Positions 1 to 35,852 of a stretch of DNA of 35,852 bases are shown in pieces. The first letter of the stretch is position 1. Each line of letters begins with the position of its first letter. The position numbers were made by a program, and so were the translations under genes. A model generated the notes under the pieces. That model saw nothing but the letters and a program-made list of their open reading frames with translations. It was not told the origin of the DNA and did not search any database. The stretch covers positions 1 through 35,852 of IMG/VR virus record IMGVR_UViG_3300011335_000507. One strand, 5' to 3'. Origin of the DNA: a virus (taxonomy: Duplodnaviria > Caudoviricetes).

Positions 1-127
1 TCCACCGCCAGCGCTTAACAAAATAGCCCTATCAGCGTCAGACAATTTACGCTGGAATTCCACCGTATCCACTTTGCAAGGCCTAACCATGCTTCACCCC
101 TATATTTCAACACCTATCGAATTATCC
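1..127. repeat. Exact direct repeat of 34476-34602 (similarity continues, diverged, to ~360 / ~34827)
   Basis: Base-by-base identity from tccaccgcca to attatcc; first mismatch 128 (a) vs 34603 (g). Confidence 0.95.
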
Positions 128-152
128 ACATAAAACCGCACCAAAACAGTGC

Positions 153-278
153 TGCATCGCTTGTATCGTTGCATCACCCTTAAGGGTGTGATGCGATTCA
201 ATACAAAAAGCTCGCATTTTGCCCCTTTTTGCATCAGTGCATCGATACGCATCGATTCAACCGATTCAACCGATACAA
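153..278. promoter_or_regulatory. Palindrome plus iteron-like array (candidate origin/operator), copy A
   Basis: GCATCA-CCCTTAAGGG-TG-TGATGC (171-194); tandem CGATTCAAC CGATTCAAC CGATACAA (253-278); inverted units at 153-175. Confidence 0.55.
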
Positions 279-410
279 GTAGAATTCTACAAAAGCTAAG
301 GGTAAACCCCTAGAAAATAGTGCAATAAATTCTGTCGCATGTCATAAAATCCGTTACACTCTATCCCATGGTGCAGCACAGTGCAGCACCTAACAACCAA
401 AGGATAGAGC

Positions 411-608
411 ATGAAATTCGCATTCATACCCAAAGCAAGCTACACAATCGGGCAAGTTATCCAAGTACATGGCAAGCCCATGCGCGTGGAAAGCTACCTA
501 CACACTGGCAAGAATGTAACGGTTTGCACTTTACCCGATGCGCCGCGCTTTGAACGCATCGTATGTGTTTGCACTGACGCGCCAGCAATCGAAGGGGTGA
601 CAGCATGA
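411..608 (+). CDS. Early hypothetical protein (65 aa)
   Basis: AAGGA RBS upstream; ATGA overlap with next ORF. Confidence 0.75.
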   Translation: MKFAFIPKASYTIGQVIQVHGKPMRVESYLHTGKNVTVCTLPDAPRFERIVCVCTDAPAIEGVTA

Positions 609-817
609 ATTACGCCAAGCTAGAAAGCCAAGCCGCGACAATGGCCGCTAATGCCAAAAATGGCACGCTAACCCATAGGGGTCATAAATACACACTGACA
701 TTCACGCCTGAATGGGTTTATGTAGTAACTGACAAAGCGGGCGAAGTGTTGACGCGCTTTAATACTAAAAAATTGTCAACTGCGCGCAAATGGCTGCGCG
801 AATACTTGGAGAATTGA
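605..817 (+). CDS. Early hypothetical protein (70 aa)
   Basis: GGGGTG RBS, ATGA coupling. Confidence 0.75.
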   Translation: MNYAKLESQAATMAANAKNGTLTHRGHKYTLTFTPEWVYVVTDKAGEVLTRFNTKKLSTARKWLREYLEN

Positions 818-820
818 ACC

Positions 821-1018
821 ATGCTAACCCTACACAAATCCGCGCACTATGCCGCGCAACTACTCAATAATTCCGGCCTAGTCATTGAGTCAACCCGCAA
901 AGCTGGCGGCGTTCAATTGCGGCCTGACCATCCGCAATACGGCGAATACGTTGATGCGCTGCGCACGGCCATAGACACCGCCGAGGCTGACGCGCTTTGC
1001 CGCGCTTTACTTAATTGA
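821..1018 (+). CDS. Early hypothetical protein (65 aa)
   Basis: GGAG RBS; tight packing. Confidence 0.75.
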   Translation: MLTLHKSAHYAAQLLNNSGLVIESTRKAGGVQLRPDHPQYGEYVDALRTAIDTAEADALCRALLN

Positions 1019-1085
1019 CAGCGCCAGCTACTGCCTATTTTGTAGGCAGTGGCGGGAATTGTCCCGACAACCCTTGGAGAAAATT

Positions 1086-1271
1086 ATGCAAAATATCGAA
1101 AAAAGCGCTTTCCGCCGTGGCGAATATGTGGGCTATGGTGGCGGATACGTTTGGCGCATTCCGGTTAAACAAGGCGGCTACTGGTACGCATACGCGCAGG
1201 GTAGCGCCGACGTATTGCACGGGTTGCGCCTGAAGGACTTACAAACCCAATTGGAAGGGCTAACAAAATGA
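1086..1271 (+). CDS. Early hypothetical protein (61 aa, MQNIEKSAF...)
   Basis: TTGGAGAAAATTATG start signal; aromatic/Gly-rich small protein. Confidence 0.7.
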   Translation: MQNIEKSAFRRGEYVGYGGGYVWRIPVKQGGYWYAYAQGSADVLHGLRLKDLQTQLEGLTK

Positions 1272-1438
1272 ACGCTGCATATTTTGAAATCATGCGCGCT
1301 GCTTTGCGCCAGTCCAGCGGGCGCATCCATGGCAACTGGTGCCCCCTGCACTATTTCCAGGCCTGCATATCCATGGCCGGGCGAAAAGTGCCTGGCCGTA
1401 TGCCCCATGAACGCATCATCTTAGGTTACACACCCTAG
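1268..1438 (+). CDS. Early hypothetical protein (56 aa, MNAAYFEIMR...; not in ORF track)
   Basis: ATGA overlap with previous stop; open to TAG 1436-1438. Confidence 0.55.
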   Translation: MNAAYFEIMRAALRQSSGRIHGNWCPLHYFQACISMAGRKVPGRMPHERIILGYTP

Positions 1439-1512
1439 TACACCCTGCAAGCCCTGCGCGCCAGGGTTTACGGGTTTGCACTATCGCAAGCCTTAATTAA
1501 TTGGAGAAAATT

Positions 1513-1779
1513 ATGCAGAACCGCGTTACTGAAAAGCACTTGCAAGCCATAGTTGATAGACTAAACCGCATTACTGGTTCACCTATGAAGCCATACGAAG
1601 GCAACAAGGCACAAATAGGTAATTACCATCTTTCCCATGCTTATGGCGGCGTATGCCTGCACCGCATGGTTAATGAAAACGGCGGAGTATCTAGCCCGCT
1701 GTCTACCGGCCATATTCCCAAGCGCGAATTACAGGGTTTGCTTTATGCATTTATTTCAGGCATAGAGGTGACAGCATGA
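1513..1779 (+). CDS. Early hypothetical protein (88 aa, MQNRVTEKHL...)
   Basis: Same TTGGAGAAAATTATG start signal as 1086. Confidence 0.75.
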   Translation: MQNRVTEKHLQAIVDRLNRITGSPMKPYEGNKAQIGNYHLSHAYGGVCLHRMVNENGGVSSPLSTGHIPKRELQGLLYAFISGIEVTA

Positions 1780-1925
1780 TTAAATTTCGATGGGAAAAAA
1801 CGGACTATGGCTATAACGTATGGGCCAAAAAACCCGATTCACGGGCTTACATTTATTTCGGGCATTTTCGGACTAAAAAAAGCGCACTAGAACAATATGA
1901 TGCGGAGCAGTGCAATTATGAGTAA
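1776..1925 (+). CDS. Early hypothetical protein (49 aa, MIKFRWEKTD...; not in ORF track)
   Basis: GAGGTG RBS, ATGA overlap. Confidence 0.6.
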   Translation: MIKFRWEKTDYGYNVWAKKPDSRAYIYFGHFRTKKSALEQYDAEQCNYE

Positions 1926-2100
1926 CTCTATGCACCCCATATTCCAAGCCATATTGCGCCCCTACATGCCACCCAAGCCCACGCCCACACCAGAGGCCAT
2001 AGATAAGGCCATGCTGGCCGATAAGCTGGCGGATGGGTACAACCTACGCAATATTGAACGGGCTATTAGATTGGAACAACAAAATGCGACAACACTATAA
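1918..2100 (+). CDS. Early hypothetical protein with Pro-rich linker (start 1918 or 1930)
   Basis: GGAG upstream; fills gap in operon. Confidence 0.6.
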   Translation: MSNSMHPIFQAILRPYMPPKPTPTPEAIDKAMLADKLADGYNLRNIERAIRLEQQNATTL

Positions 2101-2191
2101 ACCCGAGCCCAAGCGTTACCCTATGGCCGATATAGCTTTGGCCTTTGCTATCGGGCTTGCCCTGGCCGTCCTATTGGTGGGCTACCTATGA
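2084..2191 (+). CDS. Small single-pass membrane protein (35 aa)
   Basis: MRQHYKPEPKRYPMADIALAFAIGLALAVLLVGYL*; C-terminal hydrophobic helix. Confidence 0.55.
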   Translation: MRQHYKPEPKRYPMADIALAFAIGLALAVLLVGYL

Positions 2192-2249
2192 TCTACGCAG
2201 CCCTAGCTATGATCCTAAAAATTATCCTAGGCAAGCGTTAGCCCAAGCC

Positions 2250-2642
2250 CTACCAGTCCCCAAGCCCCAAGCCCGCGTTATCCGTGGGCTTTTTTATGCC
2301 CTCGATCTGGCGCTTGGCATCCTCAAAGCCCCGACCTATGATTACTTTGTGGCCGATACCCTCTAGATATGCGATCCAGTCCCTTTGCACTGGCGACACT
2401 ACGCCGCCCGTGCTGCGCTTCATTTCAACCCATAGGCACCAGGCGGGCACGAATAAATCAGGCACGCCAGCGCTTACCCCTTCGGTTTTCAGTGCTGCGC
2501 CCTGGGCCATGCTACGGCCACCACCATTAGGTATCGCAAAGATGCGGACGCTGGGGTGAGTCCTACGAAACCAAGACACTAGGCGCACTTGCTCTAGGTG
2601 TTCTGAGGGCTGGGTTTCGGGTTTAGGTTTAAGTTTAGGCAT
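2250..2642 (-). CDS. VRR-NUC domain nuclease (likely start MPKLKPKPE at 2642; track start 2696)
   Basis: SEHLEQ...IFAIPNGG...GVSAGVPDL...VEMK...SPVQRDW motif set of VRR-NUC PD-(D/E)XK nucleases. Confidence 0.85.
   Translation of the reverse strand: MPKLKPKPETQPSEHLEQVRLVSWFRRTHPSVRIFAIPNGGGRSMAQGAALKTEGVSAGVPDLFVPAWCLWVEMKRSTGGVVSPVQRDWIAYLEGIGHKVIIGRGFEDAKRQIEGIKKPTDNAGLGLGDW
2269..2295 (+). terminator. Rho-independent terminator ending early transcript
   Basis: AAGCCCGCG-TTATC-CGTGGGCTT followed by T run, at convergence with leftward operon. Confidence 0.7.
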
Positions 2643-2674
2643 GGGTTTCGGGTTTGGGTTCGGGTTCGGGTTTA
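2612..2674 (-). repeat. Degenerate AACCC(G/A)/AAACCT hexamer tandem repeat
   Basis: TAAACCCGAACCCGAACCCAAACCCGAAACCC then CCTAAACTTAAACCTAAACCCGAAACCC on minus strand. Confidence 0.7.
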
Positions 2675-2869
2675 GAAGGGAATTTCCCATTCCCACAAGG
2701 CGCAGCCACCTGGCTCATTCGCAAATTCTGGTGGTGGCGCTTCGCTAAATTTAACGCAAATTCCCTCTTTGCTGTAATGGTCGCAAGTGTGGCACACCCT
2801 TGGAGGCTCGGCTCTGAGGGTATTTCGGTATAGAGTTACGATCTCGGGTTCTGGGTGTCTCATGTCCAT
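2672..2869 (-). CDS. Small Cys-rich (putative metal-binding) protein downstream of helicase
   Basis: CHTCDHY-x5-C...C pattern; overlaps helicase 3' end. Confidence 0.75.
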   Translation of the reverse strand: MDMRHPEPEIVTLYRNTLRAEPPRVCHTCDHYSKEGICVKFSEAPPPEFANEPGGCALWEWEIPF

Positions 2870-5274
2870 GTCCTTTTTAGTACGGTGAAAAATTTACCCT
2901 CGCGCCTGAATTCAATGGCGCTCGGTGGCTGGCCTTCGGTTAGTGCTTGCGCCATCTCATGCAGTTCTGCGGTGCCATAGTCCAGCACCACGCCTGCCTT
3001 ATAAGCTATGTCGGCCAGCAATCGGCGGCTCTTTTCACCTGCATAGCCATCGTGGGTTACGGCCAGGTATTCGGTCACTGGTGGGTCACTCAGGCTACCG
3101 TAGTACGTTAACGATAGCATTTCTTTGCCACTGGCTCGGCTTATGTGCTTGCGCCATGTCCAGGTGCTTACCTCAAAGTCAACGCCCTCTACGCCCATGA
3201 TGTCTAAATTGTGCAGTCGCAGCATTGGGCGCTCGGGTTCGGGGAATGGTTCACCGCAGGCTGGGCACTCCCTCACGCTCAAGTGGCATATCTCTTGGCA
3301 GTGGTCGCAAACCTTAACTGGTGCCTCGCCCACTTTGTCGCCCTTCTTTGGTGGTGGGATTACGGCGGTAATCGGCCCATGCTGCTCCACCACGCCAGCA
3401 AAGTCCAGCACTAAGCAATCGGTTTTGCCTTCGGCTATGCGTAATCCTCGCCCTGCCATCTGGACGTAAAGCCCTGGGGACATAGTTGGGCGCAGCATGG
3501 CTATCAGATCAATGCCTGGCGCGTCAAAGCCGGTGGTCAGTACATTGGCGTTAGTTAGTGCCTGAATGCGCCCTGCCTTGAATTCTTTGAGCATCCGGTC
3601 ACGCTCGGCGCTTGGTGTCTCGCCGGTCACGCAATCAGCCACAATGCCCTCATCTTGCAGCGCTTCTTTAATATGCTGAGCATGGGCCACGCCAGCGCAG
3701 AAAATCAGCCATGATTTACGTTCATGCCCCAAGCGCACAATTTCGGCCACTACCTTTCGGTTCTTGTCGGTGGTATCTACCGCTGCCTGTAATTCGGCCT
3801 CGATGTACTCGCCGCCACGCTTATGCACACCATCCACTTCCAGTTTGGTGCGCGTGATCTTGCTTCGCAGGGTTGATAGATAGCCTTTGAAAATCAATTC
3901 CTCTATGCTTACTGGCTCGATCAGCGCGTCAAAGATGGCTGGCTTGTCGGTGATGTAACCATGCCCTAGCCGGTACGGTGTGGCCGTCAGTCCTATCACC
4001 CTAACATTTGCGTTTGTCTGATAGATGTCTGATAGCAGTGTCCGATAGCCGCCCTCGTCCTTGTGTCCAATAAGGTGGCAATTATGTGCAGCTATTCCAT
4101 TAGCGAAGTAAGAAGGATGTCCACTGACTTGAAGGTTGAATACAAGTACAGGGCTTTCTCGTTTGATACGCGATACACGCGCCACCCGAGGCCCGCAAGA
4201 TATTGGTCTTTCTTCCTGTCCTGCATTTTCCTCTCGTCGCTGCCATGACTTCCCCCATCCAATTCGATGCAAATCATCTTTTTTGGATAGCAGATGTCCA
4301 CCTTGTAGGCATTCGGATATGTCCCGTTCAAATGTCCCGCTTTGGTCTTGATTGCATATTCTGCTATCCATCCTTCCCCCAACGCATGAAGTAGTGCTAA
4401 TTGTGGCAAAGGCAGCAATTGCCCGTTTCCTCCACGCTGAATAGGTTGATGCCTGATTCTTTTTAGAGTTTCCCGCATTCGTTTGCGTGCTTCTGCATTC
4501 AGAACCGTCGGGTGTGATTTCTTTGCACACTTCACGGAGCAATAATTCTGCTTTTCCCAAAATGGTTCCGACATTGCTGAAATTACTTTTCCGCTGTCGT
4601 CCTTTTTGATCCAAGGTCTGAACTCTGCTCCACAAGCGGGACATATCTTCAATGCGGAAAAGAGGCGTTCCGATCTCCAATTTTTCTGCTTTTTGCCATC
4701 CATCGTCGGTAAAAATTGGGTGATTGCCGGTGCATTCAAATTTGGTTCCATCATCAAGCTCCACAAATAAAGTTTCTAAAACACTACGGCAGCTAACGGC
4801 CTCTACCGTGCCAACTCCGCGTGTATTAAATACTAAGTCACCGCACCTCACTTTGTCAATGTCTATTTGTCCTTTCGGTGTTGAAATTTTGGTTCCAGCA
4901 ACAAAGCATTCATCTATGATTACCAGGTCGCAATGGCCGATCTGTTTGGCCTTGGAGCGCACTGATTGAATTCCTGCGAAGGTTATTGGCTCACCGAGTT
5001 CCTTGCGGCCAAGCCCAGCAGAATAGATGCCAAGCGGGCAGTTAGGCCAGTGCTGGCGCATCTTTTCGGCGTTCTGGACAATCAATTCCTTGACATGGGT
5101 TAGCATAAGAATGCGAGTTTCCGGCCATGTTTGCAGCGCGTCCTTGCACAGCGCCGCAATGATGTGACTCTTTCCTGACCCAGTAGGCAGCACCAGGCAT
5201 GGGTTGCCCGTATTGCCTGCCTCAAACCATGCGTAGAGTTGGTCAATGGTGCGCTGTTGGTATTCCCTCAACAT
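2860..5274 (-). CDS. SF2 DExH helicase (SSL2/RadD-like, C-terminal Zn finger), intein-containing; 528 aa after splicing
   Basis: LREYQ Q-motif, PTGSGKS Walker A, VIIDE|CH motif II split by intein, LTATP motif III, LTTGFDAP, QMAGRGLR motif VI, CDHC...CPAC. Confidence 0.95.
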   Translation of the reverse strand: MLREYQQRTIDQLYAWFEAGNTGNPCLVLPTGSGKSHIIAALCKDALQTWPETRILMLTHVKELIVQNAEKMRQHWPNCPLGIYSAGLGRKELGEPITFAGIQSVRSKAKQIGHCDLVIIDECFVAGTKISTPKGQIDIDKVRCGDLVFNTRGVGTVEAVSCRSVLETLFVELDDGTKFECTGNHPIFTDDGWQKAEKLEIGTPLFRIEDMSRLWSRVQTLDQKGRQRKSNFSNVGTILGKAELLLREVCKEITPDGSECRSTQTNAGNSKKNQASTYSAWRKRAIAAFATISTTSCVGGRMDSRICNQDQSGTFERDISECLQGGHLLSKKDDLHRIGWGKSWQRREENAGQEERPISCGPRVARVSRIKRESPVLVFNLQVSGHPSYFANGIAAHNCHLIGHKDEGGYRTLLSDIYQTNANVRVIGLTATPYRLGHGYITDKPAIFDALIEPVSIEELIFKGYLSTLRSKITRTKLEVDGVHKRGGEYIEAELQAAVDTTDKNRKVVAEIVRLGHERKSWLIFCAGVAHAQHIKEALQDEGIVADCVTGETPSAERDRMLKEFKAGRIQALTNANVLTTGFDAPGIDLIAMLRPTMSPGLYVQMAGRGLRIAEGKTDCLVLDFAGVVEQHGPITAVIPPPKKGDKVGEAPVKVCDHCQEICHLSVRECPACGEPFPEPERPMLRLHNLDIMGVEGVDFEVSTWTWRKHISRASGKEMLSLTYYGSLSDPPVTEYLAVTHDGYAGEKSRRLLADIAYKAGVVLDYGTAELHEMAQALTEGQPPSAIEFRREGKFFTVLKRTWT
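4081..4908 (-). mobile_element. Intein (276 aa, helicase residues 123-398)
   Basis: Starts CFVAGTKI (block A), CTGNHPIF (block B TxxH), VFNLQVSGHPSYFANGIAAHN (blocks F/G), +1 residue Cys; excision restores DECH. Confidence 0.95.
4092..4751 (-). CDS. Nested +1-frame endonuclease: Zn-binding N-terminus + Vsr/DUF559-type catalytic domain (start 4754/4751 or 4703)
   Basis: CPACG...YCSVKC; YKVDICYPKKMICIELDGGSH...QDRKKDQYLAGLGWRVYRVSN; GGAG 7 nt before ATG 4751; TAG at 4094-4092, wholly inside the intein. Confidence 0.85.
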   Translation of the reverse strand: MEPNLNAPAITQFLPTMDGKKQKNWRSERLFSALKICPACGAEFRPWIKKDDSGKVISAMSEPFWEKQNYCSVKCAKKSHPTVLNAEARKRMRETLKRIRHQPIQRGGNGQLLPLPQLALLHALGEGWIAEYAIKTKAGHLNGTYPNAYKVDICYPKKMICIELDGGSHGSDERKMQDRKKDQYLAGLGWRVYRVSNEKALYLYSTFKSVDILLTSLME

Positions 5275-6281
5275 ACGATTCGGCCACCAAAATCTTTACG
5301 CATATCGGCAATAAACTGATTGCCGCTACCGCAAGCCCCAGCATTGGCAAGCAACTCCTTGCTGCTATACACACCCTCGCCTGGCTCACCATTAGCCAAG
5401 CCCTGCCCGTTGATCTCGTAGACGGCCACCCAATCGCTAGGGCTTTCTATGCGCTTCCACGGCACCAGGTCAGGGTGCAACACATGGGCCTCGCAGCCGG
5501 TATGCTGGGCATCAATTGGCACACTGGCGTCCCACTTGGCGCAGTGCCAGGTGCTGTCAGCCAATGGCGTTACATGGGCACAGGTTCGGCAGTTGACCTC
5601 TTTGGTGGTCTTGCTGCCGTGGCAGAAGTCATGGCCCGCGCACATTTTGCACTCAAACCACGTTGGGTCGGTGCTTATCGGTGGCGGCAGGTAGGCAGCC
5701 AGAGTTAGACGCTGGCCGCGCTTGATAGCCTTTTCTGCATGGTCGCGGTCATACTCTAGGCGCTCGGTGTATATGCGGTCATCATCCTTGCAGATAGCCA
5801 CATACAGCGCACGTTTCAACTCGGTGCCGTGCATATAGACCTGACACTGGGTGAAATGCATGGGCTTGGACTTGGCTACGCCATTTTTCTCCAAGTCATT
5901 GAACGACTTTAGGCTATGGGTTTTGAATTCCAAAACGTGTTCAGCCTTTGGCGCACCAGGTACGCCTTTACCGATACCGTCTAGGCTTCCCGACACATGG
6001 CTTCCAAAGTCAACCCTTAGCTGGGTTCCTGATACGCTCATGCCAATGGCCCGCAGGTCGCTGACAATGGTGGCTTCCTCATTGTTGCCACGGCGAAACA
6101 GGCGCAGTATCCGTCCTTTGAATTGTTCCTGCACCGCCCAGCGAAACGATAGCCAAAGCCAGCGTTCGCAGTGGTGGCCCAAGGTGCTGCATCCCATGTG
6201 GGAGCGAGGCTTCTCTAGCCGTGCCTCATGCGCTTGGTCAATCAGGGAAGTTATGGTAATCTCTGGTTCAGGTATTTTCAT
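5268..6281 (-). CDS. Cas4-like PD-(D/E)XK exonuclease with Cys clusters
   Basis: HCERWLW, GSLDG, LEFKT, QCQVYM, CKMC-x4-FC, CRTC. Confidence 0.8.
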   Translation of the reverse strand: MKIPEPEITITSLIDQAHEARLEKPRSHMGCSTLGHHCERWLWLSFRWAVQEQFKGRILRLFRRGNNEEATIVSDLRAIGMSVSGTQLRVDFGSHVSGSLDGIGKGVPGAPKAEHVLEFKTHSLKSFNDLEKNGVAKSKPMHFTQCQVYMHGTELKRALYVAICKDDDRIYTERLEYDRDHAEKAIKRGQRLTLAAYLPPPISTDPTWFECKMCAGHDFCHGSKTTKEVNCRTCAHVTPLADSTWHCAKWDASVPIDAQHTGCEAHVLHPDLVPWKRIESPSDWVAVYEINGQGLANGEPGEGVYSSKELLANAGACGSGNQFIADMRKDFGGRIVC

Positions 6282-6306
6282 GTGTGTTCTCCTGTGTTGG
6301 TCAATT

Positions 6307-6337
6307 GACCCCGCCTTAATCAGCGGGGTCTTTTTTT
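6307..6337 (+). terminator. Terminator-like hairpin with T-tract on the + strand
   Basis: GACCCCGC-CTTAATCA-GCGGGGTC-TTTTTTT. Confidence 0.6.
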
Positions 6338-6342
6338 ATGGT

Positions 6343-6429
6343 GGGGGTACTCGCTGCACTGCGCTTGTCACCATTACGGTGCTGGTCACCGGCAATTTTC
6401 CCGATAGGCACAGCATCCGCTTTCCCCCC
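6343..6429 (-). ncRNA. Candidate structured RNA (loop-E-like internal loop, three-way junction)
   Basis: GGGG-GAAA-GC-GGA-UG-CUGUGC...GCGCAG-UGCA-GC-GAGUA-CCCC with two inner hairpins; intergenic. Confidence 0.5.
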
Positions 6430-6434
6430 GAAAC

Positions 6435-6917
6435 TTACTTCTTAGCCCAAGGTGGTGCAGCCTTGGCAGATGTAGTGCTAGGCGCTACAGACTTGAACGG
6501 TACAGCCGCAGCAGGCGCAGCCCCACTCAAAGCCCGAAAGCCTTTAATCTCGTTACCGGCGTACTCGCCCGTCTTTACCGACAACTTGATGCCCAGGTTC
6601 CCGCCAATCAGTTGGTCGGTGTCCGATACCTTTCCCAAGCCAATAGCCCGCATGATCTCGCCAAGCTGCTGGCGTCCGATCTCTTCGGCCTTTGTGCTGG
6701 CGTTCTTGATGTTTAGGTTTCCGAACACGACGCGCCCTTGATGGCTTGGGCCTGTGATGGTGTACTTGCAAGCAATGTACTTGCCGTCACCTGCTTTGGT
6801 TTCCTTGACCTCCGCGCCAGTGATGGTGGCGTTGTACCAACCCTCGGGCAAGGGTTCAAAGTTGCCGTTACCAACTGGTAGTGTGTCGATGCTAAATTCT
6901 TCGTCTAAAAAAGCCAT
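6435..6917 (-). CDS. DUF669-like ssDNA-binding protein
   Basis: FEPLPEGWYNATI...GRVVFGNLN...NEIKGF, Ala/Pro tail ending PPWAKK; AAGGA RBS; position next to Sak4-like ATPase. Confidence 0.75.
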   Translation of the reverse strand: MAFLDEEFSIDTLPVGNGNFEPLPEGWYNATITGAEVKETKAGDGKYIACKYTITGPSHQGRVVFGNLNIKNASTKAEEIGRQQLGEIMRAIGLGKVSDTDQLIGGNLGIKLSVKTGEYAGNEIKGFRALSGAAPAAAVPFKSVAPSTTSAKAAPPWAKK

Positions 6918-6921
6918 GATA

Positions 6922-7293
6922 TTAATCCTTAGTGATAGTAAAAGTAGGACGTCCAGGTGTGGACGTAATTGCACCAAGCAGGGGCTGGGTTACAGCGTCA
7001 GCCGCAGCACCCCATGCCTTTGCATTGATCTCGGGTTTCCAGCGAAATAGGCTGGACAGATGTTCGGACAGTCCAGCTTCAGCGGCCAGCACTTGCAGTT
7101 TGTCGGCGTCAATCTTTTTATTGATTCGGCCTTCCATCTTGATTACAAAGCCGCTGTCCTCTTTCTTCATGGTTCCATCCAAGTCTTTGGGGATACCGAA
7201 GTGAATAGCCAGTTGATCTTCAATGTCGCGGCGATCTGCCACAGCTTTGGTTTCGACTTTTTTGGCGTCTAGCCATTGTTGGTAGAGGCTCAT
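6922..7293 (-). CDS. Conserved-looking phage recombination-module protein (123 aa)
   Basis: Helical N-terminus, FRWKPEI and ITSTPGRPTF motifs; coupled to neighbours. Confidence 0.75.
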   Translation of the reverse strand: MSLYQQWLDAKKVETKAVADRRDIEDQLAIHFGIPKDLDGTMKKEDSGFVIKMEGRINKKIDADKLQVLAAEAGLSEHLSSLFRWKPEINAKAWGAAADAVTQPLLGAITSTPGRPTFTITKD

Positions 7294-7478
7294 GCTGTTA
7301 CCTCAAATTCAGCGTTTAAAGATTGCATCACGCGGTCAAGCACAACGCGACCCGTGATGCAATCCATCTTGCGGTCAAACTGAGATGCACTGAGATGCAC
7401 TTCGTTGACCAGTTGATAAAGGATAAGAAATGCCGTCTGAATTTCAATCAAGTCCGTGAGGCTGATGGCTTTCTTCAT
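7290..7478 (-). CDS. Hypothetical protein (62 aa)
   Basis: ATGA overlaps at both ends. Confidence 0.65.
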   Translation of the reverse strand: MKKAISLTDLIEIQTAFLILYQLVNEVHLSASQFDRKMDCITGRVVLDRVMQSLNAEFEVTA

Positions 7479-8140
7479 GCTGCACCGCCAATCTTGGCAA
7501 TGATCTCGCCCAAGTCAGGCGCTTCCCATGCGCTTAGTTTTCCGCTACGGTCTTTGGCAAGCCATAGTCCATCGCTATCGCACATCAGGGCACGTTGAGT
7601 ATTTCCATCGGCGTCCTTCTCAACCCGCAGCGCCAGCACTTCATCAAAGAAGTAAGGCAAGGCTTGGCCGGTCTTGTTACCTGGCATCGAAGGGCTATAC
7701 AACACACGCCCCATCTCGTCTTGGGTTTTTTCTAATTTGGCGGTCATAAGCACATGGCGCTCTGGCAAGTCGCGGAATGCACGAATGATGTCGGCCATTT
7801 GCTCTTGCATAGCACCATAGGCGGCGCGTGGGTCTTTGTTGACCTTCTTCTCGTGGTTCAGGCAGACTTCAGCAATCTCGCTGATACTGTCCAATGCCAC
7901 CGATTTGTACTCAGACTCCAGCACCCAAGAATAGGCTTCCCGAAGGTCGTCCATACTGGTGATCTCCAAGTAAGGCAGATCAGCGTCTTGGATAGACAGC
8001 AAACCACCCTCAGCAGACAATACAACGGGGCTTGGCAATGTCTTGATTAGACTTGTCTTACCCGCACCGGCTGGGCCGTAGACCAGCAACTTAACACCAT
8101 TGGCGGTTAGGCCGCTAGTGCGTTTTAACGATATAGCCAT
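7475..8140 (-). CDS. AAA_24 / Sak4-like ATPase (recombinase)
   Basis: LVYGPAGAGKT Walker A, VALDSISE Walker B, C-terminal AKDRSG; GGAGAG RBS before ATG 8140. Confidence 0.85.
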   Translation of the reverse strand: MAISLKRTSGLTANGVKLLVYGPAGAGKTSLIKTLPSPVVLSAEGGLLSIQDADLPYLEITSMDDLREAYSWVLESEYKSVALDSISEIAEVCLNHEKKVNKDPRAAYGAMQEQMADIIRAFRDLPERHVLMTAKLEKTQDEMGRVLYSPSMPGNKTGQALPYFFDEVLALRVEKDADGNTQRALMCDSDGLWLAKDRSGKLSAWEAPDLGEIIAKIGGAA

Positions 8141-8192
8141 ATGGCTCTCCTTCTCTGTTTGCACTTCCGTCTGGACTCAGTTCGAAGCGTGA

Positions 8193-8227
8193 TTGCATCT
8201 TAGCACAGGTTCGTGGTACAGTGTCAA
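8193..8227. promoter_or_regulatory. Overlapping divergent sigma70-like promoters
   Basis: Rightward TTGCAT-18-TACAGT with TG extension; leftward TTGACA-19-TAAGAT with TG extension. Confidence 0.6.
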
Positions 8228-8255
8228 CAACTTTTTAACAAAGGATGAAAAATAA

Positions 8256-10277
8256 ATGTCAGACCTCGCAAGTATCCTTGGTGGCCCCTGGTCGCCACCG
8301 GAACAAAAACACATTGAATCACCAGAGGATCAGCTAAAAGACGCGATGCTTGGCGCAGGTCTAAAGCCACCAGAGGCCATACACCTAGACGGCAAAGTAC
8401 ACCGCTTTAACTCAGGCACAAAGGGCGAAAAGGGTCACGACAAGCCTGGTTGGTACATAGCCTTTAATGATGGCGTACCGGCAGGGCGCTTTGGTTGCTG
8501 GCGCTCTGGCGTAGAACTTACTTGGAAGGCAGACATTGGCCGCAGCCTGACGGTAGCCGAGGAAATGGCACAGTCTCGCAGGCTCTCAGAGGCCAAGGCG
8601 CAGCGCGATGCCGAGCAAGCCAAGACCCGCGAAGTGGCGGCGAACACCGTGGATTTGATTTGGTCGCAGGCTGGTGCCGCAAGCCCCGAGCATCCCTACC
8701 TACAGCGCAAAGGCATACAACCCAATGGCGCACGGATTACGGGTGACGGACGCCTTATGGTGCCTCTGTATAACTCGGATGGCGAACTCTCCAGCATCCA
8801 ATACATTGCTGGTGATGGCGACAAGAAGTACCACCCAGGGGGACAGACAGGCTCAATGTATTGGCTGGTTGGAAGCATGGATGACGCTACCACGCTCTAC
8901 ATTGCCGAAGGCTTTGCCACAGCGGCCACCATTGCAGAAGTCACAAGCCAACCCTGCGCGGTGGCATACAGCGCAAGCAACCTAGTGCCTATAACGGGAA
9001 TCCTTAAAGCAGCGAATCCGGCACTTGACATTTGCATTGTTGCCGACAATGACGCAAGTGGCGTAGGCCAACGCTACGCAGAGCAAGCAAGTGCAAAGTT
9101 TGGGGTACGCATGACAACACCACCAATTGAAGGTGACGCCAATGATTACGTTCAAGCGGGGCATGATTTGGCACTGCTTTTAAAGCCCCAAGTGGCAACG
9201 GACTACCTAGTCCATGCCGATGGTTTTTCAGAGCAGCCAGCGCCCATATCGTGGCTTGTGAAGCACTGGATACAGGACAAAGCATTGGTGATGGTGCATG
9301 GCCCTAGCGGTGGTGGCAAGACCTTTGTTACTTTGGATTGGATGCTGCACATTGCCAGTGGTAAGGCAAGCTGGTTCGGCCACAAGGTTAGACCAGGCAA
9401 CATGGTGTATTTAGCCGGTGAAGGGCATCACGGCCTGCGAAGCAGGATAGCAGCATGGAAGCACCATAACAAAGTCATTCACCTCAATATGTGGGTCAGC
9501 AAGTCAGGTGTAGACCTCAACACACCAGAAGGATATTTGAGAGTGTTGGAGTCGATTCGGGCGCTCAAGATCAAGCCAAGTGTGATTACTGTGGACACAT
9601 TACACCGCTTCATGGCCGGTGACGAGAACAGCGCACAAGACGCCAAGACCATGCTAGACGCCTGCGCTGCCCTCATGGAAGAGTTTGGATGCACCGTAAT
9701 TCTGGTTCACCACACTGGTGTATCAGACGAAGCCCAACACCGCGCACGAGGCTCTAGCGCATGGCGTGGTGCCTTAGACATTGAGATAAGCATTGTCCCA
9801 GGTAAGGTTGGCAAACCAATGGAAATCATCCAGCGCAAGAGTAAAGACGCTGAGATGTCAGCACCAGTCTACGTTGAACTTGAGTCGGTAGCGATACCTG
9901 GCTGGCTTGATGAGGACGGAGAGCAAGTCACCAGCGCAGTGGTAATCAAGGGCGAAGCACCAGAGGTTAAAAGCAAAGGCGAATCACTTGGCTTTTCATC
10001 TTTTGAACGAGCATGGTTTGCTACTGGCGCAGAAGATCGAGGTGGCGCACCTTACCTTACCCGCAGCGCCTTTTATGAATGGGCATTGGAGAACGGTCTC
10101 AAAAACAAGAAATACACAAAGGACAGCTTGAGAGCGCAAATACCAGCAGACGGAAACAAGGGCAAATACATAGGGCCGTTGATTGAAGAAAAGTTGATTG
10201 AAGTCCATGAAAACGGATGGATTGTGATTGAGCCAGGCCAAGCGTTAGGAATGATTTTGAAAAAAAATTCCCCTTAA
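8256..10277 (+). CDS. Primase-helicase (Toprim + AAA_25/RecA-type helicase)
   Basis: HPYLQRKGI, EGFATA, ADND Toprim motifs; GPSGGGKT, ITVDTL, VHHTG, RGSSA. Confidence 0.9.
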   Translation: MSDLASILGGPWSPPEQKHIESPEDQLKDAMLGAGLKPPEAIHLDGKVHRFNSGTKGEKGHDKPGWYIAFNDGVPAGRFGCWRSGVELTWKADIGRSLTVAEEMAQSRRLSEAKAQRDAEQAKTREVAANTVDLIWSQAGAASPEHPYLQRKGIQPNGARITGDGRLMVPLYNSDGELSSIQYIAGDGDKKYHPGGQTGSMYWLVGSMDDATTLYIAEGFATAATIAEVTSQPCAVAYSASNLVPITGILKAANPALDICIVADNDASGVGQRYAEQASAKFGVRMTTPPIEGDANDYVQAGHDLALLLKPQVATDYLVHADGFSEQPAPISWLVKHWIQDKALVMVHGPSGGGKTFVTLDWMLHIASGKASWFGHKVRPGNMVYLAGEGHHGLRSRIAAWKHHNKVIHLNMWVSKSGVDLNTPEGYLRVLESIRALKIKPSVITVDTLHRFMAGDENSAQDAKTMLDACAALMEEFGCTVILVHHTGVSDEAQHRARGSSAWRGALDIEISIVPGKVGKPMEIIQRKSKDAEMSAPVYVELESVAIPGWLDEDGEQVTSAVVIKGEAPEVKSKGESLGFSSFERAWFATGAEDRGGAPYLTRSAFYEWALENGLKNKKYTKDSLRAQIPADGNKGKYIGPLIEEKLIEVHENGWIVIEPGQALGMILKKNSP

Positions 10278-10304
10278 CTTAACAAGTGTGATAAACTTTT
10301 GAAC

Positions 10305-10472
10305 ATGAACAAAAAATTGACCCAACTAAAAGCTAAGTTAAGAGCCGCGAAAGCGGAACTTGCTATACGAACCCGTACAAACAACAGTGCGTCACGGGCA
10401 TACAACAAGGTAACCGTAAGGATTGCCGAACTGGAGAAAAAAATTGCTGACCTGGCGAAAATTTCAGAGTGA
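10305..10472 (+). CDS. Basic coiled-coil protein (55 aa; not in ORF track)
   Basis: MNKKLTQLKAKLRAAKAELAIR...KISE*. Confidence 0.6.
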   Translation: MNKKLTQLKAKLRAAKAELAIRTRTNNSASRAYNKVTVRIAELEKKIADLAKISE

Positions 10473-10632
10473 GTTGCCCAATTACAGCGAAGCCGAACTA
10501 TTGGTTTTGCTTGATGAAGAGCGCAAACAACATAAGCGTGTATCTATGCTGGAGCGAATCCACCAGCGTTATTGCACACTGAGAGCCAATCGGGAACGGT
10601 TGGAAATTTTAAAAGAAGGCAGGAAGCCATGA
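10444..10632 (+). CDS. Hypothetical protein (62 aa, TTG start)
   Basis: GGAG RBS; overlap with next ATG. Confidence 0.65.
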   Translation: MLTWRKFQSELPNYSEAELLVLLDEERKQHKRVSMLERIHQRYCTLRANRERLEILKEGRKP

Positions 10633-10820
10633 AATTTATAAAGTTCCTGAAGGACTATTACCGCGACCTAACGCCAGCAGAGGTCATTGCCCGCGAACTC
10701 GCACAAGCCCACTTAGACCGCCTTGAGGCTGAAGGGGCAGTCGAGTATGCCCAGGCAGTGCTAGACATGAATATGACCCGCATAGAGCGTTTGAATGCAC
10801 GTTTAGGAGAGTACAAATGA
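10629..10820 (+). CDS. Hypothetical helical protein (63 aa)
   Basis: AGGA RBS, ATGA coupling. Confidence 0.7.
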   Translation: MKFIKFLKDYYRDLTPAEVIARELAQAHLDRLEAEGAVEYAQAVLDMNMTRIERLNARLGEYK

Positions 10821-11032
10821 CTTGCTGCGAATATGGAAAATGCACTAACGCAACCAACTGCCCCGTCAGGAAAGCGCACAGAGAGGCCGCAAACAGGGCA
10901 TACGCTGAACGTGGAAGGGTTGTTGATACTGACCCCTACAACGAAACACTAAGCACGTTTAAGGGCTTGCTTGTAGCGATAGCTTCTGCGCTGGCTGTGT
11001 GGATTGTTTGCTTGATTATTTGGGGGAAGTGA
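10817..11032 (+). CDS. Small protein, N-terminal Cys cluster and C-terminal TM helix
   Basis: CCEYGKC...NCP; LLVAIASALAVWIVCLIIW. Confidence 0.7.
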   Translation: MTCCEYGKCTNATNCPVRKAHREAANRAYAERGRVVDTDPYNETLSTFKGLLVAIASALAVWIVCLIIWGK

Positions 11033-11229
11033 TGAACATCAATAACATCTGGGAAATGGCTGGCGAGTCTGGCTTCCGAGGAGGCGACTACATAGACGTT
11101 GAAAAGTTTGCCGCCTTGGTAGAAGCAGCAGCCCGTGCTGATGAGCGTGAGGCTTGTGCAAAGATGTGTGACGATAACTATTTTGCGTTTGTGGCTGCTG
11201 ATGCTATCCGCGCAAGGGGAAACACATGA
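11032..11229 (+). CDS. Hypothetical protein (ADEREACAK...ADAIRARG type)
   Basis: Motif typical of small phage accessory proteins; coupled start. Confidence 0.7.
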   Translation: MNINNIWEMAGESGFRGGDYIDVEKFAALVEAAARADEREACAKMCDDNYFAFVAADAIRARGNT

Positions 11230-11408
11230 CAGTATTTTGGGTATTAGCTTGGAGTAAATACTATCCCTGCGGGGGTTTAAGGAACGTGCATTCTCGACAT
11301 GAAACGCTGGATGAAGCACTTGAAATTGCGGAGCAGTTGAAATCCACAAACGAGTATGACTACGTGAAAGTTGAAGATGTATCTGAAATGGTAGGAGTAA
11401 CAACATGA
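11226..11408 (+). CDS. Hypothetical protein (60 aa)
   Basis: ATGA coupling both ends. Confidence 0.7.
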   Translation: MTVFWVLAWSKYYPCGGLRNVHSRHETLDEALEIAEQLKSTNEYDYVKVEDVSEMVGVTT

Positions 11409-11488
11409 CAGGCTATCAATCTTATTGCGTGTACTGCAAACGACCTGTGTTCACGATATTAACCAAGTGTAGGAGTTGCGGAAAATGA
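11405..11488 (+). CDS. 27-aa zinc-finger micro-protein (not in ORF track)
   Basis: MTGYQSYCVYCKRPVFTILTKCRSCGK*; AGGAG RBS; ATGA at both ends. Confidence 0.55.
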   Translation: MTGYQSYCVYCKRPVFTILTKCRSCGK

Positions 11489-12045
11489 CAGGCTATCAAA
11501 GCAAAAAGAAAGCGGCGCAGGACAAGTTGGCACAGCCAGAGCAGGAGTTTAATCGGACGTGGGTTTGTAACGAATGCGGTTCGCAGCAATTTACATCAGC
11601 AATTTGTGAAGCTGACCTTGACTATCTTGCGTGTTCAAATTGTGGGGGCAACGAATTTCACAAAGAGGCCTTGGCACAGCCAGAGCAGGAGCCTAAGAGC
11701 GTCACTTACAAAGAAGTGCAGGATTCAATGAACGCTTTGGAAAAAGGTAACCTTCGCCAGCAGGTTATTGCCGAGGAATTAGGGCAAAGAAAACTCTACA
11801 CAGCCCCACCACCACAGCCAGCGCAGGAGCAGGAGCCGGTGGGCAAAGTAACCGAAGTCGCTGACAACGGATTTAAATGCGAATTTAACCAGCGCCTAAC
11901 GGCTGGGACGAAACTTTACACCACCCCACCACAGCGCCCGTGGGTAGGGCTTACTGCGGAACAAGCGGCTGAATGCTGGACAACAAGCGCAACACAAACG
12001 TGGAAAAACTTTGAAGCTAAGTTAAAGGAGAAGAACAATGGATGA
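11485..12045 (+). CDS. Modular accessory protein with AQPEQE linkers and Zn-finger module
   Basis: Three AQPEQE-like linkers, CNEC/CSNC, two KLYTxPP motifs, RPWVGLT, EAKLKEKN. Confidence 0.75.
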   Translation: MTGYQSKKKAAQDKLAQPEQEFNRTWVCNECGSQQFTSAICEADLDYLACSNCGGNEFHKEALAQPEQEPKSVTYKEVQDSMNALEKGNLRQQVIAEELGQRKLYTAPPPQPAQEQEPVGKVTEVADNGFKCEFNQRLTAGTKLYTTPPQRPWVGLTAEQAAECWTTSATQTWKNFEAKLKEKNNG

Positions 12046-12205
12046 ACATCAGACCTACTTAGGTGATGGCGTGTACGTTAGCTTTGATGGCTATCAGATA
12101 TGGCTTGCCGTAAATCACCATGAAAACAAAGTAGTGGCGCTAGAGCCATCGGTACTTGACCGCCTGTACAAATACGTTGAAATGCTGAAGGACAATAACA
12201 AATGA
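12038..12205 (+). CDS. Hypothetical protein (55 aa, YLGDGVYVSFDG; not in ORF track)
   Basis: AAGGAG RBS; ATGA overlap downstream. Confidence 0.65.
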   Translation: MDEHQTYLGDGVYVSFDGYQIWLAVNHHENKVVALEPSVLDRLYKYVEMLKDNNK

Positions 12206-12426
12206 AGCGCCCTCTCGAATCTGATTACACAAGCCAAGCAGCGTACACAAGAGCGCTTGAAATGTATTGCGAAGATTACGGAGACGCACTGCCAATTGCA
12301 TACCAAAGCGGGTATTACGATGGCAAGAAAGCAGCACTAGCTAGTCTGGAGCAAAACTTCTGTCCCCTATGCGGCAAACGTACATGGAACATCCACACTT
12401 GCACACCACCAAAGGAAAACACATGA
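12202..12426 (+). CDS. Hypothetical protein with C-terminal CxxC...HxC Zn motif
   Basis: NFCPLCGKR...IHTCTPP. Confidence 0.7.
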   Translation: MKRPLESDYTSQAAYTRALEMYCEDYGDALPIAYQSGYYDGKKAALASLEQNFCPLCGKRTWNIHTCTPPKENT

Positions 12427-12629
12427 CCTTTATTCCTAGGAACGATAATTCCATTCACCGCAAAGACCTTAACCTTAAAGACCCTTGGGCACCAAGGCAG
12501 CGCGATGAGCATGAAGCATTACCTCCCACATTCAGTATTTGGGAAAGGCCCGTGTACCAGCCGACCCGCATGGCAACACCTCGACCTGGTGCTGATGACC
12601 ATCTAAACATTAAAAGGCGGGGCGTATGA
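12423..12629 (+). CDS. Hypothetical protein (68 aa, RPGADDHL motif)
   Basis: AAGGA RBS; ATGA coupling. Confidence 0.65.
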   Translation: MTFIPRNDNSIHRKDLNLKDPWAPRQRDEHEALPPTFSIWERPVYQPTRMATPRPGADDHLNIKRRGV

Positions 12630-12976
12630 AACCAAGTCACCCAAAAATTAGGCAGCTACTGCACCAGTACCAAGACGGCCTGACAACAAAAGAAATAGCC
12701 GAACGGTTAGAAAAAAGACATGACACGATTTATGCTGCGCTGCAAAATATGCCTGATACTTACATAGATAGATGGCTAGAAGCCCAGCAACAGTTGCCGC
12801 CACAAGCTGTATGGTGCGCGGTAGTGCCACCAGAAGATTGTCCTAAACCAAGACCAAAGAAATCAAATGCCACAACCAAAAGACCTACCAAACTTTGCAG
12901 CATGGAACCAAGAGACCTTGGCCAAGTTTTGTATGGATTCGTATCTACGAATGCAAGCGCAGCAAGAAGCGATTGA
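12626..12976 (+). CDS. Putative HTH DNA-binding protein
   Basis: DGLTTKEIAERLEKRHDTIYAAL resembles helix-turn-helix. Confidence 0.65.
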   Translation: MKPSHPKIRQLLHQYQDGLTTKEIAERLEKRHDTIYAALQNMPDTYIDRWLEAQQQLPPQAVWCAVVPPEDCPKPRPKKSNATTKRPTKLCSMEPRDLGQVLYGFVSTNASAARSD

Positions 12977-13055
12977 GCAACTGCGCGGTGACCTCAAGGA
13001 CGCTATGATAGAAATAAGGCGCGTTCATCTTTACGTCGATTCTGTAATCCCTTGA
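12867..13055 (+). CDS. Hypothetical coiled-coil protein (62 aa)
   Basis: PNFAAWNQETLAKF...EAIEQLRGDLKDA; last gene before convergent lysozyme. Confidence 0.6.
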   Translation: MPQPKDLPNFAAWNQETLAKFCMDSYLRMQAQQEAIEQLRGDLKDAMIEIRRVHLYVDSVIP

Positions 13056-13479
13056 GTATTTTTCCAGCCGCCATGCAATACTTTAGGAGTTCTTCCGCAG
13101 CGCCTTCCATATCGTTGCGAAGAACTTTTTGGCGAAGCGTTGAACGCTGGAGTGTCCCAAGCCCCACATTAAAAGAGAAACTGACAAGACCATCAAACTG
13201 ACCTTGTGTAAGAACAACAGGACAGAATCGTTCCACGCCAAGTTCAAAGCGTTTAAGGTCTGATGCAAGAATTCCATTGACTTCCTCCATAGTGAACTGG
13301 CGGTCATCCTCTGGACGCAACTGGAAAGCCATGCGCTCTTCTAGCTTCAGTCTGCCTTGCTCTGGATAGAGAACATGGCCCACGCAACAAGTCCAAAGCA
13401 AAGCGGGGCAGCGATATGGACGCTGGCGTACACCTTCATGATGGCGTATGACCCCAAGGGCTTTGGCAGAGACTTTCAT
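13003..13479 (-). CDS. Endolysin, GH24 phage lysozyme
   Basis: HEG-x-PYRC-x5-T, QFDGLVSFSFNVGLG, GLQNRRKDERALFL. Confidence 0.92.
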   Translation of the reverse strand: MKVSAKALGVIRHHEGVRQRPYRCPALLWTCCVGHVLYPEQGRLKLEERMAFQLRPEDDRQFTMEEVNGILASDLKRFELGVERFCPVVLTQGQFDGLVSFSFNVGLGTLQRSTLRQKVLRNDMEGAAEELLKYCMAAGKILKGLQNRRKDERALFLS

Positions 13480-13628
13480 TTCTTTTGCGTCTGAACGCAC
13501 CCCACTTTGTAGCCCAGGTCACGCCACTCTTTAGCGGCCCGCTGACAGGCAGACTCCACCTCAAAGTAGCCCACCACCATTATTGAGTTCATGTTGATAC
13601 CTGTTACCAGCACCAGCGTCCAGATCAT
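13476..13628 (-). CDS. 50-aa protein between holin and endolysin (not in ORF track)
   Basis: MIWTLVLVTG...ACQRAA...GCVQTQKK*; ATGA overlaps on both sides. Confidence 0.6.
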   Translation of the reverse strand: MIWTLVLVTGINMNSIMVVGYFEVESACQRAAKEWRDLGYKVGCVQTQKK

Positions 13629-14140
13629 TTGCCAAAGGCTCGACCACCAAAATGGAACGCTATGATGGACGCGAACAAAGCCTGAGTGTTGCTATCCCAC
13701 AGTTTTTCAGCCAGTTGCGGGAACTCAATGCCACGGTTCCAGCCATACATGAACAGGCCAGCGTCCACAAACACCAGCAGAAAGAAAAATCCCAGCGTAA
13801 TGAATGAACGCACACCAGCACGAAGATTCTTCATCCACTGTGACGTGCCTTCGTTCATTGACTCGTCGTGCTTGTAGATGGCATTCATCTCAGCCACCTG
13901 TGCGCTGACTAGGTTCTCTTCAGACTTGGCCTTGGTTTCTAACTCTAGCTGCTGGGTATGTATCTGCTCAACCCGTTCCTGCGCCTCAAACCCTGCTTTG
14001 CGTAGTTCCAGTTCGCGCTCGATCTGCATCTGGGCCAGCGCCAGTTCGTGCTTCTTATCCTGCCTATCTTGAAAGAAATCTAGCAACTTGGGCAAGCCGC
14101 CCATGAGAAAGCTAATCAGGGTAGAGAGGATAGTTAGCAT
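13625..14140 (-). CDS. Putative holin (3-TM, GTA-holin-like)
   Basis: N-terminal hydrophobic helix, coiled coil, W..NLRAGVR, TM, FHFGGR tail; upstream of lysozyme. Confidence 0.7.
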   Translation of the reverse strand: MLTILSTLISFLMGGLPKLLDFFQDRQDKKHELALAQMQIERELELRKAGFEAQERVEQIHTQQLELETKAKSEENLVSAQVAEMNAIYKHDESMNEGTSQWMKNLRAGVRSFITLGFFFLLVFVDAGLFMYGWNRGIEFPQLAEKLWDSNTQALFASIIAFHFGGRAFGK

Positions 14141-14151
14141 GGGTTAGTCCT

Positions 14152-16020
14152 TTAATCGCCAAGAATTCCAGTTGCTGTACCTAGTCCAGCAGCGCCTGAT
14201 AGCAGTCCAGTTGGACGGGTTTGCGCCCTACGGTTTAACTCTATAAGGATTGCTCTTTGCTCAATAGGGTCAACCGTAAACAAACGCTTTTGCAATTGCT
14301 CTGATGTTTCAGTACCGATACCCTTGGCCCGTGAAAGCATTGACTTGCCAGCGGCTATAGCCAAACCAGTTAGCCCGCCAGTTGCCGCACTCTGCGCCAT
14401 CTGAGCAATGTCACCGGCCTGCTCTTGAGTCGCCAAACGCCCAGCGGTAGGCGAACCGCCTAGAACTGTCTTAGCGGTTTTACTTTGCTCACCTAATGCC
14501 TTGACGTACTGCGAAAACTCGTTGTACTTTTGTTGGTCATCAAACGCATATCGTACCAACAGCTTTTGGTTATCAGACTTAAACACCTGGCGGCTGAAGT
14601 CACCACCTTTGAAATCACCAACACGTTTGTTTATGTCTGCCATCATGCCAAGCCTGAAGGCTTCTTTCTCGGCATCATTGAATGCTTTGAGTTTTGCTGC
14701 TGCCTCTTTTACGTCAACGGATTGATACTTTTGGCCTAATTGGAAAGCCTTTTGTATGGTTGCGTAGTCAGCAAACTCAGCATTTGCTTTAGCGTATTCT
14801 GGGTTATTCGCCTTGATTAAATCGTTAAATTCATTTTTTACTTTAACTACATCACGTCCGTAAGGTGTAACCTTATTGGTTACTGCATCGGTTTCTTTAT
14901 TGATAACACGATCAAGCCCCATTTTTATTTGGTGGAGAATATCGGTAGGCACTGATTGAGCATTCTTAATTGCGCTTAGATCAGGTAGTGTTTCACCATA
15001 AACACCAGCACGGTCTACAGCCTCTTGATATGCTTTCAGAAACACAGGACGTTCAACGTACTTCCTAAACGGGTTTGCGTCAATGGCAAGTTTGTAGGCT
15101 TGCGGATAGGCTGCACTAGCTGCACTGGATTGATTCTCAGCAAGCGCAGTAAGGTACTCGTACCCATTGACGTTCTTAGCTAAACCGGCCTTTTCCACCA
15201 ACCCACGAACAATATCATTAGGCTGATCTATCAACCTGTTTTCTAGGAACTGTTCAGTTGGCCCTTTGGCCTTGGATTGGACAACGTAAGAACTGTACGC
15301 TAAGTCCTTCAAATTCTTACCAAGATCAGCAATCACTGGATTGGGGACACCAATGCGGCGCAACTCATCCAAAGCAGTTTGCGCCTCTTCAGCAGTCAGA
15401 TTGTCTTTTTGCAAGTAACTAGCAAGCATCTTGTTGGAGGCCAGCGCCTGGTCACCAATGCCATTAGCGTTCAGCACGTTCTTGATGACAGTGGTAGCGC
15501 CCTTGATTACCAATGGGACAGTACCGCCTACAGCGCCACCAAACAAAGCACCTAGACCTGTCTCTGCGCCGGTATCCTTCTCAGCGTAACCCATGCCTGA
15601 TAATGCGCCAGTTCCAGCCCCGATAGCAGTACCTCTAGCAGCCTGTCCTAACAATGACTCTCCAGAAAGCATTGCCTGAACTTCTGGTGAAGCAGTCTTA
15701 AAAGCCTTACCGATAATTCCAACTGGCAAAGCAAAGCCACCAGCTAACTCAACTGGTGTCTTGACGTATGGGTACTCCATGCCAAACTGCTTTTGCTGCT
15801 CACGCAATAGATTGCGTTGGCGCTCGTACTCAGGGCCGCTGATAGAGCCAGTTCGTAACGCTGCCTCGATCTCGTCCAGAGTGCCAAACGTCAATCCCTG
15901 ACCAAACGATCTAGCGGTTTCAGCAAGGCCAGAATAGGGAACGCCTGACACACCAGGCATTAGTACAGATGTCGATGCCTTGGGGCCATCAGCTAACGGT
16001 GCTTCAGTGTAATCAGCCAT
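14152..16020 (-). CDS. Internal virion / DNA ejection protein (622 aa)
   Basis: GQGLTFGTLDE, Gly/Ala-rich segments, helical; last structural gene. Confidence 0.7.
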   Translation of the reverse strand: MADYTEAPLADGPKASTSVLMPGVSGVPYSGLAETARSFGQGLTFGTLDEIEAALRTGSISGPEYERQRNLLREQQKQFGMEYPYVKTPVELAGGFALPVGIIGKAFKTASPEVQAMLSGESLLGQAARGTAIGAGTGALSGMGYAEKDTGAETGLGALFGGAVGGTVPLVIKGATTVIKNVLNANGIGDQALASNKMLASYLQKDNLTAEEAQTALDELRRIGVPNPVIADLGKNLKDLAYSSYVVQSKAKGPTEQFLENRLIDQPNDIVRGLVEKAGLAKNVNGYEYLTALAENQSSAASAAYPQAYKLAIDANPFRKYVERPVFLKAYQEAVDRAGVYGETLPDLSAIKNAQSVPTDILHQIKMGLDRVINKETDAVTNKVTPYGRDVVKVKNEFNDLIKANNPEYAKANAEFADYATIQKAFQLGQKYQSVDVKEAAAKLKAFNDAEKEAFRLGMMADINKRVGDFKGGDFSRQVFKSDNQKLLVRYAFDDQQKYNEFSQYVKALGEQSKTAKTVLGGSPTAGRLATQEQAGDIAQMAQSAATGGLTGLAIAAGKSMLSRAKGIGTETSEQLQKRLFTVDPIEQRAILIELNRRAQTRPTGLLSGAAGLGTATGILGD

Positions 16021-17540
16021 TATGGTTTAACCCTTCTAACTCCTTGCGGATCAACAAATATAGTCCCAGACGGGTACTTAGGATTCTTCAAGAAAGAATT
16101 GTAGTCACTAGGGGTAATGACATGAGGTTCAAACTTAGGTACGTCAATTGGTACTACTACATCTTTATATCCTGCGTTTGCCCTACGCCGTTCAACTGAT
16201 GTTTTAGCGTCAGAAACACGCCTAGCATTAATCTCAGCTAACTTATTCATAGCCCGTGCAGCATCAGCAGCAGACTCTGCGCTTGTAACTTCTTTTAATG
16301 CCCTCTGAGCATCACCCTCAGTTTGCGTTCCCTTATTCAATCGCAAACTTTCATTTGTCAACTGAGTAAGAAACTTATCGTAGTCATTACGCGCAATTAC
16401 ATCAGGGTCTTGCGATCCAAACGCATTACGCGCAGAGATAGAAGCACGATCCTTTAAGCCAAACTTAATCTCACCAGTTTTAATCCGATTGATGTAGTTA
16501 TAAGCATCCGTAGCCAAGTTCTTAGCGTCCTTGGCAAGCACATAGTCGGCATCTTCCTCTTTAGCCAGGTCAGCGCGTAACGGTTTGTTTGCTGCTGCTT
16601 CCTTTTTCGCTACAGCATCATCAATTTTTCTCTGTCGCTCATATAAAGCATTTTGCTGTGCAAGAACATTATTAGATTGTGCAATAGCAAGATATGCCTG
16701 AGAAGTTTGTAGCCCTTGCTGTTTATAACTATCCATCATTGCCTGATTAGATTTAATAGCATCTTGGTTTTGCTGGAACTGCTGAATCCTCTGAGTCATT
16801 TCAGTCAACTCTTTGACCTTGGCATCTGCTTTTTCTGGGTCAAGGATTCCCCTACTCAAGCTAGTTGAATACTGAGTTGCCAATGTCTTTACGTTAGCCG
16901 GTATTGTTGGGTCTTGCGTGAACACCTTAAAAGGATCATCTTCAACGCCACCAGCCGCACCAATACGGCGCAAATCAGGAATGATCTTAGCAAGTTGCTG
17001 GATAGCAGCCTGTCCTTGCGGGAACGACATTAACTTGGCTTTAACTTCCTCATTAATGCTGCCATCAGCGTTCTTGATCTGACCTATCAATTCATTGGCT
17101 ATGTTTGTAAGCCCACCGGCCTGCATACTTAATCCACGTTTAGTAAGGTAATCCTCGCGTTCCATCTTGGCCTGTTCAGCCTCCTGAGAACGCTGCGCGG
17201 CCTTCATCATCTCGCCACGCAAAGCATACGCTGCCTCGTTATCACCAGACTGCAATGCCGCTTGGATTGCCTGCGCGTAAGAGTCTAAGTTTGTCGGGTC
17301 AATCATTCCAAGCAATGCCTGGCGCTGACTAATCTTCTGCAACTCAGGGTCTTGCCCTCCAAGAGCACCACCCAAAGCACCAGCCAAGCCATAAGCACCA
17401 CGCCCGATAGCGTAGTTAGCTTGTTGGAACGGGTCTAATCTCGCGTACTGCATCGCCTGCTGCCCAGCCATATCAGCTTGCTGCTGCTGGTAGCCTTGCG
17501 GAGTAACGCCAAAAAGACTTTGAACAATATCTGTTGCCAT
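16020..17540 (-). CDS. Internal virion / DNA ejection protein (506 aa)
   Basis: Gln/Ala-rich helical protein; position. Confidence 0.7.
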   Translation of the reverse strand: MATDIVQSLFGVTPQGYQQQQADMAGQQAMQYARLDPFQQANYAIGRGAYGLAGALGGALGGQDPELQKISQRQALLGMIDPTNLDSYAQAIQAALQSGDNEAAYALRGEMMKAAQRSQEAEQAKMEREDYLTKRGLSMQAGGLTNIANELIGQIKNADGSINEEVKAKLMSFPQGQAAIQQLAKIIPDLRRIGAAGGVEDDPFKVFTQDPTIPANVKTLATQYSTSLSRGILDPEKADAKVKELTEMTQRIQQFQQNQDAIKSNQAMMDSYKQQGLQTSQAYLAIAQSNNVLAQQNALYERQRKIDDAVAKKEAAANKPLRADLAKEEDADYVLAKDAKNLATDAYNYINRIKTGEIKFGLKDRASISARNAFGSQDPDVIARNDYDKFLTQLTNESLRLNKGTQTEGDAQRALKEVTSAESAADAARAMNKLAEINARRVSDAKTSVERRRANAGYKDVVVPIDVPKFEPHVITPSDYNSFLKNPKYPSGTIFVDPQGVRRVKP

Positions 17541-17548
17541 GATTACCC

Positions 17549-18592
17549 CTATGTTCCGAACAAACGATTTTGATAGTACGGCGAAAGATTAGAAGTATTG
17601 CCTGTTGTCGTGTAGTCAACAAAGCCCTGACTTCTACCACCTCCAAATAGATTTGCAGCACTGTTCATCAATTGCGGATTCTGTGAAGCACTGACTAAGG
17701 CAGTAGCAAACGGGTTGTAAGCGTTAGCAGCCGCATTGCTTCCAGCAGCAGCCATACCACCCTGATACATCGCATTAGCCGCGCTAGGACTCATTCCTTT
17801 AGCGCCGATATTGATGCCAATATCAAGCGGTTGCTGGCCTAGTGTCTCCAGCCCCGTAGCGCCTTGTAGATACGCTTGGTAAGGACTCAAAGCACCTACT
17901 TGGCCTTGATAGCCTTGAGTAATCAAGTTGCCACCAGTACCAAGCAATCCAGCACCAAAGAGTGCGCGTTGCTGGCCTGCTTGATCTGCCTGCGCTGCCA
18001 GTGCAGCGTCTTGCTGCGCCATTGCGTTGTAATACGCTTCCATCTCTGGAGTGGTAGCGCCAAGGCCAGCTGCACCGCTAGGACGCGCACCAGTTGCGCC
18101 AACACTTAACCCGCCACGGCCTTGCTGAAACAAAGTATTCTGCAACTGCGACATTTGACGTTCACGGCTTGGGGCAAGCAATTCCTGCTGTGAGGCCATG
18201 TACTGCTGCGCGGCCTGCTGGGGCGACTGAGCCAGGTACTGCTGACCAAGCCCGAATAGACCTTGGCCTGCTTGCTGTAGCGGCGCAAACTGCTGCTGCG
18301 CTCCCTCTGCCTGGCTCAAGCCTTGCCCTGCTAACCCGAGGAATCGGTCTTGCATTGCTTGCATCTCAGGCGACAAGGTGTAGCCAGCGCCGCTAACGCG
18401 CCCATCTGGGCCTGTAGTGAACTGTGATGTGCCAAACCTAGTAGTCACACCTACAGGCCGAAAACGGGCCTCTTCAGCGGCTAATCGGGCTGCTTCTTGT
18501 TGTGCAGCGGCCTGCTGACGTGCAGAATTTTGCGCTGAGTTACCTCCAAGCAACCCGCCCAAAAGTGATAAACCACCAGTAATCCAAGGCAT
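17549..18592 (-). CDS. Ejection/pilot-like protein (347 aa)
   Basis: GGLSLLGGLLGG N-terminus, Gln/Ala/Gly-rich. Confidence 0.7.
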   Translation of the reverse strand: MPWITGGLSLLGGLLGGNSAQNSARQQAAAQQEAARLAAEEARFRPVGVTTRFGTSQFTTGPDGRVSGAGYTLSPEMQAMQDRFLGLAGQGLSQAEGAQQQFAPLQQAGQGLFGLGQQYLAQSPQQAAQQYMASQQELLAPSRERQMSQLQNTLFQQGRGGLSVGATGARPSGAAGLGATTPEMEAYYNAMAQQDAALAAQADQAGQQRALFGAGLLGTGGNLITQGYQGQVGALSPYQAYLQGATGLETLGQQPLDIGINIGAKGMSPSAANAMYQGGMAAAGSNAAANAYNPFATALVSASQNPQLMNSAANLFGGGRSQGFVDYTTTGNTSNLSPYYQNRLFGT

Positions 18593-18593
18593 A

Positions 18594-18890
18594 TTAATCC
18601 CCTTTAATCAAAACTTCATCTATCTTTGACGGGTCTTTCTCGTCAGTGTGATGGATGCAATACCAAACAACATCGGTCATAGCCTTAACGCCATGATTCT
18701 CGCCTGCAACAATATTCAAACAGGCAGGGGCATCAATAATCTGTGTTTCCCCATCCTTAACAAAAACAACTCTACCTTTAGCAAGAATGCCAAAGTGCGA
18801 ATACTCATGCTGGTGTTGCATAAGCATCTGACCAGCACTAATATGCGTTTCCTTTGCATACAACCCATCACTGAAGTGGTGAGTAATCAT
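18594..18890 (-). CDS. Cupin-fold protein
   Basis: HHFSDGLYAKE...QHQH.YSH...AGENHGV. Confidence 0.75.
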   Translation of the reverse strand: MITHHFSDGLYAKETHISAGQMLMQHQHEYSHFGILAKGRVVFVKDGETQIIDAPACLNIVAGENHGVKAMTDVVWYCIHHTDEKDPSKIDEVLIKGD

Positions 18891-19558
18891 GCCGTGCGCT
18901 GCCACATATAAACAACAACATACGGTTGAAGATTGGTATCTGTTACCGATGTTCCTGTTAAGCTATTGGATACTGTAATGCCTGTTGTTGCTGTGGCAGT
19001 GGTTTGAGTTAAATTTCCACGAGCAACAGCATTCGCGCCAGGAAATGTTCCATTGTCAAGATAAGTAGACCATCCATCATAATTATGAGCATGAGGTGAT
19101 TCTGTTACTGTTGCTGTATGAGTGTGGCTTGGTAAGCCGGTGGAATCTTTATTTCCACCAGTAGCTCCAGCAGTATATGTTCCTCCACCACCTGTTCCAG
19201 CACCAATTGCTACCCTGCCTTGACCAAATGCTGTCCAAGTACCAAAACCTAGCAAAGTGCCAGGATTTGTTGAGTTGGTGGCATTGATATATATTGATCC
19301 AACTGGATGCAGTATTTGGAATGCAGCTTGTACAAACGCTGTAGTAGCTAATTGAGTTGTATTAGTTGCAGCAGAAGCAGTAGGCGCAACAGGAGTACCC
19401 GTAAACGTGGGGCTGGCGGTATCTGCCTTGGTTGCCACCGCGATAGCAATATTGGCAAACTCGGTGTTGATCTCCGTCCCCTTGAGAATCTTCAGGGGAT
19501 CGCCAGACGTAAGCGCGTCCTTAGTCGCAAAATTCGTGGACTGTGTGTAGTTACTCAT
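18887..19558 (-). CDS. Short tail fibre/needle-like protein
   Basis: SPTFTGTPVAPT, HPVGSIY, GFGTW, LPSHTH, NLQPYVVVYMWQRTA. Confidence 0.75.
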   Translation of the reverse strand: MSNYTQSTNFATKDALTSGDPLKILKGTEINTEFANIAIAVATKADTASPTFTGTPVAPTASAATNTTQLATTAFVQAAFQILHPVGSIYINATNSTNPGTLLGFGTWTAFGQGRVAIGAGTGGGGTYTAGATGGNKDSTGLPSHTHTATVTESPHAHNYDGWSTYLDNGTFPGANAVARGNLTQTTATATTGITVSNSLTGTSVTDTNLQPYVVVYMWQRTA

Positions 19559-21114
19559 GTTTGTTTCCCATCCTTAAATTGGATTTCTATGCGCTGAATA
19601 GATAACGAAGAGCCATTTATTGTTGACTCATATCCAGTTTGGACAATTTTACCCGCGCCACTGGCTTGCGTAACTAGGGTTTGCAAAGCAACACCATCAG
19701 AATATTTCGCTACCACGGTTGCATTAGCACCGTACTCAGCAATCCCGTACTCACTAACGCCTTGGGTTGGAATCGCCACATTATTAGATAGAAAGTTAGC
19801 GGTGAAATCAAACGCCCACTTCATGGTGACGAACTGGTTAGACCCGCCAATAACGACAGTTTTCAACTTCTTTAAAACTGAAGTAGCGTTTGCAAGACCT
19901 AGATCAGAATGATTGGTGTAATACTGCAAACGGTATGAAGATGTGTAGTCTTGATAGTTTTCGTACTTACCCAGATAGCCGTTCTTACCTATAACCAGGT
20001 CACCATTGCGCCGGTACAGCAAAGCGGTAGGCTCAATCGAGTCCCAAACCGTCACCCTAAGTGAACCATCCTGCAACTGAATGCGCGTATCCAAGCAATA
20101 CACTTGCTTGGTGGATGGCAAGGTAAGCAGATAAAACGCTTCCTTCTCGGAATAGACCGACTTAATGTTGGCTAGTGTTTCGCTTGCAATTGATGCCATC
20201 AGGTCATTGCGTACATTCTTTGATAGGTCACCCAATGGGGCAGACTTCTCAATGATTGTCCTGGCAAACGATCTGACACCAGAGTTAGACAGGAAAAGAA
20301 TATCCTTACCCGTGCTTTGGATAGAGTCCCTGGCGGTGCAGCCGATACCACCAACAGCGTCACTCAATGACATCGTGGATGGTGTCGTAGCATTCTCATA
20401 CACCAAGATTTGACGTTTGCCAAAGATGATTAACGCACCGTTGTGCGTTGCCAGGCCGGTGATCTCATCAGCCCCGTTAGGCCAAACCCTGTCAACATTC
20501 AAGGAGCCAGAAGTTCCAGTTGACCATACATGGCCTGCTAACAAGTCTGAGAAGTAAACCGTATTTTTAACTGTAGATGTATTGGCAGTCCACAAACGTC
20601 CAAACGCTGAGATAGCAATATTGGCGCTAGGTACGGTAGCAACATAACCAGTTTTCTCGCTTACGCACCTGTATGTCGTTGTACTTACTGCTGGGTCATA
20701 GATCAGTGGATCGTGACCAGTTTGAAAGAAGAAAGTGATTGAGTTAAGCGAGGCGCATGACCAGTTACTGGCTGTAATCGTAGGCGCAGACCCGCCACCA
20801 CCATACGTCAACTCGGTAACTGTATTGGTGGAACTGAGTTTGAAAATCTTGTTGTTGCCAGCGAATAGAACGGTAATGGTTCCATCACTTTGCACTAACT
20901 CATGGACAACGCCAACATCATTAGCGCCAAGGTTGCCTGAAGATGCATTGATCCTAGACCAGCCATTCCTAGCGCCAATGCGTCCGTACTGGTCAATGAC
21001 ACAGTTAGTAGCAGCCAAAGCAAACCCACTGGCTAAGTCCAGAGGCGAGTCTTGCGTATTCAGGCCATAAAAGCCTGGTGCTTGAACACTAGCAGTTTGC
21101 AGTGCTTGGCTCAT
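19555..21114 (-). CDS. Tail nozzle / head-closure (tubular protein B-like)
   Basis: 519 aa beta-rich (propeller-like) protein after adaptor. Confidence 0.7.
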   Translation of the reverse strand: MSQALQTASVQAPGFYGLNTQDSPLDLASGFALAATNCVIDQYGRIGARNGWSRINASSGNLGANDVGVVHELVQSDGTITVLFAGNNKIFKLSSTNTVTELTYGGGGSAPTITASNWSCASLNSITFFFQTGHDPLIYDPAVSTTTYRCVSEKTGYVATVPSANIAISAFGRLWTANTSTVKNTVYFSDLLAGHVWSTGTSGSLNVDRVWPNGADEITGLATHNGALIIFGKRQILVYENATTPSTMSLSDAVGGIGCTARDSIQSTGKDILFLSNSGVRSFARTIIEKSAPLGDLSKNVRNDLMASIASETLANIKSVYSEKEAFYLLTLPSTKQVYCLDTRIQLQDGSLRVTVWDSIEPTALLYRRNGDLVIGKNGYLGKYENYQDYTSSYRLQYYTNHSDLGLANATSVLKKLKTVVIGGSNQFVTMKWAFDFTANFLSNNVAIPTQGVSEYGIAEYGANATVVAKYSDGVALQTLVTQASGAGKIVQTGYESTINGSSLSIQRIEIQFKDGKQT

Positions 21115-21758
21115 ATCGCTACAAACTCCTGATTTTCTGGGTAGCGAGTAGCTTCCAAGGCAATGGAGTCAGACAGCATCGACTTGTAAAGCTGGTACGC
21201 TTCAGAGGAAGATAGGCCTCCGTCCTCACCACGTTCAACCAGCGCCCGAGCATACGCATTCTGCGCCACCAAGGTATCGGAAACCAAGATTGATGTGCTG
21301 TCAGAGGATAAAGTTGCCTGCGGAACAGTCAACGAAAACAAGATTGTGTACACGCCATCAGGCCGCGAATACAGGCTTACCTTGGTATCGCCACTCGCGT
21401 CAACACCATCAAAAGAATAGTATTCTGGGACTCCAGTTGCCACCGGCACAAGGTTTTGAAACCTGTTCATTTGAACAAAACTAATGTTTTGCAACCCCAC
21501 GTTTGACGTAGTGTTAATGGCATCCATAACCTGGAACTTCTGGCCTGCACCAGTAAGGCTATAGCTGTAGGTGTTTGCCACCGTTGTCAGCGTTACCGTA
21601 GTACCAAGCGCGTTCCAGCTAAACGCATCCTCTACCTGGCGTTTGGCATCATTGACAAACTTCCCGATAAGGCTTGAGTAGGTAGTCTCGTTGTTGGTGG
21701 CTACAGTTGTCTCACGCAACCGCACCAACACATCGTTAATCAGTTCTAGGTAGGTCAT
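21111..21758 (-). CDS. Tail adaptor (tubular protein A-like)
   Basis: MTYLELINDVLVRLRE...FVNDAKRQVE..FSW. Confidence 0.75.
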   Translation of the reverse strand: MTYLELINDVLVRLRETTVATNNETTYSSLIGKFVNDAKRQVEDAFSWNALGTTVTLTTVANTYSYSLTGAGQKFQVMDAINTTSNVGLQNISFVQMNRFQNLVPVATGVPEYYSFDGVDASGDTKVSLYSRPDGVYTILFSLTVPQATLSSDSTSILVSDTLVAQNAYARALVERGEDGGLSSSEAYQLYKSMLSDSIALEATRYPENQEFVAI

Positions 21759-22090
21759 GATCGAGTCAACCCTTCTTCTTCAAATGTTGCTATAAAACTG
21801 AATGTGCTTGCCGCTTCAGTAGTTATTTTGATTTTGTCGCCTTCTTCCAAAACAATGTAGGCATTGCCATCAAACTGTAAGTAATTTTTTGATGTAAAGT
21901 TGTATTGAGTCAATATATCAAGAGTGGTGTTAGCACTAGCGTCAAACCATTGAACAGTTATATGCTTAGTAGAGCCACCTGTATTGTGTATATACATTAC
22001 AGTGAATTTAGAGTAATAACCCGTAGGGCAGGTATAGACTGTTGTGTCTACTGCTGCTGTGGGGCTAACACCAACTGATAATGCTCTCAT
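21755..22090 (-). CDS. Small beta-rich virion protein
   Basis: TVYTCP...IVLEEGDKI pattern. Confidence 0.65.
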   Translation of the reverse strand: MRALSVGVSPTAAVDTTVYTCPTGYYSKFTVMYIHNTGGSTKHITVQWFDASANTTLDILTQYNFTSKNYLQFDGNAYIVLEEGDKIKITTEAASTFSFIATFEEEGLTRS

Positions 22091-22392
22091 TTTGCTTTCG
22101 CCTTATTTCGTTCTGAAATAGACTTAGCCTTTGCCTTTGCGTCAGCTTTTGAGGATGCACCCCATGCCTTCAGCGAAAGAAGCAGTCTTGTCGGTTCGCC
22201 TTTCTTGTCGTACTCAGGGCCATCATTACCCCCCATACGCGCCAAGAAACTCGCTCTACGGGGATTGTCCCCCGACTTTACTGGCGCTTTAAGATCACCA
22301 CCAGTAGAGGCATTATAGGATGCTCTCCCCTTGGCATTCAACCCGCCTTTGGGATTTTTACCCTCGGATCGTTGCCAAGCAGGAGTTTTCAT
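22087..22392 (-). CDS. Basic conserved phage protein (PAWQRSEGKNPKGGLN)
   Basis: Lys/Gly-rich; coupled to neighbours. Confidence 0.75.
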   Translation of the reverse strand: MKTPAWQRSEGKNPKGGLNAKGRASYNASTGGDLKAPVKSGDNPRRASFLARMGGNDGPEYDKKGEPTRLLLSLKAWGASSKADAKAKAKSISERNKAKAK

Positions 22393-22551
22393 CTACTTAG
22401 CCTTTTTGGGTTTCTTTGCAGTCTTTGCGGCTTGTTTGAAGTCAGCAGCACTAGGCGCGGCCTTAGACCCCACCTTATTCATCTTCTCGCCAGAGCCAGC
22501 AGCGATACGCTTTTGCTTGGCATTGATTGCAGAATAAAGACCTGGTTTCAT
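22393..22551 (-). CDS. Basic 52-aa protein (MKPGLYSAINAK...; not in ORF track)
   Basis: Lys/Ala-rich, exact fill between neighbours. Confidence 0.7.
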   Translation of the reverse strand: MKPGLYSAINAKQKRIAAGSGEKMNKVGSKAAPSAADFKQAAKTAKKPKKAK

Positions 22552-22724
22552 TTTTTCTTACCCATCTTGCTGGCTTCAGAAAGAGAAATAGCTATGGCTT
22601 GCTTTCTGCTTTTAACAACAGGGCCACCTTTGCCAGAATGCAAAGTTCCAGATTTGTACTCACCCATTACCTTACCAACTTTAGCGGCTGCTTTCTTAGT
22701 TTTAGGTACTTTGGCATACATCAT
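22548..22724 (-). CDS. Basic protein (DUF6496-like, KVMGEYKSGTLHSG...QAIAI)
   Basis: Motif recognition; AAGGA RBS. Confidence 0.7.
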   Translation of the reverse strand: MMYAKVPKTKKAAAKVGKVMGEYKSGTLHSGKGGPVVKSRKQAIAISLSEASKMGKKK

Positions 22725-22728
22725 GATA

Positions 22729-23136
22729 TTAATCCTTAGTGATAGGCCCACCAGATTTCCACGCATCACAAGTACGGGCCGCTGCACAAGTGAATTGAAA
22801 TAGGTCACAGTATCCTAAATTTGCAGCTTCAATAAACTGCTTGTCATAGGACAATTCTCCTTTACCCTCATCCTTTTCCAGCCCATCAGATATGCACTGC
22901 ATCATCTTTGGTGTCTGGATAAATGCCGCACAGTTACCGCAGCGCATTGATTTGATGGAGGATGTTGGAGCGTTATACATCTTGGCCTTCTTTAGCCAAA
23001 ATGCTTCATTTGGTTCGTCAGGGTTTGGTGGCCCATAACCGTAATCCGCAAACGCATGGTTGCGGTTTTTCAGATTAACTGAAACGTCCTGTGTTGCGAT
23101 AGGACATACCACACCAGATAAAAGACCTTCTTTCAT
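22729..23136 (-). CDS. Cys-containing hypothetical protein (135 aa)
   Basis: CGNCAAF, GYC...C...TCDAW. Confidence 0.75.
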   Translation of the reverse strand: MKEGLLSGVVCPIATQDVSVNLKNRNHAFADYGYGPPNPDEPNEAFWLKKAKMYNAPTSSIKSMRCGNCAAFIQTPKMMQCISDGLEKDEGKGELSYDKQFIEAANLGYCDLFQFTCAAARTCDAWKSGGPITKD

Positions 23137-23345
23137 GCTGCCATCCTAGCTTTTGGTGGACGGCCCATGCGCCTGACTTGAACTGGCGCGGTCATCGGCA
23201 ATACTTTATTCTCTAACTCAACCTTAACAGCATCGCCATTCTCATCGACTCGGACATAACCACTATGACCACGCATAGAGTCAATGTCGTGCTGTGACGT
23301 AAATGTAACGGTATTACCGCTTTGCAAGCACTTAAAGGTTGCCAT
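23133..23345 (-). CDS. Hypothetical protein ending in GRPPK (AT-hook-like)
   Basis: GGAG RBS. Confidence 0.7.
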   Translation of the reverse strand: MATFKCLQSGNTVTFTSQHDIDSMRGHSGYVRVDENGDAVKVELENKVLPMTAPVQVRRMGRPPKARMAA

Positions 23346-23356
23346 ATAGATACTCC

Positions 23357-23385
23357 AAAAAAAGAGGGGTTATTAGCCCCTCTTT
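23357..23385 (-). terminator. Rho-independent terminator after capsid decoration gene
   Basis: AAAGAGGGGC-TAATA-ACCCCTCTTT-TTTT. Confidence 0.75.
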
Positions 23386-23387
23386 AA

Positions 23388-23711
23388 TTACACCGAACGT
23401 GCAATAGTCAGGTTCAAGGTTGTTGACGCTAAGTCAACAGCAGCACCAGTTGGATTGTAGGTAGCAATCGTCACTGTGTTGGTGGCAGAAACATAAGCGC
23501 GACGGACAAGTCCAGCCTCACTTACGCCAATTGCCATACCAATCACCTGGTCACCCAAAGCCACGCCTGGCACAGTAACTGTGTCAGTAGCTGTACCAGC
23601 GATACCTACTGAGGCGCTATCAAGCGTACAAGTAACGTCCCAAGTATCAGTAAAAAGTCCACGAAATGAGTCGTTACCACGGCGGGAAACGACAGCGGTT
23701 GCAGCAGCCAT
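23388..23711 (-). CDS. Capsid decoration/minor capsid protein
   Basis: Beta-rich 107 aa directly after MCP; AGGAGG RBS. Confidence 0.65.
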   Translation of the reverse strand: MAAATAVVSRRGNDSFRGLFTDTWDVTCTLDSASVGIAGTATDTVTVPGVALGDQVIGMAIGVSEAGLVRRAYVSATNTVTIATYNPTGAAVDLASTTLNLTIARSV

Positions 23712-23731
23712 ATTAAATACCTCCTAAAGTT

Positions 23732-23762
23732 AAAAAGTACCCCCCCCTCGTTAGAGGGAGGG
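23732..23762 (-). terminator. Weak terminator/attenuator hairpin after major capsid gene
   Basis: CCCTCCCTC-TAAC-GAGGGGGGG then TACTTTTT. Confidence 0.5.
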
Positions 23763-23769
23763 ATTTCTA

Positions 23770-24744
23770 TTAGGCCGGAACTGCCAGAGCGAAAGCAGCA
23801 GACGCATCAGCGGCTGTAGAAGTAGCGCTTGTACGCAGTGCCTTGACACCATAAATAGTATCAGCGGTGAACAACGTGCCAAGGTACTCTTGCTTGTACT
23901 GGGTCTGCGAACGGATGCCGGTCTGCTCAATCAGAACCATCGCATCGCGGTGGCCCATCAAGCAAATACGATCAGTTGCGCTAGAACCAGCACCAGTATC
24001 AGCCTGGGAAGTGGCGAACACTGCCATGCCGTACAGTTGACCGATTTCACCGTTGCGGATAGCGTCACCGTTACCTACAAACGCTTGCTCGGTGTAACGG
24101 GCCAGACCCATCAACGTGTTGCGGCTGGAAGGAGGAATCAGGAAGAAACGTCCGTCCATAGCAATGTCGTTGTCATCCAAACGCTGAATAGTACGGCGAA
24201 TGGCTGCATCGGTCAGTGAGGCTGCATTGGAACTTGTGCTGTTGTAAGCAGTCGTACCGTCAGAGCCAACAAACGCCTTGGTAGACGTATTGCTGGTGGC
24301 ATAGTCATTAGTACCGACAGTAGCACCATTGAACGCACGGCCCAATTGAACCAGGTCAGTGTCAATGCGCTTTGCCAAGGCATAACCAGCGTCATCCGTG
24401 TAGAAAGAACGCAGGGAAGTCAGGGATTGCACCTCAACAATGTCATCGATCAAGCGGCTGTACTCATAGTGCTTGTTGATAAGCACCTGAATCAATGTGT
24501 CGCTCTCTGCAATCAGAGTAACGGCATCGGTAGCAGCCTTGACAGAGGCACTGCCACGGGCAGGGCTAGGGATGTTAACGGTATCGCCTTTTTTCCCTTT
24601 AAAGGACATTTTCTTGACCAAATTGGCCAGGACAAGGTTCTTCTTGTAGGAAGCAATAATCTCATCACTCCAAATTTCTGGAATGAAGTTAGCTGCGGAG
24701 GTAGTAGTTACCGAGTTGGTGGGGGAAAAAGCAGTGTTTGCCAT
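23770..24744 (-). CDS. Major capsid protein
   Basis: FIPEIWS, KKGDTVNIP, GYALAKRID, GEIGQLYGM, DTIYGVK; follows scaffold. Confidence 0.9.
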   Translation of the reverse strand: MANTAFSPTNSVTTTSAANFIPEIWSDEIIASYKKNLVLANLVKKMSFKGKKGDTVNIPSPARGSASVKAATDAVTLIAESDTLIQVLINKHYEYSRLIDDIVEVQSLTSLRSFYTDDAGYALAKRIDTDLVQLGRAFNGATVGTNDYATSNTSTKAFVGSDGTTAYNSTSSNAASLTDAAIRRTIQRLDDNDIAMDGRFFLIPPSSRNTLMGLARYTEQAFVGNGDAIRNGEIGQLYGMAVFATSQADTGAGSSATDRICLMGHRDAMVLIEQTGIRSQTQYKQEYLGTLFTADTIYGVKALRTSATSTAADASAAFALAVPA

Positions 24745-24764
24745 GTTAAAACTCCAAAATTAAA

Positions 24765-25496
24765 TTATCGTACACGACCATCAGAATATGCCTGCATGAT
24801 TTCATCACTCAGGGTTTCATATCGCTGCGGGTCAGTCATTTTCAGACGAATAAGATCGGCCCTTCGATAGACTCTCTTAGAACTCTCGCCAGAGCCACCA
24901 ACATCAACTTGTGCAGCTTTCATGCTCTTAGTCCGAATGGCATCGCTTGCCTGGTCAGACTGTTTAGCTTTAACGCCGCGCAGTTGCTTGAAGGTGGACA
25001 GCAATTCATTTGCCGAATCATAGTCAAACTCTGCATCTGCCTTTGCGTAGAGTCCAGAACGTATGGGTGAGGATTTCACCCAGTTAATGAACTCCGAATC
25101 ATTGACCACTTGGGAGTAGTCAGGATGATCCTGCGTTAGCTTTTGCTGAATCTGCATCCGTTTGAAATCTTGACCAGCTTGTCTAGCCGCGAGAACGTCA
25201 GGATGTCTATCAATCTGCCCTTGAACTGCTTTTTGAGGATTCTCAAAAAAATCAACTTCAGGCTCTTCCTCTTTGATAGGTTGAGACTTCCCATTAAGGT
25301 TTTGCTTGATTAACTCGTCAGCTAACTTACGAACTTCGCCGACCTCTTGGGCCTGCTTACCAATCAACCTTTCGGCCTCCTGGTGCATTCGTACTACTTC
25401 CTCCAAACTTTTGGCCCTGTATTTCTCAGGAAGTTCGGTCTTAGATTCTTCTATTTCGAGTTCGCCTAGCGGCTCTGTGGGTTCATCAATCAACAT
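24765..25496 (-). CDS. Scaffolding protein
   Basis: LPEKYRAKS...EVGEVRK, acidic/helical, ends AYSDGRVR. Confidence 0.8.
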   Translation of the reverse strand: MLIDEPTEPLGELEIEESKTELPEKYRAKSLEEVVRMHQEAERLIGKQAQEVGEVRKLADELIKQNLNGKSQPIKEEEPEVDFFENPQKAVQGQIDRHPDVLAARQAGQDFKRMQIQQKLTQDHPDYSQVVNDSEFINWVKSSPIRSGLYAKADAEFDYDSANELLSTFKQLRGVKAKQSDQASDAIRTKSMKAAQVDVGGSGESSKRVYRRADLIRLKMTDPQRYETLSDEIMQAYSDGRVR

Positions 25497-25546
25497 ATCG
25501 GGTTCCTGCCAAAATGGTTGTAGGATAATTCAACTCGGCATAATGC

Positions 25547-25774
25547 TTATGAGTTGGCTTTTTGCTCCGCTTTTAACTTCTCGGTGTGCCGGTGTTCAAA
25601 CCGTCCATGTGCGGACGGGAAGTTGCCAGACCAACCTTCAAGGTTAAAAGACGGTGCGCTTATTACACGGCGGGCAAGCCCACCGCACTCGCACCTAAAA
25701 TTCTGCTCCTCATAATCACAGAATCTTTCGGTCTTATGCCCGTTTTCACAGGCAAAATCATACATTCTTTTCAT
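25547..25774 (-). CDS. FmdB-like zinc ribbon protein
   Basis: YDFACENGH...CECGG..RVISAP. Confidence 0.75.
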   Translation of the reverse strand: MKRMYDFACENGHKTERFCDYEEQNFRCECGGLARRVISAPSFNLEGWSGNFPSAHGRFEHRHTEKLKAEQKANS

Positions 25775-25997
25775 TTAAATCCTCATACGCTCGTTCGCTG
25801 ACCTCTTTTAAGGTTATCAGCCAAGTTAGGATAGAAATCTCGCCTTTGCGGAATTGTAGACTTTTTTCGTCCGCTATGGTGGATACATTGTTAAGTGCCT
25901 CAAACATCTTTACAGCGTCATCCATCAGGTCAATCCAACCAGGTGTTGAAAACAGGTCAAACCTGTCCTCGTAGTATCTTTGTAACTCAGGAGCCAT
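25758..25997 (-). CDS. Hypothetical head-module protein (79 aa)
   Basis: LFSTPGW...FRKGE; GGA RBS. Confidence 0.7.
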   Translation of the reverse strand: MAPELQRYYEDRFDLFSTPGWIDLMDDAVKMFEALNNVSTIADEKSLQFRKGEISILTWLITLKEVSERAYEDLNEKNV

Positions 25998-25998
25998 A

Positions 25999-26469
25999 TT
26001 ATTTATCCATCAACATAGTTAACCACCAAAAAATTAACCCAAACAAAAGTATTACTAATGCGCCAGCTATAAGCCAGGTTAACAAATCCTCAATCTCTTC
26101 CTTGCGCTTCTTGGCTTTATTCTCAGCCAGTATTTCCTCAACTTTGCGCTTCTGGATGATGTTGTTGCGCTCCACCATCAATTGCTGCCAAAGGTCAGCG
26201 TTACCGGACATCACCATGTAGTTGTTCAGTTCCCTCTCAGCATCAGCCAATTGCTTGGCCTGCATGACAATCTCAAATGCCGCCGCTGTATCTGACTTTG
26301 CAAAACCACTCCTAGGCTTGGACGCTTCCCTCTGAACAATGTCCTTTGCCTCGAAAAACTTCATCATCTCCCCGCCAATGGCGTGGATGTCCTTGCCCAT
26401 CTTGATCGCTGCCTGCACCCCCTTTATCGCGGCTTGTGCAGTCGCAAAGGCTGTGATGGGATCGATCAT
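25999..26469 (-). CDS. Coiled-coil protein with C-terminal TM helix
   Basis: MIDPITAFA...LLTWLIAGALVILLFGLIFWWL. Confidence 0.7.
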   Translation of the reverse strand: MIDPITAFATAQAAIKGVQAAIKMGKDIHAIGGEMMKFFEAKDIVQREASKPRSGFAKSDTAAAFEIVMQAKQLADAERELNNYMVMSGNADLWQQLMVERNNIIQKRKVEEILAENKAKKRKEEIEDLLTWLIAGALVILLFGLIFWWLTMLMDK

Positions 26470-26475
26470 TTTGAA

Positions 26476-26709
26476 TCACGATTTGCCAAATAGATGCACA
26501 AAGTAACCGATAACGCTACCAACAGCAGACACAATGACCATGCCCATCCAGAAACCGCCCTTACCCTGGTTAGCCATAGCAACAAGCGTTTCAATAGATG
26601 ACTCCATCTTGTCGATCTTTGCGCTCATCTCGTCAAACCGGCGCTCGTAGTCCTGCACTTTCTGCCAAAGGACTCCGTAGCGTACAGGGTCTATTTCTGG
26701 AATGTTCAT
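26476..26709 (-). CDS. Small coiled-coil + TM protein (holin-like)
   Basis: GKGGFWMGMVIVSAVGSVIGYFV. Confidence 0.65.
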   Translation of the reverse strand: MNIPEIDPVRYGVLWQKVQDYERRFDEMSAKIDKMESSIETLVAMANQGKGGFWMGMVIVSAVGSVIGYFVHLFGKS

Positions 26710-26735
26710 GATTTAGCCAAACACAAAAAATATTG

Positions 26736-27035
26736 TTAAACGCCGATTGACCCTGCCATATCCTCTTGGGCCATTACCCAAGCGTAACACTTGGCTAGGA
26801 ATGCATCCCCAGCCTGTGCTTCAACGTCTGCCAAAGGGCAATGGTAACGGCGAAAATCTACATCGCGTGTGTCATCATCACTTGGCTGAGTAGCATAACC
26901 AGCAACGTCAATCATTACTGAGTGGCGGCTGTCTGCGCTGCGTGTGCGGCTTACGGCTGCTGTGACAATGCGAAAGTAAGCGCCCGCAAATGGAACACCG
27001 TACTGAGAAGTGGAAAGGTTAAGTTGAATAGCCAT
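26736..27035 (-). CDS. Fibre-associated protein/chaperone (99 aa)
   Basis: AAGGAG RBS; follows fibre gene. Confidence 0.65.
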   Translation of the reverse strand: MAIQLNLSTSQYGVPFAGAYFRIVTAAVSRTRSADSRHSVMIDVAGYATQPSDDDTRDVDFRRYHCPLADVEAQAGDAFLAKCYAWVMAQEDMAGSIGV

Positions 27036-27046
27036 GATTTGCTCCT

Positions 27047-28270
27047 TTAAGCGTAAATAACTTCAGATGTGTCAATAGTGGAAATCCAGCGAATGTTGGT
27101 AGCTGCTGCTCCGGTGGCAGTGATTGCAAGGCCACCATTGGTGGTGTCTGCTGATAGTGCCAAAGTCCAGCCTGGTACATTGCTAATTGCGGTGACCGTT
27201 GAAGCAACAAGTGTTGTTGTACCTGCGTTGGCTTCCCTTCGAATCAACCCTTCAACTTTCCATGCTGCTGATGCAGTTCCATTAGCAGCTTTCTGACGGG
27301 CAACAACAGTTCCTGTGAAGGAATAGGCAGAGTTGTTAGGGAGGATTAGTTGGTTGGTAAGGCCCGGTGTAGGGGATGAACTAGACGTTAAAACAGTAGC
27401 AGTAGCATCTGTTGTTGCGGCATAAAGGCTGAGAATTCCCCAGCCTAGACCTGCAACAGCACCTGACGCATGACCATATGCCATTTTCCCGACTACGTTT
27501 GGTGTTCCTACATAGCCAAGCGCAATTGAATAATCAAAAGCAGCAGTACAAGACCTTCCACCTAAAGTTGTTGACCAATTACCAGAACTTATATTTTGAT
27601 AACCGCCAACAGCAGTGTTATATCCACTTGTGGCTTTGTTAGTATTCCCAATAGCTGTGCTGCTTAATCCTGTTGCCCCATAACTACTTGAATTGCTTGC
27701 TATAGCCGCAGCAAAACTATCCGCACCTGAAGCGTAAGAGCCACCAAGGGCCATTGCTCCTGCGCCTGTTACTGCTTGAGAGCCTCCGCTTGAACTATTT
27801 GAACCTATAGCAGCGCTGTAATCAGCTGACGCTACTGGAGCTGCCCCAATTGCAATGGAGTAAACCCCACTTGCTGTTGCAGAGTATCCCATTTGTACGT
27901 TAGATGCACCTCCGCTAATTGCACCGGATGTGCGCATAGCTGTGGTTAAAAAGTTAGACCCATTACACAATAGAGCCATTCCACCGCCCTGCTTTAAAGG
28001 GAGAGGATCGGAATTTCCATCAATAGTTTCAAGATCGTTTGGGTTAATGCTAACAGTCCCTGTCCCGCTATTAATAACCGTGAAATTAAATCCACTACCC
28101 AACGTAGCAGCTGCCGTTATCGAGATTGTGAATGTGCCGCTTGTGCAGTTAATGATCGTACCGTTGTCATTGGCGACAACTGTATACGCCGCAGCAATAT
28201 TCTTTATTCGTAATTTAGTAAACGGTGGAACCGCATAGTTAAATGCGCCAACCTGATTGCTTGCGCTCAT
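27047..28270 (-). CDS. Fibre/spike protein with YadA-head-like repeats
   Basis: Repeated S(I/A/T)AIG, NxA.G units; Ala/Ser/Gly/Thr-rich. Confidence 0.7.
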   Translation of the reverse strand: MSASNQVGAFNYAVPPFTKLRIKNIAAAYTVVANDNGTIINCTSGTFTISITAAATLGSGFNFTVINSGTGTVSINPNDLETIDGNSDPLPLKQGGGMALLCNGSNFLTTAMRTSGAISGGASNVQMGYSATASGVYSIAIGAAPVASADYSAAIGSNSSSGGSQAVTGAGAMALGGSYASGADSFAAAIASNSSSYGATGLSSTAIGNTNKATSGYNTAVGGYQNISSGNWSTTLGGRSCTAAFDYSIALGYVGTPNVVGKMAYGHASGAVAGLGWGILSLYAATTDATATVLTSSSSPTPGLTNQLILPNNSAYSFTGTVVARQKAANGTASAAWKVEGLIRREANAGTTTLVASTVTAISNVPGWTLALSADTTNGGLAITATGAAATNIRWISTIDTSEVIYA

Positions 28271-28752
28271 TAGTAGTCTCCACCCACTGCACTAACTGCA
28301 ATGGCAATGTTAGTTCCTCCAGCCGCAACAGTTGTACCCGCATAAATACGATAACTAGCAGGTAGATTAAGGCCACCAATTGGTGTTGCTAATGTGCCAA
28401 TAGCAAGCGCTGTCGTTCCAAGCGCAGTTACGGCTGTTGCAGGCATCGCCACTTCACCTAAAAAGATGTTGTTTCCAGCAGTAGTATTTGCTGAACTGTT
28501 ATTCATCCAAAAACGAACGGTAGTTGCAGCAGAAGTCCCTGAAGCAGCAGCGCCATTTGTTGATGCAAAACGACAAGTAATTTGGTCAACGCGAGAACCG
28601 TTTACACCGGCTGTAAAAACAAGGGCCATTGCTGTCCCCGTTGCCTCAGTGCCATCAAACGCTTTGGTGTTCGTCATCGCCGTGCTAAGAATGGCGTTTA
28701 ACGCTCCCACATTTGCAGTTTGAGCGAAAATTGGTGTTGCTGTTACAGCCAT
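28270..28752 (-). CDS. Ala/Thr-rich virion protein (160 aa)
   Basis: GAGGA RBS; beta-rich. Confidence 0.65.
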   Translation of the reverse strand: MAVTATPIFAQTANVGALNAILSTAMTNTKAFDGTEATGTAMALVFTAGVNGSRVDQITCRFASTNGAAASGTSAATTVRFWMNNSSANTTAGNNIFLGEVAMPATAVTALGTTALAIGTLATPIGGLNLPASYRIYAGTTVAAGGTNIAIAVSAVGGDY

Positions 28753-28754
28753 GA

Positions 28755-29777
28755 TTAAAATCCTCCAAAATTGTTAGCTAAGAAAATATTTGAACCGGCG
28801 CTACTTCCGCCACCACCACCTCCAGAGGCCGCAATAGTCTGATTAGGCCATGTACCTGTAACCGTGACGTTTGTGCCAGCAACCAGGCTTGGAGTGGCTG
28901 TTCCGCTACCGCCATTAGCCACCGCAACAATGCCCGTGACGTTTGCAGCCGTACCAGTAGTGTTCTGGTTCAGAGTAGGGATGTCAGCCGCAGCCACTGC
29001 CCTAAACGTAGGAACACCAGCCGTGCCGTTTGGAGCCGCGAGAAAGTTATTGGCTGTCTTACTGGCATAGGGGTTCTGTGTGTCACCATAAGAGGCCGCA
29101 AGGCTGATGTCAGGTGTAGTACCACCGCTTGAAACGACAGGTGATGTGCCTGTAACACTTATTACTGAGCCACCACCGCCGCCACCAGTTACATTGACCG
29201 TCACGCTGTCACCAGAGGCCGTAGCTGTAACGCCAGTGCCGGTGAAGTTCAGGCTGCGAACGCCGCTGGTAATCGTCGAGCCTTCGTCTTGCACCACCAC
29301 CGTGGAGTTGGTGGACATCGTGACTTTGATCTTCTCTGCCAGATCAGCAGCTACTACCTCACCAACATTTATCTCACGCCCAGAGGACAACCCAATGACC
29401 AGCGATCCATCAAAGTCGATCTTGGCATCCACCACCGAAACGCCATCTTCACCGTCTTTTCCTGCTGGGCCTGGTTGCCCATCAATACCATTGCGCCCAT
29501 CTTGCCCGTTTTTGCCATCACGTCCGTTTTTACCATCACGTCCTGCGTCACCTTTCTCAGGAACAATGGCCTTTGCCACCTCAATCTGGGCCTCGACCTT
29601 GCGCTGCATTGTGGCAACCGCATCAACAATCATCGCTACGCCGCCATCAATGGCTTCTTGCTCTTTTGCCCTCACGGAAACAAGAGTTTCCTCCATTGCG
29701 TTAATGGCAGCCAGCTTTTCGTCAAACGACGAATCGCCAGACTCAATGCTTTGGATCAGGTCTTTGATGTTAGCCAT
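28755..29777 (-). CDS. Collagen-like fibre protein
   Basis: N-terminal coiled coil; 12 Gly-X-Y triplets at 29442-29552; VAVANGGSG fibre repeat; poly-Gly hinges. Confidence 0.75.
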   Translation of the reverse strand: MANIKDLIQSIESGDSSFDEKLAAINAMEETLVSVRAKEQEAIDGGVAMIVDAVATMQRKVEAQIEVAKAIVPEKGDAGRDGKNGRDGKNGQDGRNGIDGQPGPAGKDGEDGVSVVDAKIDFDGSLVIGLSSGREINVGEVVAADLAEKIKVTMSTNSTVVVQDEGSTITSGVRSLNFTGTGVTATASGDSVTVNVTGGGGGGSVISVTGTSPVVSSGGTTPDISLAASYGDTQNPYASKTANNFLAAPNGTAGVPTFRAVAAADIPTLNQNTTGTAANVTGIVAVANGGSGTATPSLVAGTNVTVTGTWPNQTIAASGGGGGGSSAGSNIFLANNFGGF

Positions 29778-31800
29778 TTTGCTTTAGCCCATCAGTCAGT
29801 TTTGTCAAAAAATCTTGCTTGACTTGCGACTGCGCGTTTATTTTGTCAGCCATCTGCAACTCAACAATCTTGTTTTTGTTCTTGATGTCAGCTTCTTTCA
29901 GCATGAGTTCAGCGATCTTGACCCGCTTATCAAACTCGTTAGACTCATTGCCAGTAGGCAGATTCTTAGTAGTTGATGCGATCACCTTGGCCTGCACTTC
30001 CTGCGGCATGAGCTGCGCCTCGGTCATCAGCTTGGTGGCCTCTGCCCGATTCTGCTCGGCCTGCGTAGTGTTAACCGCAATCTGCGCCTGCGCCGCCTGC
30101 ATAGCCAATTGCTGCTGCATCTCAGCCATTGCTTTGGCCTGCGGGTCTGGCTGGCTCATTTGATCGAGTGCCGACATCAACTCGTACCTATTGGTCAGGC
30201 TCGAATTGTTCAAAATGCCCTTCAAAATCAGCGGCAGAACCGGCGTATTTGGCCCCAGGGTCTGAAGCAAACCAATAAACTGTTGCTGTTCGTACTCACG
30301 GGCAATGATGCCAAGCGTAGCAGTAGGAATAAAGCGCATATCCACACTCGGATAACGCTCTGGGTCAAACTGCATATACCGAAACGCCGCCTTTTGAATG
30401 AACGGAATCAGGAAATCCTCTTGGAAGTTCACCAGCGTCCGCTTGTACTTCTTGATAATCGTAGCCACCGCCATCGACAAACCAGCACCATCGCGGTTGC
30501 CATTGCTGACCATGCCCTGGCTATCAAGCGTACCCGTAGCCTGCAACAACATGCGCTCGAACTCTTTTGCCGTGTTGATGTTGTTCAGGCTTGTCTCGCC
30601 AAACTTGAACGGGTACAGAATCTCGGCAGGGTTGCCATTAACCATGAACGCCTTGCCAGGCTTGACTTCAAACTTAGCACCGCGAGGCAAACGTGTTGCA
30701 TCCATACCCATCATGGGGCTGGTAGTCAGCGCCAAGCTATCCAAGTGGCTGCGTACCTGCGCGTCGATAGCCTTTTGCATGTTGTACGACTTCTCCACCG
30801 TACCCCTGCCCAGCAAACGGTTAGGAACAGTGTCATCTTGGTAACTGATGATGGGCCTGTCCTTCATCATGTACGGATTCTCTTCAGCCTTGAGTAACAA
30901 CCCGTCATTGGCAATGACAACAATGGCCTCAACCAAGTTGCTGTACTCATCGGCAACCGAATCCTCGGGGAACAAGTCCTCGACCTCATCCTCCTGAACC
31001 GCCTTCAAGTATTCCCGTGGCACAAGACCGTAGTACGTCAGTAAAAGTACCTTTTCGTCCCGATACTGGCTCAATTCCTGAGTAGGCTCAAGGTCAGTGT
31101 CCTCGTAGGTGGTGGTAATGTTTACCTTGCGGTAGATACCCTTTTCGATGCCCTCGACAATCTTGTGGATGGAGACATACTTCTCAATCGCCACACCCAT
31201 GCAGTCATCAATCGTTGTGCCATTGGGGTCAAACAAGAAATTCTTGGGGTTGACCGGCACGATCTTGACCGCAATACGGTCTTTTTCCACCACACCGATA
31301 GCCGCTTGCATCGGCTGGCCTGGCATCGGCTTGGTCGCAGGCTCAAATATCTTCTCGGTCTTAACAATGATCTCGCCAATGCCAGTTCCATAGATTTCAG
31401 CCATCAACTCAATCTGGTCAATGGATTTCCTGATCTTGTCCTGCTTGAAATCCTCCATCAACTGCGCCTTGAGCGCCTCAACGTCCAAAGGATTACCGTC
31501 AACGTCCTTCAAATCGTCCTTGATGTCAAAGAAATCACCCTGACCAAAGATAGCTTCCATGATCTCAGCATGGCGAGTCTCAACGGCTTGCTGGGTTGCC
31601 GGTGTGACTATGCGCGAACGCTCGGAATCGCGGGTTTTGTCCTCCGCAGCCCACTCGCACCGGAACAACCTTTCGTATTCAAGATATTTATCAAGAAAGT
31701 TTGTATTTCTATAATCTCTCCAACGATCACAATGGTCAACAACAAAGGAAGTTAACTCTTTGTCGTTCTCTGTCGGTTCTTCGAAATCGCTTGGGTTCAT
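29770..31800 (-). CDS. Portal protein
   Basis: 676 aa after TerL; YGTGI, FDPN, GRGTVE, Gln-rich C-terminal coiled barrel. Confidence 0.88.
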   Translation of the reverse strand: MNPSDFEEPTENDKELTSFVVDHCDRWRDYRNTNFLDKYLEYERLFRCEWAAEDKTRDSERSRIVTPATQQAVETRHAEIMEAIFGQGDFFDIKDDLKDVDGNPLDVEALKAQLMEDFKQDKIRKSIDQIELMAEIYGTGIGEIIVKTEKIFEPATKPMPGQPMQAAIGVVEKDRIAVKIVPVNPKNFLFDPNGTTIDDCMGVAIEKYVSIHKIVEGIEKGIYRKVNITTTYEDTDLEPTQELSQYRDEKVLLLTYYGLVPREYLKAVQEDEVEDLFPEDSVADEYSNLVEAIVVIANDGLLLKAEENPYMMKDRPIISYQDDTVPNRLLGRGTVEKSYNMQKAIDAQVRSHLDSLALTTSPMMGMDATRLPRGAKFEVKPGKAFMVNGNPAEILYPFKFGETSLNNINTAKEFERMLLQATGTLDSQGMVSNGNRDGAGLSMAVATIIKKYKRTLVNFQEDFLIPFIQKAAFRYMQFDPERYPSVDMRFIPTATLGIIAREYEQQQFIGLLQTLGPNTPVLPLILKGILNNSSLTNRYELMSALDQMSQPDPQAKAMAEMQQQLAMQAAQAQIAVNTTQAEQNRAEATKLMTEAQLMPQEVQAKVIASTTKNLPTGNESNEFDKRVKIAELMLKEADIKNKNKIVELQMADKINAQSQVKQDFLTKLTDGLKQNG

Positions 31801-31802
31801 CT

Positions 31803-32477
31803 TTAAACCTCGTATTGGTTGCTCTTGCGCATGTTGTCAATTGCAGGGATGACACGCAAGTTGCCAGGAACATGAAGGCCACTGACAAACTCGCCTTGTA
31901 GCGGGATTATATGGTCAACGTGCCAAGACTGGTCACTTTCCCTGTTTCGCATTGCTGCCAATTGGTACAAGCACTTGATCTTAAGTAGGTCAAACTCTGT
32001 CAGCCAGGCTGGAGTGCGCTTGAGTTTTGCAGCGCGGCGATTTGCGCAGTCAGCTAACACTAAGCCAAGGTTGTTTTTTCGCCAAAGCCGTTTAACTTCT
32101 CTGCGCTCAATAAGTCTGGCAGCGCGGACAGCCGCAATCCGGTCTTTGTTGGCTTTTTCGTATTCTTTTCTATACGCGGCTACCTTGTCTTTGTGTTTTA
32201 TGTTGGAATCTCGGCAAACGTTAGCCCTGCTTTTGGGATTTTCTTTTCTTTTGGCCGTATATTCCGCCCTAGTCATAAAACCTTTTCGCTCTCTTTTTCT
32301 GGCGTGCTCGGCTTTTCTAGAATCAGGGTTTGCAACGCGGTTTGCTTTGGCTTTTTCGTATTGGCAGACTTTGCAAAAATTTAAATGGCCGTCCGTCATT
32401 TGCTTATGCTTGTGAAACAGCGATAGCAGCTTGACCTGAGCGCAGCCTTTGCAAGTTTTGGTCGGCTCAATGGTCAT
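31803..32477 (-). CDS. Free-standing HNH endonuclease
   Basis: CKGC...CKVC; HVDHIIPL...GLHVPGNL...N.RKSN. Confidence 0.9.
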   Translation of the reverse strand: MTIEPTKTCKGCAQVKLLSLFHKHKQMTDGHLNFCKVCQYEKAKANRVANPDSRKAEHARKRERKGFMTRAEYTAKRKENPKSRANVCRDSNIKHKDKVAAYRKEYEKANKDRIAAVRAARLIERREVKRLWRKNNLGLVLADCANRRAAKLKRTPAWLTEFDLLKIKCLYQLAAMRNRESDQSWHVDHIIPLQGEFVSGLHVPGNLRVIPAIDNMRKSNQYEV

Positions 32478-32489
32478 TTTTTTACCAGA

Positions 32490-33746
32490 TTAACAGCCCG
32501 AAATTATATCAAGAGGTTCCCAAATATCCTCAGCCTCTTCAAAGTAGCTGGTCACCGCCAATTGATCCATATAGGACAAGGCATCAGGCAGGTCATCGTG
32601 TACGCCCTGGGACGGGAACATCAGCAACTGGTCAACAAAGTCATCCCACTTCTCTTCAGAGTTAAGGATAATCCGACCATGCTCAAAGCGCCCCTGCAAC
32701 GACCAGATGATTCTATCGGTTTTCTTGCGGTTTCCGTGGGTTAAATCCACAATGTGCGAGTACACATTGTTTTTACGCATCAAATCGCTCAAATACGGCA
32801 AAACCGCATTCTTTAGCGCCCCCCTCTCAATCCCCACGCTCAAAGGCCGGTACTCCCGCATCGCCAGCAGAATCTTAGCCGCCGTGTCACGAATATCCCA
32901 GCGACCATGCTCGATCTCTTTGACAAACCACTTCCCATCATCGGTCACCTTCACCACGCAAATGGCCGACTCATCCAGGCGCTTCTTTTTATTGGCCGCT
33001 TGCTTGGCAACTTCCTCAAAACCAGCCAAGTCAATCGCTATAAAGTAACTGCCATGCTCAGGCTCAACCCCGTACTTAATCCATTCCTCCTTAAATACGT
33101 CCGCGCCAGCATTGCTGAAACTAGCCATAAACTCCTGCTTGAACGCAAAGGTAGATAAAGTATTCTTGGCCGACTCAATCTCCGAGGCATCAATCAACGG
33201 GTTATCCGAGGTAGTAAAGTGCCACGACTTCCAATCCGTATCCGCACTATCCTGCCCCAAGTTCCACAAATCCCAAAACCAGTTCCTACCCTTGGGCGTA
33301 CCAATAAACATCGCCCGACCCTTCTTATCAGAAAGTGAAGCACGAATAACCTGCTCCCACGCCTCGGGCTTAATATCCGCCACCTCATCCAATACCGCAT
33401 ACGTCAAACTAACACCACGCAAAGTATCAGGCCTGTCCGCACCGCGCACATATATCCGCGCACCATTAATCAACGTAATGTCCAGATTATTAACATGGCT
33501 CGACTGAATAACCTCGCGGCCCAACTCCAACAGCAAATCCCAGATAATCTGCCGCGACTGCCCCATAGTCGGACTAACATATAACACCGCAGAACCCTGC
33601 GGACACCGTAAGCCTTCAATGATGAGTGTAGTAGCCGCCAGCCTAGATTTACCGCAACGCCGTCCAGCAGCAATAACCTTGAACCTGGTCGTATCAGTAA
33701 ATACTTCCTGCTGCCAGGGTAATAGGCTAAAGTTTAGGTCAGACAT
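32490..33746 (-). CDS. terL: Terminase large subunit
   Basis: AGRRCGKS Walker A, VLDE Walker B, GTPKG, IDLAG, HDDLPDA nuclease motif. Confidence 0.95.
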   Translation of the reverse strand: MSDLNFSLLPWQQEVFTDTTRFKVIAAGRRCGKSRLAATTLIIEGLRCPQGSAVLYVSPTMGQSRQIIWDLLLELGREVIQSSHVNNLDITLINGARIYVRGADRPDTLRGVSLTYAVLDEVADIKPEAWEQVIRASLSDKKGRAMFIGTPKGRNWFWDLWNLGQDSADTDWKSWHFTTSDNPLIDASEIESAKNTLSTFAFKQEFMASFSNAGADVFKEEWIKYGVEPEHGSYFIAIDLAGFEEVAKQAANKKKRLDESAICVVKVTDDGKWFVKEIEHGRWDIRDTAAKILLAMREYRPLSVGIERGALKNAVLPYLSDLMRKNNVYSHIVDLTHGNRKKTDRIIWSLQGRFEHGRIILNSEEKWDDFVDQLLMFPSQGVHDDLPDALSYMDQLAVTSYFEEAEDIWEPLDIISGC

Positions 33747-34083
33747 CAGTAATATCTTCTTCTGGAATAATTGCTGGTTGACCCAAACCAGTAATATTAA
33801 TGGTCACTGCGCTGCGCTGATGCTTGTCTTTCTCAAACATACTAATTGGCAACGTGCGGTCTATGCACATCTTTAAAGCCACCATCTGACCAGGGTGGTT
33901 GTCGTCCAAAGCAATCTGAATCACCTTCTGAGCAACATCCTTGCCGCCAGAACGAATCATCAACTCTTTGAGTTCCTTAACCCTCTGGTGATCCGTCTTG
34001 GGTAACACCAGTGGAGGATTGTCAGCATAACGCTGGATAGTCATCTTGATGGGACGACCACGCTTCTTTTTCTCTAGTTCCAC
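33739..34083 (-). CDS. terS: Probable terminase small subunit
   Basis: GTG start with GAGGA RBS; KKKRGRP, ALKMCIDR, VTINITG; overlaps terL start. Confidence 0.7.
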   Translation of the reverse strand: MELEKKKRGRPIKMTIQRYADNPPLVLPKTDHQRVKELKELMIRSGGKDVAQKVIQIALDDNHPGQMVALKMCIDRTLPISMFEKDKHQRSAVTINITGLGQPAIIPEEDITDV

Positions 34084-34334
34084 TTTTATCCTCTCGGGAA
34101 GTTTTGCCGATTGTATTGCTTTTTTCCTAATTTAGCTTTTTCGGTGGGAGGGGGGCACCCGTAACTTTTACAAGCCGACAGTACCCATCCCCCCCCATCA
34201 ATCGCCTGCATGTCTGCTTAACATAACGCTCGTCGTATGAAGTACAGGCGAATCGGCCTGTATCGGTGCGCTAATGCAAGCTGGCGCAAGGCGGGAAAGA
34301 GGCGGAAAAGGCGGGTGGTGCTTTCCGGCCATAC

Positions 34335-34565
34335 CTAGCCACCATCTAAATCTAAATGAGAATCATTCTCATTCTCAGAAAACAACCATTGATTGATGTC
34401 ATCCCCAGGGCGAAACCCATGATTGTGCAGTGCAGCATAAATCACAAGGATATCTTTAAATCCGCGCGTCAGACATCCACCGCCAGCGCTTAACAAAATA
34501 GCCCTATCAGCGTCAGACAATTTACGCTGGAATTCCACCGTATCCACTTTGCAAGGCCTAACCAT
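34335..34565 (-). CDS. Small putative DNA-binding regulator (76 aa); its 5' part is also present at 1-90
   Basis: GGGGTG RBS; MVRP...FQRKL...strand-helix-helix-like layout; divergent from early genes. Confidence 0.6.
   Translation of the reverse strand: MVRPCKVDTVEFQRKLSDADRAILLSAGGGCLTRGFKDILVIYAALHNHGFRPGDDINQWLFSENENDSHLDLDGG
34355..34373. promoter_or_regulatory. Fur-box-like 9-1-9 palindrome
   Basis: AATGAGAAT-C-ATTCTCATT, plus extra ATTCTC hexamer to 34376. Confidence 0.65.
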
Positions 34566-34602
34566 GCTTCACCCCTATATTTCAACACCTATCGAATTAT
34601 CC
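34476..34602. repeat. Second copy of 1-127
   Basis: Exact match, offset 34475. Confidence 0.95.
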
Positions 34603-34627
34603 GCCTAAAACCGCACCAAAACAGTGC

Positions 34628-34754
34628 TGCATCGTTGAATCGTTTGAATCACTCTTAAGAGTGTGATTCAACTGATGCGGATTCAACGGCATTTTGCCCC
34701 TTTTTGCATCAGTGCATCGATACGCATCGATTCAACCGATACAACCGATACAAC
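34628..34754. promoter_or_regulatory. Palindrome plus iteron-like array, copy B
   Basis: TTGAATCA-CTCTTAAGAG-TG-TGATTCAA (34644-34671); CGATTCAAC CGATACAAC CGATACAAC. Confidence 0.55.
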
Positions 34755-34867
34755 CAAAACTAATGGTAAACCCTAGTGTCAATTCTGTAAATTGATACCG
34801 TCATATTGCAATAACATCCGTTACACTAACAACATGCCAAGCTCGGCATGTAACGTAAAGGATAGAC

Positions 34868-35635
34868 ATGGAAAACCAAAAAACCGTAGCCTGGGCCACC
34901 ATGCTGCAAGATGCTGTCACCCAGCCTGGCATCATAAGCAAGTGCTACAGCACTTTCCACAATTACAGCATGGGCAACCAAATGCTAGCCTGGTCACAAC
35001 TGCAAGCCCGCGACATGGGCCTGGCACCGATAGCCACCTACAAAAGATGGTCCGAGCTTGGCCGTCAAGTCAAAAAGGGTGAAAAAGCGATAGCCTTGGT
35101 GATGCCGGTAACTATCAATAAAAAAGATGGTGCAGGCGAAAAGACCGGCGAATGCTTCCAATGGTTTACCCTAAAAAACAACTGGTTTACCCTGGACCAG
35201 ACCGAAGGCGCTGATTTTGTCAGCGAGTCAGCAAGCCCGGCATGGGACAAGGCCAAGGCATTGGAAACCCTGGGGATTACTGAAATCCGCTTTGACTCGC
35301 CGAACGGGAATTCACAAGGGTACGCCCAGGGTAAGAATATCGCCATTAATCCAGTGGCCGTACTGCCCCATAAAACTCGTTTTCATGAATTGGCGCATGT
35401 AGTGCTGGGCCATACTGAAGAGCATGCCATGCATGATAACGATATGACGCCCAGGGATATACGCGAAGTAGAGGCCGAGTCGGTAGCCTACATTTTGTGT
35501 AGTGTGCTTGGCTTGCCTGGTCTTATCGAATCACGGGGCTACATTCAAAATTGGTTATCCGGTAGCGAGATAAGCGATAAGTCAGCCCAGCGCATATTCG
35601 GTGCAGCCGATAAGATTTTAAAGGCCGGTATCTAA
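34868..35635 (+). CDS. ArdC-like antirestriction protein (ssDNA-binding N-domain + zincin-like domain)
   Basis: FHNYSMGNQML, ATYKRWSELGRQVKKGEKA, FTLDQTEG, HELAH, REVEAESVAY. Confidence 0.8.
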   Translation: MENQKTVAWATMLQDAVTQPGIISKCYSTFHNYSMGNQMLAWSQLQARDMGLAPIATYKRWSELGRQVKKGEKAIALVMPVTINKKDGAGEKTGECFQWFTLKNNWFTLDQTEGADFVSESASPAWDKAKALETLGITEIRFDSPNGNSQGYAQGKNIAINPVAVLPHKTRFHELAHVVLGHTEEHAMHDNDMTPRDIREVEAESVAYILCSVLGLPGLIESRGYIQNWLSGSEISDKSAQRIFGAADKILKAGI

Positions 35636-35702
35636 AATTATCTGCAAGCCCTTAATTGAGGGTTTGCGGGCTAATTTTGGCCAAACCATTCTAAGGAATA
35701 TC

Positions 35703-35852
35703 ATGGAAAACGCTACCGCTATCGAAACCACCACCACCCAAGTGGACAATGACCTATTAATCACGCCTGGGCACTTGGCCGCCATCGCCATGTTTGCAGC
35801 AAAAAAGGATATCCGTTATTACTTGGTAGGGGTTTGGCTGGAAGAACTACCA
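35703..35852 (+). CDS. Partial ORF, DNA polymerase III beta-clamp-like domain
   Basis: FAAKKDIRYYLVGVWLE resembles the beta-clamp middle-domain motif (FSMA..DVRYYLNG); AAGGA RBS; truncated by window end. Confidence 0.55.
   Translation, partial: MENATAIETTTTQVDNDLLITPGHLAAIAMFAAKKDIRYYLVGVWLEELP

Follow-up and report, generated by a model that had tools for sequence, protein, structure and literature searches.

A predicted Vsr-like homing endonuclease gene nested in the +1 frame of a phage helicase intein

A helicase gene interrupted by a class-1-type intein

The window, the whole stretch of 35,852 nucleotides that was analysed (IMG/VR virus record IMGVR_UViG_3300011335_000507, Caudoviricetes), carries a superfamily-2 helicase gene that is interrupted by an intein (Table 1). 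The helicase matched NCBIfam heli_RadD_YejH at 6e-88, yet below the family cut-off, and was assigned to phrog_16 DNA helicase. The original prediction of a 276-aa intein splitting the DE|CH motif of the helicase was borne out on the minus strand, which it had left unstated: positions 4908-4081 form 276 codons without a stop, running from C1 to HN276 and flanked by the helicase residues DE and CH, and plus-strand 4081-4908 has many stops in all three frames. The intein-less junction that it quoted also agrees with the sequence. The insertion site is empty in 69 of the 80 closest helicase loci.

Class 1 inteins have an N-terminal Cys or Ser nucleophile, a block B TxxH motif, a C-terminal His-Asn and a +1 Cys, Ser or Thr, and class 3 inteins have a non-nucleophilic N-terminus and a Cys at block F position 4 (the WCT triplet). 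All class 1 residues are present here (C1, T60-G-N-H63, H275-N276 and Cys+1), and the block B TxxH is kept in 116/117 complete relatives. A class 3 intein was ruled out, the N-terminus being Cys and block F reading VFNLQV. Hint similarity was detected at both intein ends (PT-HINT 28.8, cut-off 27.7; TIGR01443 19.2, cut-off 15.6), and TIGR01445 scored 19.3, under its cut-off of 24.5. AlphaFold prediction of the intein from its single sequence was uninformative (pLDDT 35). Judged from these residues and similarities, the intein is likely to be self-splicing and to restore the DECH motif of the helicase. As predicted, the middle of the intein frame has no stop and resembles no domain, the linker at 4644-4162 giving no Pfam family match at E<=10. 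A canonical full intein, which has its endonuclease in frame between blocks B and F, was ruled out by this lack of a Pfam match together with a linker dN/dS of 1.2-1.9.

Table 1. Features of the helicase-intein locus in the window
Feature	Position	Strand	Description	Basis
RadD/YejH-like superfamily-2 phage helicase gene	2860..5274	-	precursor of 804 aa, predicted to be spliced to 528 aa	ORF, Pfam ResIII + Helicase_C
N-extein	4909..5274	-	122 aa; Walker A PTGSGKS; last residues are DE of motif II	
Class-1-type intein	4081..4908	-	276 aa; Cys1, block B TGNH 60-63, C-terminal His-Asn, then Cys+1	
C-extein	2860..4080	-	406 aa; opens with CH of motif II; helicase motifs, C-terminal Cys-rich ribbon	
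Host-frame linker (intein 89-248)	4165..4644	-	no stops; no detectable amino-acid constraint	dN/dS, Pfam
Putative sigma70-type promoter	4825..4860	-	intein codons 17-28; TTGACA-18-TAGTAT at 4859-4830	inferred
Shine-Dalgarno GGAG of nested gene	4759..4762	-	intein codons 49-50 (GTG GAG), 7 nt before ATG	
Nested +1-frame gene, predicted homing endonuclease	4092..4751	-	219 aa; Cys4 module and Vsr/DUF559 nuclease	
CxxC...CxxxC module, nested protein residues 37-75	4527..4643	-		conservation; weak zf-FCS matches
Vsr-like nuclease fold, nested protein residues 107-219	4095..4433	-	invariant D152, E163, H169, D178	AlphaFold
First dual-constrained stretch, intein ~54-88 including block B over nuclease 2-35	4645..4749	-	dN/dS host 0.26, nuclease 0.60	
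Second dual-constrained stretch, intein ~249-271 including block F, overlapping the final two helices of the nuclease	4096..4164	-		

The +1 frame of the intein encodes a predicted Vsr-like nuclease

On the strand of the helicase, the +1 frame is open from 4775 to a TAG at 4094-4092, and the +2 frame of the intein has many stops. The start codon of the nested gene is likely the second ATG (4751), which gives a protein of 219 aa; the gene thus starts in intein codon 53, and its stop lies 11 nt short of the intein end. The expected +1-frame product of ~200-220 aa with a Zn motif and a Vsr/DUF559 signature was found, since the ORF carries CPAC, YCSVKC, YKVD, IELDGGSH and DRKKDQYLAGLGWRVYRVSN and scored 32 bits against Pfam DUF559 (PF04480; gathering threshold 20.6). 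DUF559 was matched at E<=0.05 in 66/66 aligned nuclease members; in the same members and at the same threshold no NUMOD match and only weak zf-FCS matches (in 9) were obtained, and the Atlas neighbours of the nested protein include NUMOD3-bearing clusters. All four Cys of the CxxC...CxxxC module are conserved in 99/99 relatives, and the module is likely a Zn-binding DNA-recognition part.

D152, E163, H169, D178 and K181 in the C-terminal nuclease region are likewise invariant in 99/99 relatives. AlphaFold modelled this region with a pLDDT of 83, with helices predicted at the C-terminus (H197-206 and H210-218), and structure comparison gave Z 9.3 to 3hrl, 8.6 to I-Bth0305I (3r3p) and 8.0-8.4 to Vsr. 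The fold match is moderate, VIA Z 8-9 being level with 3hrl and mitoribosomal RAP domains. Foldseek placed 3r3p in its top row (best E 4.9e-3), and PDB sequence searches with phmmer and hmmsearch gave only weak matches (3hrl, E 0.006-0.02; 3r3p, E 0.07). EDxHD homing endonucleases act as homodimers that cut a pseudo-palindrome beside the insertion site. When target-site symmetry was scored with six arm/gap settings, two of them placed the 13-mer spanning the insertion point at ranks 2 and 4 among 260 positions, a weak hint; DECH alleles are poorly symmetric across this site (2.3 of 5).

The start signals of the nested gene are conserved within the intein N-lobe. The ATG occurs at one intein column in 84/92 representatives, and the D/N/H codon at this column ends in T in 84/88, compared with about 48% in the same genes. 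An SD-like motif was found in 68/83 family members versus 22.9+-3.5 in codon-resampled controls. RNA structure around the SD was no more stable than in shuffles (z 0.25-0.85), with no sign of a sequestering hairpin. A promoter-like site further upstream was present in 30/83 family members versus 11.1+-2.6 after codon resampling, in a region that was chosen after a first scan, and is missing from about 60% of the family; synonymous changes in this region numbered 38/212 compared with 189/536 elsewhere. We lean slightly towards an internal promoter in intein codons 17-28 that would drive a transcript of the nested gene.

Selection differs between the ends and the middle of the overlap

Frame-specific dN/dS was estimated from 20 disjoint pairs. 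In the middle of the overlap, corresponding to the linker at 4165-4644, dN/dS was 0.19 and 0.14 in the nuclease frame and 1.21 and 1.93 in the host frame, and nuclease dS (0.62-0.73) equalled that of the non-overlapped intein (0.65). The middle is therefore under purifying selection in the nuclease frame, and the intein frame is just kept free of stops. Amino-acid-level constraint on both frames is confined to the two ends of the overlap (Table 1), the second of which showed dN/dS values of 0.43 and 0.56 with a dS of merely 0.11-0.13. Hence, of the original proposal of selection on both frames, the part for the +1 frame stands throughout, and that for the host frame stands at intein ~54-88 and ~249-271 and fails in the middle. 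Its chance figure of ~4e-4 for the open frame is arithmetically right, (61/64)^165 being 3.6e-4. Under a null in which the nuclease protein was fixed and synonymous codons were redrawn, 12.3 host-frame stops are expected and the probability of none is 8.5e-8. Compensating indels that would place the nuclease in frame had also been raised as a check: contigs from 8 runs, drawn from several studies, showed no indel inside the intein, although rare variants would be missed in contigs.

Relatives carry the same nuclease in several arrangements

The +1 nested layout was found in 182 of 193 distinct related loci and the +2 layout in none; five cultured phages carry the +1 layout, unannotated there. 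Beyond these ~180 overprinted loci, the nuclease family includes loci or proteins of three further kinds: 8 are split, 3 are free-standing and at least 11 are in frame. Each of the three free-standing relatives has an SF2 helicase without intein immediately downstream of it, and the in-frame ones reside in UvrD helicase inteins at the equivalent DE|C site, where no relic open -1 frame was detected (1-22 stops). In the eight fractured relatives the nuclease overlaps both intein halves, and the nested ATG is retained though the host frame stops soon afterwards. Four records (P0006, P0041, P0054 and P0076) have the nuclease fused to the N-half and end before the splice junction; the positions at which they change frame differ, which would be expected of errors or dead alleles. 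A premature stop in the nuclease of another locus (L125) marks a broken copy.

Trees of the nuclease core and of the concatenated lobes and core left the backbone without resolution, the latter with 48 of 87 rows usable and just 2 of them split, and the AU test did not reject a tree with in-frame and split members together on one side (p 0.59). We tentatively suggest, as a possibility that we hold at below even chances, that one Walker-B-targeting nuclease lineage is seen here at every stage of domestication, namely free-standing, overprinted contiguous, split, C-half fusion and in-frame. The overprinted state would be the dominant stable form and not a rare transient, it would have spread into DEAH helicases by bringing along the +1 Cys codon, and one stop codon in the linker would offer an easy route to split inteins. 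On this reading the overprinted form would be locked in because the splicing domain has come to contain the promoter, ribosome-binding site, start codon and last helices of the nuclease.

The element has spread between helicase alleles

Near-identical elements, with nuclease DNA 93-98% identical, were found in helicases whose C-extein DNA is just 67-81% identical; the values for the window and one such relative (L003) are 97.7% and 67%. In many independent pairs, the high identity is limited to the element and drops where the element ends. The exteins nearest to those of the window's helicase (93% aa) are without intein, and an AU test on the extein tree rejected monophyly of five near-identical intein carriers (p = 1e-60). 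In one lake run, a contig with the intein occurred alongside another that skips exactly 828 nt, and three RNA-library runs yielded 96-99% identical inteins with diverged flanks, these contigs attesting presence of the sequence and not transcription or a start site. The identity contrast and the rejected common descent together are the signature expected of homing.

The commonest empty helicase allele is DEAH. In two comparisons of an intein carrier with a DEAH sister (L004 with L195 and L169 with L249), downstream differences fall almost all in the first 12-14 nt. From these two sister pairs, the intein probably converts DEAH alleles to DECH by co-conversion of ~12-14 downstream bases; the pairs could instead reflect DECH sisters outside the sample.

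A proposed two-frame mobile intein and its alternatives

We consider it highly probable that the element is a mobile intein coding in two frames: an intein that likely splices itself out, with a linker free of stops and of constraint, is read in the helicase frame, and a separate 219-aa predicted Vsr-like homing endonuclease, which likely cuts intein-free helicase alleles and so spreads the element, is read in the +1 frame. The helicase mRNA would be translated through the intein, and the Hint lobes would splice by the class-1 Cys1/Asn276/Cys+1 route, for which the residues are observed, restoring the DECH Walker-B motif. Internal initiation at GGAG-N7-ATG in intein codons 49-54, conserved beyond codon chance, would produce the nuclease, possibly from a transcript starting at the promoter in codons 17-28. 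The Cys4 module and a basic helix would then likely bind the DNA of motif II, or close to it, where a co-infecting phage has an intein-free allele, and the Vsr-type domain, whose fold and catalytic residues are observed, would cleave or nick it as suggested by I-Bth0305I. Repair from the intein-bearing copy would transfer the 828 bp with short flanks, consistent with the observed spread; in a DEAH recipient the co-converted first ~12-14 downstream bases would supply the Cys codon needed for splicing. Since the start signals come from the intein N-lobe and the last helices from block F, one indel cannot bring the nuclease in frame without loss of the splicing C-terminus. Purifying selection on the nested frame and movement between helicase alleles thus favour the original idea that splicing and homing reside in separate polypeptides from the same DNA.

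Production of the nuclease from the helicase frame, by +1 ribosomal frameshifting or re-initiation and thus with N-extein and N-lobe fused to it, is very improbable. The ORF does lie on the same strand and begin inside the N-lobe, and the few database fusions of N-extein, intein and nuclease described above look like such products, but their frame-switch points vary; frameshifting needs neither an ATG nor an SD, yet both are conserved at one position beyond codon chance, the ATG even in split-intein relatives whose host frame soon stops. It is somewhat less improbable, though still unlikely, that the nested protein is real and serves the phage as a Vsr-like nickase or marker-exclusion nuclease, the intein spreading by ordinary phage recombination: Vsr proteins work as nickases in repair, the action of I-Bth0305I on non-cognate sites was mostly nicking, the flank-symmetry test is weak, and helicase genes are mosaic, so that short flank patches can arise without homing. 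Against it stand the high identity confined to the element with its drop-off at the edges in many independent pairs, and the positions of free-standing relatives beside intein-free SF2 helicases and of in-frame ones at the UvrD DE|C site, which fit targeting of motif II. An assembly artefact, or a decayed intein whose once in-frame nuclease was displaced by indels and whose frames are open by chance, would explain why standard annotation gives just a domain-less linker and why in-frame relatives exist in UvrD inteins. Recurrence of the layout in 182 distinct loci, five cultured phage genomes among them, the indel-free contigs of 8 runs, and frame-specific selection (nuclease-frame dN/dS of 0.14; 8.5e-8 for no host stop) refute this reading, to which we give next to no weight.

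Comparison of the two-frame intein with known systems

Out-of-frame intein nucleases are already described in 2025-26 preprints, and their features are found here: a separate overlapping endonuclease ORF, an open intein frame, purifying selection and horizontal spread. The present analysis adds that this nuclease also exists as a free-standing gene, within split inteins and as an in-frame part of UvrD inteins, that an internal promoter is likely, and that the intein likely turns DEAH alleles into DECH. In a literature search that covered few subscription journals, no paper on this helicase-intein family was found, and DUF559 inteins received just one mention (PMC9403480). The acquisition of homing endonucleases by inteins and the origin of split inteins are, in the relevant parts of Dassa 2009 and Gosselin 2025, models with few observed intermediates; the family supplies overprinted, split, free-standing and in-frame states with one nuclease, plus cultured phages for testing the steps. 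It also indicates that predicted nuclease genes missed by GenBank annotation can lie concealed in phage inteins that look 'degenerate' or domain-less, gives a clear example from nature of an overlap at both ends of which the same codons serve two folded proteins, and is a source of naturally split inteins and of site-specific nucleases of Vsr type that are so far uncharacterised.

Gosselin, Arsenault and Gogarten (bioRxiv 10.1101/2025.01.02.630785) describe non-canonical actinobacteriophage inteins that, like the present one, are contiguous, have a separate overlapping endonuclease ORF, including a Vsr-like/EDxHD-like type, and continue to spread horizontally; such layouts are called rare there (63/784 non-canonical, with in-frame HNH counted). 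In the cases that this preprint presents, the Vsr-like nucleases are antisense, the same-strand case is an endonuclease VII in frame 3, and the hosts are DNA polymerase, minor capsid, terminase and thymidylate synthase instead of a helicase. The cyanobacterial dnaX intein (Phillips, DeSimone, Gogarten; bioRxiv 10.64898/2026.09.14.751524, which cites Gorbalenya 1998) shares with the window a same-strand out-of-frame nuclease, a putative SD, and a dN/dS that is low in the nuclease frame and raised in the intein frame, and is described as inserted beside the Walker B motif (PMC4760082). It differs in its LAGLIDADG nuclease and cellular host gene, and no free-standing ancestor was found in that study, whereas free-standing, split and in-frame relatives exist here.

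I-Bth0305I/EDxHD, as described in PMC3239194 and PMC3384342, resembles the nested protein in a C-terminal Vsr-like domain (Z 8.6, rmsd 3.4, 88 aligned) and an N-terminal putative DNA-binding part. The D152-H169-D178 spacing of 17 and 9 equals that of I-Bth0305I D196-H213-D222 (PMC3239194), suggesting, with the alignment, equivalent residues. EDxHD enzymes conserve a metal-binding Asp, an additional Glu, a His that acts as general base and a subsequent Asp, to which D152, E163, H169 and D178 would correspond. I-Bth0305I is group I intron-encoded and has NUMOD repeats and aromatic residues ahead of the His (PMC3239194, PMC3384342), whereas the nested protein belongs to DUF559, carries the Cys4 module and reads GGSH at the His. 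Vsr and the Dassa family keep a pair of intercalating aromatic residues (Vsr Phe67/Trp68 type) ahead of the catalytic His, a pair that is missing here (ELDGGSH versus EVNGVYW in 3r3p). The eight split relatives resemble the fractured loci of PMC2677866 (2009), whereas the window's own intein is contiguous, a contiguous out-of-frame state not among the steps in the relevant section and figure legend of that paper. In the account of the haloarchaeal MCM-d intein (PMC10643990), empty alleles mostly are without the +1 nucleophile, as here (Pro there, Ala here), and invasion requires co-conversion of the +1 codon, but the nuclease is in frame and the host a cellular replicative helicase. The ShiLan insertion in a phage methylase (PMC11855218) is likewise described as a stop-free in-frame insertion hiding an out-of-frame endonuclease, in that case an HNH nuclease without a splicing domain.

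An intein in the phage helicase gene encloses a nuclease gene in the +1 frame

The 35,852-base window (CheckV completeness 99%) carries terminase and N4-gp56-like capsid genes, and the source runs containing it are mainly river, lake and sea metagenomes. The original prediction was that an intein splits the DE/CH motif of a helicase and carries a Vsr/DUF559-type nuclease in the +1 reading frame. The observation was confirmed, and its interpretation is supported with two corrections. The locus belongs to a group of replication/recombination genes on the minus strand (DUF669, AAA_24, Cas4-like exonuclease, helicase, VRR-NUC), and both frames and the key residues are present, with the nested TAG stop falling 11 nt short of the intein end. 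The linker, the host-frame middle of the intein, matched nothing in Pfam, as anticipated for sequence without a recognisable domain. In contigs from eight runs there was no indel inside the intein, and so none of the compensating kind that would place the nuclease in frame. In an AlphaFold model of the nested protein (66 sequences, pLDDT 83), residues 107-219 matched 3hrl (Z 9.3), I-Bth0305I (Z 8.6), the enzyme characterised by Taylor et al. (PMC3239194), and Vsr (Z 8.0-8.4); mitoribosomal RAP-type chains match the same residues at comparable Z. The nuclease belongs to DUF559 and is EDxHD-like, yet not a textbook EDxHD member. Elsewhere in the window, a free-standing gene, lodged between the terminase large-subunit gene and the large head gene that comes next, probably encodes a second predicted homing endonuclease.

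Features of the window and of related loci (L, DNA loci; P, proteins; a slash marks the insertion point)
Feature	Location	Strand	Details
SF2 helicase, 804 aa	5274-2860	-	nearest models RadD/YejH
Intein, 276 aa, splitting motif II between DE and CH	4908-4081	-	Cys1, TGNH 60-63, His-Asn, then Cys
Nested +1 ORF, 219 aa	start at second ATG, 4751	-	GGAG, then 7 nt, then ATG; DUF559 member
Sigma70-like site	4859-4830		
Allele patch, 34 nt	4777-4810		intein nt 99-132
Free-standing endonuclease gene, 224 aa	31803-32477	-	phrog_1035 endonuclease VII, E 1.5e-24; C-terminus HNH-like
Natural split-intein clade, SF2 helicase	L077 2043-4529; L255, L256, L258-L260, L262, L264		DEAHS/C or DEHHR/C; nuclease between halves
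UvrD/Rep helicases with in-frame DUF559/Vsr-like nuclease	P0116-P0125, P0128; L340-L345		DE/CQD intein
Decayed nuclease copy	L125 2501-3154		TAA at codon 55
Decayed copy	L164 453-1226		host frame opens after a stop inside the element
Free-standing nuclease and helicase	L317 3048-4575		helicase, downstream of the nuclease gene, changes frame exactly at its DExH motif

The two frames are under different selection

We calculated dN/dS (Nei-Gojobori) from 20 disjoint pairs of 72-98.5% identity drawn from 99 full-length loci. Over nuclease residues 36-100 the ratio was 0.19 in the nuclease frame versus 1.21 in the host frame, and over residues 101-195 it was 0.14 versus 1.93, which bears out the expected purifying selection in the +1 frame. 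The nuclease-frame dS there (0.73 and 0.62) equals the dS at the start of the intein, where no frames overlap (0.65); the linker residues are therefore under no detectable constraint. Selection on the linker is for the absence of stops, not for residues: if the nuclease protein is kept fixed, chance alone would put 12.3 stops into the host frame of the window (P of none 8.5e-8), and among 92 representatives (start mis-set in 8) about 970 were expected and none observed, the third frame having a median of 13. The claim that both frames are selected thus stands at the two ends, intein residues 54-88 (dN/dS 0.60 nuclease, 0.26 host) and 249-271 (0.56 and 0.43, dS dropping to 0.11-0.13), but not mid-linker. 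Dual constraint over 249-271 indicates that the last two helices of the nuclease overlie intein block F. The same frame-dependent dN/dS was reported for a cyanobacterial dnaX intein by Phillips et al. (bioRxiv 2026.09.14.751524).

The start signals of the nested gene are conserved

In 84 of 92 representatives the nested ATG falls at a single column of the host-frame alignment. Its first two bases close a D/N/H codon and its G opens the next codon; the D/N/H codon ends in T in 84/88 cases versus ~48% in the same genes. In the full set of 108 loci, 8 lack the ATG at this column: two are misaligned by one column, and six are distant members with a later start. In 68/83 loci an SD-like word is present 4-14 nt 5' of the ATG, versus 22.9±3.5 after synonymous resampling, in which the ATG count is not independent since the 83 loci were picked for possessing the start. 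Translation of the nuclease would begin at 4751. The sigma70-like site of the window alone means little, as two sites were found and 1.6 are expected by chance. Across the family such sites fall in intein codons 17-28 in 30/83 members versus 11.1±2.6 in intein-derived codon controls, and synonymous change in these codons is halved (38/212 versus 189/536). Because this region was chosen after a first look, the balance tips only slightly towards a putative promoter inside the intein, which would drive the nested gene.

The allele patch differs at 16-18 positions from relatives L002/L003 and agrees with L004; outside it the window is closer to L002/L003 than to L004. The patch is a recombination of intein alleles immediately 5' of the SD.

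The element has spread horizontally among helicase genes

Against L002-L005, the window shows 93-98% identity over its nuclease DNA and just 67-81% over its C-extein DNA. The 80 closest helicase loci comprise 69 empty alleles, 4 intein carriers and 7 unclassified loci; the exteins nearest to that of the window are empty alleles (93% aa). Forcing five near-identical carriers together in an extein tree (28 hand-picked rows, 10 residues removed on each side of the site) was 387 log-likelihood units worse (AU p 1e-60). A single lake run contained one full contig and one skipping exactly 828 nt. The element works like a homing intein: the intein would splice out of the helicase precursor, the nuclease would cleave target DNA, and the element would be copied through the ensuing repair.

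DEAH is found in 60/69 empty alleles (38/45 distinct), which could not splice this intein. The carriers L004 and L169 each have a DEAH allele as sister, and their downstream differences from it are almost confined to the first 12-14 nt, including an Ala-to-Cys codon change. This pattern fits co-conversion of flanking bases, which may accompany invasion and is likewise described for the haloarchaeal MCM-d intein (PMC10643990); descent from unsampled DECH sisters would be an alternative source of the same pattern.

The nested arrangement recurs among relatives and has free-standing, split and in-frame counterparts

A protein search returned 106 relatives of the nested ORF, mostly 213-228 aa. First DNA searches gave 173 loci among the matches listed; with the window added and near-identical nuclease DNA counted once, 135 are distinct, and 132 of these have the nuclease enclosed in an ORF of the same strand, invariably at +1. 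The N-junction is DE/C in 119/132 nested loci (contig ends truncate most of the remainder; one has DECM), and the +1 residue is Cys in 128/129. A second round covering distant members and GenBank phages listed 85 loci, 58 of them new and distinct (50 nested +1, 7 split, 1 free-standing). Overall the matches listed give 193 distinct loci, of which 182 are nested, 8 are split and 3 are free-standing; these counts do not measure prevalence, since each scan took the best 80 matches to an out-of-frame query, near-copies included. Five cultured phages carry the element (Pseudomonas MR14, Corynebacterium phi673 and three Vibrio phages), annotated there as helicase only. Site variants (L272, L275, L290, L316, L320, L312, L329, L080) comprise two-intein helicases with the second intein upstream near Walker A, DEAH/C insertions and one Ser +1 residue (DE/SS). 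Two copies have decayed.

The out-of-frame intein class itself is already known, and the window element belongs to it. Gosselin et al. (bioRxiv 2025.01.02.630785) describe phage inteins with antisense Vsr-like genes or same-strand frame-3 endonuclease VII genes and predict that an indel could put such ORFs in frame. No helicase intein with a Vsr-like nuclease on the sense strand turned up in our literature search; cases might be listed in bioRxiv supplements.

Fractured genes bearing Vsr-like nucleases were described by Dassa et al. (PMC2677866). In our eight fractured loci the site is three residues further along; N-halves have 88-89 aa, C-halves ~57 aa where the ATG was checked, and the two share one frame, with 15-35 stops in the former linkers. 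The nuclease retains the +1 frame and the same N-lobe ATG. A longer-protein search found 13 proteins (profile match E 7.5e-41). Eleven are UvrD-family helicases with a contiguous 296-327-aa intein at the equivalent site and an in-frame nuclease domain lacking the Cys4 module, a form confirmed at the DNA level in six viral loci and without a published description in our literature search. The other two, P0126 and P0127, are SNF2-type helicase C-halves that begin with a multi-Cys nuclease joined in frame to the intein C-lobe. The split group and the in-frame group are each set apart by a well-supported branch (98-100); the backbone of the trees is not resolved and gives no order of nested, split and in-frame states.

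The free-standing copies (L076, L079, L317) lie immediately upstream of intein-free SF2 helicases. The frame change in the L317 helicase reflects either faulty assembly or a damaged copy of the predicted target.
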